64,000 nt of DNA from Craspedostauros australis (taxonomy: Eukaryota). Each line of letters begins with the position of its first letter. The first letter of the stretch is position 1. The DNA is taken from NCBI GenBank assembly GCA_030167865.1, contig JALAGF010004754.1, positions 1 to 64,000 of the forward strand, read 5' to 3'. Under the pieces are notes generated by a model. That model worked only from the letters and a program-made list of their open reading frames with translations. It was not told the DNA's origin and did not search any database. Shown piece after piece: positions 1-64,000 of the stretch. The position numbers and the translations under genes are program-made.

Positions 1-556
1 ATTTCGACAAAATATGCAGCTGCACAAGACAGTATTGAAGGCAGTTGCCATAGCTGTCTATTGATCAGGGCTTCTTCCAGCCTTTCCAAATCAGGTAATA
101 GAGAAAGAGACAGACTAAGTGATTAGAGCAGAGCAGAGAAATTGATTGTATGTGTGTGAACAAAGTGTTGTACAGAAAACCCGTGTTGCCTGTCATTGGA
201 ACGATTTTGGGTTTGCACAGTTGTCAATTCGAATGAATCCCATTGGGTCTTCGTTCTAAGACCAAAGGGAAAATATATATTACCATAGCTCCCAGTTTTN
301 NNNNNNNNNNNNNNNNNNNNNNNNNNNNNNNNNNNNNNNNNNNNNNNNNNNNNNNNNNNNNNNNNNNNNNCTCCGCCAGATTTCGGAATCGTCCTGTGAG
401 AACTCTCAATTCCTACTTCCGACGAAGAACAAGGAATCACCAACATGTCACGATCATGGACTGGATGGACTCGTTTTTAACCAATCATAGCGCGCGACGT
501 GGACAATGCGAATCGAAAGCAGCCTTCGACAGATGTCAACATCGCAAGTGTCGCGC

Positions 557-905
557 TGTTAAAATAGCGCGCTGCGGAATCGAACCACGGAGCCAGTCCA
601 CGCCCTGCATGAACACAAGAAATTAACGCTTATAACCCATNNNNNNNNNNNNNNNNNNNNNNNNNNNNNNNNNNNNNNNNNNNNNNNNNNNNNNNNNNNN
701 NNNNNNNNNNNNNNNNNNNNNNNNNNNNNNNNNNNNNNNNNNNNNNNNNNNNNNNNNNNNNNNNNNNNNNNNGCAGGGGTGGGTACCAGCCGACGGAATC
801 GAACCTTAGGCCACGCTACCATGTTAAAATAGCGCGCTGCGGAATCGAACCACGGAGCCAGTCCACGCCCTGCATGAACACAAGAAATTAACGCTTATAA
901 CCCAT
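557..905. repeat. 84-bp direct repeat (557-640 and 822-905) flanking an N gap, with Pol III B-box-like motifs
   Basis: TGTTAAAATAGCGCGCTGCGGAATCGAACCACGG...TATAACCCAT is identical at an offset of 265 bp. GGTTCGATTCC lies on the minus strand in both copies and again at about 795-805. Confidence 0.85.
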
Positions 906-1125
906 GTCGCGACATCGCGCATGCGCGGAGCGCAAAAAATTCTTGTGCGGTGAAACGTTGCCCAGGCAGAGTGACGAGTTTGAGTGTGCGAGATGCGTGT
1001 TGCCCCCAACGATGAATTCAGTAGTGGATGCCGGTTGTGCTTTCAATCACTTCCATGGAACGATNNNNNNNNATGACAATTGGCAGTTGCAACACAGATT
1101 CTTCAGGAGCTGCTTTTGTGGTTAG

Positions 1126-1225
1126 ATTGTTGTTGCCGTTATTGTCGTTATTGTCGTTGTTGCCATTGTTGTTGTCATTGTTGTTGTCATTGCTGTTGTC
1201 ATTGTTGTTGTTGTTGTTGTTGTTA
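1126..1225. repeat. Degenerate (GTT)n / (GTTGTCATT)n microsatellite
   Basis: Directly visible trinucleotide runs. Confidence 0.85.
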
Positions 1226-1257
1226 GCATCATAGCTCGTCGTGTGTTGGTGTGATAG

Positions 1258-1989
1258 AGGTTGGCGCACTTGAGGAGATTGCACCCGACACAACAGGACG
1301 ACGAGCTGGGCTCTCTCCCACCAAGATCCAAATCGCCGCTAGTATTCGCTGCCAAATATAAGGTCTGCCCCTCTTTCGAAAAGATGTTGTGCGTCACCGA
1401 GAAGAAATGATTGGTCGCTGAAAATTCAAACAGGTTGGTGGAGAACACCGCTCGCCAACACATGATCTGAAATCAGAAATTTGGAATCAATATTTGATGA
1501 CGTCAGGCCTTTGTTCTCGTCCAAAACGTGAAATACGTTGAGAACAAGAAAATCACACTTGTTTGGAAACAGGAAAGCACACGAAACTGNGTTCGATTCG
1601 GAAGAATCAAGTGATTGACACCGAAACTCGAAGCCAAGCGCAAAGCAGATGAACAACGGCCAGAAGCCAACGATGGCCAAGGACAGGAGCAGAACAGAGA
1701 ACAAAGCTGTGTGAAAGTCAAGCTGGGCATCAAGATCTGGATTACCCACCAATCCACAACTCTGGATTGTGATGCCTGATCCACAACCCAGATGAAGCAA
1801 CAGCCTCATCATGCCTACCACCACTGCGCAATCCTCGACATGTTTTCGCACTCAAGCACCTCACTCACGCAAAATGTGAGTGTGTCAATGATGGGCACGA
1901 CTGGACATCAACCTGAAGCACGACTGGCGAGTCCGAACCCCATTTGCCCCTTGACGTCCGCATGCGCAACGTTTTTAGTTGTAGATTAG
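1258..1989 (+). pseudogene. Possible decayed reading frame (TE or gene remnant)
   Basis: Frame +1 runs about 240 codons interrupted only by TGA stops (1408, 1468, 1495, 1498, 1612, 1777), with no TAA or TAG until 1987. No family recognised. Confidence 0.25.
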
Positions 1990-2431
1990 TGCGAAAAATA
2001 TAAACTTTTTAACTATAAGGCCCAGGAGTCTATTAATCCACACATATACTATATACAACATAATAGGATGATCTAAGTGCATATCTTAAAAATCCGCAAA
2101 AACGTACGTTTCTATCCTGAATGGGGTCTTACATCACATCACATCACATCACATCACATCACCACATCAGGCTAGAGTACATCACTTCGCAGCCTGCGAG
2201 TACCGCACCAGTACCAATTCCTGTATCGACTCTTAGCAAGGCCCATTCCACAGGTGAACACCCCCTGACTACCGCAGGTCGCAGGTCACCGTCACTCAAT
2301 CGCTGAGTCGCTGCGTCTTTCAATCCATCCGCTCCTTCATCCATCCACGCATCGGTCCATCGGTTCATCGGTTCATCTTGTCTCTCGGTGAATCAGCCAA
2401 TCAACGACACCAGATCCCTACATCCTGCCAA

Positions 2432-4103
2432 CATGGGTCTTCAAATGATGATCGTGCAGACATGGGAGGAGATGAATCAGTGGATGGATGTGCATCAGTG
2501 TTGGCGTGTGAACGATGACGGTGATGACGACGATGAGCATGGCCACGAGCTCGCCAACATCCGTACCAACAGCTTGAGGGTCGAAGACCAGCTGTCCCGA
2601 ATGCAGCTCAAAGCCTGGGCACCATCCGAGCTTCTGGACAAGTGCTGTGTGAAGTGGATTCTTCATGGACAGCAAAGACTGCATCCCCAATCGGGGCATC
2701 TGCATTCATCGCACGATCATCATGGTCGGCGGCGGCGACTTCGTCTATTTCATCGTCATCGTCGCGGCCATGGTGATGATCCTCACAATCAACGAGCTGG
2801 CGCTGCTCGCCATGAAAGTGCTGCCGGTTGCCACGCAGGGAATCATCAACCCTGCAACGGATATTGTCGCCGCAGCCACCCCACGATCACGCTGTACTTC
2901 GAGCCACCATCGAGCACGATAGCGATCATCTCCCATCCACTCGGACCATTCGTCGAATACTTCCGCCAAAAGGCCAGCAGCGATGACTCCATCATTCAGA
3001 TATCGCCCATGTATTGCATCCTCGACGGCTTCGTTCGCGAGCACGCGACCACGCTGCGTGCTGACTTCGCGCCGCACTTGGTGTCGATTGCACAGAATGC
3101 CTTGGAGGCATCGGATGCTGCTCACAAGGAGTACGTGCGACAGACCTCGGTGCATCTCCAGCGTGCGCAACGACGCTTCGATCAGCTCGAGGTTGTACTT
3201 GACATTTGCAGGCAGCACCGCCTTGGCGATGATCTCGACGTCTTTTCCATCCACTGTCTACGCCAAGCCAATCGAAGCATGGGCCGCATCGCCGCATTGA
3301 TGATGGAGCAGAAGATGCAAGCGGCGCAGATCGTCATCACGCCATTCGTGGATGGATTCGAGGTCGATGGATACTCCGTGTTCGGTCGTCACGGTGACGG
3401 TGATACAGTGGTTCGAATGGAGCATGGAAACAGCGTTGAGTATTCCAAACGTAGTCCCATTGTGTGCCAACCAAAGATGATGCATTCAGCTATCGACGAT
3501 GGTGGACAAGTTGATATCTGCAGCAATGACAACAAAGAATCAAGCAACGCACATCCGAATGCCATCGATGGTGTGTCTCTGATGAGCATCGCCGAACAAA
3601 AGTTGATCGAGAAGTCCACCCGGATGCATTCATACAGAGCTAGCGCAACCGGTGACGATGGCCTGTTTGGCTGGCATTGCGAAGAGCTTTCCTTTGCCAC
3701 GTTGGAGAGAGAGTGGGGAGACATCATGGTCCATGAATACGTTGGTCAGAGGGTGATGATCGGATTCCGCTTCGGCACTGGACAGGTCATTCCACTGGCA
3801 TCCTACTACCTGCCGCCGACAATCCCCGCTGGTTTCCACTGCGTGAACAAACCGTCGTTGAGATTGCGTTGTCACGTGACGCAGAACCAGGTGAGCCAGG
3901 TGGACGAGGTGACCATGTCATATCGCGGAAGCGTCGAGGATATTCGCGTGGATGTTGGATTCTTGGGTCTCGTGCGTGCGCAGGCACGGTGGCTGGTCGA
4001 CGAGGTGGAGGAACGGCAGCGGGTGATTCAGCAACGCCGTCCGCTGCTGGATTTCGAGAAGGAGTATCTGACGGAGGTAAGGCGGATGGCATCCGCGGGA
4101 TGA
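2432..4103 (+). CDS. Hypothetical protein; 5' structure uncertain, possible frameshift at 2879-2882
   Basis: 571-codon ORF with C/G-ending codon bias from about 2883 onward. Between 2722 and 2880 the overlapping frame +1 looks more like coding sequence and encodes a TM helix. Confidence 0.6.
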
Positions 4104-4580
4104 TGCGAAGTAATGACCACAACGCAGTTGTGGAGAGTTGGACGGATGTATGGTGTGGAGACTATCCCGATTCTGTGCAGTAGCAGCTATTGTACGATCA
4201 AGGTGGAAAGCAGAGTGGCGTTGCAACGCTGTTCCTGCCGCGATCGTTGACACCATGCGTCGCCATGACAGATCATCGCTGAGGGATCTATATGTGAGTA
4301 ATGCTGCGGTACTATCCATAATTTTGTGTATTAGAGTACGAGTACGATGTTATTAACAATAGGTTGGAGTGTCGGATAAGCCTGATGCTGCGGAGTTGCT
4401 CCGACAATCAGTAGTCGTAGGTTCCGATGCAATCTCATCCAGTCGAGTGGAGTACCATACTTTGATCGCGTTTAATCCTCCTTTGGCTCTCCACTCGTAC
4501 CGTTCCAACCGGCATCCACCCTTCGTTTCATGATCCTTGGCACACTCATTCACTCGGTTGTCCTGCGTTCGATCGATTGT

Positions 4581-6026
4581 TCACAAAATGACGCAGGCAT
4601 CCTCAGTGGAGGGCGATTGGGTATTGCCGTCCGTGTCCATGCTCAGTTTGGCAATCCCCATACGAGCCGCCTTGACTTTGTCCTGCGCCAGCTGCATCGC
4701 TTCGTTCTCCCAGCTCACGGGATAGTCGCAGGCGAGGATACGGGAGGATTGGTCTTTGCGCAGCCTCCAGTACGACTGCTTCTGGCAGGATGCATTTTGG
4801 CATTCCCACGTCTTCGTTCCAAATTCATCCAACGACGGCTGGTGCCTGTACATGGGATACGCGATGGTCTGGATGCTGTGGCATTCCTTGCATTCGTACT
4901 CGAGCGCTGTCTTCTTGGTAAGAAAGCAGGCATCGCAGGTCGGCGGGTTCTTCTCGATGATGACGTCCTTGTCCATCTGGCAAAGCTCGCACCTGCCTGA
5001 GACGTCCAAGCAGGACAGCACAAGTTCCGTGTTGGGCGCATGCAGGGTGGTGACGGCGATCCACTTTGCGCAGTTGAGACACCGACCCAGCCTGGATGAA
5101 CCATCGGACGAGGCGGTTGTGAGGACCAGGACACAGGCCGTGCAGATCTGGAAGGGCGCATCTTCGCAACATGGGTAGCTGGCGATCGCGATCTTCCGTG
5201 GCGATCTGGATCCCGGCAGCTGCTGGCCCGCTTCATCCAGACAGATCATGCACTGTCGGTTGGCGCCTGGTTCACCAAAGTCATCCACCAGCGAGACGTC
5301 GTAGGCCAGGCCAACATCGTTCTCGGCGTCGACCAGGCTCTTTTGCCTCGGTTCGGACGGCACGACGCGGTCACCGGCCATCTCCGCGGACATGGTGGTG
5401 TCGGACGGCGTGACACCGCAGCCCGCCGTATCCGTGATGAGTATTTCGTCGGTCCCGCACAAGGCATCAAGGTCTATGACGAGATCGGGCAGCTGCGTCC
5501 CGAGCTTGGCCAAGGCCGACGCGTTCGTTATTTGCTGACGGACCATGGTGGCCTCGGCCTCGCTGAGACCGTGGGCAGCCGCGATCTGCCGTCTCTTGAT
5601 GGAGTCCTGCACCATGGCATCCTCGAACTGGTGCTGCATGCTGATGCCCTCGACGCATCCCACGCAGGAATCGATGGTCTCGAGCATCTCGTCGCAGTCG
5701 GGGCTGCCTGGTGCTGGACATTGCGAGAGCGCCGTGCTGTTTCTGGACTTGGAGGCAGGATCGGTATGGTTGTCTCCCACCAGCTGGTACATCATCATCG
5801 TTGTCGTTGATGCTGTCGTTGATGCTGTCTTTGTTGTTGTCTTTGTCGTCGGTTGGTTGCTTTGAGAAGGTGTTGTCGTTGTCGTCTCTGCTGCTATGGC
5901 TGCGGTTGCCATGGTAGGTGCCATTGCTGCTGATGCCTCGCCAGATTTTGAAGGCGATCGATTCGATGTCGAATCCTGTTCGCCGTTCTGGACAGCGGTT
6001 GTTGAGGTCTTCGCAGTCATTGCCAT
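4581..6026 (-). CDS. Cys-rich RING-like/zinc-ribbon protein with C-terminal CaaX (CVIL)
   Basis: 481-aa ORF with a T/A-rich disordered N-terminus. Cys pattern CMIC...CC...CTAC...CLNC, then CELC/CDAC/CKEC/CQNASC. Ends DACVIL*. Confidence 0.8.
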   Translation of the reverse strand: MAMTAKTSTTAVQNGEQDSTSNRSPSKSGEASAAMAPTMATAAIAAETTTTTPSQSNQPTTKTTTKTASTTASTTTMMMYQLVGDNHTDPASKSRNSTALSQCPAPGSPDCDEMLETIDSCVGCVEGISMQHQFEDAMVQDSIKRRQIAAAHGLSEAEATMVRQQITNASALAKLGTQLPDLVIDLDALCGTDEILITDTAGCGVTPSDTTMSAEMAGDRVVPSEPRQKSLVDAENDVGLAYDVSLVDDFGEPGANRQCMICLDEAGQQLPGSRSPRKIAIASYPCCEDAPFQICTACVLVLTTASSDGSSRLGRCLNCAKWIAVTTLHAPNTELVLSCLDVSGRCELCQMDKDVIIEKNPPTCDACFLTKKTALEYECKECHSIQTIAYPMYRHQPSLDEFGTKTWECQNASCQKQSYWRLRKDQSSRILACDYPVSWENEAMQLAQDKVKAARMGIAKLSMDTDGNTQSPSTEDACVIL

Positions 6027-7550
6027 TGAAGCAGATGTTCTGTCAAGAGATTCTGATGTTTGCGCTCTGGTTGATGCGAATCGAGCGAAATACTTCTTCG
6101 AGGAGTGGAGATCGTACTTATTCCCACCAATGCTGTTGCTGTTGCTGTTGATGTTGATGCTGATGCTGGTGGTGTCAAGCGAGAGAGAAAGATACTGCCA
6201 ATGTCAAATGTTGATGGTGATGGCGATGTCAACAGGGTGGGTTTCTCATCAGTGGCTTCGCCGTTCGCTGCGATGCTCTCACACGATCTGCTGCTCGTGT
6301 AGTTTTGAATCTGGGACGACTTGCCACTATGGCTTTTGCAATGCCCAAGGAGCACCGTTGTTGCTGCACCTTGTTGCTCCTCCTCCCTTGTGGTCGTTGC
6401 CCAAGTTCTGTCCGCATTTGCCAGTGTACGACTATTCACCACGTAGAATGCGGCCGCAGATACCAGCATCCCCATCTTTCTCTTCTCTTGGGGGTCTCGC
6501 CGCGCAGAAAACGAGAGCTGCGCATGGATTCTCATGTGGAAGACGAAGGGATGACCAATGATGTTCGTTGCAAATCAACGCAGAAATGCGTCTTGTTTCA
6601 CGTTTTCTCTTTGCGCACTTCGCGCTGGCACATCCAATAAACGTTATTTGACGTTGTATGGTACATCTCAACGGACGTCAAACATGTGGGATCCTCAACA
6701 AAAGCACCAAGCACGAATCATCACTCAAAGCGGCCATGTTAACGTCTGGACTAACGGTTGGCATTGCGCTTTCTTGAATGAAGGGCTATGTCAGTTCCAT
6801 CCAACAAATGAGTTGGGAAATCTTGGCGGAACCAACAACAACAACAACAACAACAACAACGGAGACCGCTCCGGGCAATGCGCAACACGGAAATGGGCAA
6901 ACACACCAACAAGGCCGACAACAACAGCGATTCTCGCTGCGGCACGAACACGGATACGACCAAGAAACCAAAGACGACGTCGCGCACGGTCGCGCCATCG
7001 GCCACAGCGCGCAAAGCACAAGAGGCACAAAGTACAAGGCTCCAGGCACACAGCTACTCTGAAGCAAAGGGACGACACTGTCCTCTCGAGCCATTGCAAT
7101 CGTCTTCCCTTTCGCCCCTTCCTCGCAAGGACTCGTAACACGAGAGGCCGAATCAAGAGAGCAAGCAGAGCGCGCGAACACGGATACGACTTCCAACACA
7201 CAGCCACTCCGCTCCACGTGATTCACACAAAAGAGACGCGATCGTGGATTGGTGGTCGTGCTAAGATCTGCGCGGCTCAACCCAACTCGATTCTGGTGGA
7301 CAAGTCCTCACAAACCAGATTCGCATTCAATCAAGCACTCGGATCCGCCCACCAGCTGGTTGCTTCGTTGGTCCATTGATTCATTGAACGGCTCTAGATC
7401 ATCTCCGTCATTGCCTCCTGGTAACCGCAGCTTCGTTATTCTCGACGAATCGTCCGGGATAGTCCACGTTCCGAGTTCTTGCTTGCAGAGAAGCAATAGT
7501 ATCAGCAGCAACATCAGCAGCAACAGTATCAGCAGAAGCATAACCGTACC

Positions 7551-10500
7551 ATGGTGCTCGTGACCCCATCCCCAGACGGCGGGGAAGTGACGCCCGACGG
7601 TACGAAGAAGAAGAAGCTCACATCTCTCGAGAAGACCGACGGTCGCCGGTTGGTGGAATACCTCGTCGTGGTCTCATCCATCGCCAACGAGACGACGGGC
7701 GACGATGCCTCACCCAAGAACGATGGCGGAGAATGGAACCTCTCCACAAGCTTCGACGATGAGGACATCATCGTGGAGCACGATTTCAAGCCAAAGATCA
7801 CGGCCCGCTACCCGGTCACCGACCATGATGACAACCCTCTGCATGAGAACGTCACTTTCTTCTGCCATCCGTCGGGATCCGTTCAGCTCAAGAAGGAAAA
7901 TCACATGCCGAAGGTACGAACGCATGACAATCAAGCACGACAATCAACGGTCCTCTTCTTCTTTTCTTCTTCTTTCTGCATACACCTTCATTCATTTTGT
8001 AGCATGTGCCATCTTCATGTGATATGTTGTGTCGTGTACATACCATCCATTCCCATTCACTCCGATGTCCACTCACTCATTAATCATCAATTGTGCTCAT
8101 TCATTCAATCCATCACATCCAATACATCACGCGATGTTTCATCCCCACCAAACCAAACTAATCCAAATCCCCCACATACGCACCCCCACGCGCACACGCA
8201 TTCAAACCGCAGATCCATTACTTTGTGGCGACAGGAGGGACCGGTCGTCGCATGTACGGAACATGCCTCACGCTGTGGGAACCCTACAAGGTGCAGGGAA
8301 AGAAGAAGGGAGACGAGGTGGAGGCCGAGCATGACGTCTTCCTGCCCAAATGCGTCGTCCTCCTCTCCATCTACCCTTACCTTGCTGCCTTCCGCGAGTA
8401 CCTAACGCAGCTCAATCGCATGTCCAAGATGGGCGAAATGACGCTGCCCATGGAACGCTACATCACCAACTTCTGCTCAGAGATTCCAGCACCGCCGCCA
8501 GGTTCCTTCGAGGTTCAGTGCACCATTCTGGATTCCATCATCAAGATCTGGTCGCCACCGCACAACCAGCCGATCCCATGGGTCAGCCTGCCCTTCAGCC
8601 ACCTCTTCGAATGCCTCGATGTCGACAACATCGTCCTCGTCTGGCATTGCCTCGTGCTCGAAAGGCAGGTGCTCCTCACCTCCACCCAGCTTTCAGTCCT
8701 CACCACGTGCTCAGAAATCTTTCTCTCCATGCTCTTCCCCATGAGATGGAGCCACGCCTACATCCCGCTGGTGCCGAACTTCCTCATCCCCATCCTCTCC
8801 GCCCCCATGCCCTTCCTCTGCGGAATCAACAAGGCCAACCTCGCGGAGGCGCTCTACGACCTCAGCAGGGAGTGCGTCGTCGTCGATCTGGACAAGAATC
8901 TCGTCACTCTGGGACCAGACACAGCTCCTCTGCCACCGCTACCACCGCACCAGGAGGCCTGCCTCAGGTCGCAGCTCAACGACAACGTCGGGATGATCTT
9001 TCGCGAAGCCCGATCGCTCACCAAGAACGATGACTACTCCGACAGCGGCACGAGGTTGCCGACGCACATCAAGCAGATGGCGGAGGCCATGTGGGAGGCA
9101 CGTCTCTCACTCTTCGACGAGGCATTCCATCTCATGTTCACGCCCGAGGAGGCACGCAAGAATCTCCTCAACGGCAACGACAAATCCGGCATGGACTTTG
9201 GCGATCGTGATATCAACGACCCGCTCCGCGTCATGGGACAGCGTGAGAAGCAGTCCTTGCGGAAGCAATCGGAATGGGACGCGGTCCAGGAGGCCTTCCT
9301 GGACACCTTCGTCTACCTCCTGCGCAACTACAGAAAGCACCTCGTCTTCCCGTCCAAGCACAACGAAGGATCGTACGGTGGCGCGGGATTCCATTCCAAG
9401 GAGTTCATCGAATCGCAACGTTACGACATGCGAGAATTCTTGGAGCAATTCATCGGGACCCAGATGTTCGACAACTTCATCACGAAGCGCCTTTACGGCA
9501 GCGGCGAATCGGACGTTGCCTTCTTCGACATGGCGGTCGACAGATTCCTCAAGAATGCCGGCATCCTTTCCAACGTCGACATCGGCGGCCGGTTGTGGCA
9601 AGCCAGCGGAATCAAAGTAGATGTCATGCGCGGTGGAAATGTGGCGCAGAAGAAGCCACCGACCGTTTCTGTCACACCCAAGTCGGAGCCCCTGCTGCAA
9701 AGTGCCCGCGTGCATCGCAAACTGAAGACGATCGTCCCACCAGAGCCAAGCATGGAGAATCTCCCACCGATCGATGAGATGGACGGCGTCAGCACTGTCC
9801 AGGAGAAGGACACTGTGCCCGACGACGTCAGCGTGGGATCTGCAAGCACATCGTCCAGAAGCCAAGTCAACAACGCCTACCGCAGCGTCCAGGACAAGGC
9901 TGCCGAGATCTTGGGCAAGTCGCGACTCCGCTTCGTCTACGACAACTTCCCGTCCGAATTCAAGGACGATCTGTTCGGGGTCCCTCGTCCGTTGTCTTCC
10001 GCTGTCATTGCCGAGTTCGACCGGCAGAAGAAAGATGCCGCCCAGTTCCGCCGGAAGAAGCCAGCTCGTCAGCCGAACGACAAGAGGAAGCACATTCAAC
10101 GAGCGCATGCTGCGCTGGACCCGGTACGTCGCGTTGTGTTGTGTTGTGTTTTGTTTTGTTGTGTTGCATTGCTTTCATGTGTTAGTTGTACTCGTACTTA
10201 TGCTTTGACTTGCACTTATACTTGCACATGTTTGTAGAGTATTGAGAATGTGCGTGTCCTCTTGTTCCATCAATCAAATATGCAAATTCTCGTCGATGCT
10301 CACATTATGATTGCCGTACTACTCGATCATGTGTGTACTCGACACTGGTTTGTATTCCTCTCTCATTCCACACCCTTTGACTAAATCAATCGCAAAACCA
10401 CGGATCACCGAAATGCATGACTATGCGTACTTTCGTCATTTTTGAACTCGCAACTGTACTCGCAGGAAACACCACCCTCGCCAGAAGTCGCCACCTTCAC

Positions 10501-12258
10501 CGTCTTTTACATGGCATTCGCAGCCATGGTCGGAAAGGAGCTGCTGGAGATCAATTACAATCCAAGCGAGCCCGGAAAGACAATTCTGGCAACATACGTT
10601 CCATCATCTGTGGATGATTTGGAAAGTGAAGCAGCAAGCGACAGCGTCGCCACCGGCGAAGATGGAGAACAGGAAGAGGAATTTCAGGATGCCTTAGATG
10701 AGCAGGAGCAGAGTGGTGTTGCCGAGATGAAGACAATCCGACCTGCCATGGGTGGCATGCTGGAGGATGCATCAGAGTCTGAGAAGGATGGAGATGACAC
10801 AGCTGCTGCCTCAGCGGACGCCCCAAGCAAGACAGACGAAACTGAGGCTACGGAAGCCACTGCTGCTACAAGCCAGGAGAAGTCGGCAGAGGGCAACGGC
10901 GCAAGTGAGAGCAGCAGTTCGGAAAAATTCAAAACACCGCAGAAGCCAAAATTGACGCCGATCTCTGCCGAATCAGAGCAGCGCAACCGCTTCCGCGACT
11001 CGCTCTCTGCCCTCGAGATTGAGGAGGCCAAGGCCACAGGAAGAGCGCAGCTCGGTCTGGCGTTCGAGATGCTCACGATGATGAAGAAGCGCGCGCTGAA
11101 GGCCGACCCCGAAGCCTACCAGTGCCTGATTGATGCATGCGGACGCGTCGGTGACACCAACCGCGCCACGGAACTGCTTGCGAAGATGCACGAGGATGGC
11201 ATCGTGGCAGACGGGACAGTGTACGCCTGTCTCGTATCGGCATTCTCAGCGGAAACCGCGTGGAAGAAGGGTACCAAGGAGGAAGACTTGCCAGGTACGT
11301 TGTTTATGCACTCGCCAGTGGTAATGCATGATATTGCATGGCATTGCAACGGGGATAGGATTGAGTTGGATTCGCTCGGATGGGATATTGCGAATCAACA
11401 ATGAATGCACTCGAACTCACACTGACTCATTCATTCATTCATTCACTCGTCCACCCACCCACCCAATCTTCGCTCCATTTCGTCTATACTTGTTGATTAA
11501 CAACTCGTCGTTTGTTGTGCGCAGAGTGGGCAAATAGTACTGCGGTGGAGATGGACTGGAACAAGCTGCAAAAGCGATCCTTCCTGGCTCGTCTCCGCAG
11601 CATGGGCGAAGGCGAAAGTGACGATGATGGCGAGGAGGTCTCTGGCAGTCTCGGATCGTCCACCTATCAGCGATTCAGAAGCCTGCTGTCCCGTGGACAG
11701 GAGAAGACGCGTGTGTTGCCAAAGGTGGAGGAAAGTCCGTTGGAGTTCTTCGTCACGGAGGGAGTCGAACGACAGATCGAACTGGGTGAGAATCTGCTCG
11801 AAATCGTCTTCCCAGACATCTCCGTCGACACCGACAATGAAACATGCCCTCGGTGCAACTTCCTGCTCTCGGACGATGACGTGGTGGACGGGTGGAAGCC
11901 AGGTGACAGCAACGAATACACGACATCGTGCCCGAACTGCACCCAGAATTTCGTCCCGCACTTCTGCGTCCAGAGCTCATCTCCGACCTTCATCGGTTCC
12001 AAGGGTCCATCGTCGCCGCTCATGTGCGAGCGCCTGTCGCCATGGGTCCTCCAGAAGGAGATCCGCTCCGTGATGAGCGACAGAGGCGGGATCGAGAACC
12101 TGCTCAGCCCAACTTGGCGCGAGGAGGAGTACAAGAACTCCGTCCTCTGGTGGAACTTCGTGCTCTCCTGCATGCGATACAGGTTGCCATTCTCGTTCAT
12201 CCTTCAGGGTAGCTTCGAGCAAAATCTCATCGCCCCCATGCCGCAAGATGACAGTTAA
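7551..12258 (+). CDS. DENN-domain Rab GEF with PPR motif (DENND4/Crag-like); exons 7551-7913, 8213-10123, 10466-11294, 11525-12258 (about 1278 aa)
   Basis: uDENN (LVEYLVVV, ARYP, FFCHPSG), DENN (YGTCLT, LERQVLL, AYIPLVP, APMPFLCG, VVVDLD) and dDENN (FIGTQMFDNFI) motifs. PPR-like EAYQCLIDACGRVG. C-terminal CPRC/CPNC and LSPWVLQKE. All three introns are GT-AG with consistent phases (0,0,1). Confidence 0.9.
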
Positions 12259-13692
12259 TCGCATATCGCAGCTCGATTTGTGCTGGCGGTGACAGTGGCG
12301 GCGGCGGCGACAATGATCGTGGTGACCGGATCGCCGGCTCTCCAGTGATTCACTTGGTCCACGTCAAGCAAGCGCCAGAGGCCCACCGTACTATACGAGT
12401 AGAGCAACAATAGGAAAACACTTGAGCATCTCAATTCCCGTTTGGTTTAGTCGGCATGTTCTCCAGAAGTTGTTGCTGCGCAGCATGGTGGGGGCGCTTT
12501 CGGTCAAAGCGGAAGTGCCATCTGTCTAGCCTTGTTCTGGCAGCCGTCCTCATGTTGTTCTGATGTTTGCCAAGAGCGTCCCTCCAAGCCAAATAAACCC
12601 TCGCTCCGACTGTTCAGTTTATACTGTATATACTATTTAGTCGTAGCTCCCGAAATCGAGTGTTCGAGACGTGGGTCATTGTTCGCATTTTGGTGTACAA
12701 AATGTAGAAGAGTACCGGCTTTTCCGACGCGTCACGTTGTTGCCCATCCAACGTCAAGCACGAGTCTTGCCAAGTCACTTGGATGGGTTGCTCGATGTCG
12801 TCGAATGGTTCAAATCCGAACGTTGTGAGTTGCGAATCTGCGCTATCATCCTTGGATCAACAATGAACATGGACAAGTCACAATGGTTGTTCGTGAGGCG
12901 GTGTCGTCCAAGTGCGTACGAGCGATGGTGTGCAATCCATCTGGAATGTTGATAGCAACTTCAATGAGCTACAGTCCCTCGACCTTCAACTTAACCTTGT
13001 TGCTTGTGTCCCTACCGACGCCCTGACAACAGGATCGCAACTCTCGGCCAATTTGATACCTACAATCGGTGAATGCCATTTTGCTCGTTGTTTTATGACG
13101 TCGTCGTATTTTGCTCTTGCGAGTACAAGCGCAACAACGATTGCCAGTACGAGGATGGAACCTCGAGAAGGCGACTTGGAAGGAGAAGTTGCCAAGGATT
13201 GAGCCGGGGAGATAGCACCGGCAATCATGTCACCCTAAACTTCGCCGTCGGCGACCCATGATCTCCCTTGTAGACGTTTGTTGCCTTTTCGCCAGGTCGG
13301 ATGCGTCAGAGGCATCACATCACCGTTGTGAATGACGGTTGAAGTATGATGTCCCACTTACGCCCTACAGTATTTCCCCGATGGCTGACACCTCGGATGT
13401 GGCGCACGCAGCCGGAGTACCACAATTAGTGCGAGGTCCCGTATTGAAAGCTGAACAGACCTCGTGATGCGCAGGCACTTTGGCGCACACAACACCGCGC
13501 AAGAACAACAATGAAGCACGACAAAGCCAGCTGTCCGCACGTCGCGGTGCTGTTGTGCCAAGTTTGCTGAATGTCACTTTTTGGGTTGAGACCTCAATCA
13601 GCTCATAAATTCAGAAAGAGAACAAACTCCACTCACGAAAATACACACGAATCGTCGCCTCGTCCAATCATATCTCGCCTTTCCACGCCATC

Positions 13693-15974
13693 ATGAGCAA
13701 CACCCACAACTACTCGAGCAACCTCGTGCATCAGTTGTCCCGTCAGCACGGGTACGGGACTCACCGTTTCGGCCGAAACCACAACCAACAGCACCAGCAG
13801 CGACAGCAACAGCAAAACAACCAGAACCTGTTCGCTGTTGGTGGCAACAATGGCCATAGTTTCGCCAGACAAGCAACAACCCAGCTCTTCCCTGACTCAC
13901 TCCAGACACAACAACAACAGCGACAGCAACAGCTGCAGTTGGCGAACAACCCAGGTACCATCAACCACAGTAACAGCAGCAGCAGCAACAACAACAACAA
14001 CAACAACAGCAATAGCAACTCCACCATGAACAGCAACGCCACCACCGCCAAAACGTCCAAGAAAAAGGGCTCGAAGGGCGGCAAGAAGAAGGGGCAAGAC
14101 ACTGCCCCCATCTTCCTCAGGAGTAAGTCATGTCGTCAAGCAGTGTGTGCACGGTTATATGCTGGTCTTTCTTCTTGCCTGCTTGTTGACCTGCTTGTTG
14201 ACCTGCTGATCTGCTGACCTACTGGCTTGTTGGGTGTGACGATGACAGCAGCGGTGACGATGACGGCGGCAACGATGCAAACAATTGAGATTGGACCGGT
14301 CGCCACGTTGGCTGCTACGGGTTCGACTCGTGGCGATGCAACAACGTGCGACCCAGCCCCCCAAAACGCCGGTTGACACCCGCCTTCCTTGGCCAGCGAA
14401 AGGTGTCAGGCCATCAACACCAACGAATGGCAACCTGCCCGGTGCTCGCACGTCGCACCGTGCTTCGCTTTGAGATGCACCATACCACGCTCACATCAAC
14501 TGACTAACCCATTTCTTGTTTATCCCCGCAATTCGTGCCGTACCCCCACCTCCACCCCACAAATGATGATGCAGAGACATACCACATGATCGATACTTGC
14601 GATACCGCCATCGCGACATGGAACGAGGATGGCTTGAGCTTCGTGGTGAAGGATCCCGAGAAGTTCGCCGCAGAGACCATCCCGCAGTTCTTCAAGCACA
14701 ACAACTTCTCATCCTTCGTCCGACAGCTCAACTTCTACGGTTTCCGCAAGATAAAGTCGGACCCGCTCCGCATCCGCGATGCGATCAACGATGTCGAGTC
14801 CAAGTACTGGAAGTTCCGCCATGAGAAGTTCATCATGGGCCGTCCCGATCTCCTCACTGAAATCAAAAAGTCCAACCACAACGAGTCAGCAGACAAGCAG
14901 GAGGTCGAAGCGCTCAAGCGCGAAGTGAAGCAGCTCAAGGAAAAGCTCTCCTCCGTCACCGATCAGATGCAGAAGATCAGCGGCATGGTGCAGAACGTCA
15001 TCAAGACGCAACAGCTCAACCAGGCTCGCAACGCAGCATACCCCTCACCTGTCAATGAGAAGCAAAGCAAGAAGAGGCGGATGTCGAATTCGAGCGTTTT
15101 CACTGTCGACTCCATCAACAACTCTGCCCTTGCCGACCGCATCACATCGTCAGGCGCGTGGCCAGATTCCATGGAGACCGATGCCGATCGCACCGTGGCC
15201 GTCACTGTCACTGAGAACAAGCCAACTGCTGATGCCACGGTCGCCGCCACCCGATTGATCCGTCCCATGCAAGTCCAATCGAACAACCCGGCATTTCCCA
15301 ATGTCGACAAACCAATGCCCGATCCTCTCAACAACATGCCAATCATCGACGCACCCGCGGAAGCCGTTGCCTCTGTGCTCAGGGAGAAGGACTCCAATGC
15401 AGGCGTCTCCTTCCCATCGCCTTTGAACAAGGCACCGCGATTCGACTCCCTCGGCTCCTTCACCTCCACCGATGAAGACATCTTGGCTTCTCTTTTCGCA
15501 CTGGAGGACAACGAGAAGGACAGCCACAAGGTCATCCTCGACAACAGCGACGGCAATATGTCGCCCGAGTCAGCCTTGTCCATGGGCATGGGTGCGGGCG
15601 CTGTTCTCAACCCAGAAAGCAGAATGTCAACAAACTCAACTTCCTCCGTGGATCCAGCGCTCATGCACAAAATCCAGCAGTCGTTGACCTGCTTGCCGCC
15701 CCACCTGCAGAGGCTGTTCGTCGAGAGGCTCGTCGCCGTGACCACCAACCCAGAACTTTTCCAACGACAGGTGGAGGCTGTGACCGCGCTGGCCACATCT
15801 GCGGTCACGGAGGCCAAGCGCCGTGTCGAAACCAACTTCCCCGATGCCAACCGCACCGAGGAGAAGACGAACGAACAGGCCGTCCATCTGGCGACTTCTG
15901 TTCTCGCCGCCTTCCTCAACAGGTACAGGCCAGCAGAAGCATCGCAGGGTCAACCATCGCAGCAGCAGCCATAA
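13693..15974 (+). CDS. HSF: Heat shock transcription factor; exons 13693-14122 and 14575-15974 (about 609 aa)
   Basis: Splicing GTAAGT...GCAG restores PIFLRKTYHMID. HSF DNA-binding motif [20 protein letters not shown], followed by a coiled coil. Q/N-rich N-terminus. Confidence 0.93.
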
Positions 15975-17055
15975 ACGCAGCCACACCGTAGGCGCAAACC
16001 AAGCAACAATTTTGATACAGTGGAACGGCAATCAGGCAGCGATTGAGAGACAGCGCGCGATGCAAACAAAGAGAACAAGATGAAGCAGACAAACAAACCA
16101 TGTGGGGTGACAGATTCGCACGACGCAAGCGCGCACCAGCAACGACAGCCACAATAGCCCCGCTGCTTGCGGATTATTCCATACCTTCGCGAATCAGAGA
16201 GGGGATGGAGCTTGCTTCGGTGAGAGTCACAGGAGACGCAGCAGCAACTTCGGCAACTTGCTGGTAACCCTTGCGCCGCGGTGATCGGAAGGAGCCGATA
16301 CTGCGAGCACGCACACACACACGAAATGCCAAAAAGAAAAAGTACATATTCACATTCACACAGTAGATACACATTGCATTAACCAATCCTGTGCACTTCT
16401 GCCATCACCCTCTATCTGTATTGGGGCAATATCGCTCGCGGTAATAGAGATACTCGGATGTAGAGTAACGAATGACTGAAGTAGTGGAAGTCAGTGGCAC
16501 GTCTCTGCACTGCAATAATCTCTACTGGCATGGACAATCGTCATAGTCCTGTACCTCTCAACAAGTGTATGTTGGTGCGAGGAGGAGGGAGAGAAGGTGC
16601 TCAAATTTGGGTGTTGGTCAGCTATGCCCTTGAGGCCAACGTTCGCCGAGATTCCACGCTTCGACTTCAATTACACCAGAGGAACACAGGTTGAAAGCCA
16701 TTCTGCGCAGGTGTGTTGGTTGAGGGTGGTGTTTCTTTTGTGACCTTCGCACTCGGACACACTCAGAACACAGCACAACAAAACGATCGAACCAAGAGGG
16801 AGGCCAGCCAGATACGGACAGAGTAATCAGAGACAGCGGAAGAAGACGGCACGCCTCAGAAGCACGTCTGCGGACAGGCAAGGCGATCATATCACATTGA
16901 ACCCCATTGCATCTCATCGCATCTCATTGCATCCCATTGTGACCTATTTCACTCCATTGCATCTCAATTGAGAACGTGCTCCTTCAACACAGCGCATATC
17001 ACAGATACGCGGTACCCGTACAAGCAGAGGAGAGGATCCAAGTCACAGAGCAATC

Positions 17056-18069
17056 ATGATAGCGCGAGTGATGGTGCAATCTTGCCTCCTTCTGCTTGCT
17101 GCATGCCTCTCTTCGCATGCATTCCAGGCACCTTCTCCTGTGTTCAGCACTGTGGGCAAGGCAGGAACCTTCACGGAGGTGACATGGCGGAAGCCAACTG
17201 GGCACGTCAACCGCCCTTTTGGCGGTCTTGACGATGTCACGAAAACGGCCGGTCCAGCGAGGGCAATTACGACGCCAGCAGCAGCGTCCAGAAGCCTCCT
17301 TCTCGCAAGCAACGGCGACAGCAACGACGATGAGCAGAATCCCATATTCAATTTTTCTTCTGCTTCCTCGGAATCATCGGCACAGTCAGCACAGAACGCT
17401 GGCAACGAAACGACGACGACGACGACGACGACCGGAACACAGGCACCCCGATCGTCTCTGTGGCAATCCCTCGATGACTTCGGCGCATCCTTCAAGGCGA
17501 GAGCCGAGAAGGCATCGTTGGATGCATTCAACCAGAAGAAAACAGCCAAGACCTTCCTGTACAACCTCAAATCGAGCTTGTACTACTTCGTCTTCATTCT
17601 CTACCGTGCCTACCGCGGATTCTTCGTCTTGCTGCCGGAGGTCTTTCGTCAGGTCTACCAGAAGCTGGAAGCCACGATGGACGACTACAATGCGGCTCTT
17701 TTGCAGGATCCAGATGGCGCGGTCTCGAGCGGCGATGATAAGAAGGCCGTCACCAAGATGATCGTTGCCAATGGTGATGCGGTTGTGAACAATGGCGACG
17801 ATTCTGTTGGGGACGGCGATAGCATGGACGCAGCACCACCACGATGGCGAACCAAGGCAACCGTCTCCGTCCTCGCGACGGTCGTGACCGCGAGTTACGT
17901 TGTCGGTGGCGCGATGCGCGTTGCGAATATGTTCTTCAAGACGATCACCAAGAGGGAGACATCCTTGCAAGGATCCTTCGAGGCCGCAGTCGGGGAAGTG
18001 GACAAGAACGAGGATCGCATCAAGAAGCTATCTCAAAGGAATGCCCAAAGCGACGGCGGCGCAAACTGA
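17056..18069 (+). CDS. Hypothetical plastid-targeted membrane protein
   Basis: 337 aa. Signal peptide ending SSHA-FQAP (ASAFAP-like), S/T-rich transit region, hydrophobic segments. Confidence 0.8.
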   Translation: MIARVMVQSCLLLLAACLSSHAFQAPSPVFSTVGKAGTFTEVTWRKPTGHVNRPFGGLDDVTKTAGPARAITTPAAASRSLLLASNGDSNDDEQNPIFNFSSASSESSAQSAQNAGNETTTTTTTTGTQAPRSSLWQSLDDFGASFKARAEKASLDAFNQKKTAKTFLYNLKSSLYYFVFILYRAYRGFFVLLPEVFRQVYQKLEATMDDYNAALLQDPDGAVSSGDDKKAVTKMIVANGDAVVNNGDDSVGDGDSMDAAPPRWRTKATVSVLATVVTASYVVGGAMRVANMFFKTITKRETSLQGSFEAAVGEVDKNEDRIKKLSQRNAQSDGGAN

Positions 18070-18487
18070 GCTCGTTTGAAGGATCTATTCGTTGCTTGGT
18101 GGATGAAGTGCGGTGAAATGATATTGCGTGGCATGCAATACAATGCAATGTAACGCTATGGGTATCAGTGTTAGGCAGTCCTATCGAACCTTCAAGCACT
18201 GCGGATGGCAAGGCGTGTGTCATCTGGAATGCTTCCGCTCGTAGTCTCTCCAGAGAGAGAGAGAGAGTCAAGTACGTATTCTGGTAGATAGTTTATTAAG
18301 TGTAGACGTCAACGGCAATTTCTGTAGCGTAATCGCCGCCATACAAGGACAACTATTTGCACGCTTGCGTAACAGCTGCCTTAGCTTCCTTTTTGGTTAG
18401 AAACGCTGCTCTGTCGATGGCCTCGAGCCCTATCTCCAGCACCAATGCCTGCCGCCGCATCACATCCTTGTAAACACGAAGCATCCA

Positions 18488-19652
18488 TCAAATCACCATG
18501 CTCGGATCCATCGCCGCGATGTTCAGATACACCAGCAACCCGATCTGTCCCAGAAACACAAGGGACAGCACCACTATCGAAACCGTCGACAGTCCCTTAT
18601 TTTCCTCCCGCGCATCGTCACGTCCAATGTCGTACTCGCGTCCCAAATATCGCTGCGAGATCTGCTTGGCCTCTTTCTCGGCTTCACGATTCCCACCCAC
18701 GGGCGGAACGATGCGCACGATGCCCGGAATCAAGGTCCGCAGCTGTTCCTCTTTTTGCATGGCATCTTCGAACTCTTTCAAGCACTCCGCAATTTCCTCG
18801 GCAGAAACGTCGCCCGTGACTTCCAACGCCTTGGCCTGCTTCAATCGTTGCGTCGCGGCTTTGCGTCGTTGGATGGCCTCCTCGACGAGCCGTGTGCGGA
18901 AGAACAGGAAGGAAAAGATGATGGCGATCAACACGAAACTGCCGAGCGCCGGCACGTTGAGGATCGGTTCGAATGTTTGGGTCGTTGTCGTCGTTGCCGC
19001 TGTTGCGACTGCTGGTGCGAATCAAGTGGTACCATAGGAAATAATGCCCGATAGTCATGAGCAGACGTTCATGAACGAGATGGGGGTATATACGAGAGAA
19101 TGAAAAACATGGAGAGCATGAAGGAGAGAAGGTGTGAATGGATGAAAGATGATGTCAAAGGCGCATGGTGGCGCTCCTCTCAAATCTCATTTGCTCTCGT
19201 TGCGCAACATCGCAAGTGTATGGCACAACTTGACGAATAATGAAAAGCGTGGGGGTGCCTTTGCCTTGAGAATGTGTGAACGTACCTCCTGGATCGACGG
19301 AATATGCCTGGGATGCTGACACGAGATGGGTGCCAAAAGAAGTGATCTGCGATTCCATGCTGTCACCATTCATCGCGAAGAGCGACCGAAAGGGTGATGC
19401 AGAAGATGGCACGAGGTCAGCCTTGCTCAGTCGGCTTCCGACATGACCCTGAAAGTGCGAGACGAAGCACGCGTGTTGCTGTATTCTGCGGACCATGGTG
19501 ACGGTGGCTTGTTGGAATAGAGCACTCAAATAGCAGAAGTCTTCACTGAAGGTGTTGTCTCTGTATTCGCACGTGTACGTATGGTGCGGATGCTGCAGAT
19601 GGTGCGGAGACTGCGTATGCTGTGGTTTCGCCTGTGTTTGTGGTCGTGCCAT
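18488..19652 (-). CDS. Hypothetical two-TM protein, spliced (intron 19285-19012); start uncertain (ATG 19652 or 19496)
   Basis: GTACGT donor after ...VDPG and a CAG acceptor join the 19155..19847 and 18488..18955 ORFs in phase 1. Two TM helices flank a coiled segment. Confidence 0.7.
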
Positions 19653-20185
19653 CCCAAAGTGTGCGGCAGAATGATGGAGGCGATCTTTTGTGTTGATGGG
19701 TTCGGTTGTTTCTTGGTGGATGACGTTGTCGTTGATTCTTTGCGCTGCGCAAGCAACCGTTATTTGCACGTTGAATGCGTTTGATTTTGAAAATGCCCTC
19801 GAGTTTGCTCTCCTCTGCACAGAATGAACAAGCAACATGCAGACCAATTGCTATCGATGGTCGTGCCCGCGGTGATGCTGCCCCCTCAAGTTATCCTCTC
19901 TGTGTAGACACGAAGGATGCGGACGCTAACGCTGGCAATGAAACGGAAGTAGCGACAATGTCCAAGTCTATTGTACGCGGGAAATTTTGGACATCAAGCA
20001 TCACGGAGGAAATAAGGAGTAGAACGTTGTTCCATCGGACTCTTTGATGGATTCTTCGATGGAGTCTTCATGTGCTTTTGCAGAGCGCCAAGCGCGAATC
20101 AGAGTACGAGTGATCTGCGTACTCTCCTCATCGAGGCTATCGTCTGGAACACGTCCAGCAATACTGTCGCCAGCGACAATCCGGA

Positions 20186-20800
20186 TCACTTCTTCGTCAT
20201 CCGGATCTTGCCGCCCACCATCTTGAGGGCAGGGGCGCCGCGGATGAGCGCCGACCGAGCGAACTTGGTCTCGCACTGCGGACAACACCATTCGTAAGCC
20301 TCCGATGCGATGCCCGACCCCCGTTGCGTCTCCAGCACTCCCGCGCAGTCTTCCGAGATGCGGTCGATGAAGCATTTGACGAGGTTGCTCTTGGTACCGT
20401 TCTTCTTCTTGTAACGGAATAACCGCAGGCCGCATTTGGCGCAATTGACGCTGACGGTCTGAAAGCTTTCGATGGCATTGCCGGACTTTGGTTTGGCGAG
20501 AAGGCAGACGCGCGGAGACGATCGCAAGGTCCGGCGCACGTCAAGTCTGTGCTGGGAGGTGTTGCGATTCCGCATCGCGAATGGGAAACCGTCACGGCTG
20601 CTAGATGTTGCGAATCCATCGGCTGTGCCGGCAATATGCACTGCACGCGGTGCGTACCGCGGCTCAAATGCATAGCACACGGACCTCGAAAGCGACGACG
20701 ATGAACGCAACGACTGCGGCGAGGCACTCGGCGAACGCGCCGCGAGCAAAGCCGCCGTCTGCAGCAACATCACCAACTTCGGGGTGCTTGGTAACCTCAT
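20186..20800 (-). CDS. Probable organelle-targeted small zinc-ribbon protein (about 204 aa)
   Basis: Hydrophobic N-terminus and S/R-rich presequence. C-terminal domain VNCAKCGLRLFRYKK...LVKCF...CPQCETKFAR. Confidence 0.7.
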   Translation of the reverse strand: MRLPSTPKLVMLLQTAALLAARSPSASPQSLRSSSSLSRSVCYAFEPRYAPRAVHIAGTADGFATSSSRDGFPFAMRNRNTSQHRLDVRRTLRSSPRVCLLAKPKSGNAIESFQTVSVNCAKCGLRLFRYKKKNGTKSNLVKCFIDRISEDCAGVLETQRGSGIASEAYEWCCPQCETKFARSALIRGAPALKMVGGKIRMTKK

Positions 20801-21623
20801 TCTCGCAATGTTGGTACCGTCGGTTGTTCTGTTCTCTGCTATGCCATGCTCTGCGATGCTTCTCTTCGATCTACACTTGAAATATATACACCGCCGGAGC
20901 AGAGTTTGGAGCAAGCACGAGTACGAGGACCAACACGACGACGCTCTTGGTGATGGTCCGGTTGTGCCGAGGTCGTGGCAACGCTGATGGCTCCGCGATG
21001 AGAACTTGTGCGATACCAAGATCGTGTTGCGTGGTTGCGTTTCTCGGCATGATTGACTGATTCGACTCAATTCCGCAAAATCTGGTCGAATGTCAAAATG
21101 AAGAATTCCAAAGAAGGACACACTCGTACCGCACGACACAAAACACAAAACCACACAAACACACAACACACAGACGAAATCGGAGCAAGCACGAAAGATC
21201 AGGACAAGGTTGACACGTGTGCAGATGCCACCATTCCACACATTCCAACAAGGCAACACAAATCTTGTGCGTGAAGGATACGACTACAGATCCCTCTCTC
21301 TCTCTCTCTCTCTACTCCACTCGAAGTTCGTCTACTGTGGAGTATCAGATCTCCATCTCTTGGATCGTTGCATCTGCCAAAGTGCGGAAGCCACAGGAGC
21401 GACAGCATCAGAAACGACGGTAGTTGTCGACCAGAGCATTGTCAAAGACAGTTGGGGGAAAGAAGCATTGAGAAGCGACAGAATTCCATCCATTCCCGTC
21501 CAAGTCTATGCTATACCCGATTCATCATCAGAGCACGAGTTGCCCACAGCAGTCAAGGCCAGCAGCAACGCAAGCAACAACGGCAACGGCAACACGAACA
21601 ACAGCAGAAAGGACAGAACAAAG

Positions 21624-24600
21624 ATGATGCCTCCATCAGACTCAGCGGCGGGTTGGCGAAGCACTCCAAACGCCAATGGCAACGGCAACAACAACAACAA
21701 CAACAACAACGCTGAAAATGGCAATGGAAATGCAGATGGAGGCAATGGTGGGCGGATCACCAACCAGGGAAGCCAGCGACAGCAACAGCAACAACCGCTG
21801 CAACAACAACAGATGAATTGGTCAGAACGCGAGCAACGGCAGCGGTCTGTGCGTTTCATGATGATGTTCCTCCTCATGCTGCTATTGATGGATGGCGAGG
21901 AGGATGGCGCGAGGAGACCGAGGATGCTGCGCAAGCGTAATCCACCTCTACCCAAGCTCATGAACCACACCACGTACAAGGACCGCCGCGCTATCGATGA
22001 GAGGATATTCAGCATCGTCACGTCAACGCAGCGGTACGGCGATCTGGTGGCAAAGAATGGAAACACTGATCATGACCTGCAGACGCGGGACTGGGCGCAG
22101 CAAAGCCTGATCATCCAGGAGGATGGCGTTGCACAGCTGCCAACAGATCTCGCCGATCCCAAAGCTGCCAAAAAGAGAAAGAATGGAGATGCCGAAAGCG
22201 AGAACGAGACAGAGCAGAACAAGAAGAAGGTGCATCACTATCCCTGGAATGCCACTGGCTTGTACCGCGGTGATTGGGTCATCACCCACAACGTCATCGA
22301 CATGGCCGGCACGCCATCGCCCAGCGCCAAGCAGGAGGGATCTGCAGTTCCAGGCGCGGCATCGCAGGCGCAGACGCAATCTCAGCAGCAATCCATGCCA
22401 CCGGCTGCGTCAACATTGTCACAAACCAACAAAGTGGTCACACCACGCGACGTCGAGTCGATAGCAACCTCCTTGCTCGCCGAACGGAATCAGAAATTTG
22501 GTATTCTGCTTCTTCCGGATGGCATGGAGATGGCTATGCCCAATGCCACGGCCGCGTCAAACCACCAACAGCCTGGTGCGAAGTCGCAACAATCGTGGCC
22601 AAGGCAAGAGCAGTCACTGTTGTTGGGATCCAAGAGATCCAAATCGAAATCCGATCCGAAGCGGGAACCAAACCACAAGGTGACGCTGACGAAGGATTCT
22701 GGCAAGATCGCCTTCCAATTGAGTGCCCGTGCAGTGCCAGGCATGGAGGAAATCAGCCTCGTCGATGGATACATAAAGCTCTATGACTCCACCACCAGCG
22801 GCTACTCGACCAGCCGGGATCTCCTCCTCCCAACCACCGGTATTCTCATCCACTCCGTCGGGCAGCTTTCGTTGGTCGCCAACGCAAAGTCCAATCGCAC
22901 TGTCTTTGCGATGACATCCCATGATGACCCCTCGCTTGCGCAACGGCGCCGATTGCTTGATGCAGAGATCTCGAGCATCCTCAACAACGAGCATGATTGC
23001 CAATTCCCAAATGCCGCTGCTTGCAAAAGCTATGTAAACTCAGAACGGTTCGAACAGGTGCGCACAATGGTCCTCGACGAGCTAGCCTTACCGCCCACGC
23101 GTCCTGACGAACGAAGCATGATCGGACTGCACGCAAAAGGCGCAGAAGGAGCGGCAGCAGCTGATGTGCCTCAGCAACATTCACATAGGCGGCTGTTAGA
23201 TGCCGAGACGGAAGGTGTTTCAGAAGTCTCTGATCGTGTTTCCGAGACTACAACTCTCCCCAACGATGAACAGCAACAAGCCACATCCAGCAGGACTGAC
23301 GACAAATCAGACACTGTCTTCGCCTTCCCGTACATCCCGGAAGACCCGCAGAGTCCCTTGCAGCGTGAAAGACCCCCTGCCAAGATGCCAACGCGCGAAC
23401 AACAGCTCGAGATCAACTCCGGCGACTGTGAGTTCGAAATCAATATGAACGTGGAAGATGTCGAGGTGGAGCTCGGAGGCTGGCGGAAACTAGTGATGCG
23501 GTATGCCAAGGAGATCACGAATCTCAACCCAGTGATCGGTAAAAAGATCAGAGACTCGGTGGAGAAGAAGCAGAAGGAGAGGAGTAACAGCCAGCGCAGC
23601 AAGAAATCCTCGCCAACGCCACCACGATCAAAGCAGAAGCATGATCAAGCTTCTCTTGCGGCGATGAACGGGACCATCATATCTCGCAACTGCGCTTTCG
23701 AGGTCTCTGTCAACGTCACTGCCATTCGCACCGATTGGAGGCAGACCACCAACAAGGCCATGAACTACTCATTCTACATGATGCTGACATGCCTCGCGCA
23801 GATCTTCATCCTCTTCAGGCAATTGCTGCACACGCAGGCGCAATCGGCTGCAGCCAGAGTGTCGCTTCTGTGCATCGGCTGGCACACGGCGATCGATGCT
23901 CTGTACTGCCTGATCCACATCTACCTCAGCCTCGCCATCACGCCAGCCCTGACCGCCTTCGCGAGCGTCGTCTTCTTCAAACTGGTGCTGTACTGCGGAA
24001 TCGAGATGAGGTACATGGGGATCATCTTGCGCGCCAGGATTTCACGCAATAGCAGCATCACCAGCGAACAATTGCGCAAGCAGGTGGCGATGCTTCAACT
24101 GCGGTTCTACGTCGCCTTCGTTGGAATGATCCTGCTCTCCTTCTACGTGACTGAGTACTTCCGCGTGCTGTACGTGCTCGCATTGTACTCCTTCTGGGTC
24201 CCGCAGATCATCCGGAACGTCATCACCGAGGCCAAGCGTCCCATACATCCATATTTCTTGTTTGGAATGAGCCTCACGCGATTGGTGGCGCCGACCTACA
24301 TCCTCGCGATGCCAGACACTTTCCTCAAGGAGGTGTATCCTGAGAGCCCGCAATCGATCCTCATGGTGGAGTTGCTGGTTTTGTGGGTAGGCATCCAGAC
24401 CGCCGTTCTGTACGGACAAAGCCGGTACGGCGCTCGCTTCATGATCCCCGCACGTTTCCTGCCGCCCAAATTCGACTATAACCGACCGATTCCACCATCG
24501 CTGCTGCCTTCCGACATGTCCGGATCGTCATCTTCGTCGTCATCGTCGTCGGCCATACCTACGACGCCATCGATGTCCTCCAGCGCGACTGGAACGACGA

Positions 24601-24890
24601 CCAGAAATCGAAACAGAGGCAGGCAGCGCAACGGTGGCGAAGGAAGTACCATCGGGTCTAATTCCAAAGCCTCTCCGGGATCATCGTCGTCGTCAACATC
24701 GACGGCAACATCGTCGCTGAATAGTCCGTGCATCGAGTGCATCATCTGCTGCAACGGGATCGACGTGCAGAACCAAAGCGGTTACATGCTGGCACCTTGT
24801 GACCATATCTTCCACAAGGAATGCCTCACGAAATGGATGGACGTCAAGATGGAGTGCCCAGTTTGTCGTACCGCTCTACCCACGATATAA
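21624..24890 (+). CDS. Transmembrane RING-H2 E3 ubiquitin ligase (Tul1/FLY1-like, Dsc complex)
   Basis: N-terminal hydrophobic segment, luminal NATGLYRGDW, about 7 TM helices with YSFWVPQI and YGARFMIP. C-terminal CIICC...APCDHIFHKECLTKWMDVKMECPVCR. Confidence 0.9.
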   Translation: MMPPSDSAAGWRSTPNANGNGNNNNNNNNAENGNGNADGGNGGRITNQGSQRQQQQQPLQQQQMNWSEREQRQRSVRFMMMFLLMLLLMDGEEDGARRPRMLRKRNPPLPKLMNHTTYKDRRAIDERIFSIVTSTQRYGDLVAKNGNTDHDLQTRDWAQQSLIIQEDGVAQLPTDLADPKAAKKRKNGDAESENETEQNKKKVHHYPWNATGLYRGDWVITHNVIDMAGTPSPSAKQEGSAVPGAASQAQTQSQQQSMPPAASTLSQTNKVVTPRDVESIATSLLAERNQKFGILLLPDGMEMAMPNATAASNHQQPGAKSQQSWPRQEQSLLLGSKRSKSKSDPKREPNHKVTLTKDSGKIAFQLSARAVPGMEEISLVDGYIKLYDSTTSGYSTSRDLLLPTTGILIHSVGQLSLVANAKSNRTVFAMTSHDDPSLAQRRRLLDAEISSILNNEHDCQFPNAAACKSYVNSERFEQVRTMVLDELALPPTRPDERSMIGLHAKGAEGAAAADVPQQHSHRRLLDAETEGVSEVSDRVSETTTLPNDEQQQATSSRTDDKSDTVFAFPYIPEDPQSPLQRERPPAKMPTREQQLEINSGDCEFEINMNVEDVEVELGGWRKLVMRYAKEITNLNPVIGKKIRDSVEKKQKERSNSQRSKKSSPTPPRSKQKHDQASLAAMNGTIISRNCAFEVSVNVTAIRTDWRQTTNKAMNYSFYMMLTCLAQIFILFRQLLHTQAQSAAARVSLLCIGWHTAIDALYCLIHIYLSLAITPALTAFASVVFFKLVLYCGIEMRYMGIILRARISRNSSITSEQLRKQVAMLQLRFYVAFVGMILLSFYVTEYFRVLYVLALYSFWVPQIIRNVITEAKRPIHPYFLFGMSLTRLVAPTYILAMPDTFLKEVYPESPQSILMVELLVLWVGIQTAVLYGQSRYGARFMIPARFLPPKFDYNRPIPPSLLPSDMSGSSSSSSSSSAIPTTPSMSSSATGTTTRNRNRGRQRNGGEGSTIGSNSKASPGSSSSSTSTATSSLNSPCIECIICCNGIDVQNQSGYMLAPCDHIFHKECLTKWMDVKMECPVCRTALPTI

Positions 24891-25321
24891 GATAGCGAGC
24901 GAGTGTGATTACGCGTACGAGTATGCGCACGGTATTGCCCTGCGTCGCATCGCGCCCGTAACACGCTCGTATCGTGGAGGGGGGATGCAGCCAACAAGGC
25001 ACAATAGCACGATCAGCTCGACCTTTCATGTTGAAGGACGACGGAATAGCACAGCGCCACGCTCTGCCAACGTACTCATAAAGCATCGAGTCGAAGACTT
25101 CGAGCAAGTACGAGGCAGTCAGAGTGCTTGTACTCTGCTACCGTATACTCTATCATCTTTCACACTGGATACTCTATTTAGATACGAATCATACTCGTAC
25201 CAGCTAGCATCAGGGCAGGCCACTGCCAAATTCGCTCACATTGCTTCAATTGTACACAGAGAATAGACACCGACGATGAACAACGATGAGCAACCGCGAG
25301 GCGCAGCCTCTACCGCGCTCT

Positions 25322-28300
25322 CTACGCATCTACAACCACCAAGAACACGATCCAAAGCACGAAAACCACACCCGCCATCCACAGCTGCAACCGGCCAATC
25401 AGTTCGAAACGATGAATTGCCGTTTCAATTCGCTCGACACGACCATGAATGGAATCACCAACGATGATCTCGCCATCCTCATTGACTTGAGTGCGAAAAA
25501 TGAGGCGTGCCGGGCACAGCTTGCGCCAGTGCACCTGACGCAGACCGCGAAAGAACAGCGTGCAAATGATATTCACGAATACCGCGTTGCACAGCACGAG
25601 TAGGACGAGCTGGCAGCAATGCACAGCGTAGGTTTCCACTTCGCAGTCAGCCTTGATCGTTTCCTCGCGGATGAGAGCGGCATTGGCGCCTTTGCATGGG
25701 ATGTCGCGACATGAATCGATGTGCTTCGAACAGTCGATGCGCGGATCCGCCAAGGTTGGGACCTCCATGGGTTGCGCGCATGCGTCGTTGGATGTGTAAT
25801 GCGACAGCGGTTGGAAGGTCATGCTGGGTTCAGAATCCTTGTCGATGGGGCACGTCAGAGGGTATGACTCTTGAGGACATCGCGACGTGTCAGGGTAGCC
25901 TCGGAAGCCGCAGCAAGCGATCTGGAACAAGTCGTTGATCTCATCATGGACGCAGGCATCAAGCAACAAAAGCTGTGCTCTGGACTGGTTATGTGCCTCC
26001 GCCGCATCCTGCAACGCGGACTGATAATTCCGGAAGGAGATTTGCGCCTCAAAGGTTCCCTGGTTGCAACCGAATCGCGAGAGCTCCATACATCGCACCT
26101 CCTGTTTGGAATGCTCAATGTTCCCCCGCAGATTCGCCTCGTTGACGAGGATGGGGACGAAGAAGTCATTCGCCAAGAATGTGCCATCCATCGTGGCGCC
26201 GCAGCCATCCTGCACCACTGGATACCAGAAGTAGATTACGCACAAGCAGATCGGAAGGGCCATGAGCAGCAGCACGATCCACGGACTCGCAACGGCTCTC
26301 ATCAGCACCGCAAGGAAGAGCCGTGTCATGGTCGCCTGATCTTGGAGTTGGTCACCGATGCCAAAGTCGATCAATGGTAGGTCCGGAATTGCACCCGAAG
26401 AATAGATGCGTTCCAACCGCCACAGGCGAAACGCCTGGAACAGCACCTCCGGTATCCAGGTATGCGATGTGATGGAGCCGAACACCAACGGCACGATGTC
26501 GGGAATCACGATGCGCGGGAGGCTGGTGTGGAGGTAGGAGAACGAGGTCCCGTTGTCCTTGCGAGGGAACACTTCTGGTTGTTTGATCGTGATGGTTGGA
26601 ATGGTGATATTCGGGGAGCTGCTCACTAAGTCACCGAATCCATCCAGACCGCTCTCGATCCCGATACTTGCGTCGACTCCCACCTGCTTGTGGACTTCGA
26701 TCTCACCCAGCGGGCTGGATATGCCAGGCGTGGATCCAGAGTAGGATGGTGGGTTGTAGTCGTCCAGAGACAGGAGTGCCTTCACGGAGTCTGTCCAATT
26801 GTCTAGCACAGCATCGGCAAACAAAGATGATTGCAGTTCGACCCCGTCGATGGTGTAGCCCATGAACATCCGGAGCTGCGAGATGGCATCTTGGATGAGC
26901 TGCTGGCTGGTGGCGAGGTTGTATGAAGGGGTTGGCACCATCATCACTCGGGGTAGCAATGACGCTGAGATCGGAATGCCGGATGTGTCGAAGTATTCCG
27001 GTGCTCGAACACCTGGAGGGAGAAGATCGATGACGAATGCATGCGCATCGACCAAGCGGCCGTACATGTCTTCGTACCAAAGCTCCAGCTCGTTGATGCT
27101 GGCGAGGAAATCGTCAGCGCGTCCCGTCACGATGTTCAGCTCGATAACAGATTGGTTCATGGCCTTCTCAACGCTCTTGAGGATGTCGGCGATGCGCAGC
27201 TCCACGTGAGGGTAGGAAATGCTGGCCTCGAAGCTGGATGCCGTACTGTGCTCTCGCGCGAGGCGTAGAGCTGGGGAGATGCGTTCGGTCACGAAGTACT
27301 GGACGTCGTAGGTGGTCCGGTCCTGGGCGTAGGCCGCCACTCGATGGAGGCTGGATTCACTTGTCGCAAGGTACTCATTGAACTCGGATATGACGTCGGA
27401 CTCGGCGTCGTGCAACTCATCACCAAGCATCGCGATGGTGGCTTGCAGGTGCTCGTGGGAGCATCGCATCGACTCGTTCACGTATTTCAAGGGCATTCCG
27501 TTGTTTCTCCACTCGACGAGGCCTCGCTTGGGTTCCATGGAGTTGCGCTCGCAGTGCTCCGCCATTGCTTCGGCTCTTCGTGCAGCTTCGGCATTAGCTC
27601 TTTGCAGGTGCTGGATGCGCTGCGCCTCCTTCTGGAAGTCCACCTCTCGCTCTGCATCCAACCGATGGAACGATTGCTTCACGCACATCACGTACGCATC
27701 TGCCTCCGATTGGATGACGCTGTGCAACCGATCCAAGGGACGTTGAATTCCACGCTGTGGCACCGTCAATGGAATGACGAGGGTTGACACCCACAAGAAG
27801 AATGAGAAGCTCCAGCGGGGCACGGTGATGAGAAAGTGAAGGATGGCCATGTGGGAACGATTTTGCTTCAATTTCTGCACACTGAGGATGCTTTGCTCAC
27901 ATTCACATTCACATTGGTCACCGCCCTCACTGCTGGCGCCGCCAATGCTCCGATTTTCATGATGACGGTGATCATGGCGATGGTGATGGTGATGACGATG
28001 ACAATGACGATCCCATGCAGCATCATTATCACGCCATTTTCCGTCTGGCCCATTCATATCCGTAGTAGCAATGCTGCCACAACTTTTGTCGTCGTCGTCG
28101 TCTTCGTATCCACCGTGCAGCGTGGTTTGATTGATTTCCATGCGTATTCCGCCAATTGGCATCTGCCATTCGTCGATGAAGGAGTCCGATGGGGCGTCCG
28201 TGCCTTTGCGCTCCACTCTGGCCTTGGGTGAATTGTCGGATTGCACCATACGGATGCCTCTTTCAACCGAGCTGGTGATGCTTGCGTTGTCGCTACGATC

Positions 28301-28351
28301 GTCGTCGCTCAAGCAACCTTCCACCATCGTGAGGGAACGTCTCGACGCCAT
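25322..28351 (-). CDS. Large multipass membrane protein with coiled-coil and Cys-rich loops (uncharacterised)
   Basis: 1009-aa single ORF with about 5 hydrophobic segments, a long helical loop and a Cys-rich second loop. Confidence 0.8.
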   Translation of the reverse strand: MASRRSLTMVEGCLSDDDRSDNASITSSVERGIRMVQSDNSPKARVERKGTDAPSDSFIDEWQMPIGGIRMEINQTTLHGGYEDDDDDKSCGSIATTDMNGPDGKWRDNDAAWDRHCHRHHHHHRHDHRHHENRSIGGASSEGGDQCECECEQSILSVQKLKQNRSHMAILHFLITVPRWSFSFFLWVSTLVIPLTVPQRGIQRPLDRLHSVIQSEADAYVMCVKQSFHRLDAEREVDFQKEAQRIQHLQRANAEAARRAEAMAEHCERNSMEPKRGLVEWRNNGMPLKYVNESMRCSHEHLQATIAMLGDELHDAESDVISEFNEYLATSESSLHRVAAYAQDRTTYDVQYFVTERISPALRLAREHSTASSFEASISYPHVELRIADILKSVEKAMNQSVIELNIVTGRADDFLASINELELWYEDMYGRLVDAHAFVIDLLPPGVRAPEYFDTSGIPISASLLPRVMMVPTPSYNLATSQQLIQDAISQLRMFMGYTIDGVELQSSLFADAVLDNWTDSVKALLSLDDYNPPSYSGSTPGISSPLGEIEVHKQVGVDASIGIESGLDGFGDLVSSSPNITIPTITIKQPEVFPRKDNGTSFSYLHTSLPRIVIPDIVPLVFGSITSHTWIPEVLFQAFRLWRLERIYSSGAIPDLPLIDFGIGDQLQDQATMTRLFLAVLMRAVASPWIVLLLMALPICLCVIYFWYPVVQDGCGATMDGTFLANDFFVPILVNEANLRGNIEHSKQEVRCMELSRFGCNQGTFEAQISFRNYQSALQDAAEAHNQSRAQLLLLDACVHDEINDLFQIACCGFRGYPDTSRCPQESYPLTCPIDKDSEPSMTFQPLSHYTSNDACAQPMEVPTLADPRIDCSKHIDSCRDIPCKGANAALIREETIKADCEVETYAVHCCQLVLLVLCNAVFVNIICTLFFRGLRQVHWRKLCPARLIFRTQVNEDGEIIVGDSIHGRVERIETAIHRFELIGRLQLWMAGVVFVLWIVFLVVVDA

Positions 28352-28519
28352 ACTCGTCGTGGTTAGAGGATGCGAGAATGTGGTTTTGGGGGTGTCTGGT
28401 TGTGGTCTTGTATGCGAGGCAGCATGTGTGTGGGTACTCTCCTGACATGTTTGTTTGAAAGAAACAGGGGTTCCCTGTTTTGTGTGTGTTATTTTCTCGT
28501 CCGACTTGAAGATAACGAT

Positions 28520-28562
28520 ATGCGTTAAAACGTTATACTAACGTTATACTAACGTTATTACG
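28520..28562. promoter_or_regulatory. Tandem AACGTTAT motif array in a divergent intergenic region
   Basis: AAACGTTATACTAACGTTATACTAACGTTATTACG gives three copies with 11-bp period, between the divergent starts at 28351 (-) and 29089 (+). Confidence 0.35.
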
Positions 28563-29088
28563 CGATGGCGCCAAAAACGGGATGGCACGATGTTTTGATT
28601 CCTTTGGATCGAAGAACGGCCTGTTCTGTTCCGATTTGTGGATGTGGTGCGCCAGATTTTCAAAGTACGGATTCCTCTGCAGGGCATGGTTCGCGACCGT
28701 ACACCTTGGTAAGGATTGTACAGATGGTGTCAAGAGAGTCTTCAAACCAGATCTTTCTCACATGTTCTCGTCGATCCTTTCTTGGTGTTGGGTGTTGGGT
28801 TTGGGTAGTACACGCGGCGGTCGGCAAGTGACGAGCGTGGGCAGTACTTGTCACGTGGACGGTGTTGTTCATACTGTTGCTGTTGTTGTTGTTGTTGTTG
28901 TTGTTGTTGAGTTGGTGCCGGCAACCACACCACACCAAAGCTTCACTTCTCATTCTTGTTGTTCTCATAAAAGCGATCTTTGCCAAAAGAATCCGAAGCC
29001 ACACCGAACACACGCACTCCGCAAAACCAGCGGAAGTCAGCACCAGCACCAAGCACCAACACCACAACTCAACAAAACAACAACCAAG

Positions 29089-30137
29089 ATGCCAAGCGGA
29101 AACGGAGGTCATTCTGGCACCAACAGCCAGGGCAACGACTACAGCACGCCAGGCGGAAGCAACTCTGACACAGGCTCGAGCTACCATTGTAAGTTGCGCG
29201 TCGTGAAACGAGATGAGTGGCTGCCTGCTGCTGGTGGGCAAGAAAGCTGGCCGACAAACGGGAAAGATTGTGAAGTGGAGACCATGGCACCCGTGGTTCG
29301 TGTGTCGTTCCGTTCTCGCAGGTGTGATACACCAACCTCTCACCCCTGGCTTTGCGTTTCTTCCTTCGCACTTTCAATTCGGAACCACGCCACGCTCCCC
29401 ATGCTCCGACTCCATCCCACGTACCATGCTGACACAGACTCCAACTCGGATGGATCCTACTACTACAGCAATGACAATGGAAGGTGAGCGTGATTTTGAC
29501 AACCAGCGATCAAGGCACTGCTTGGATCGCCTTCATTCATGTTGCTGTGTGCGTGTTGCACGTCTTGCCTCGTGTGATGACCGACAGCAGCCACATCAAC
29601 GACAGCCGATGCGCTTAACCACCTCATGCTATCCGCTGCTCTCTCCTGTACTCCCACCGACGCTCAACTCCCCGCTTCGCCCGCCCCCAACTCCCACCAT
29701 GCCCTGACCAAACATGCTCCACCGCAACCACAACCACACATGATCACAACACCCCACACCGCTCCGCCCATCCAAAACGTCCTACGAACTCCGCCTGGCC
29801 CGAACCCAAACCATCCCGTTCATGCCTCGCGTTGCCACACTGCCGCCCATGCCCCATGCCCACACCCAATTACGCTGCCACTTCACCACCACCGATCCGA
29901 ATTGACGCGTGCACATGCCATGCGACTCACGAACTGATGTCGATTTGGTGTTGTATCCGCACCCACGACACCCTCCCACATCCCATGTCTGCGTACGGAC
30001 CCGAATCAAATCGAATCCATCCACCCCGCATCGCATCGCACACCCCGATCATACAATATCAACCGTCTCTCCCACGCAGTACGTACTACTCCGACCCAAG
30101 CGGCGGAGGCCACTACACCCCATCGAGTGGCAAATAG
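29089..30137 (+). CDS. 67-aa G/S/Y/N-rich micro-protein; exons 29089-29188, 29438-29483, 30080-30137
   Basis: GTAAGT...CTGAC..CAG and GTGAGC...GCAG introns give MPSGNGGHSGTNSQGNDYSTPGGSNSDTGSSYHYSNSDGSYYYSNDNGSTYYSDPSGGGHYTPSSGK* (204 nt, in frame). Confidence 0.85.
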
Positions 30138-31343
30138 CCACAGCAACCAACGATTGCCGCCCTGTCCTGTCCACATCTAAGGTTGCTGCGCCGACAACTG
30201 CCGCACCTACGTACTACACCAAACACGAACACTCTTGATTGAGGATCGCCGAATTCCGAGCGACGCCAACAGCTCCGCCATACCAGGACCAAGAACAGAA
30301 ATAGCAACACATACTGTGGTCTCACACAGAAGAGTTGAGAATGAGAAGAAGCGACAGAACCGCGGACGTCAACATGCATCGTCCCATCCAACGCCCGCGC
30401 AGAACCACAGCGCTGCCCATTCGATGGTGCCCATCCTCGGTTCGATTCCGTCCCACTCCCATACCCGTTGCACAGTCCCCGAGTTGGGCCCGGGACGACC
30501 ACCCACACTGCTTCCCTCCGTCTCTCCTCGCTGTCAAGCACGAACAGACCACCACCCACAACACAAACAACAACATCGAAAATAAATAAATATCTCATTG
30601 ATTATACCGCCAACACACGCAGAGTGCCGTTGATGAATGTTAAACAAAACGTTCAGCCGTCTCATTTGTCTACAGATAGATAATGGTCATCGACATCTGT
30701 TTCATGTTGGAGCATGTTTGTGGGGCTACAAGTGGATAAGACAGTACCTTTCGTACTTGCATAGAATCGTCTGAAGGAGGATAGATGTAGCGCTCCGCCG
30801 CCATCGCACTTGGCTTCGTTCTTCTCCGTTCAGATCGTGTTTGGAGGAAAACAAGACCACTTTCAGCACCGCCTAATTTCGATAGTCTACGTCTCTGGAA
30901 TTTGCGAAGTCGTGGATGATGTCGTCAGTGCCATCGTCATCAAGATTCGAGGATGCGCTCCGTTTCCACTCTCCGTCCACCCATCAAGGTGGGTGACGAC
31001 AACAACAACAACAAAAGCAGGCAAACAGGAAAAGCCAACAGGGAAGGTGGAGCCCGATCAACCATAGAAGGAATGCAAACAGGAACTGCCGCCATCGTCA
31101 TCATCATTGCCCTTTTTCTTTGCCTTTGGCTTTGTCTTCACCTTCACAAACTATCATACGACTACATTTGTTCGCTCACATCATCACATTGAACATCAAC
31201 ACGCTCTCTCTCTCTCTCTGCCAATCAAGAGAAGAGCAGCACGACTGCCAACAACAACAACCAAGTGCTTGAGAATCACCCCCGGCGACACACCATACGT
31301 ACTATACCACTCTCGAGTACCGTACGCAACTGCTGCACCCACC

Positions 31344-32408
31344 ATGTCATCAATGAACTCATCCATGTTGTCACAGGGTTCACCGTCGCGGGCATTGCTG
31401 ACGACACTCTGCATGTGCGTGCTGCTGACGCAACCGATCGATGCATTCTCCCCTGCCGCATGCAGCGCATTCAGGACAGTCTGCAAGAGCGCATCACACG
31501 GCCAGCAACGAGACGTCGCGCAACAGCGCACAGAGTCCACGCGACGATGGAACGCCGTGCCAGGCTGCGCGGCGTCCAGAACCGCGTTGCACGCCAGCAG
31601 CGCGACGGATATGGAAAACAGTCCCGCCGCCGAACATCACTCGGAGACGACGCAGCAGCTTGCCGACGAAGAAGAAGAAGACGAGGACGACGACGACGAC
31701 GTGGAGGAGGATGGGTTCGATTTCATGATGATGGACGAGGACCCGGACGCGGAGGAGTTTCCGTCGCCTGACAATCTGGACACGATGGAGGTGAAGGAGC
31801 TGCTGCTGGATCTGCTGCCGCGCATGAGAGGCAAGGCCGAGGAGTACGCAGCGGTGGAATCCTACGTGAACGCGCTGGAGGGGCGGTACATGCCGGTGCA
31901 GACTTTGGACTTTCTCAACATGGCCATGTCGGGGGAATGGCAATTGCTGTTCTCGACGAACCTCGCAGGCGGTCCCAAACCGACGTTCCGGCTTCGCGAG
32001 TTGGTTCAGATTGTGGAACCGAACGACCGCGATGGCGTGTGCAACAACCAGGCGACGTGGGATCTGATCGTGGACGGCCCGGACTTCGATTCCAGCGGCA
32101 CCTTTACGGCGAAATGCGCCTACGAAGTGACGCAGGGCTCCCGGCTGTCCATGGAGCTGAAGGATCATGTCCTGGAGCTGAAGACGGGCGCCCGCGTCCC
32201 GAAGGACGTGTCGGAGCTGGTGGGATTTCTGCACCGCGCCATGCCGAAGGAGATGTTCGATCCGAACGACCATTCGATGGACACGACCTACCTGGACGGC
32301 GACCTGCGCATCGTGCGAATGACGGGTGGGAACTTCGAAGGCGTCCGCGACATCTTCATTCGAAGTGGCAGCATGGAGATCAACCCGACCAACAACAGCA
32401 GCGACTGA
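31344..32408 (+). CDS. Plastid lipid-associated protein / fibrillin family
   Basis: Signal peptide ending IDA-FSP. Fibrillin motifs MSGEWQLLFST and MDTTYLDGDLRIVR. Confidence 0.85.
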   Translation: MSSMNSSMLSQGSPSRALLTTLCMCVLLTQPIDAFSPAACSAFRTVCKSASHGQQRDVAQQRTESTRRWNAVPGCAASRTALHASSATDMENSPAAEHHSETTQQLADEEEEDEDDDDDVEEDGFDFMMMDEDPDAEEFPSPDNLDTMEVKELLLDLLPRMRGKAEEYAAVESYVNALEGRYMPVQTLDFLNMAMSGEWQLLFSTNLAGGPKPTFRLRELVQIVEPNDRDGVCNNQATWDLIVDGPDFDSSGTFTAKCAYEVTQGSRLSMELKDHVLELKTGARVPKDVSELVGFLHRAMPKEMFDPNDHSMDTTYLDGDLRIVRMTGGNFEGVRDIFIRSGSMEINPTNNSSD

Positions 32409-33654
32409 AGATCTCGGCAGGCATGGCTCGTACTGTACGACTAGAGTATCCGCATTGACCACTCTCCCATCATAGTTACAACGACAAATGGTGAATACAA
32501 CGGTATTACGTATTATAGAATATGTAACAGAGTGGAGTGGAGTGGAGTGGAGTACTCTGCTCCATTTGTTCTCGAATTCTGCTGTGCAACTCTACTTCTG
32601 ATGCCATTGATGATGGTGCTGATAGGGCCATCAGGTCGCCAAACGCGGCTCCCTTGCGCAGAATCCTCTCGCAGACCACGGTCACAAGATTGAAGCGCAA
32701 AGGAATCACCAGATTCGATACGGGAATGAACATTCACCTCGTGACTCCATTTCTGCCAATCGTTGCGCACAGTACCAAAAGGTACATCCAATTCAGCCAA
32801 GTACCACGCAGCAGTACTCCAAAGGACTGGATTGGTACTGCCAAGACCGAGCTTGTCCAATGAAACTTCGCGGAAAGCGCCCGGTAGGCTGTTTGCTGAG
32901 CCCCAAGTCATCGCGGGGTACATAGCTTCGTCGGTCCAATAAGCGTTCACGAGTGTGGGTCCCTCTCCATGTCACTGTCACTCCGCCTAATTATATGTTT
33001 TCGTGAAACAGTCATTTCTGCTATCGCCGTCCAAGACCAACGACAATTAACCTCAAGAAGCTATTTCAGTCTTTCGTTTATGTCCATCGTATGTTTGGAG
33101 TTGGCTTTTGTCGGCTTTGTTCTTGTCATCGTGTCCCGCCGGTGTATTGTTTCTGTCATCCTTCCCTTGGTGTCGCTGATCTTGTCTTGGCGGTGGTATG
33201 TCCGATGTCCGTCTGTGCGTGCTTCGGTGCTTTTTCATGGTTTTGTGCCTCTTTGTGCGGAAATGTTACGTCTTGTCTGCGCTTGTCCGTGTGCCGCGGT
33301 GTGTTGGTGTGGCGGAGTTGCACCATGGCTGGATTGTGCCTTTGGGACTGACAAACACTTTTCATCATTCGACGAAGACCGAAACAAACGCGAGGAGGAC
33401 ACAAGGCGGACATCGTGAAGCTTCTCTGGCATGAGCGAAATCCGCACGAGGAACCGAACGAACAACAACTCGCAAGACACAGCACGAGCACCGGTAGCTC
33501 GCGGTACGAACAGGACACAGCGCTGTTGGCGGCACAGCAACGCGTACCATCCACCAGCGCCAAACGATAACGCCAGAACTCTACTTGCGATCCGGTCATC
33601 ATCGCCATCCCAAGGACCCTGATTCATCCACTGATCGAACATCCTCATCACCAT

Positions 33655-33732
33655 CATCGTCGCTGCCGTTGTGATCGTTGTCATCGTTGTCATCGTTGTC
33701 ATCGTTGCCATCGTTCCCATCGTCGCCGTTGT
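33655..33732. repeat. (GTCATCGTT)n 9-bp tandem repeat
   Basis: Directly visible. Confidence 0.75.
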
Positions 33733-34696
33733 TACGAGCACCATCACCGGGCAGCAACAAGAGGTTCCACACAAACCACAACAGCTGAACAACGCATTAC
33801 ACCCAACCACACCAGCGGATCAACCCTTGTGCATCCTTACTCTTGCCACAGCAACCCCCAACGCAAAGCAACCCATCACAACCCATCACAACTCAACCCA
33901 AATCAGCGCAAGAAGAGTCAACGAAAGCACCCTTCTCCACTCTGCAGCATTCCAATACCCGCACATTGGCCATCAGAGCCAACATTGAAGAGGCACTCGC
34001 GTCCTTCGCCATTTACAGAGGGACCGACTGCTCGCATCAGAGCACGAACAAAGAGGGGAAGCCACCCACCAACGGCCGGAGCAGTAACAACGACACCACA
34101 AACACAAACACAAACGCGCTACTAGTACACCACCCTACGTTTCTCTCGCATTCAACCACTCGCACTCGTAAGCCCCTCGTGTTACATTGATCGCCAGCAG
34201 CAACATCAACGCAGCACACACATCAAGATCAAGCATAGTAGTACGGCAGCCTTGCCAACAGCGGAACGACGACAACAACAGCAACAACAATTCTGGGGTC
34301 GCTCGCAAAGAACTGCCTTGGGTTGACCCACTTCGCACGCACACGCACACTTGCACGAAAGAGAAAGAGAAACAACATCCACCGATTCGGTCTTTCTCTG
34401 CTCTATTGCCACAGCAACAGCCATACTGCAACAGGTAGAGCACAGCACCAAAGCAGATTTGGCTCAAACGCGCACAATTATCCCCCGCACGCAAGTGTTC
34501 AGCCGAAAGTTGATCACGACGAAGTCACGACAGAAGCTCTTGAGCACCACCAACGAAACGGAGGACTCTTCTCCAGAGCAAACCTACTCTGCGCACATCC
34601 ACAACACATCGCAGCACAACGTAACACAACGCAACACACAAGCACCCGCCCAAAGACACATAGAGTGATCAACGGACCATCAACATCACCATCACC

Positions 34697-35215
34697 ATGA
34701 GCGACCTTGACGCCAGGCAGTCCGCCAACAATGACCTCGATGGAGGCGCGCGGGTGCCAGCATGGAAGCTGAGAGAGCAGATGAAGAAGGCCTCGCACCC
34801 CACAACGCACGTGCGCAAGACTCCGCCCTACTCGAAGCCCAAGCCCCAGGACGACATCGACCCCAGCCTCCCGCCTGCCTTCAAGGCCATGTGCAAGGCC
34901 CAGCGCAAGAAGAAGAGCGACCTCGACGACTTCAACTCCCTCGACTCCGTGCACAGCTCAAAATCCTACCAGAGCATGACCAAAACGCCGACCACCAAGA
35001 ATGATTCGGATTCCTATGGATCCGACTCCGACAGCTCCTTCGATGGCCACGACAGTTTCGCAAGTCTTGGCGGCGACGAGAGCGACGATGACGAAGCCTA
35101 CCGAGAAAGCAAGAACATGCTTGCCAAGCAGGAGCTGGAGAGCAACGCCTCCAACACCGTGAGGAACCGTCTCAAGAAGGCCGGCATGAACACGCTCGAT
35201 CTCATCGCTGAGTAG
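34697..35215 (+). CDS. Hypothetical hydrophilic S/D-rich protein (172 aa)
   Basis: ACCATG start context and strong C/G third-position bias. Confidence 0.8.
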   Translation: MSDLDARQSANNDLDGGARVPAWKLREQMKKASHPTTHVRKTPPYSKPKPQDDIDPSLPPAFKAMCKAQRKKKSDLDDFNSLDSVHSSKSYQSMTKTPTTKNDSDSYGSDSDSSFDGHDSFASLGGDESDDDEAYRESKNMLAKQELESNASNTVRNRLKKAGMNTLDLIAE

Positions 35216-38024
35216 CCATGGTGGCCCTGCCGTGAGAATGAAGGCAACTTCAGCCATTCGAACATCCAATCATCAACCATCCACTCACCCAATCGCCCAT
35301 TCACCGCCGATGCAAACAGAGCCACCACCAACTTCCAATCGACCGCGCCACCTCCGAGGACGGACGGACGGACGGACGGACGAGACCATCACGTTGCAGC
35401 GGCAGCAGCAGAGGAGAGAGGCGGCGAAATAGGGTCGTGGCACCACACAAGGCACAATGCTGCGGCATCGTGTGCCGTGTGTGGTACGTTATGAGTGATA
35501 CACTGCATCTGACACGAGAGGAAAGCGCCAAGGTAGGAGCGAAACGCAAAGCGCTGACTTGCAGCCATCAACCAACCACGTTTCTCTCGGCTTCTCCGCG
35601 GAGTGAAAGCCTACAATCGCGCAACATTTGCTCACGGACAAGCACATGGTGCTGCTGCTGCTCTGCCTTCACATCATCGGGGCGGACACCTCTCCTCAGT
35701 CTTTCCCAATCCCCTCTGCGGCAGTACATCGCCATCGAGTCGACGACCAAGTTGGACGATCCATCCAGCAGATCCCTCGATCATGCCGACCACACCGGAC
35801 AAGCTGGTTTGGTGGTGGAAGAGAGGGAAGGAAACGCCGTCGAGGTCGTTGGTTCCAGCGCAGAAGCAAGACCGCCTCTGATGCTCTCCGGGCGGAGGTG
35901 GACGCTGAGCCGAACGCAAACATGGCACTGCATCGGCAATGCTTTCTGGTGTCGATGGCGACGATAGGGCGGGATTCCAGGACCCAGCCGGTTGGCCGGT
36001 CTCTCCTCCGCCAACCACCAAGAGCCCCTGCGGCTTCAAGCAATGCTACTGCTCCTACTTCTCGTCCGTACAATAGCACAAGAGAGCGTGGCGACCAAGA
36101 GGCCATCACGACCACAAAGCCATCTGCCAACGACGTGGGAAACACGCGAGCTGGACAATGGCTCGTGCGTGAGATACCTTGGTCCTCCACCTCCCCGTGC
36201 CCCCCAAGAGAACAGCTGGGCGCAAGAATGGGATCAATGGCGACCCGCTCCGCCTGTTCCGGATAATTGCATCGATCGTGGTTGCAGCCACTGCATCATC
36301 ACGAGCTTCGAGACGAATCAGGGCTCGCCACAGCGACCAGGAATGCCTCATCCAATCAAGCTACAAGTATGAGACGGACGTTGTCGTAGCATATGACAAC
36401 AAGTGCACTCTACTTGCACAGTACCACATGGTACACAGCTTGCATCAGCCATGCGTCCCCCGTGGTCGGAGCTGCGAAACGAGCCACGGAATACGAGCAC
36501 GACACTGCCGCAAGAGTTATCGCAAATCGAAGGTTCTTGAAACAGCCCAATCGCGGCAGCAGCAGCCAGCGGAAGCAATATTCCTAAGGTAGAGTAGCTA
36601 ATCTTGGAACGGAGTCTTCAGAGTAGTTCCAGTTCTAAAAAGCTACAGCACGGGCAAGATGGCTGTTCCACGTTGCGATCATTGCCCCTTTCTCTTTGGC
36701 AACTCTTGATGTACGGATGGATACTCTCTAGTTGATGCCGATATCGTTGTCGTTGACGCATATTTCCTCTACCGCCATCAGCAAGTTCCTCGGCTGTGCT
36801 ATCATCCTCCCTTTGGCGTCTCAAGAAGCAAACGACCTGGGGATCATTTCCCCGATCCGGAGCAGGCCTGCTGCGCGCGGATGTTGGATCGTGGACATGC
36901 GACCAGCACAACGCCAGTAGCCGACAACCGGGATGGCGCTCCTTGCTTTGATGGGTACTGGTGGCCAGAGAGTGCGAAATACAAGCCAGGAGAAGAACAG
37001 CCAATCACTGCCCATGTCGAGATCGCACAGAGAGCGGAAAAACGGTACATCTCATGCCAGCGAATCGTCCGACAACCCGCTATCAATGGGCAGTATTGAC
37101 AGTTTCCAACACTTATCCAAAACAACGATGACCTCTGCCTCTATCTGTCTCGTTTGTAAACAGAAACAAGAACCGATGCCATCGACATGGACGAAGATTC
37201 ACGGAACCTCCCACACTCCGAAACATACGTGGAGACTGGGAGCGAGCGCGGGTGCGTGTCTTGTACCTCTGCTGCCATCCTCTGCGGCGGCGGGCATGGC
37301 GCACAAGCGACGCTGATGTCCAGAGAAGATGTGACTATTTGTGTAGTCTGCAGATAACAAAGATAGTATTCTAATAGAATAGAACAAAATGGAATAGTAT
37401 GATGGGTACGAGGCATACGAGCTACTCGCGACACCTTTACTGGGACATCGAGTACTCATTTTTCCAGTGAAAAGACTTCTCTCCTCCGTTCCGTGTATGC
37501 TCCATCTTCCCGCAACCAAGGCCACACCAACACAGTCCTCAACGTCATCTTACATGCCGCCATGCCGGATCTCTGGTTCTATCTTTTTGCTTCCGTGATT
37601 CATCTCATGAGCACAGGCTATGGGCATTGGCATCGGACGAGGCACTGCGCAGGCGCTCACCAACAACCTCTGCTCCAAGGGCAAGACGCACGTACCCAAG
37701 TGCAGGTGAGCAGGGATGGTGCAGATTGTGTCTGTATAGTACGAGCTATGGATCTGCATTGGCAGTCATGCTCTATTCGCATGGAGGAAGCAAATTTGTG
37801 AGAGAGATTCAGCCACCTGCATGCGAAGGGAACTGCTTTCGAACTCAGCTTCCATCATAGTCTTCCTTAATATTATTATATAATATTATATTATATTAGA
37901 ATATAGAATAGAATAGAATATCTTCCAATTCTGGAAGAGCAAGCTGACAACGGAAGGCGTCGTTTCGTGCCGTGATTCAATACTACGCACTCTATCAGTA
38001 CTACGAGCAGTATGGTCCTCGCCT

Positions 38025-39659
38025 CTACACCATATCGCTGTCCGTCTTCTTGGACTTGCCGCCAAAGTCTAGGAAGACATTGGATGCGGCCGCGACGAAG
38101 ACGATGGAGGCGCCGACGTAGGATGGCCATGCGCCCAAGGTTTCACCCAACATGAGGTACGAAAACACAGCACCGTACACCGGATCCATGCTGTAAATGA
38201 CACTCGCGCGCTCGGCGCTGACATCCTTCTGCGCCTTTGTCTGGATGTAGTTGGCCAGCGCGGTTGTGATGCCGCCCAAATACAGCACCTCCAGCGGATG
38301 GGACGTGCTGATGTGCGCGAGCTGCTGGAAGATCGTGGTGAAGGCATCTGCCGAACCCATGAGGATGGTTTGAATGAGCGTCCACAGACCGGCGAGGAGG
38401 GTCACGATGCACAGACTGGCTGCATTCAGACCAGCCGAATCGTCGACCTGTCGTGACGCCGATTCGAGACGCAGAATGAACATGGCGGATGATGCAGCCG
38501 CGGCGATGCTCCAAAGGTCACCCTGGTTGAAGGCCACGGCGGTGCCATCGAAGGCCAGCATGGCGGTACCCACGAATGCAGCAACCGCGGATGCCCATGT
38601 GGGTGTCGAGATCTTGCGCCCGAACAGCAGACGAGCGAAGATGGGGACGAATTTGACATTGAGGTAGAGCAGGAATCCCGAACGCTGTGCCGTTGTCGAC
38701 GCCAGCCCGACGGCCTGGAATCCAAAGCCAAGGAACATCCACAGACCAAGTTCTATGCCCCAGCGCCACGTGTTGCTGACTGATGTCGCCGTGACGGATG
38801 CGGTCGAGTTGGTGAGAGCTGCTTCACTCGTTGCCGCGGTTTCACCTTGCTGCTGTTCTTGCTGCTGGCCGATGGAGCATAGTCCATCCAAACCTGGAAT
38901 GTACCGTGCCGCGACCAACGTGGCCACGCCGAACCTGAGGAATGTGAAAGGCCCCGCACCAGCTGCATCCGAATCGACCACCGTCTTGATGATGGCGTGC
39001 TGACTTCCCCAAATGACGGCGACTAGATTGAGCAACAGGATGGAAACGGGCGGCGCTTCCGCAAAGATAGTTTCGACGACCGATGCAACACCCTGGAAGC
39101 CAGGGATGTTCTGGAGAGACCTTCGATGTTGTTCATGGTACCCCTGTCGCAGCTGCTCCTGATCCTCTGCACATGCCGTCGTCATTGGGACTGTGCTATT
39201 AGCAGAGTTTCTGCCACCGTTGCTGGTGCTATCGGGATCGGTTGGCATCGAACCATCGAGTGCATCGAAGTTGGAATGCAGAAGTGATCGGCGTCGGGTC
39301 ATTCTCTCATGTTGATCGGCCTTTCTGGACAAGAATCGTGCTGGCGTCCTGTACCTCGAGGCCTTGGATGTGGATGGATTGCCTTGGGTGATTTTATTGT
39401 TGATGTTGGCACTGCTGCTGCTGCCACGGCCAACTGTCCCTGCAGTGTACGCTGGGAATGAGAAACTGTGAACAACAGCGAAGTGGCTTGTGAAGTGCAA
39501 GCACCCCACAAGCAGGGGGATGATTCCAATGCGGCAGCTGCTACGCAATCGAATTGCACGATAGTCGCTGTGCCTTCTCGAAAGCGGTTCTTGTTGCAAC
39601 ACCAGATGTGACGATGGCGACGGTTGTCGGAGCGCTTGTGGTCGTTGCCGAGCGATCAT
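38025..39659 (-). CDS. EamA/DMT-family transporter, probably plastid-targeted
   Basis: LVAVIWGSQHAIIK, FLRFGVA, QAVGLASTTAQRSGFL and AQKDVSAERASVIYSMDPVYGAVFSYLMLGE motifs, with about 10 TMs. Presequence with VHS-FSF. Confidence 0.9.
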   Translation of the reverse strand: MIARQRPQALRQPSPSSHLVLQQEPLSRRHSDYRAIRLRSSCRIGIIPLLVGCLHFTSHFAVVHSFSFPAYTAGTVGRGSSSSANINNKITQGNPSTSKASRYRTPARFLSRKADQHERMTRRRSLLHSNFDALDGSMPTDPDSTSNGGRNSANSTVPMTTACAEDQEQLRQGYHEQHRRSLQNIPGFQGVASVVETIFAEAPPVSILLLNLVAVIWGSQHAIIKTVVDSDAAGAGPFTFLRFGVATLVAARYIPGLDGLCSIGQQQEQQQGETAATSEAALTNSTASVTATSVSNTWRWGIELGLWMFLGFGFQAVGLASTTAQRSGFLLYLNVKFVPIFARLLFGRKISTPTWASAVAAFVGTAMLAFDGTAVAFNQGDLWSIAAAASSAMFILRLESASRQVDDSAGLNAASLCIVTLLAGLWTLIQTILMGSADAFTTIFQQLAHISTSHPLEVLYLGGITTALANYIQTKAQKDVSAERASVIYSMDPVYGAVFSYLMLGETLGAWPSYVGASIVFVAAASNVFLDFGGKSKKTDSDMV

Positions 39660-40361
39660 TGGATCCGTGCGAGTCGCAAGCAACGAACGATTGGAATTGG
39701 ATTGGAAATGAATGGGCTGGACCGAGCTGGGCTGGCCTGAGCTGGATTGGATTGGCACAAGAGAGTAGTCGGTGGGCGACGATGATAATTATCGCCTCCT
39801 TCGGCGATGTACCAAACAATTTTCGTTGATCTGTTGTTTCGTTCCTCAACTGAGGGTGTTGGTTGGTGCGATGAGTGATGAGTGATGTGTCTGCTTGTGT
39901 GGGTGCGTGCGTGGGTGCGTGCCGAGTCCAGGCAAAGAACAAATGAGGTTGTGGGTGTTTGTGGTGGTCGTCTTGTTCCGTTGTTTGTTTGTTGGTGGAT
40001 GGGTCGGAATCGATCGAGTCATGTTTCGAATACTGAGTCACGATAGGGATTGAGCGAAGAATATGGACTGCTACTGTGGAGGAAACAAGAGCAAGAACGC
40101 GATGGTGAGCAACGCCTGCTCCTGCGCCTCCGGAATGGCATCACACCTTCTCCATGAGGGAGCCAAAGAGCATCTCAAGAGAGAGCATTCATGGGATCCA
40201 ACTGAGCATCGTGACCATGCTGCAGCCATCGTTGACCTCACATTTCATCCATAATATAATCGAATGTATTATACGTAGTACATGCTCCAAAGCCTGCAAG
40301 GATTGGTGTTGGTTCGCCTGTGGTTGTTTGATTGTGTTCGACCATGCCGAACCCGGCTATG

Positions 40362-40364
<3 letters not shown>

Positions 40365-40396
<32 letters not shown>
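40365..40396. repeat. (GA)n microsatellite
   Basis: Directly visible. Confidence 0.9.
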
Positions 40397-40398
<2 letters not shown>

Positions 40399-40916
40399 AA
40401 CGTGAGAGCAAAGGTGCCATAATGTGAACATGAAGCAAAGTGACTGTATGCCCCAAGTAAATCAAGAACCTCAAGGAAGAGTACTTGCAGATGGGAAGAC
40501 AGCAAGTTGGCTATCATCGTTGTTCTTTTTAACTATGGAAGCACCCGAAGATCATCATCATATTGCATCGTGTTCGACATCTGGCTTCGGCTAGTACTGA
40601 TATTGTTGTTGCTTTGGGCATTGCTGGGGCTGTCCATAGACAGCAATAGTTGCCACAACTGATGCATGAGCCATCTCTGAGAGACCGGAAGAGGACGAGT
40701 ATGGTGGAAAGCGATGTCGGCATATGGAAAGCAAGCTTCGGTTTGTCATCCTATACTCGCATTGGTACAACTGGGACGGATGGTAGGGGGGTAAACCGCT
40801 GTCGTTGTAAAATGCGTGGTGTTCTATTATTCCTGCACTCCTGTGGATATTGTGGAGTGCCATACTCTCTGTGTATGGTATTACAGTAGAGTGTGATAGA
40901 CAGGAGTGTGGAAACC

Positions 40917-41702
40917 TTAGAACAGGGCCTTGGCCATATCGAACTCTGACTGTTTGGCCTTCTGCTCGCGCTGGGCCTCCTTCCAGGCCTTCTCACGTTC
41001 GAAGTCTGCGGTTCTGGCTGCCTGCTCGACGCCAAACCCAGCAGCGGCCATGTTGACGTCCTTTTGGGCGTCCTTTTCCATCCTCTGAGTCTCCTTCCAG
41101 CCCTGATCACGGTCGAAGTCTGCCTTGCGGGCAGCGTGCTCGGCACCGAATCCAGCGGCAGCCATGTTGACGTCCTTCTGGGCGTCCTTCTCCAGCCTCT
41201 GGGTTTCCTTCCAGCCCTGATCACGGTCGAAGTCTGCCTTGCGGGCAGCGTGCTCGGCACCGAAGCCAGCGGCGGCCATGTTGACGTCCTTCTGGGCGTC
41301 CTTCTGCTGTCGCTGGGTTTCCTTCCAGGCCTTCTCGCGCTCGAAGTCGGCATTTCTGGCGGCCTGTTCGGCACCGAAGCCAGCGGCGGCCATGTTGACG
41401 TGCTTGGCCTCCTCCTTCATGGCCCTGGCGGCCTGCTTGCTCTTCTCGTACTCCGCGTTGACCTTCTTGGCGTTGGCCTCCCCGAGGGTCTGCACACCCT
41501 TGCCTTCGTAGTCGTACATCATGGCCTTGGCCTCCGCCTCCTTCTCCTGGCGCTTCTTCTTCTCATTCTTCTGTCGCATGGCAAAGTCGAAAGGCGACAC
41601 GCCCTGGAAGGCGTTGTTCTCCCATTTCTTCGGCTCCCACTTTTTCCGGTTGGCCTCGGGAGCCTTGAAGTCGAACTTGGGGTCGTTTTGTTTGTCAGCC
41701 AT
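40917..41702 (-). CDS. Charged helical protein with four 38-aa tandem repeats (261 aa)
   Basis: Unit KDAQKDVNMAAAGFGAEHAARKADFDRDQGWKETQRLE. DNA period is 114 bp (GCCATGTTGACG at 41047, 41161, 41275, 41389), and many differences between copies are synonymous. Confidence 0.88.
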   Translation of the reverse strand: MADKQNDPKFDFKAPEANRKKWEPKKWENNAFQGVSPFDFAMRQKNEKKKRQEKEAEAKAMMYDYEGKGVQTLGEANAKKVNAEYEKSKQAARAMKEEAKHVNMAAAGFGAEQAARNADFEREKAWKETQRQQKDAQKDVNMAAAGFGAEHAARKADFDRDQGWKETQRLEKDAQKDVNMAAAGFGAEHAARKADFDRDQGWKETQRMEKDAQKDVNMAAAGFGVEQAARTADFEREKAWKEAQREQKAKQSEFDMAKALF

Positions 41703-42559
41703 CTTGAGTCCTTTCTCTGGAGATTCTCGTTACCTGTTTTGTCGAGTTGTGTGAGATTGCGTTGCGTTGCGTTGTTGTGCTGAGTTGAGTTGATTTGGGT
41801 TGAGTTGGGTTGGGCTCTTGCGATGCGGCTTTGTCGGAGTGTGATGGTGTCGCTCTGATGTCCGGAATGTCGTCGTCTGTCTTCCTTTGTTGTTGTGTTG
41901 GTTCGTAAGTTGTTGTTGTTGATGTGGTTGTTGTTGGTTTGGTGGTGTGCACGAGTATTGCGGATACAAAGAGGACAATCCACGCGGTCCTTTCTCTCTT
42001 GCTACCAGCGACTGCGCTGCCTGTTGCGCCTCTCTTTTGGCCTGTCTGCGAGTGTTCGTGTGTTCGTGTGTTGGTGTGTTGGTGGTTGTCTCTCTCGTCT
42101 CTGTCTCGATCGCGTATCCTCCCGCAAGGGATTTGCCTGCGACGCTTCTTCTGCGTTCTTTCCTTCGTTCTTTCTTCATGTCTTCTGTCACAACGAGAAA
42201 AGGAAGATCTTTGTTTGCGATGCTTGGGTCACGGACACAGTCATTGCGTGGCTGTCAACCCATAAAGAAGCTGAGTCAGTACCACTCCGACAACCGAGAT
42301 TCAACCAAGATCCATCACACTCGTGAATCAATCCACCACCACAAATTACCACATGGGCGAGCACGAATCCACAACACCAACACCAACACCTCCAATCACA
42401 ACATCAAGCAACCGCGAAGCGCACAGGGCCCGCTTTCCGTCTCAACGAGCACACTGTGGCTGCGGGAGGAGGTGAAGCCGTACGTGCAGATCAGGGAGCA
42501 GGCAGACATACTATACTGCGAGTAGAAAGGAGAAATCAAGAGGAGTAGAGCGCACCAAC

Positions 42560-43777
42560 ATGACAGACACGCCGAAAGATGATGGGAAGGTCGAAGATAT
42601 GGAAGTTGTGAATGTGGAGAAAACGGATGATGTTGTGCCGGCCTCCAAGGATGTGCCTTCGTCTTCCGCCGAACCGCAGGCAGCAAAACCTGATACGAAG
42701 GAGGCTGGCGTGCCAGCAGAGACCCAGGCATCGCAATCGCAGCCACACGCAGACGCAACTGCTTCTGAACCATCACGATCAACAGAAGCGGCGGCATCAG
42801 CATCAGTTGCAACAGAAACAACGTCGGCAGAAACGACAATGGCGATACATACAGCAGGTACAAAAGAACAAGAAGCAACAACAGCAACAACAACACCAAT
42901 GCCGACGACAGCTGTGACGGCAACGACTTCAACAGCAGGAAATATAACTGACAAAGTTGATACAGTTGAGACGGAAGGAAAGGCTGCAGCCACACTCGCT
43001 CCTCCTGCAACAACGGCCGAAGATGCCACCATGTCGCCGGCTTCTCCCACGATGAGCGGCAACAAACGATCAGCCGTCGATGCGTCATTCGAAAGATTAT
43101 TTGGCTACAAATGGGGCACGCAATTCCATCTTGACGACGAGGAACGCGTGCGCAGCATGGGCATTCGACCGGCCGATGCGGATGCGTTGCTCGGAATATT
43201 CGGCGCCACAAGAGCAGCAAGGATACTTCGAGTTGTTTCCACAGGCAAGCGGCAGAAGACGTCACGGTCGGGGCTCGGATTCATGCCTTCCGCACAGACC
43301 AATTTGAGGGCTTCGAGCGCACATCCAAGAGCTGCAGTCCTCCAATCCACACATGCGATGCGCAAGCCGGTGGATCGATCCGAAATCGAGAACATCAAGC
43401 TGTTGCCGAAAGATGGTTCGAGCGTCGATCCAACCAACCCAACCACCTCAACCCCGGCAACCGCCATTAATCAGAGAGCTGCAGCGAATGCCCCTGCTGT
43501 TTCTACCACACCAGCAGCTGCTGCTCCCAGCGGCGTGGATCAAGTGCTGGCACAGATCGCAGGTCCAGCCAAGGTGAACACTGTGCAAAAAACCTCGAAC
43601 GACTGGGAGAGCTTCAAGAAGACGGACGCACAGCTGCAGGAGGATCTGGAGAAGAAGGCGCAGGGTAAGGACGCGTATTTGGTCAAGCAAGACTTCTTGA
43701 CGAGGGTTGACAACCGTCGATTCGAAATTGAACGCGGAGAACGAGAACGTGAACGCGCCAAACGAGCAACGACATGA
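42560..43777 (+). CDS. BCNT-domain protein (CFDP1/Swc5-like, SWR1 complex)
   Basis: C-terminal KVNTVQKTSNDWESFK...GKDAYLVKQDFLTRVDNRRFEIER. Acidic, T-rich disordered N-terminus. Confidence 0.88.
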   Translation: MTDTPKDDGKVEDMEVVNVEKTDDVVPASKDVPSSSAEPQAAKPDTKEAGVPAETQASQSQPHADATASEPSRSTEAAASASVATETTSAETTMAIHTAGTKEQEATTATTTPMPTTAVTATTSTAGNITDKVDTVETEGKAAATLAPPATTAEDATMSPASPTMSGNKRSAVDASFERLFGYKWGTQFHLDDEERVRSMGIRPADADALLGIFGATRAARILRVVSTGKRQKTSRSGLGFMPSAQTNLRASSAHPRAAVLQSTHAMRKPVDRSEIENIKLLPKDGSSVDPTNPTTSTPATAINQRAAANAPAVSTTPAAAAPSGVDQVLAQIAGPAKVNTVQKTSNDWESFKKTDAQLQEDLEKKAQGKDAYLVKQDFLTRVDNRRFEIERGERERERAKRATT

Positions 43778-44546
43778 GACCGATCAACGCTCAATGTGTT
43801 CTGCTTTGCCGCACGTTCGAGAATGCGTGGAGAGGCAATGGGCGTAGAGTCATAGAGTACGTCAGAATACTCTCCCGAGTACTATTGTCCTCACACCACA
43901 CTCAAAGCCATCTCTGCCGACCCGTGCCACATCATGGTTGCAGAAATCACTGATGCGCATGCTCTGGCAGTCTGGTCACACGATAGAGTATAGCACTCTT
44001 CTCCACACTCCTCCACCTTGAACGTAGAATCCTATGATCATCTTATGCCTGCAAGTAGAGTGGAGTAGAGTAGAGTAGAGTAGAGTGGAGTGGTTCACCC
44101 CGCGATGATCTACCATGTCTACGACTGTGCACCATCCGAGTACATGTTTGCCTGTGTGAGATCTTGTTGATTTGCGTTCTGCTTCAACTATTTCTGTACC
44201 ACTCCAGATTCCGAACCAACCAACATTTGTGGCTTCGTCACCAACCAAACCAAATACCCACAAAATGAGACAACCAACGAGAAACCGTGTCCCGACAACA
44301 CTTCTCAATCATTTCTCAATCATTTCTACAACAAACGCAGACGCAAACACAGGCGCAACTTGACAACAATCGGAGAGATCAGGAGTAGTCGTATCGCATT
44401 GCAGACTACTGCACCACGATTACACTATTTACATTCCTACATTCCTAAATTCATACAGTCGTGCGCCATAGCTCGTTGTACAATACAGTTAACCAGCATC
44501 CTACGAGTACAAGCAGAGCAATATCAATACAACTAATCCTGCGAAT

Positions 44547-45788
44547 ATGACGGCCAAGAAGGACGACCTGCTGCAGCAGGTTCCGTTGGAAGTGTCCAAG
44601 GAAGAGTACGCGGATTTGCAGAAGCAGGCCACGGAACTGTCGCTGGAGGAAGCGCAGTTGGAATGGATGGAGAGCGCAAGATACGGCGACGTGGACATTA
44701 TCCGCGCACTGTCCGAACGCTTTCCGCATCTCGTCTCCTACAAGAAGGAGAGCAACGGCAACACGGCGCTGCACATGGCGGCCGCGAACAACCGGCTCAG
44801 CGTCGTCAAGCTGCTGGCGCTGCTGTCGCATCCCTTCACGACCAACAATTCAGGCAACACTCCCTTGCATTGGGCGGCATCGAACGGGCATGTGGAGGTG
44901 GTCGAATTCCTGACGACGCAAAGCCAGATCGACGTCGATGTGCTGGCCAAGAATGAGTTTGGTCGTTCGGCTTTGACGGAGGGTTTCACGTCGCAGAATG
45001 AAGGCGTCGTGAAGGCCTTGCTGGAGCATGATTCTGCGACGGAAGAGAAGCTGCTGTCCAGCAGCGGTGGCAAGGAGACCTCCGTCACGCACAAGTTCTT
45101 TGACAAAAAGAAGCCGTTGCTGGTGCGCGAGCTCGCCATGATCAACGCCGACAATCCGTTCGCGGATACGGATCGGCCGGATCAGGATACCACCGGATTG
45201 TCGATCTGGGCCACGAGCCTCGTCATGGCACGGTGGATGAGGGAGAAGAAGGCCGAATGGAAGAATGCGTCGGTGGTGGAGCTGGGAGCCGGTTGCGGCG
45301 TGCCTGGTCTTGTGGTTGCGACGGCCGCAGATCGTCCGTCCAAAGTATACATGACGGACCTCAATCCCAAGACCGTTGAGAATCTGAAGTACAACGTCGA
45401 ATTGAATAAATTGGATTCCTTCGTCGATTCCCTTCGCATGGATTGGGCGGACAAGTCCACATGGCCGCAAGAACCGGTTGATTACGTCATCGGTTCCGAT
45501 TTGATCTACCAGAAATCACTCGTTCCCTTGCTCTCCAACGTCGTCATGGATCTGATGAAGTCCGGCGGTGTCTTCTACTACGTTGCACCAGAAACTGGCA
45601 GAGATGGGCTGGAAACATTCATTGAAGAAATGAAGACCCGATGTCCCAACTACAAGGAAGTCAAGGCATCGAAAGAGTACCATGCAAATCCCCTGATAAG
45701 TGACGACGACGAGGAATGCTTCCTGCACTTCCAAGAGCTGTCGTCGATGACGTACATCCTCTATGAGTTTCGCAAACCTCAGTCATAA
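44547..45788 (+). CDS. Ankyrin-repeat (Yar1-like) plus seven-beta-strand protein methyltransferase (METTL21/Efm family) fusion
   Basis: Ankyrin motifs GNTALHMAAAN and GNTPLHWAASNG. MTase motifs TTGLSIW, VVELGAGCGVPG, MTD, MDW, IGSDLIY. Confidence 0.9.
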   Translation: MTAKKDDLLQQVPLEVSKEEYADLQKQATELSLEEAQLEWMESARYGDVDIIRALSERFPHLVSYKKESNGNTALHMAAANNRLSVVKLLALLSHPFTTNNSGNTPLHWAASNGHVEVVEFLTTQSQIDVDVLAKNEFGRSALTEGFTSQNEGVVKALLEHDSATEEKLLSSSGGKETSVTHKFFDKKKPLLVRELAMINADNPFADTDRPDQDTTGLSIWATSLVMARWMREKKAEWKNASVVELGAGCGVPGLVVATAADRPSKVYMTDLNPKTVENLKYNVELNKLDSFVDSLRMDWADKSTWPQEPVDYVIGSDLIYQKSLVPLLSNVVMDLMKSGGVFYYVAPETGRDGLETFIEEMKTRCPNYKEVKASKEYHANPLISDDDEECFLHFQELSSMTYILYEFRKPQS

Positions 45789-46080
45789 TCGTAGTGTTGT
45801 CCTTTACGATATCATAACATGACAGAGTCGTATACATAAAATGCACGTCATGCCACGCCACCACAAAGAACTGGGCAGAGACATCATGCATTGTGGTGTA
45901 TTCTTTGAAACGAGCATCATGCACCAGACTTTCAAAATGTTAAGTGTTGAACATCCGATGCTGTCACTCTACGCCAGACTACTCTCTGATACTCTGACTG
46001 CGCATTCGTAGCTCGTATGGTCCATACTCTTCGAGTACTGCACTCTCGTACCATGCTCCCAATACCCAGCCACCCACTCG

Positions 46081-46800
46081 TTATGTTGTCTTGCAAAATA
46101 TGTCCAGGTAACCCCACTCCGTTGATGGGCACAAGTAGATGGCCTTGACGAAGAACATTACCAGAATGCCACCTGTGATGTGCCAACCGCAGTGTGCGTT
46201 CTGCCATGCCTTGAGATCACGCTTCGATTTCGCAGCATCCCCCGCAGCGAAGAAGGACAGCGGAAGGATGGCCAGCAATACCGTCCACCATTGCAAACGC
46301 GTGTACGACCGAACGACGGTGACGATCAGCATCGTCACGGCAGAAATCCGGTCCAACCCATGCACGATGTGAGGCCGATCTGCGCACACGTAGTCCGCCA
46401 TGATTGAGAGGAAGGCCTGCGTCACCCAGGCGGCGGTCTCGATAGGATTCGGACTCGTGAACATCGGAAGAGCGTACAGAATCCCGGACAATCCAGAACG
46501 CACTGCTCGGCATTGCGCCCCTTCCCACGGCAAACCGTTGTGGAAGAATATCTTGTACACCAGTATCGAATCCACAACCCCGAAAGCGCCGCAGTCGTAT
46601 TGCATCCGGCTACCATCGGCGCTTCTCGAATCATCATCGCCGGTGAACGAAGTAGAATCGCTGAGGGAGGTCGTCATCTTCCTCATGAGAGGCATTTTGC
46701 TGTTGTCATCCTTGGCCGTGGGCTCCATCTTTGATGGCGCTGTTTGGCTCTTATGTTCGCTGCGATCGGCTTGCGATGTCGCTCTCTTCTTCATCGTCAT
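46081..46800 (-). CDS. Small multipass membrane protein, CREST-like motifs
   Basis: About 5-6 TMs with SIMADY, HGLDR and HCGWH motifs. Start uncertain (open frame extends to 47169). Confidence 0.65.
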   Translation of the reverse strand: MTMKKRATSQADRSEHKSQTAPSKMEPTAKDDNSKMPLMRKMTTSLSDSTSFTGDDDSRSADGSRMQYDCGAFGVVDSILVYKIFFHNGLPWEGAQCRAVRSGLSGILYALPMFTSPNPIETAAWVTQAFLSIMADYVCADRPHIVHGLDRISAVTMLIVTVVRSYTRLQWWTVLLAILPLSFFAAGDAAKSKRDLKAWQNAHCGWHITGGILVMFFVKAIYLCPSTEWGYLDIFCKTT

Positions 46801-47788
46801 CTTTCCCTCTGAGTGTTGCGAGACAGTCGTTCTGTGCCTTCCTTCGTTCTGCGCGACGACAATGAGCGATGATACTCTGGAGCAATGATTAACTTCTGTT
46901 GCTTCCTGATGGATTTGTGCGTGGTCACGGCAATATGAGCGGTCAATATCCAAAAGACAGCGACGCAAGTAGGGAAGTTGGCAATGGTGGTGAATGAATT
47001 GCAAGAGCAGGTGCGTCTTGTGATGGTTCATCACATCGGCCTTGCGTGTTCGAAAGTGTGACGTTGTCATTGTTGTGCCACTCGCACACGAAACCAAGCA
47101 CGCCAATACTATTTGGATCGTTTCAATCTGTGGGTTATTGTCGAACGCAAATGTTCGTAATGGTTGCACCGGGAAACGTTCGTATAGCGTATATTTACGT
47201 ATTTACCGCAACCCCACAAAAAGGAAAATGACCAACTGCCGCTTCAATTCACACACAAACAGTCACTCCCGAAACATCGTCAAACGGGAGAAGCTAGAAT
47301 TCCCAGCCTCCTACCCTGATCGGCAGCCATGTACAGAGGAGGATGGCATCGGGTCCGAATGCGGCCTCACCATGCTACAATGAAGTAATCTTGATCCAAT
47401 CATCGATAGAGCTTCAGAGTATTCGTCGAGTAAGTTGCATGGTAACATGGTAACATAGTAGCGGAGTAGCGGAGTAACATGATGGCATCACCACATCGCA
47501 CAAGGCAACAACACCGGATTTGACTGTTTGTGAATCATTGTGATTCGACAACACGAGAGAGGGGAAGCTGGCCAAACTGACGTGGCGCAAATCTACTCAC
47601 ACAAAACAAACCAGCCGTTCCTCCAAATGCAATCCAACAACGCCGCAAAACTGCATACAATCATGCCATACCGTACCATGCCATACCATGCTATACTCGT
47701 GCCAATGAAAACTGTGACAATGAGTGCAGTCTCGCATTGCGGTTCACTCACACTTTGCCACTGCGATGATGTACTGCTGGATTTGGTA

Positions 47789-47803
47789 TGGCATCGCATA
47801 ACA
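47789..47803 (+). repeat. 5' copy of the 15-bp target-site duplication
   Basis: TGGCATCGCATAACA, identical to 56161-56175. Confidence 0.93.
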
Positions 47804-47931
47804 CAATACCAGAACCCGAAAAAACGAAACACACGATAACACTAGAAAAACACAAAAACGAAACACATCAACAAAGATCAGTACTCAAACTACAGCGAAT
47901 TCTACGTAACTCGAAAGATACCAACCTGACC

Positions 47932-50376
47932 ATGAAGGCAACCAAACATGTTCGAATCGCAGATGACAAAGCCGACGACGTTGAGATGATGGATGAGCAA
48001 GGACTAGCTGTGCAAACAGCAGCTCCGAAGCCACCTCCCAAGCCAAATCCGAGAGCAATCGAAGAAGAGGCGATGGAGAAACGGGGAGAAATAGCGACGG
48101 AGTGGAAAGATCCGAACACCGCGCGCTGGAAGAAGCTTCATGACACGATCATCCAACAAGCCAAAGCCTTTCAGCCAGAAGAGATGTACGGAGAAGAGGA
48201 CAGAGCCCTGCACAACCAGACAAAGAAGACCTTAGTCATGAAAGCGAGGTGGGAGAAGGGCGACACGTCAATGGTTTCGGCGCACATGCCCACAATCAGC
48301 GAGATGACAGCCTTTTTCCAGACGGTGATGGATGGGCGCACAACCAAGCTGGGGAAAACAAAAGTGAATTCGGACGATCCTGCGCGAGTTGCCATCAAAC
48401 AACTTGTGACAGATTTGTCTCTCACCAACCCAATCCGATGCTTCACAGATGCGCTCAAGCCAGGCAACAAGACAATGGCGGCCAACCAGATGACTGTACT
48501 ATGGGCAGCAGCAACAAACTACATGGGCTGCCAGTACATGGAAGAGCAAGCACCACCAGAAGTCGACTCTGACAACGAGAAGATGAAAGTGGACAGCGAC
48601 GACGAAAGCTACGATCTGGAGGCACTCATGACAAAGAAACCCCTCAAACAAGCTAATCTGACAGCGTACACAACGGCAACGAAGATCACATCTCCAGCTC
48701 CACGCGACGCGGCCGGCAAACTCAAAGCGGCAAGAGCCCCAACAGAAAAAGAGCGACAAGCAGGCAACGACGAAGAAGCCAACGAAGGATGGACACTCCT
48801 ACAAAAGAAGGACAAACAACAGATGTCCAATCCTAGGCGACGCTACTACGAGCGTTTTGAGATGAGATTGAAGATCCCAAAAGGTTCGAAAACACCGGTT
48901 CGAGATTTCCAGGAAAGGTTCCGACTGTGGTACGAAGAGGCTTCGAGCATGGACAAAAGCTTGATCATCAGTCCTTGGTACAAGAAGAACAAGGCCAAAG
49001 GCTGCATTGTCACAGCAGATGATATACCAGCGGCATGGAAGGATCTGAGATACTTTGTCGGGAAAGCCAACCCAACATCCAAGAGCGAAGACGTGTACCT
49101 TCAAGTGCTCCTGTCATCAAACATGGACATGCAAATGTTCACCAGTTGGAACACGGAGCTGGAGGGAGCATATGGCGAGGGTGAGTACTCATACATCCAA
49201 GACCTGAAAGACGCGGAGCATACCACAGAGATCGGGTTCATGGCGTACTCCGGGAACTTCACCAAGGCAAAGCAAGCCCTGTCAATCATCAACCAGTTGT
49301 TGGAAGGCAAGAGAGCGAAACTCAAAGTCGGTGGCCGGGTGAAATACATGGGGAAGGTGTCAGAGGAAGTGAAGGAGCAGCATCTGCAGCTCGGTGGAAG
49401 CTGGTACAACGCTCCGTGGATGGCCCTACATCTTCATGCAGACGTCAAAGACGCCCGCAGGGCCTCCAAACTGCTCGGCAAAATCTTCAACACCAAGGAA
49501 GGAGACAGAGGTGGACTCAATTACCGGTACGTTCCAAAACCCGGAACATCAGTGATGGGGGCGAAGACGGCCGCGAAGGTGCAGGCAATGACAAGGAAAC
49601 ACCAAAGCTACGTCCGCCGGCTCAAGTACGAGCAGCTCAAAGGCGACTTCGCGCTTGATGTCAAAGATCCGGAGACCCAAACCATCACGCTTCGAGAATT
49701 CCTCTCCAAACAAACCATCGACGGGTGCCCGATGATTCATGACGTCAGCACAACACACATGTCAGACGGCAAGGAAGACGCAATCCACATCGTTGCATTT
49801 GAGGAAAGATACGCGCAGGCGGTTGGTCTAATCCATACCATCGGGATCCGATGCTCCTCTGAGATCAACGAATCCACCACCAAATGGTTCTCCGAAGATA
49901 TTGTCGCCATGAGCAGCAACATGATCAAGGACAACAACGGCGAATACGTGGACGTTGAGACAGAAGAAGAGATGGACTTTCTCTTAGACGAAGATTTTGG
50001 AAACGTCATCATTGAGGGCATCAACATCATGGAAAGCGACAACGAGGCACCGAAACGCAAGAAGGCACGATTGGAAGATGAAAGCTTCAAGACCTTTGGA
50101 ACGGAGTACGGAAAGTCGGTGGCATCGTCCAGGTACACAATCCCTGAGTCACAAACAGCAATAGACGAAAGAGAAGCGATTGACGCGGAGCTTGAAGAAG
50201 CAATGCGAATGGCGAGAGAAGCTCAAGAACTGGAGGCAAGCCGTGTTCGAGTGCAAGAACAGAAGAGCACCATAGCTAGCCAAGAAACAATCATCGCGGC
50301 ACTGCGCGCCCAGCTAGAGGCGTCCGGCGCCCCGCTACCTGCCTCAAGCAAGGGTGGGAGTGAGGGCCAAGAATAA
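47932..50376 (+). CDS. LINE ORF1 protein (814 aa), no recognisable domain, C-terminal coiled coil
   Basis: First ATG inside the element and an uninterrupted ORF. Heptad-like EAIDAELEEAMRMAREAQELE...IIAALRAQLE. Confidence 0.85.
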   Translation: MKATKHVRIADDKADDVEMMDEQGLAVQTAAPKPPPKPNPRAIEEEAMEKRGEIATEWKDPNTARWKKLHDTIIQQAKAFQPEEMYGEEDRALHNQTKKTLVMKARWEKGDTSMVSAHMPTISEMTAFFQTVMDGRTTKLGKTKVNSDDPARVAIKQLVTDLSLTNPIRCFTDALKPGNKTMAANQMTVLWAAATNYMGCQYMEEQAPPEVDSDNEKMKVDSDDESYDLEALMTKKPLKQANLTAYTTATKITSPAPRDAAGKLKAARAPTEKERQAGNDEEANEGWTLLQKKDKQQMSNPRRRYYERFEMRLKIPKGSKTPVRDFQERFRLWYEEASSMDKSLIISPWYKKNKAKGCIVTADDIPAAWKDLRYFVGKANPTSKSEDVYLQVLLSSNMDMQMFTSWNTELEGAYGEGEYSYIQDLKDAEHTTEIGFMAYSGNFTKAKQALSIINQLLEGKRAKLKVGGRVKYMGKVSEEVKEQHLQLGGSWYNAPWMALHLHADVKDARRASKLLGKIFNTKEGDRGGLNYRYVPKPGTSVMGAKTAAKVQAMTRKHQSYVRRLKYEQLKGDFALDVKDPETQTITLREFLSKQTIDGCPMIHDVSTTHMSDGKEDAIHIVAFEERYAQAVGLIHTIGIRCSSEINESTTKWFSEDIVAMSSNMIKDNNGEYVDVETEEEMDFLLDEDFGNVIIEGINIMESDNEAPKRKKARLEDESFKTFGTEYGKSVASSRYTIPESQTAIDEREAIDAELEEAMRMAREAQELEASRVRVQEQKSTIASQETIIAALRAQLEASGAPLPASSKGGSEGQE

Positions 50377-53300
50377 GGCAAGGCTGGGGGCAGGCGAAGC
50401 ATCGTCGACCACCCCCGCAAGCCAAACGGATGCAACCCTGGAGGAAAGGCGCCAGGAAGGGCCAGACCTCCTCGACCGGCACTGGGGAGATTCTACGCGC
50501 ACCAAGGGCGGCACCTTATTACGCATTGCTGCCCTGAACGTGGGATGTCTACAGACCGGCTCGAACCACTGGAAGAACGACGATCTCTGGCAATGGGTCA
50601 AGCGGCTACAATTCGACGTTATCCTCCTATCGGAGATAGGAATCAACTGGTCGAAGATCGGCCGAATGAACTCATGGAAGACGAGATCCAAGAAACACGT
50701 GCACATGGAAAGACACTCCTTGTCGTACAATGAGAGAGAGAAGATGGGAGGGCCAAGACAATGGGGGGGAACCGCATGCTCTATGGTGGGGAATGTCACA
50801 GGCAGATACAAAAGCAGGGACAATGACCCGGAAAAGATGGGACGATGGGCAAGCATGGCGGTGAGAGGACGGCAAGATACAACGATTCGGTTTGTGAGCA
50901 TCTATATTCCAAACAAGGGAGGACAAAGCGCCGGGACAGTCTACAATCAACAAGCATCGTGGCTGGAGTCACAAGGCAACAGTACATCACCCATCGCACA
51001 GCTGATCCAAGATCTGGAAGCATCCATGCAACAGTGGAGAGATGCAGGCGAGACAGTGATAGTCGGAGGCGACATTAACATGCCAGTGGGACGATCCCAA
51101 ATGGCGGATATGATGGCGCGCCAACGAATGAAGGAGGCAATCCTCAGTCACCATCCCACAGCTCCAGGCCTTTCAACCAACATACGAGCCAACTCGGACA
51201 GAGTCATCGACGGCATATGGGTTCCAGAGTCGCTTCAAGTGGTGCGGTCAGGATACAGCCAATTCGGACCTTGGGATCATCGAACAGCGTGGATAGAGAT
51301 TGCACAAGAGTCAGTGTTCGGAACGGTCAGCAAGCCTACGCAAAAATTCGAAGGGCGACGGGTCCGTCTCAACCGGCCAGTGACAGTCCGAAGATATCAA
51401 GCTGAAGTCCTGAAGCAATACAAACGCAAGGACGTAATTCAGCGGGTTGATCAGCTGCGAGCCGAGGTGGGAAAGTCAGAACAGCTCACGAAAGATCAGA
51501 GGGAAGAAATGGAAGCCATCGACGCAGACAGAACACGAATCATGTTAAGCGCGGAAAAAGGGGCCCGGAAAATATACACAGGCAAGGTTCCATTCTCTCC
51601 AATCATAAAGCAAAAAGCCATGGAGAAGCAGTTCTGGAACCTCGCATGGAAACGGCGGGAAGGAAAAAAGGTGAGCTCTCGATGGTATGAACGAGCCAAG
51701 AAACAAGCAGGGATAACGATCCGCACTGCCATCCTCAGCAAGGAGGACCTGGACGAGAAGCGACGAAGGGCACATAAGAAGTGGAAGCTCGCTAAGAAGG
51801 ACGCGCAGAAGCACCGGGCGACGTTCCTGCAGTCACGGGCAGAAGAAGTGGCCCGAGAAGGAAACATCACTGCGGAAGCAGCTCTCACGTCCATCCAAAA
51901 GAGAGAAGAAGTGGTGGAGACGTTCAAGGCCATCAGGCAAGTGATCGGGGACTACGATGCAAACAGCAAAGTAACATTGGTTATCGCGAACAATGAGGAA
52001 GGGGAAGAAGAGGTGTACGACAAAGAACAGACTGTCATCGCTCAATGTATGAAAGTCAACGAGGCTAAGTACAGACAAGCATATGTGACTCCCCTACAGC
52101 ACGCGGCTTTTGCGAGAGATGTGCGAAGGATGAGTTTGCCAGCCACCCGACGACGGCATCGCGGCAAGCTCGGTGTCTACGACCAGCAGCTGCTCGATGA
52201 GCTCAGCAAGACGGATGTCATACCATGGAAAGAGGAAGATCTCAACATCACCACGGTCAGTCATCAACAGCTGTGGTCCAAAGCACGCGAAAAGACCACG
52301 TCGGGCCCATCAGGACTACATTTCGGTCTCTGGAAGGCAAATGCAAAATGTGATGACCTGGCTAAGGTGGACGCGACCATGAGAGAGATATCGCTTCGGA
52401 CGGGTTATAATCTGTCCAGATGGCTGGTGTGTACCGATGTGACGCTTCTGAAGGAGCCAGGAAACTTCCGAGTTTCCAGATTCCGCACCATCAGCCTCGT
52501 AGAAGGAGATTTCAACGCTAACCTCAAATGGATCGGAAAGATCATGATGAGACACGCAGAGGATCACCGGATGCTGCCAGATGAACAATACGGGAGCAGA
52601 AAACAACGAAGCGCAGCAGAAGTCAGTCTCAACAACAGAATGACAGACGACATCATCAGAATCACAGCGGCCACAAGCTGTATATGCTCGAACGACGCCA
52701 AGAGCTGTTATGACCGGATGGCGCATGTGCCGCTGGAGCTCAGCATGAGAAGAATCGGGGTGCCCACAACGGTGGGGCGAAGCGTGACGACCGCTATCCA
52801 AGCGATGAAGCACCATGTGCTGACAGGTTTTGGAAAATCCACGCGCACATACCCTCATCGCGGCTCCAAGTTACAAGGCCTGCTCCAAGGTCTCGGCATA
52901 TCGCCGGCTGGGTGGGTGGCGATGAGCTCGCCAATCATGGCTGCAATGTCTGAGAGAGGGTACGGATTCACGTCGGTTAGTCCAACGCAGAAAGTGACAA
53001 CCAAGCTGGTGTGCTTCTCGTTCGTGGACGACACGGACCTCATTCACTCCGTCAGGGCAGAAGCAAGCGACCTGGAAGGCTGTATCGCGGAAATTCAGCA
53101 GGTGGTCGACGCGTGGGAGGGCATGCTACGGGCAACGGGCGGGGCATTGGAACCGCGGAAAAGCTACTGGTACTTGATGTCGTTCAAGTGGGAAGGCACT
53201 CGGTGGAGATACAAGACTATCGAGGAACAGCCAGGGGACATCAGTATCCGTCAGCCGGATAGCCAGGAGCGGTCCACGCTTCTCAGGCTTCGGGTGGACC

Positions 53301-56023
53301 AAGCTCGAAAAGCTTTGGGGGTCATGGTGCGCCACGATGGGAACCAGAAAGACAATGAGCTGTACTACACGACTAAGGCCGAGAAATGGGCAGACAAAAT
53401 GCGACGAGGACGAATGCTGAGGACCCATGCATGGATAGCAATGAAGTCCACAATATGGAAAGCTCTGGAATACCCATTATCCAGCTCGACATTCACAAAG
53501 GCAGCGGCTGAGAGAATCATGCGTCCCGTCCTAACGGCAGCACTGCCAGCAGCTGGGATCCAGCGAAACGTATCCAGGAAGTTGGTGTTCGGACCGCACG
53601 AAGGGATGGGGCTTGGCGTGCACCACCTCTACTATGTGCAAGTCACGAGACATCTCGAGCAGCTGGCAAGACACTGGCAACAGCCAACACTGACAGGGAA
53701 ATTAATGCGCACGCAGATCGAACTTCTGACGCTGCAAGTGGGCATCCCAGACGTATTCTGCCGCGACCCGGCGAAATGGAGTCATCTGGCTGACGATTCG
53801 TGGATGAAATCGGTGTGGATAGAGGCACGCGAGGTGGGCATCACAGTGCAGTGGGAGAATGGGATACTGCACGCCCCTCGACAAAACGACGCGCCAATCA
53901 TGGAGCGCGTCCAAGCCTTCGCGTTTGATCCGCAGCAGCAGCGAGTCATCAACCTATGCAGAATAGCCCAGAAAGTGTTCTGGCTATCGGATATTGTCTC
54001 TGCCGACGGGGCTCAACTTCTCCCGTCCGTACTGAGTCCAGGGGGGATCCCTCTGCGGTCCACATGCCTCCGCTGGCCACCAGTTGGGGATCTCGGGCCA
54101 CAGTGTTGGCGGCTGTGGAGTCAAGCCATTCGACAAATATTCCAAGCCTCCAGAACAGGTTCAGCGCGTCTGGCGCAGCCTCTCGGGCATTGGAAGGGGT
54201 TCACATCGCAGCAACCGCTAGTCTTCTGGGATTCTGACAGTGACAGACTCTACGATCTGCAGCAACCAAGTCAATGCTACATCAGAGTGCCGAGGCGCGG
54301 GAGACGAAGGCTGTACGAGTTGGCTAACGACAGCATGCGTCGGCCGTCGGAAATGGTGGACGGGTATCGCGAGCGGGGCAGGATCGTTGTCACGGGAACG
54401 GGTGATGGCGGCATTGCACAGCCAGAAAGCGCCAGTACAGTGGAAGCAGCAATACTAGCCCTGCCACACTCGAGAGCATGGGCGGTGCAGCAATACGAGA
54501 AATCGGGAACCTGGGAAACAGTGGCCCAGTCTGTGCGACAGGGGTCGGCGGTGGCCTGCAGCGACGGGTCAGTTGCGCAAGGAGCGGGCGCGTCTGGGGC
54601 AGTGATACTCGCCAATTACGGCGGCAGTACCGCGCAGGTATTGATCGCTAATCTTGCGCCAGCCACCGACGGTACTATGCAGTCGCACCGAGCGGAGCTC
54701 GCTGGGATCTACGGGGTTCTGACGATGCTCGCGGTGATCTGTGAAGTGCATGGGATTGACGACGGCAGCGTGGAGGTGGGGTGCGACAACATCGGCGCCC
54801 TCAAGGCACTGGACCCAGAGTGGCGGCTGTCTCCCTCGTCCACCGACGCAGATTTGCTACGAGCAGCACGAAGTCTCAGCATGGAAATCCCAATCTCAAT
54901 TCGAGGGCGGCACGTCAAAGGCCACCAGGATGATCAGATGGGATGGAGTTCGCTTGATAAGTGGGCACGAATGAATGTGATTGCCGACAAAGTTGCAGGA
55001 TCCGCAAGAGTTTACATGCGGGAGGCGGCGGCGTACGGCGGGCAAGTGCATGGCGAGCGAGTGACGTTCAACGCATCGACAAAGATGACGAAAGTGGTCT
55101 ATTCCGCGGTGGCGGGTGCCCAAACACGCCGGGCAGCGATTGACGTACTGATCTCGCGCCAGGTGCTCCATCACAGCCTACCTGTTGCCTGGCATACCGT
55201 CGGCAGCGCTCTCGCCGTACTCGAACTTTCCAAGCGCACGTTGACGGTCAAGTTGGTTACAGGGGAAGCTCCATTTGGCAAACGAATGAAACGATGGGGG
55301 ATGCGGATCTCCGACAAATGCCCCAGCTGTGGTGCACGTGAGGACGTCCAGCACTTCTGGGAATGTCCTGGACATGACCGTCGGCGGATTTCGAAGAAGC
55401 ACCTAGCGGAGATTCGAAGATGGCTGCAGAAGTACCCAACACGGCCAGCGCTGGTAGCCAGCATGATGACCGTCCTCCGGAGTCAGCTTGAAGGTTCGGC
55501 GTTTCTACAGATCACCAGCCCAGGCAGCCAGCTACACGAAGCTGTTCGGCAGCAGCAAGCCGTGGGGCCCCAAGCATTGCGGAAAGGGCTGCTGGTCCAA
55601 CACTGGGAGCATATTCAGCAAGAGTACCTGGAGCAACAGCGCTCCCGCAGGTCCGCGGCGAAGTTGTCCCGGCAGCTTGTGCGACGCATTTGGCAAATAG
55701 CGTGGGAGCATTGGGCAGCGAGAAACGAAGCACTTTTTGAGAATCAAAACTCGGCCGAAGCTGAAATGGTACAAGCTCTGCGCGACAGGGCACAATCACT
55801 TCAGCTTCGCCTCGAGATGAATCCAGCAGACCACAGGCGAATACTGCTCAGTGCCCCCTCTGTGGGGACGCCAGTAGCGCAAGTCGCGGTATGGGTGGAG
55901 CAGGCTGCACTAAAGCTACAAGAACCGGCCGCCTCTGGCGTCCTGTTCACGTGGTTGCGGTTCAGGCGGCAAGCTCACCCTACCCCCGGCGATGGCGCAG
56001 GCGCATACGCAGTGGGCGAGTAA
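50354..56023 (+). CDS. LINE ORF2: AP endonuclease, reverse transcriptase, RNase H, C-terminal zinc finger
   Basis: APE: LRIAALNVG, DVILLSE, VGGDIN, IDGIW, WDH. RT: FRTISLVE, EQYGSR, NDAKSCYD, GLLQGLGISP, FVDD. RNase H: CSDGS, RAELAG, CDN, HVKGH, NVIAD. Zinc finger: CPSC...HFWEC. Confidence 0.95.
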   Translation: MGVRAKNKARLGAGEASSTTPASQTDATLEERRQEGPDLLDRHWGDSTRTKGGTLLRIAALNVGCLQTGSNHWKNDDLWQWVKRLQFDVILLSEIGINWSKIGRMNSWKTRSKKHVHMERHSLSYNEREKMGGPRQWGGTACSMVGNVTGRYKSRDNDPEKMGRWASMAVRGRQDTTIRFVSIYIPNKGGQSAGTVYNQQASWLESQGNSTSPIAQLIQDLEASMQQWRDAGETVIVGGDINMPVGRSQMADMMARQRMKEAILSHHPTAPGLSTNIRANSDRVIDGIWVPESLQVVRSGYSQFGPWDHRTAWIEIAQESVFGTVSKPTQKFEGRRVRLNRPVTVRRYQAEVLKQYKRKDVIQRVDQLRAEVGKSEQLTKDQREEMEAIDADRTRIMLSAEKGARKIYTGKVPFSPIIKQKAMEKQFWNLAWKRREGKKVSSRWYERAKKQAGITIRTAILSKEDLDEKRRRAHKKWKLAKKDAQKHRATFLQSRAEEVAREGNITAEAALTSIQKREEVVETFKAIRQVIGDYDANSKVTLVIANNEEGEEEVYDKEQTVIAQCMKVNEAKYRQAYVTPLQHAAFARDVRRMSLPATRRRHRGKLGVYDQQLLDELSKTDVIPWKEEDLNITTVSHQQLWSKAREKTTSGPSGLHFGLWKANAKCDDLAKVDATMREISLRTGYNLSRWLVCTDVTLLKEPGNFRVSRFRTISLVEGDFNANLKWIGKIMMRHAEDHRMLPDEQYGSRKQRSAAEVSLNNRMTDDIIRITAATSCICSNDAKSCYDRMAHVPLELSMRRIGVPTTVGRSVTTAIQAMKHHVLTGFGKSTRTYPHRGSKLQGLLQGLGISPAGWVAMSSPIMAAMSERGYGFTSVSPTQKVTTKLVCFSFVDDTDLIHSVRAEASDLEGCIAEIQQVVDAWEGMLRATGGALEPRKSYWYLMSFKWEGTRWRYKTIEEQPGDISIRQPDSQERSTLLRLRVDQARKALGVMVRHDGNQKDNELYYTTKAEKWADKMRRGRMLRTHAWIAMKSTIWKALEYPLSSSTFTKAAAERIMRPVLTAALPAAGIQRNVSRKLVFGPHEGMGLGVHHLYYVQVTRHLEQLARHWQQPTLTGKLMRTQIELLTLQVGIPDVFCRDPAKWSHLADDSWMKSVWIEAREVGITVQWENGILHAPRQNDAPIMERVQAFAFDPQQQRVINLCRIAQKVFWLSDIVSADGAQLLPSVLSPGGIPLRSTCLRWPPVGDLGPQCWRLWSQAIRQIFQASRTGSARLAQPLGHWKGFTSQQPLVFWDSDSDRLYDLQQPSQCYIRVPRRGRRRLYELANDSMRRPSEMVDGYRERGRIVVTGTGDGGIAQPESASTVEAAILALPHSRAWAVQQYEKSGTWETVAQSVRQGSAVACSDGSVAQGAGASGAVILANYGGSTAQVLIANLAPATDGTMQSHRAELAGIYGVLTMLAVICEVHGIDDGSVEVGCDNIGALKALDPEWRLSPSSTDADLLRAARSLSMEIPISIRGRHVKGHQDDQMGWSSLDKWARMNVIADKVAGSARVYMREAAAYGGQVHGERVTFNASTKMTKVVYSAVAGAQTRRAAIDVLISRQVLHHSLPVAWHTVGSALAVLELSKRTLTVKLVTGEAPFGKRMKRWGMRISDKCPSCGAREDVQHFWECPGHDRRRISKKHLAEIRRWLQKYPTRPALVASMMTVLRSQLEGSAFLQITSPGSQLHEAVRQQQAVGPQALRKGLLVQHWEHIQQEYLEQQRSRRSAAKLSRQLVRRIWQIAWEHWAARNEALFENQNSAEAEMVQALRDRAQSLQLRLEMNPADHRRILLSAPSVGTPVAQVAVWVEQAALKLQEPAASGVLFTWLRFRRQAHPTPGDGAGAYAVGE

Positions 56024-56160
56024 GGCATACACACTACATGAGAAACGATACATGGATTCCGTGCTCCCTTCGCGCCATGCGCGAAGATTAAAGGAGGCGG
56101 AGAAAAGCGCCACCGGCGCAGCCTCATAAGAGGGTTTAATCCTTGAGTTATTTATTTATT

Positions 56161-56175
56161 TGGCATCGCATAACA
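56161..56175 (+). repeat. 3' copy of the 15-bp target-site duplication
   Basis: Directly follows the (TTTA)n tail. Confidence 0.93.
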
Positions 56176-56316
56176 TTGCATGGTTTCACACCACCATCCC
56201 ATCCTCCTCCCATCATCTCATAAAATCAAAGCAACAACAACACACAACCAAACAACACACAACCAAACAACCAAACAACAACACTCTCACCACCCAATAA
56301 CCCAACAACATCAATC

Positions 56317-57387
56317 ATGAAGTTCACTATCAACACCATCGTCGCCACCGCCCTTCTCATGGCATCCACCATGCCAACACCAGCCTTCGCCAAGGAAGGA
56401 AGTCTCCGAAAGGGATCCAACGGTGCCGTTCCCACCGACGCCAACGCCAACGCCGAAATCATCAACAATCCACAACGAAGCCGATCCCTGCTCCTCAGAT
56501 CCCTCCCCCAGCAAACCTACGTCGCTGCCGACTCCCAGATCGCCTTCATGGGCGGACCAGATGCCACCTCCGCTCTGGGATCCTCGATCATCATCACAGG
56601 CAACATGATCGACAGTGACGAAGCGACGCTGACCGATCCTGCAGCCAGCACTCCAACCGGTACCGTGTACGGGACGTCTTCCCAGGTGTGTATCACCACT
56701 GCAACTGGAGCCGTCCCTGCTACCGACATCGCCGCCCATCAATGCACCATCACAGACGAGTTCTTCGCATCTGACGGATCGTCTCTTGGATCCGTCATCA
56801 TGCAGGCTGGCGGAAAGTACGACTTCACGCCAGGCGTCGGCGGGGAGCTGCCTCCATCCTTCGAAGCGGCCGTGATCGGCGGAACCGGACTGTTCGATGA
56901 TGTGACGGGCAGCGTGCTCGTCGAGACCATGCGCGAACGCACCGGAACCTTCCCAACCAACCTCTCTGGCTTCATCGTCCTGCGTCACAACTACGACAAC
57001 ATGCAGTACAACTACGACAGTGGCAACAACGCCAACACCGGATTGATGTACGGACCATGCGAGATCACCTTCAAGGACGAGGCAGCTTTGCGTGCGGGCA
57101 GTACTGGCAACAAGATCGAGATGAAGCTCGCTTTCGATGCGGACGAAGCCGAGCTGGACTTCTCCAACTCTGGCATTCCAATGACCCAGTTGAGTCTCAC
57201 GGGCGGCAAGTTCAACTTCGTGGCACGCACGGGCGGCAACAGCATGCGGATCAAGAAGAAGAACAGCGTGATGGACTCCGCCACCTTGACCAACAGCAAG
57301 AACTTCATCATGCAGAGCGTGCCGCAGATGCAGGGAGACGTGCCAACCTTCCAGCTTCCTACATGCAGGGCCGTGTACAAGGCTTGA
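56317..57387 (+). CDS. Secreted protein with dirigent / allene-oxide-cyclase-like beta-barrel plus a second domain
   Basis: Signal peptide MKFTINTIVATALLMASTMPTPAFA and RxL motifs. VYGTSSQVCIT...HQCTI...GSVIMQAG...AAVIGGTGLFDDVTGSV fits the dirigent/AOC signature. Confidence 0.75.
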   Translation: MKFTINTIVATALLMASTMPTPAFAKEGSLRKGSNGAVPTDANANAEIINNPQRSRSLLLRSLPQQTYVAADSQIAFMGGPDATSALGSSIIITGNMIDSDEATLTDPAASTPTGTVYGTSSQVCITTATGAVPATDIAAHQCTITDEFFASDGSSLGSVIMQAGGKYDFTPGVGGELPPSFEAAVIGGTGLFDDVTGSVLVETMRERTGTFPTNLSGFIVLRHNYDNMQYNYDSGNNANTGLMYGPCEITFKDEAALRAGSTGNKIEMKLAFDADEAELDFSNSGIPMTQLSLTGGKFNFVARTGGNSMRIKKKNSVMDSATLTNSKNFIMQSVPQMQGDVPTFQLPTCRAVYKA

Positions 57388-57863
57388 GCATGAGTACGAA
57401 TCATGAGCACGGACATGGATATCGGCACATACTGGCGGGTCAGTCAGAGGAATGCACATAGCATACAGCACATACAGCACATACATGGCTTAAAACGAAT
57501 ACAACCCACAACAAACGTATTCTACTATACTACTATAAATCACTTACTCTACATCGAAGGATTGACGCTCCACCATATTACGCTGATGAGCAAGTACGAG
57601 TACGAGTACGAGTTGGTACAAGATCTCATCGAAACGGACGACATGTGTGTTGATGTTCCGGACATGATCGATTCGGAAGACGGGAGGATCCCCGAAGTGC
57701 CGATACCCTTTTTGCCAAACTTCAACACCAAATCCATTCATGGCGTCTCTGGATGAGAACGCGCAGATGAGAAATTCGCATCATCGCCACAAACGGCACA
57801 AAGATCCTCGATCGTTGATGGATCACAACCACCATCGTCGGAAAAAGGACAAGGGCGACAGCA

Positions 57864-58670
57864 ATGAAATTGGCGATCTGCGCATCCACAAGAGTGTCGG
57901 CGATGACCATGGCCATGGCCATGGCCAAGACTGCTGCGGTTTGGACATTCCTGCTCTTCGGCATTGTGACTGGCTTCGTTGCGAAGCAGAGTACTCAACA
58001 CAACACGCTCGATCAGAGAAGCTGCTCTCCTCGTGCCGGAGAGATGGCACCGTGGCCGCACCGTCGTACTGGCAGAGGAATTCGATCTGTGCAGCCACAA
58101 CCGACTCTCGCAACAGAATCAGTGGGAGAAGCCCAATTTGGATCGGCGCTACAGTCGACAACGCAGATCGGATCATTCTTCGAGGAGGAAGTTGTGCTCT
58201 CTGTCAATCAAACAACTTGGACAGGGATGGAGCCACCATCGCCAAAAGTATCACCAGAAGACATCCCGACCATGATGATGACGGCGCTGAAGCTGAACGA
58301 CAACCCAACGAAGGATGCTGGACTGTTGGCTATGTGGGCGTATGCCGGAGATACGACACGCTTCATTTTCAACAACAATGAGACCGACTTCGTGCAATCT
58401 GCGCACGAAACGGCAGAGAATTGGCCCACATCCTTCTACGGCGTCGCGTTCCACGGGCGGTCGTGGATGATCGATTCTCCGTTGAACCGTGTGGGGGGTA
58501 TAGATGGCTGGATCGCGACGCAGGTGATGAAGACGGTGTCGTCGGACGGGAGGGTGAGACGATGGCAGTGGGAGCTGCGCAAGAAACAGCGCCCTCCTCA
58601 AATGGGATGCTGGTACGTGGAGAGCATCGGCTCGTCAGATCGCAAAGGCAACTTCGAGGCAGACAATTGA
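57864..58670 (+). CDS. Hypothetical plastid-targeted protein (possible NTF2-like/DUF4864-type fold)
   Basis: Hydrophobic presequence ending VTG-FV. PSPKVSPEDI...ALKLNDNPTKDAGL...RWQWELRK...GCWYVESI. Start may be ATG 57903. Confidence 0.75.
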   Translation: MKLAICASTRVSAMTMAMAMAKTAAVWTFLLFGIVTGFVAKQSTQHNTLDQRSCSPRAGEMAPWPHRRTGRGIRSVQPQPTLATESVGEAQFGSALQSTTQIGSFFEEEVVLSVNQTTWTGMEPPSPKVSPEDIPTMMMTALKLNDNPTKDAGLLAMWAYAGDTTRFIFNNNETDFVQSAHETAENWPTSFYGVAFHGRSWMIDSPLNRVGGIDGWIATQVMKTVSSDGRVRRWQWELRKKQRPPQMGCWYVESIGSSDRKGNFEADN

Positions 58671-58939
58671 ATTTCATACAGTGCGGCTTTGAAATGGGAT
58701 ATTTTCTCTCGAGAAGAGTTTAGTAACATGAATGGCGCCAACGAAGTACTGGCGTGGTAACCACGCAAAAGTACGTAGGAATGAATACTTGCAAAGTGCG
58801 CTGACTCGTCTTGGGCATGCTTCGTTGCAGCAGCTTGTTTGTGGAACACTCTACAAACCTTCAAGCCTACTTCATTGTAGTTATCGGAAGGCCCGTTCCC
58901 ATTACTTTGTGAACTGGCGGAGCCGCTGAGGGGGCTGTC

Positions 58940-60177
58940 CTATTCCGGTCTGTAGAAAGAGTCATAGAACCCCTGCCTGGTGTATCCACCATCGACCGAA
59001 ATGACTTGACCTGTGATGTAACCAGCGATTGGCAAACACAAGAAGGCCACGAGACCAGCAACTTCGTTTGGCTCGCCGACTCTGCCCATCGGGGTGCGTG
59101 ACAAGACGGCTGCTTTGTATTCTTCGTTCTTCAGCACTTGTTTGGCAAGTTCTGTGTTGATGTACCATGGCGTCACGCAGTTCAAACGAATTCCATCTGT
59201 CAGCCCACAGCCAGCGGTCGCCGTTGTTGTGGTTATCGCCAGTATCATCGTGTGTTTTTGTGTGCACAGACGTGCATTTGTGCGAATATGGTACATGTAT
59301 GCGAATAGTGTTGAGACAGGTGTGAGATCGAAAGAGGTAGGTACGTACGCGCAGATGTATCGCATGCAAGTGGTTTGTGCGTGGCGGGACGATCGGATGC
59401 GGTTGCAATTGCACCACGCAAGCTCACAGTCAATTCGCAACGTGCACGAGGGCTGCAACAAAATAATGATAGCATCAGCATCAGCATCTGCAGCAGCAGC
59501 AGCTTCAGGAACGTACCCAAGCCCCACTCGCAGGCCAAGTTGCCCGTGAGCTGATTCATGGCAGCCTTGGTGGAAGCGTACGGAGTTCCAGACTTCATGC
59601 AGGTGACGCCCGCCACCGATCCGATATTGACAACGGAACTTGGCTGCTCGCCTTGGGCGCGCTTCAGAAGTGGATGGCACGACATCGTGAGCGCGAACAT
59701 GGAATGGAAGTTCGTGTTCCACACCTTCTCAATGTCCTCCGGACTGTACGCCATGCTCGTTGGTCTGCGGACGTTGGTGCCGACATTGTTGACCAGGATG
59801 TCAAGCCTATCCGCGGTTCCCACATCCGCCAGCCAAGATTTTATCTGCGCCATCAACTCATCGCGTCCATCCGGTGTTGAAACATCTGCGACGATTCCGG
59901 TGACGTCCAATCCCTGCGACTTCCATTCCTCGCAGCATTCGGCGATGTCAGCCTGGTTGCGACTGCAGGTCAACACGCGGCATCCCATCTGGGCCAATTC
60001 ATCGACGATCGCCTTCCCAATCCCTTTCGTTCCTCCCGTGACGACCGCCGTCGCGTCTGGTGGGAATTGCCACATCGGTGAGTTCGTGGCGGCATCGACT
60101 CCGCTCGATACGGTGCTGACGCAGTACAGCACCAGCGCAAGGATGGCCACCTTCATCGTCGGAATCATTGCCGTCAT
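58940..60177 (-). CDS. Tropinone-reductase-like short-chain dehydrogenase with signal peptide; exons 60177-59517 and 59196-58940
   Basis: [19 protein letters not shown] and [12 protein letters not shown] motifs. A GTACGT...CTGACAG intron restores [18 protein letters not shown]. Confidence 0.92.
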
Positions 60178-61316
60178 CGCCACCGTAGGATCAGAAGCAA
60201 GAGGTCGAAGCAGCAAAAGAATCAGAATGGGTGTGCAGTGTAGCCTCTCGAGCAGTACGACCCACTATGATCTTGGACTGATCGCCGCTAACTGCTGTCT
60301 GCACCTGTCTCCTGAGCCCTTTCTGTGTTGGCCTCCCCTCTGGTTGCTCGTTTGATGTGTCCTGGCGGTTTGTGAGTGGATCTTCGCAGATCTTTTCCCG
60401 AGTTTCCATTTGTTCGAGATCGTGTCAGATCTGCATCACATCAACGCGCCAGCTGACCCAAAACGCAATTCACATGTGGGACTCGACTCAACAGTTGTTG
60501 CGCTTGACTGAGATGACTTCATGGTCTGTGAACAGTCCGACTGCACGTGGGGAATTCGGTCCAGTCGCCAAAACTTCGCGCCACTTCCAAAACCTCAAAA
60601 ATCACCAACAAAAAGTACGATGACAACGCGCATCGTGTTGGCGTGTGTGTGTGTGTGTGTGTGTGTGTTGGTTGCCCCTGTCGGCATCAAGTGCGACACA
60701 TGAACAATCAACACATGCAGCCTGTCACATTGACACGAAGGGTGCGCGATGAGATAGAGCACATCGACACGAACAAGCAACCAAGCAACGAAAGCAAGGC
60801 AAGCGAACGACCAAGACGACAACATCAGATTCCTCCGTTGATCAATCGTTGGATACAATCAGGACTCAAGTTGCGACGAACGGAAAGGAGCAAGGCTTGT
60901 TGGAGTCAGTAACACGAACAGACACGAAGGAAGGAGATTTTCACGTGAGGAGGATTGGGACAACAAGACGGGAACATTGAAACTGCGACCAGCCTTGTAC
61001 TCCAGCCTGTTTGACAAACACCTGGAGCTGAGCGAGCACAGTGTCCGAGTGGAGTCCTCTCCGGAGTATTCCAGCACAGTGTCACACACCTCACCACTAC
61101 TACGGGGCAGTCAGCCACTGATTGCGCTTGCTGTTGTGCTTTGCAGAATCACACATCCATCTGCGTGGGCCAAACGAAAGGAGGCAGCGACGGGCGGAGG
61201 CAGCTCTCGCGGGTGACTGGCGCTGGGCGAACGCCACATTCCATTCTGTATACTGTCCGTGCGCTATCCAAACAGACACTCCAGGACAACAGAGATAGTG
61301 CAATAGAGACAGCACG

Positions 61317-64000
61317 ATGGGAATCAACGGCCTTCACAAGGCGCTGGGCTTTGCCACCAAGAAATCCAACATCGCGAGCTTTGCCGGCAAGACGGTGGCC
61401 ATCGACACATCGTCATGGCTTCACAAGAGCGTGTACAGCGTGGCGTCGCGATACGTGGAGAGCATGGAGAGGAAGACCAACGACCCGCAAAGTGTCCAGG
61501 CTTCGGTGCGGTACATCGCGTTGCGTTGCACGGAGCTGCTGGGACCATTCGGCATCGCCAAGATATTCCTCGTCATGGACGGCGAGCGCTGTCCGCTCAA
61601 GGCTGACACCAACCAAGACCGTGAGCTCAGGCGCATGGAGAACCTGCGGATCGCAAGGGAATGCCTGCGGGTTGGACAGCGACAAAAGGCCGAGGACAAG
61701 TACCGCTCCTGCATTAAAATACGAGATCAGTTCACCAATGCCGTCCTCGCGCTCGTGGCCAAGCAGTTCGCGAAGGATGGTCGTGTGCAACTGGTGTGGT
61801 CTCCCTACGAGGCGGATGCTCAGCTGGCCAAACTTTGCGTTGATGGTGTCGCGGATGCTGTCATTACGGAGGTGAGTATCACTGCCATCACAATCAATCT
61901 TGCCATCGGCATAAGCAATGGCACCGCCTCGGTGTCCTGTTTTCCTCCCAATCTCAAACATCGCGCGCTTCTCCACATCTTCTTCCGCCTCTATCAAACT
62001 CTTCCTACTTTCAGGATTCTGACGTGCTGCTGTACTCGGCCACGTCGCATGTGCCGTTTCCACTGCTGTTCAAGTTGGATCGATCGACAGGTTGTTGCGA
62101 CGAAGTCTCCATGAGCTGGTTGTTGAATCCTTCCTCCTTCTTGCAGTCATCGTCACCGTCGGCAAACGCAATTGCAACGAAGACGGGGAAACGCGGCGCA
62201 AAGAAAGGCCAGCCATCCGCCATGGAGCTGGTGTTCCGCACATTTGCACAGCGCCAACTGCGCAAACCTGGGTTCGGCGTGAGACTATTCGTCCAGGCAT
62301 GCGTTCTGGCCGGCTGCGATTACGCAATCAACGAGCTCAGCGGCGTCGGGCTCGTCAATGCCTTCAAGGCCGTGCGCGACAATGCCCATCGCACGAACGA
62401 AACGCGATTCCAAAAGGTGCTGGCCACCTTATCCAGAAGAGCCACGATGGGAATCGATCTCAAGGCCTACGAATCGCAGCTGTCCAAGAGCGAGGCAGTC
62501 TTTTACTTCCACGTCGTGCGTGGTATGGGTGGCGGAACATGCACGTTTCTCGAACTGCCAGACCAAGACCGGAGCATTGTTGGTAGTAACGAACTGGATG
62601 GGCGTGAAGCACCATGCGCACAGTACCCATGCCTGGAGAGATACGGCAGCGACGTTTCATTCTTCGGCACGCCACGGACTCCCAACGCCACAAAAAAGGT
62701 CGTCGATGAGGGTCTTGGCGATGTAAACGACAGACAACGGATCCACACGCCCCCGGCAAAGCACGACCCACAGCCGGACGCGCTTGCTGGCAGCATGGGC
62801 CCGCCATGTGTGCCCTCCGATCTTCGCCAAGCACTCGAGAAGTTCGCACGACCAAAGACGCACCCGTACACATCGCCGCTGACGGTATCAACATCTTCGT
62901 CGACAGCGACACGGCCGTCATCAACGTCGTCAATATTCTCGTCGTACTCCGCATCGTCTTCGTTGTCGGTATCATCAGGGTCACGCCGGTCTACTCCAGA
63001 GATATCAGCGGTGCGATCTGCGCGACGCCACTCTTCAATATCTTCGTCTCCATCTTCATTTACGGGGGAGAAAACTATTTCACACACATCGTCATCTTTG
63101 ATCCGCAACCCATACAAGCAACTCAGTCATCAATCCGAAGAGCGGCAAGTACCGCAGCACGAAGGCCCGGGACAAACCCAAACCATGAACCCATTCTCGA
63201 AGTCACAGCGCGGCCAAACGCCTCAAAAGAAGGCTCGCAGCAGCACAAGCTCCTCGATTCAGAAGTTTTTCAGCCCTGCGAGTACCGAGACGAGTATCAG
63301 CACCAACGCTGAAACAGGTGCGAAGCGGCACTTCGGCACAACATCGGCGCTACGAAGCAGAAGAGACTCAAGACAATCATACACGACGAGGACGACGAAT
63401 GGAAGTCTCTTTTCACTCGTCCAACAGAGGTGCAACCCAGCGAGCTTGACGACTCCTGCATCGGATGAGAATAGGCGCAATGGTGAATGTTTCATCCCAT
63501 CCGTCACTCCGGAGAGTGATGACAATCCAGCCTCGTCGTCACTGTCGTTATCGTCATCATCCTCTTCTTCTTCATCTTTGATCCACGAAAGTTCAGAGAA
63601 ATCAGCAGCAGCTCTGTCGTCGGCGCCATCGTTATCGCCGATGGCAACGTTCGACTACGGACCAAACAACCATCAGCATGCTCTGCGTAGCATCATCAAT
63701 CTCAACGAGCCACCGACACCTCCAAGCCTCATCGACAAGGATCGGTCTCTTGGACAACGAGGGAGAAGTGAAGTTATCGATGTCATTGATGTTGATGCCG
63801 AGAACGACCCCGACGTTACCATGGCAATGAAGGGTAGTCAAGACCAGAGCCAAGCAACGATGATTTGCTCCGAATCGCAACAAGGGAGCTCCTCGCTGTT
63901 CTTCGACACGAACCAATCGGATTCTCGGATGTCTGTCGAAAGCATCTGCTCCAACTATTCGAACACGATCGATCTCACCCAATCATCGACTCCTGAGCAA
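61317..64000 (+). CDS. EXO1: Exonuclease 1 (XPG/Rad2 family), 3'-partial; exons 61317-61871 and 62015-beyond window
   Basis: MGINGL, VAIDTSSWLHK, VMDG and SPYEADAQLA motifs. Splicing restores ITEDSDVL, followed by CVLAGCDY and GVGL, then a long disordered tail. Confidence 0.9.

Follow-up and report, generated by a model that had tools for sequence, protein, structure and literature searches.

At this locus an insert of 8,357 bp (47804-56160, as read from the sequence) lies between duplicated sites on the forward strand of the window, by which we mean the whole 64-kb stretch of DNA that was analysed. It occupies a short intergenic region with one gene on either side and is laid out as follows:

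47789..47803, + strand: 5' target-site duplication (TSD), TGGCATCGCATAACA, an exact 15-mer
47804..47931, + strand: 5' UTR, 128 bp, A-rich (from the sequence)
47932..50376, + strand: ORF1, 814 codons and a stop (ATG at 47932, stop ending at 50376)
50318..50376, + strand: 59 nt where ORF1 and ORF2 overlap, ORF2 in the +1 frame (frame map)
50318..56023, + strand: ORF2 frame, open between stops for 1,901 codons (open reading frame)
50537..51307, + strand: AP-type (EEP) endonuclease, ORF2 aa ~74-330 (Pfam Exo_endo_phos)
52475..53173, + strand: reverse transcriptase (RT) core, ORF2 aa 720-952 (Pfam RVT_1)
54545..55012, + strand: RNase H domain, ORF2 aa ~1410-1565 (residues and structure model)
55319..55366, + strand: CCHC zinc knuckle CX2CX7HX3C, C1668, C1671, H1679, C1683 (alignment)
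55367..56020, + strand: C-terminal all-helical domain (AF2 pLDDT 87.4, helices only)
56024..56160, + strand: 3' UTR, 137 nt, with stable hairpins (sequence and fold)
56161..56175, + strand: 3' target-site duplication, TGGCATCGCATAACA, an exact 15-mer

The duplicated site occurs exactly twice in the 64-kb window (matches in shuffled sequences, 0/100), is the sole exact 15-mer pair that a repeat search finds bracketing the region, and can be extended at neither edge. The repeat search found no LTRs or TIRs around the element, which thus combines a TSD and a 3' tail with the lack of terminal repeats expected of a LINE; its composition is also LINE-like, with an AT skew that lies between +0.35 and +0.37 over the element's 5' half vs -0.21 to +0.29 outside. 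The sequence-only reading of this DNA had described a perfect 15-bp TSD with exact boundaries, a short 128-bp 5' UTR and two uninterrupted ORFs of 814 and about 1890 codons. All of this stands: the 5' UTR fills 47804-47931 between the TSD and the ORF1 ATG, the first codon count is exact, and the second fits an ORF2 frame that has ~1,882 codons past the ORF1 stop and 1,901 in all. A diatom host, also proposed then, agrees with the flanking sequence, since among the best 120 matches of one flanking gene all organism-named rows are diatoms (13/13, lineage checked for one). None of eight window proteins was present in the protein collection on exact look-up.

The domains of ORF2 follow the order AP-endonuclease, RT, RNase H, CCHC and all-helical C-terminal domain, and their conservation was assessed in 47 sequences, the window ORF2 and 46 relatives (mafft --add). 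The endonuclease, N-terminal to the RT as in AP-endonuclease LINEs, is recognised in a Pfam scan of this domain by itself (Exo_endo_phos E 2.7e-6, 27.8 bits vs a cut-off of 24.5); in comparisons with relatives D252, N254, D298, D320 and H321 are invariant, and conservation extends to the Asn of LNVG and the Glu of LSEIG. The RT (RVT_1 E 1.1e-8, 35.4 bits vs a cut-off of 29.6) contains the motifs NDAKSCYDR, QG..QG...SP, FVDD and GG.L...K and is of the non-LTR type, with motifs A-E conserved and D793, D904 and D905 invariant or nearly so across the 47 sequences. PDB searches with the sequence and with the 47-sequence profile (E<=10) reached no solved RT, whether L1 ORF2p, R2 or any other; the RT is so divergent that even a profile does not reach one. 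TALE-repeat PDB rows returned for the RT query held no significant stretches and were treated as compositional.

Pfam detects the RNase H neither in the window protein nor in five relatives (0/6), so that this part of the assignment needed a structure model. The AF2 model of the domain (pLDDT 89.3) matches type-1 RNases H in 43/43 of the Foldseek PDB matches listed (ranks 1-50), the best being 3aly (TM 0.74, E 5e-6), and the D-E-D-H-D set (D1416, E1460, D1490, H1536, D1557) is invariant in the 47 sequences. ORF2 is therefore predicted to carry a type-1 RNase H fold downstream of the RT, and the RNase H announced by the sequence-only reading is borne out. So is its claim that all catalytic motifs are present, as the endonuclease, RT and RNase H residues are all kept in the alignment.

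Beyond the RNase H, the CCHC knuckle is invariant in the 47 sequences (Pfam zf-RVT is weak there, E 0.001, below cut-off), and the domain that follows bears on a possible kinship with Dualen/RandI, elements with two endonucleases found in green algae and cryptophytes. These share with the window element the order AP endonuclease, RT, RNase H, CCHC, a very long ORF and protist hosts, as given in the portion available of PMC5029228. Their second endonuclease would be of the PD-(D/E)xK type and lie after the CCHC; in the window element that place is taken by 218 aa that are modelled as all-helical (pLDDT 87), match no PDB fold at E<=0.001 and contain no invariant D, E or K in the 47 sequences. 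Restriction-like endonucleases fold as alpha/beta proteins, in which acidic and Lys residues are conserved. There being no such fold here, and two ORFs in place of the single giant one, a Dualen/RandI-type element is excluded to the point of being barely conceivable.

How ORF2 is started is less straightforward. Its first ATG is codon 117 (50666), inside the endonuclease domain; the 59-nt overlap holds no ATG in the ORF2 frame, and RNA folding at the junction is not unusual (z = -0.42). One could therefore imagine an intact-looking copy that is dead, its ORF2 start codon lost or a former arrangement split by a 1-bp indel in the overlap, in which case no ORF2p would be made and the insertion would be a recent but inert product of another master. 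Such a loss is suggested by the four of six relatives examined that have an early ATG (<=7 codons from the upstream stop), and also by the conserved columns: of 85 that are conserved in >=90% of the 46 relatives the window ORF2 retains 76, which ranks it 6th lowest of 47, and one missed column (N859L) falls in RT motif B. At least three of the nine misses are alignment artefacts, however, and all catalytic residues are kept. The other two relatives, L002 and L003 (the latter open over 1,910 codons), also have no early ATG, so that some branches of the family may normally do without one, and AUG-independent translation of ORF2 is known from human L1. Moreover, the ORF2 proteins of relatives begin at about the same point as the window frame, which argues that the two-ORF layout is ancestral. 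We consider a dead copy unlikely, and a copy that may still make ORF2p the better reading.

ORF1 and the sequence upstream of it offer few points of comparison. With a pI of 5.7 the ORF1 protein is acidic as a whole; its core (~aa 300-560) is basic, aa 650-700 form an acidic stretch, and the C-terminal part (~aa 740-797), rich in Glu, Ala and Gln, is probably helical. It contains no CCHC knuckle, matches no Pfam family at E<=0.01 and has no match in the PDB (phmmer, 0 matches) and no usable one in the Atlas; of 7,996 candidates in a word-indexed homologue search not one reached E<=1e-3, and a single weak PHROGs match (E 0.0035) was disregarded. Compared by tblastn with the regions upstream of its relatives' ORF2, it gave one borderline match, in L005 (E 8e-4, 20% identity over 183 aa), at the position expected of an ORF1, upstream of an ORF2 that is degraded. 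The upstream ORFs of the relatives show no similarity to one another by blastp and contain no Pfam families. As far as these searches reach, ORF1 thus appears to be an orphan protein with no detectable relative. In the leader before it, 14 nt (AAAAACGAAACACA) occur twice as a direct repeat, at 47820 and at 47854, and an internal promoter presumably lies there too; an Rfam scan of 47000-57000 at E<=1 returned nothing, ribozymes (HDV-like) included. In the relative L004, the first upstream ORF begins <=133 bp past the frame of a flanking LRR gene, a gap that matches the short leader and supports the full length of the window element.

At the other end, the 3' UTR folds with z = -3.02 (shuffles folding as well, 0/200) and closes in a tail of (TTAT)n type, TTATTTATTTATT at 56148-56160, with no poly(A) at the 3' end of the element. 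L004 appears to finish likewise in a 4-nt repeat, (TTTC)n; a TSD sought for it gave no convincing candidate.

From what holds for LINEs generally, we hypothesize that transcription from the leader would give a bicistronic RNA, to be bound by the orphan ORF1p and by ORF2p. The latter would be translated with no AUG to itself, whether by reinitiation, from a non-AUG start or through a +1 frameshift, within the 59-nt overlap or immediately past it. What ORF2p would recognise is not poly(A) but the 3' UTR fold together with the (TTAT)n tail; its endonuclease would nick the bottom strand and its RT would prime there (target-primed reverse transcription). The template would then be removed by the element's own RNase H, and a second nick 15 bp off would produce the 15-bp duplication.

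The age of the insertion can be bounded from its reading frames. With 358 stop-creating substitutions expected per unit divergence, frames that are still open limit divergence to d<0.84% (P=0.05), so that neutral decay is under ~0.8% because the frames stayed open, and youth of the insertion is plausible on this count. The TSD bounds the age weakly, as its copies would be identical with P = 0.46 even at 5% divergence. The sequence-only reading had also pointed to an absence of CpG decay; this is correct as an observation (o/e 0.93 in the element) but of little value as to age, since the host is not CpG-depleted (0.99-1.06 in the flanks). The frames could be falsely open if the interior were a consensus of diverged copies, collapsed between unique flanks by a short-read assembler. 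The window does have N gaps typical of scaffolded drafts (71, 132, 8 and 1 nt, at 300-1590), but the element and its immediate surroundings are free of Ns, the flanks meet at an exact TSD and the 64 kb contain one copy of the element, with no second copy or fragment, which together make an assembly consensus quite improbable. A genuine young insertion is preferred, and it may be retrotransposition-competent; the terms 'active' and 'master copy' of the sequence-only reading are conjectural, given the single copy in the 64 kb, the lack of an upstream ATG in ORF2 and the N gaps.

The relatives place the element in a large group. Searching 1.84 billion representatives with the ORF2 protein gave 9,524 matches at E<=1e-3, and with the limit set at E<=1e-30 the count is 913 representative clusters; all of the 150 relatives listed are <=41% identical to the window ORF2, and the matches bear no clade names. 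They are typically ~1,900 aa long, and those of similar length align with it end to end at 22-37% identity. The earlier suggestion of a possibly new family is upheld in that no listed relative exceeds 41% identity, but the element is not isolated, as the 913 clusters make clear: judged by identity to the listed relatives, it appears to be a new family in a large clade. This clade of LINEs with ~1,900-aa ORF2 is found mostly in unannotated environmental data, and also on contigs that were assigned to bacterial or archaeal MAGs. Environmental relatives (P0008-P0156 and loci L001-L010) have a colinear ORF2 of ~1,800-1,950 aa with the same domains and 22-41% identity; they differ in their ORF1 regions, unrelated in sequence, and in some cases in an ATG-led ORF2.

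The sequence-only reading had likened the element to the Ambal clade, and one diatom genome paper does annotate 'LINE/Ambal' (PMC12803021, in the text available). Elsewhere Ambal is grouped with CRE under the label 'CRE-Ambal' (available text of PMC11572971) and CRE is placed among clades with a restriction-like endonuclease (available text of PMC4640811); the window element has an N-terminal AP endonuclease. The part of PMC4640811 that lists APE-type clades with RNase H names those of the I group (I, Tad1, Loa, R1, Ingi, Nimb and Outcast), and Ambal is missing from it. The literature found on Ambal, RTETP, Proto1 and diatom LINEs names clades and lists them but says nothing of their architecture, and it is by such labels and lists that the likeness is set aside. 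Kapitonov 2009 (RTclass1) is said to define Ambal, RTETP and Proto1. Membership of Ambal seems to us very improbable. We favour, with a probability of roughly three in four, a full-length, structurally intact AP-endonuclease-type LINE that is recent, maybe competent and of a new family, and on present evidence neither Dualen nor Ambal.

Among named groups, the I group shares with this LINE two ORFs, an ORF2 in the order AP endonuclease, RT, RNase H, a TSD, a canonical D-E-D-H-D RNase H in which the His is kept, and a short simple-repeat tail in place of poly(A); the I factor, for example, ends in TAA repeats. There are a number of differences: (i), the window ORF2 is ~1,900 aa long, whereas I-group ORF2 proteins are roughly 1,000-1,300 aa; (ii), it has long conserved spacers between endonuclease and RT and between RT and RNase H; (iii), a CCHC and a helical domain lie past the RNase H, and ORF1 is without CCHC knuckles. 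The L1 group, to which the RNase H-bearing L1 elements of plants and oomycetes belong, resembles it in its two ORFs, N-terminal AP endonuclease, weak zf-RVT-type CCHC and large non-catalytic regions on either side of the RT, but the window element is without poly(A) and has its RNase H before the CCHC. That RNase H keeps the His, unlike the 'archaeal-like' RNase H of L1, which has Arg instead (in the portion available of PMC4640811). Human L1 ORF2p in the PDB gave no match to the 47-sequence family profile at E<=10; neither L1 ORF2p similarity nor the poly(A) of L1 is thus found, bearing in mind that sequence search is insensitive to a deep relationship. RTE elements have a microsatellite-like tail and little length, since they consist of one ORF of ~1,000 aa that lacks an RNase H. 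RTE-like elements match the window element in diatom host, AP endonuclease and RT, and tail, but the latter is long, with two ORFs and an RNase H.

These comparisons leave room for a bolder reading, that the window family and its hundreds of environmental relatives form a distinct, deep and unnamed APE-type LINE clade of which the window copy is a live master. The marks of this putative clade would be the ~1,900-aa ORF2 (endonuclease, RT, canonical RNase H, CCHC and a helical domain that is novel), an orphan ORF1 that varies extremely between members, and, at the 3' end, a stem-loop and a microsatellite tail. We regard this combined reading as speculative and rather unlikely.

In the literature found, accounts of diatom mobile DNA deal nearly always with Copia-type LTR elements: RTE-like is the sole non-LTR type in a 2009 survey of two diatom genomes (in the available text of PMC2806351) and a 2018 re-annotation of Phaeodactylum lists no autonomous LINEs (PMC5859163). 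Should the element belong to a clade already in Repbase, it would be an ordinary annotation item; were it the live master of a deep clade, it would be the first candidate active LINE in a diatom. If mobile, it would add a second class of endogenous mutagen to diatom biology, and a complete, possibly mobile LINE is a candidate tool for insertional tagging. The occurrence of the clade on contigs binned as bacterial or archaeal makes it a practical marker of eukaryotic contamination, and the element itself offers an entry point to a large clade now consisting only of unlabelled metagenome proteins.

The element is delimited exactly: the 64-kb window holds two exact copies, and no more, of the 15-mer TGGCATCGCATAACA (47789-47803 and 56161-56175), a match to this TSD arose in 0 of 100 dinucleotide-preserving shuffles, and its length is exactly 15 bp, the neighbouring bases differing on both sides. 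A repeat scan of 47000-57000 found no LTRs or TIRs, the TSD being the sole exact repeat pair that frames the element.

Features of the element
47804-56160, plus strand: insert between the TSD copies, 8,357 bp
47804-47931, plus strand: leader (5' UTR), 128 bp, A-rich
47932 (ATG) to 50374-50376 (TAA), plus strand: ORF1, 814 codons
50318-56023, plus strand: ORF2 frame, open, 1,901 codons
56024-56160, plus strand: 3' UTR, 137 nt, ending in TTATTTATTTATT, without poly(A)

The numbers of the sequence-only reading (an exact 15-bp TSD, two open ORFs of 814 and about 1890 codons and a 128-bp 5' UTR) are therefore right. The ORF1 and ORF2 frames share 59 nt, ORF2 being in the +1 frame relative to ORF1, and the first ATG of ORF2 is codon 117 (50666), already within the endonuclease domain; folding of the ORF1/ORF2 junction revealed no unusual RNA structure (z = -0.42). 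The 3' UTR (56024-56160) folds better than 200/200 shuffles (z = -3.0) and forms three tight hairpins, one with a perfect 8-bp stem (CUUCGCGC...GCGCGAAG). The 5' UTR holds an exact 14-nt direct repeat, AAAAACGAAACACA (47820-47833 and 47854-47867, 34 nt apart), which may be a promoter element.

In ORF2, Pfam recognizes RVT_1 over its cut-off (aa 720-952, E 1.1e-8), Exo_endo_phos at aa 74-312 when the N-terminal part is scanned alone (27.8 bits, cut-off 24.5) and, under its cut-off, a weak zf-RVT match on the CCHC (E 0.001). Given that Pfam finds RNase H in 0 of 6 proteins (the window ORF2 and five relatives), the claim that the element bears this domain was tested separately, by aligning ORF2 aa 1390-1700 with 46 relatives. 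D1416, G1417, R1458, E1460, G1463, D1490, D1512, H1536, N1553 and D1557 are invariant in this alignment, as are C1668, C1671, H1679 and C1683 of the CCHC. The AlphaFold2 model of the RNase H region is confident (mean pLDDT 89.3) and all 43 Foldseek PDB matches listed (ranks 1-50) are type-1 RNases H, be they archaeal, bacterial, human or retroviral, with S. tokodaii RNase HI at the top (target-normalised TM 0.74, E 5e-6). The invariant D-E-D-H-D set, the model and these fold matches thus bear the RNase H claim out. Excerpts of one survey describe an Arg-bearing, 'archaeal-like' RNase H in plant L1 and oomycete Utopia (PMC4640811); this type is ruled out for ORF2 because its D-E-D-H-D set retains the His. 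TAL-effector repeat proteins were also listed by phmmer against the PDB inside the RNase H domain (aa 1444-1512, ~54647-54853, E down to 1.5e-6), matches that we read as compositional, with 0 significant stretches. Past the CCHC, the C-terminal 218 residues are confidently modelled as helices only (pLDDT 87.4); no PDB fold matches them at E<=0.001, and among 47 sequences none of their acidic or Lys positions is invariant.

The endonuclease residues conserved in family alignments are the N of LNVG, the E of LSEIG, Y196, D252, N254, D298, D320 and H321. Of 85 alignment columns with at least 90% conservation across 46 relatives, the window ORF2 retains 76, the sixth lowest score of 47; all its catalytic residues are retained, as had been noticed at first sight. 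At least three of the nine missed columns (the L-G-W block at 1290) are add-to-alignment artefacts, those residues aligning in other family alignments; N859L, in RT motif B, is a real missed conserved column. The element is confirmed as a genuine APE-type LINE of a diatom, complete and RNase H-bearing.

Scanning GTDB genomes returned ten related loci (L001-L010) on contigs from MAGs with bacterial or archaeal labels, including Methanotrichaceae, Acidimicrobiales, Nitrospirae and Chitinophagales. These contigs have features in the eukaryotic style, such as the LRR gene frame adjoining L004, and appear to be eukaryotic sequence that was mis-binned into MAGs of prokaryotes. L004 has an intact ORF2 frame of 1,903 codons, and its first upstream ORF starts at most 133 bp past the neighbouring gene frame, which supports a short leader as the natural state; its 3' UTR carries a (TTTC)n run, which may be the tail. 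At 4997-5006 of L004 the ORF2 ATG (5003) and the stop of the preceding ORF (end 5006) overlap, an ATGA-type stop-start that differs from the window junction. Six relatives have a visible ORF2 start: in four the ORF2 ATG lies at most seven codons from the upstream stop, and in two (L003, open over 1,910 codons, and L002) no ORF2 ATG appears until codon 85 or 90, so that the AUG-less ORF2 of the window is not unique, yet in a minority state. L003 sits on a 266-kb contig and L005 on a 215-kb contig, where two degraded family copies lie tail to tail (55-3977 of L005, plus strand; 4579-8776 of L005, minus strand); the ORF1-like match of L005, the sole detectable one, is upstream of the minus-strand copy.

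ORF1p (92 kDa, pI 5.7) has five Cys without a CCHC knuckle, and runs from a basic core (~aa 300-560) through an acidic stretch (650-700) to a Glu/Ala/Gln-rich C-terminus (~aa 740-797) that is probably helical. Searches for an ORF1 homologue found no Pfam family, none among 7,996 scored candidates, no Atlas match and no PDB match. Against the DNA of the ten related loci, ORF1 (aa 296-474) gave one borderline match, in L005 (E 8e-4, 183 aa at 20% identity), followed on that strand by a degraded ORF2 copy. The upstream ORFs of intact relatives (709-3510 and 3288-5006 in L004) have no detectable similarity to ORF1 or to each other, which makes ORF1 hypervariable in this group. Judging from its position, ORF1p could be an RNA-binding chaperone.

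Transposition might proceed as follows. An internal promoter in the 128-bp leader would start transcription of a single RNA, translated into ORF1p and, via reinitiation, initiation at a non-AUG codon or a +1 shift, ORF2p. The RT would recognise the folded 3' UTR hairpins and the (TTAT)n tail, not poly(A), while the AP endonuclease would launch target-primed reverse transcription with a bottom-strand nick at the left end of the duplicated 15-mer. The element's own RNase H would then remove the RNA, and a top-strand cut 15 bp downstream would generate the observed 15-bp TSD.

How recent is the insertion? In the ORF1 and ORF2 frames, 4.3-4.6% of single substitutions create a stop, and a divergence of 1% gives P(no stop) = 0.03; with 358 stops expected in both frames per unit divergence, the open frames give d<0.84% at P=0.05, a bound which presumes that the interior is a true single-copy read-out of an assembly that is not gap-free (N runs at the left end of the window: 300-370, 641-772, 1065-1072 and 1590, of 71, 132, 8 and 1 nt). 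TSD identity adds little, because P(identical copies) is still 0.46 at 5% divergence. The lack of CpG decay stands as an observation (CpG o/e 0.93 in the element, 0.99-1.06 in the flanks) but is uninformative on age, the host genome not being CpG-depleted. GC3 of the two ORFs (0.61-0.62) is near the low end of host genes (0.50-0.75), and the sense strand is A-rich (AT skew ~+0.35), as is typical of LINEs. The suggestion of a young element is consistent with the open frames, and the data fit a recent insertion and a copy that may be an active master, live and dead-on-arrival copies being inseparable by open frames, GC3 and skew.

The diatom host is borne out by the flanking 1,221-aa RING/DUF2921 protein: among the best 120 of its 189 relatives, 13/13 organism-named rows are diatoms (Seminavis, Nitzschia, Cylindrotheca, Fragilaria, Pseudo-nitzschia, Fistulifera, Thalassiosira, Cyclotella and others; 39-44% identity, full length). 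The HSF, PPR, PAP-fibrillin, DENN, EamA and BCNT genes of the window fit a photosynthetic stramenopile; 0/8 window proteins had an exact match in the protein collection, from which the species thus seems to be absent, and no second transposon was found in the 64-kb window. The insertion splits a ~870-bp intergenic gap between divergent ORFs (46081-47070, minus strand; 56317-57387, plus strand), its 3' end lying 141-156 bp upstream of the ATG of the latter, and may affect the promoter of that gene. The plus-strand ORF has a signal-peptide-like N-terminus (MKFT...PAFAKEG); it (356 aa) and a minus-strand ORF at 56311-57486 (391 aa) overlap almost completely in antisense, neither with a Pfam family. 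Further right, XPG-N and XPG-I nuclease domains stop at the boundary of the 61317-62114 ORF, and the 62111-64000 ORF begins 4 nt earlier in another frame; an intron or a frameshift probably divides a single gene here.

Among named clades, Ambal had been offered as an example; it is unsupported, being absent from the RNase H-bearing clades listed in excerpts of PMC4640811 and labelled 'CRE-Ambal', RepeatMasker-style, in a passage of PMC11572971. Dualen has its endonuclease, RT, RNase H and CCHC in the same order (PMC5029228, in extract) but needs a restriction-like endonuclease, which the element lacks, ruling this identity out. An L1 identity is unsupported: the element does not end in poly(A), and a family profile built from 47 sequences picked up no solved RT, human L1 ORF2p included, at E<=10. 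By architecture, rather than by tree, the element most resembles I-group LINEs, although its ORF2 is ~50% longer, with an extra helical domain, and its ORF1 is without knuckles. The available portions of the diatom literature name 'RTE-like' non-LTR elements (PMC2806351) and a RepeatMasker class, 'LINE/Ambal' (PMC12803021), and nothing further; the Phaeodactylum re-annotation has no autonomous LINE (PMC5859163).

A word-indexed search with ORF2 returned five full-length relatives at 22-27% identity. An exhaustive HMMER search of ORF2 aa 640-1700 against 1.84 billion representatives gave 9,524 matches at E<=1e-3, 4,102 at E<=1e-10 and 913 at E<=1e-30. Among the 150 listed, all that are long enough align over most of the query, most measure 1,800-1,950 aa and, like the window ORF2, begin their RT around residue 630, and identity is at most 41% (best full-length, 36-37%). 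The ESM Atlas likewise holds clusters of 50-129 members, 1,900-1,950 aa long, with endonuclease and RT families. These relatives, none of which carries a clade name, indicate that ORF2 shares the architecture of a large and widespread group, and that the element's own family is new to the protein collections searched. The proposal of a possibly new family accordingly holds at the level of identity among the listed relatives, but not for the architecture: the element represents a new family of a large clade that is essentially unannotated.
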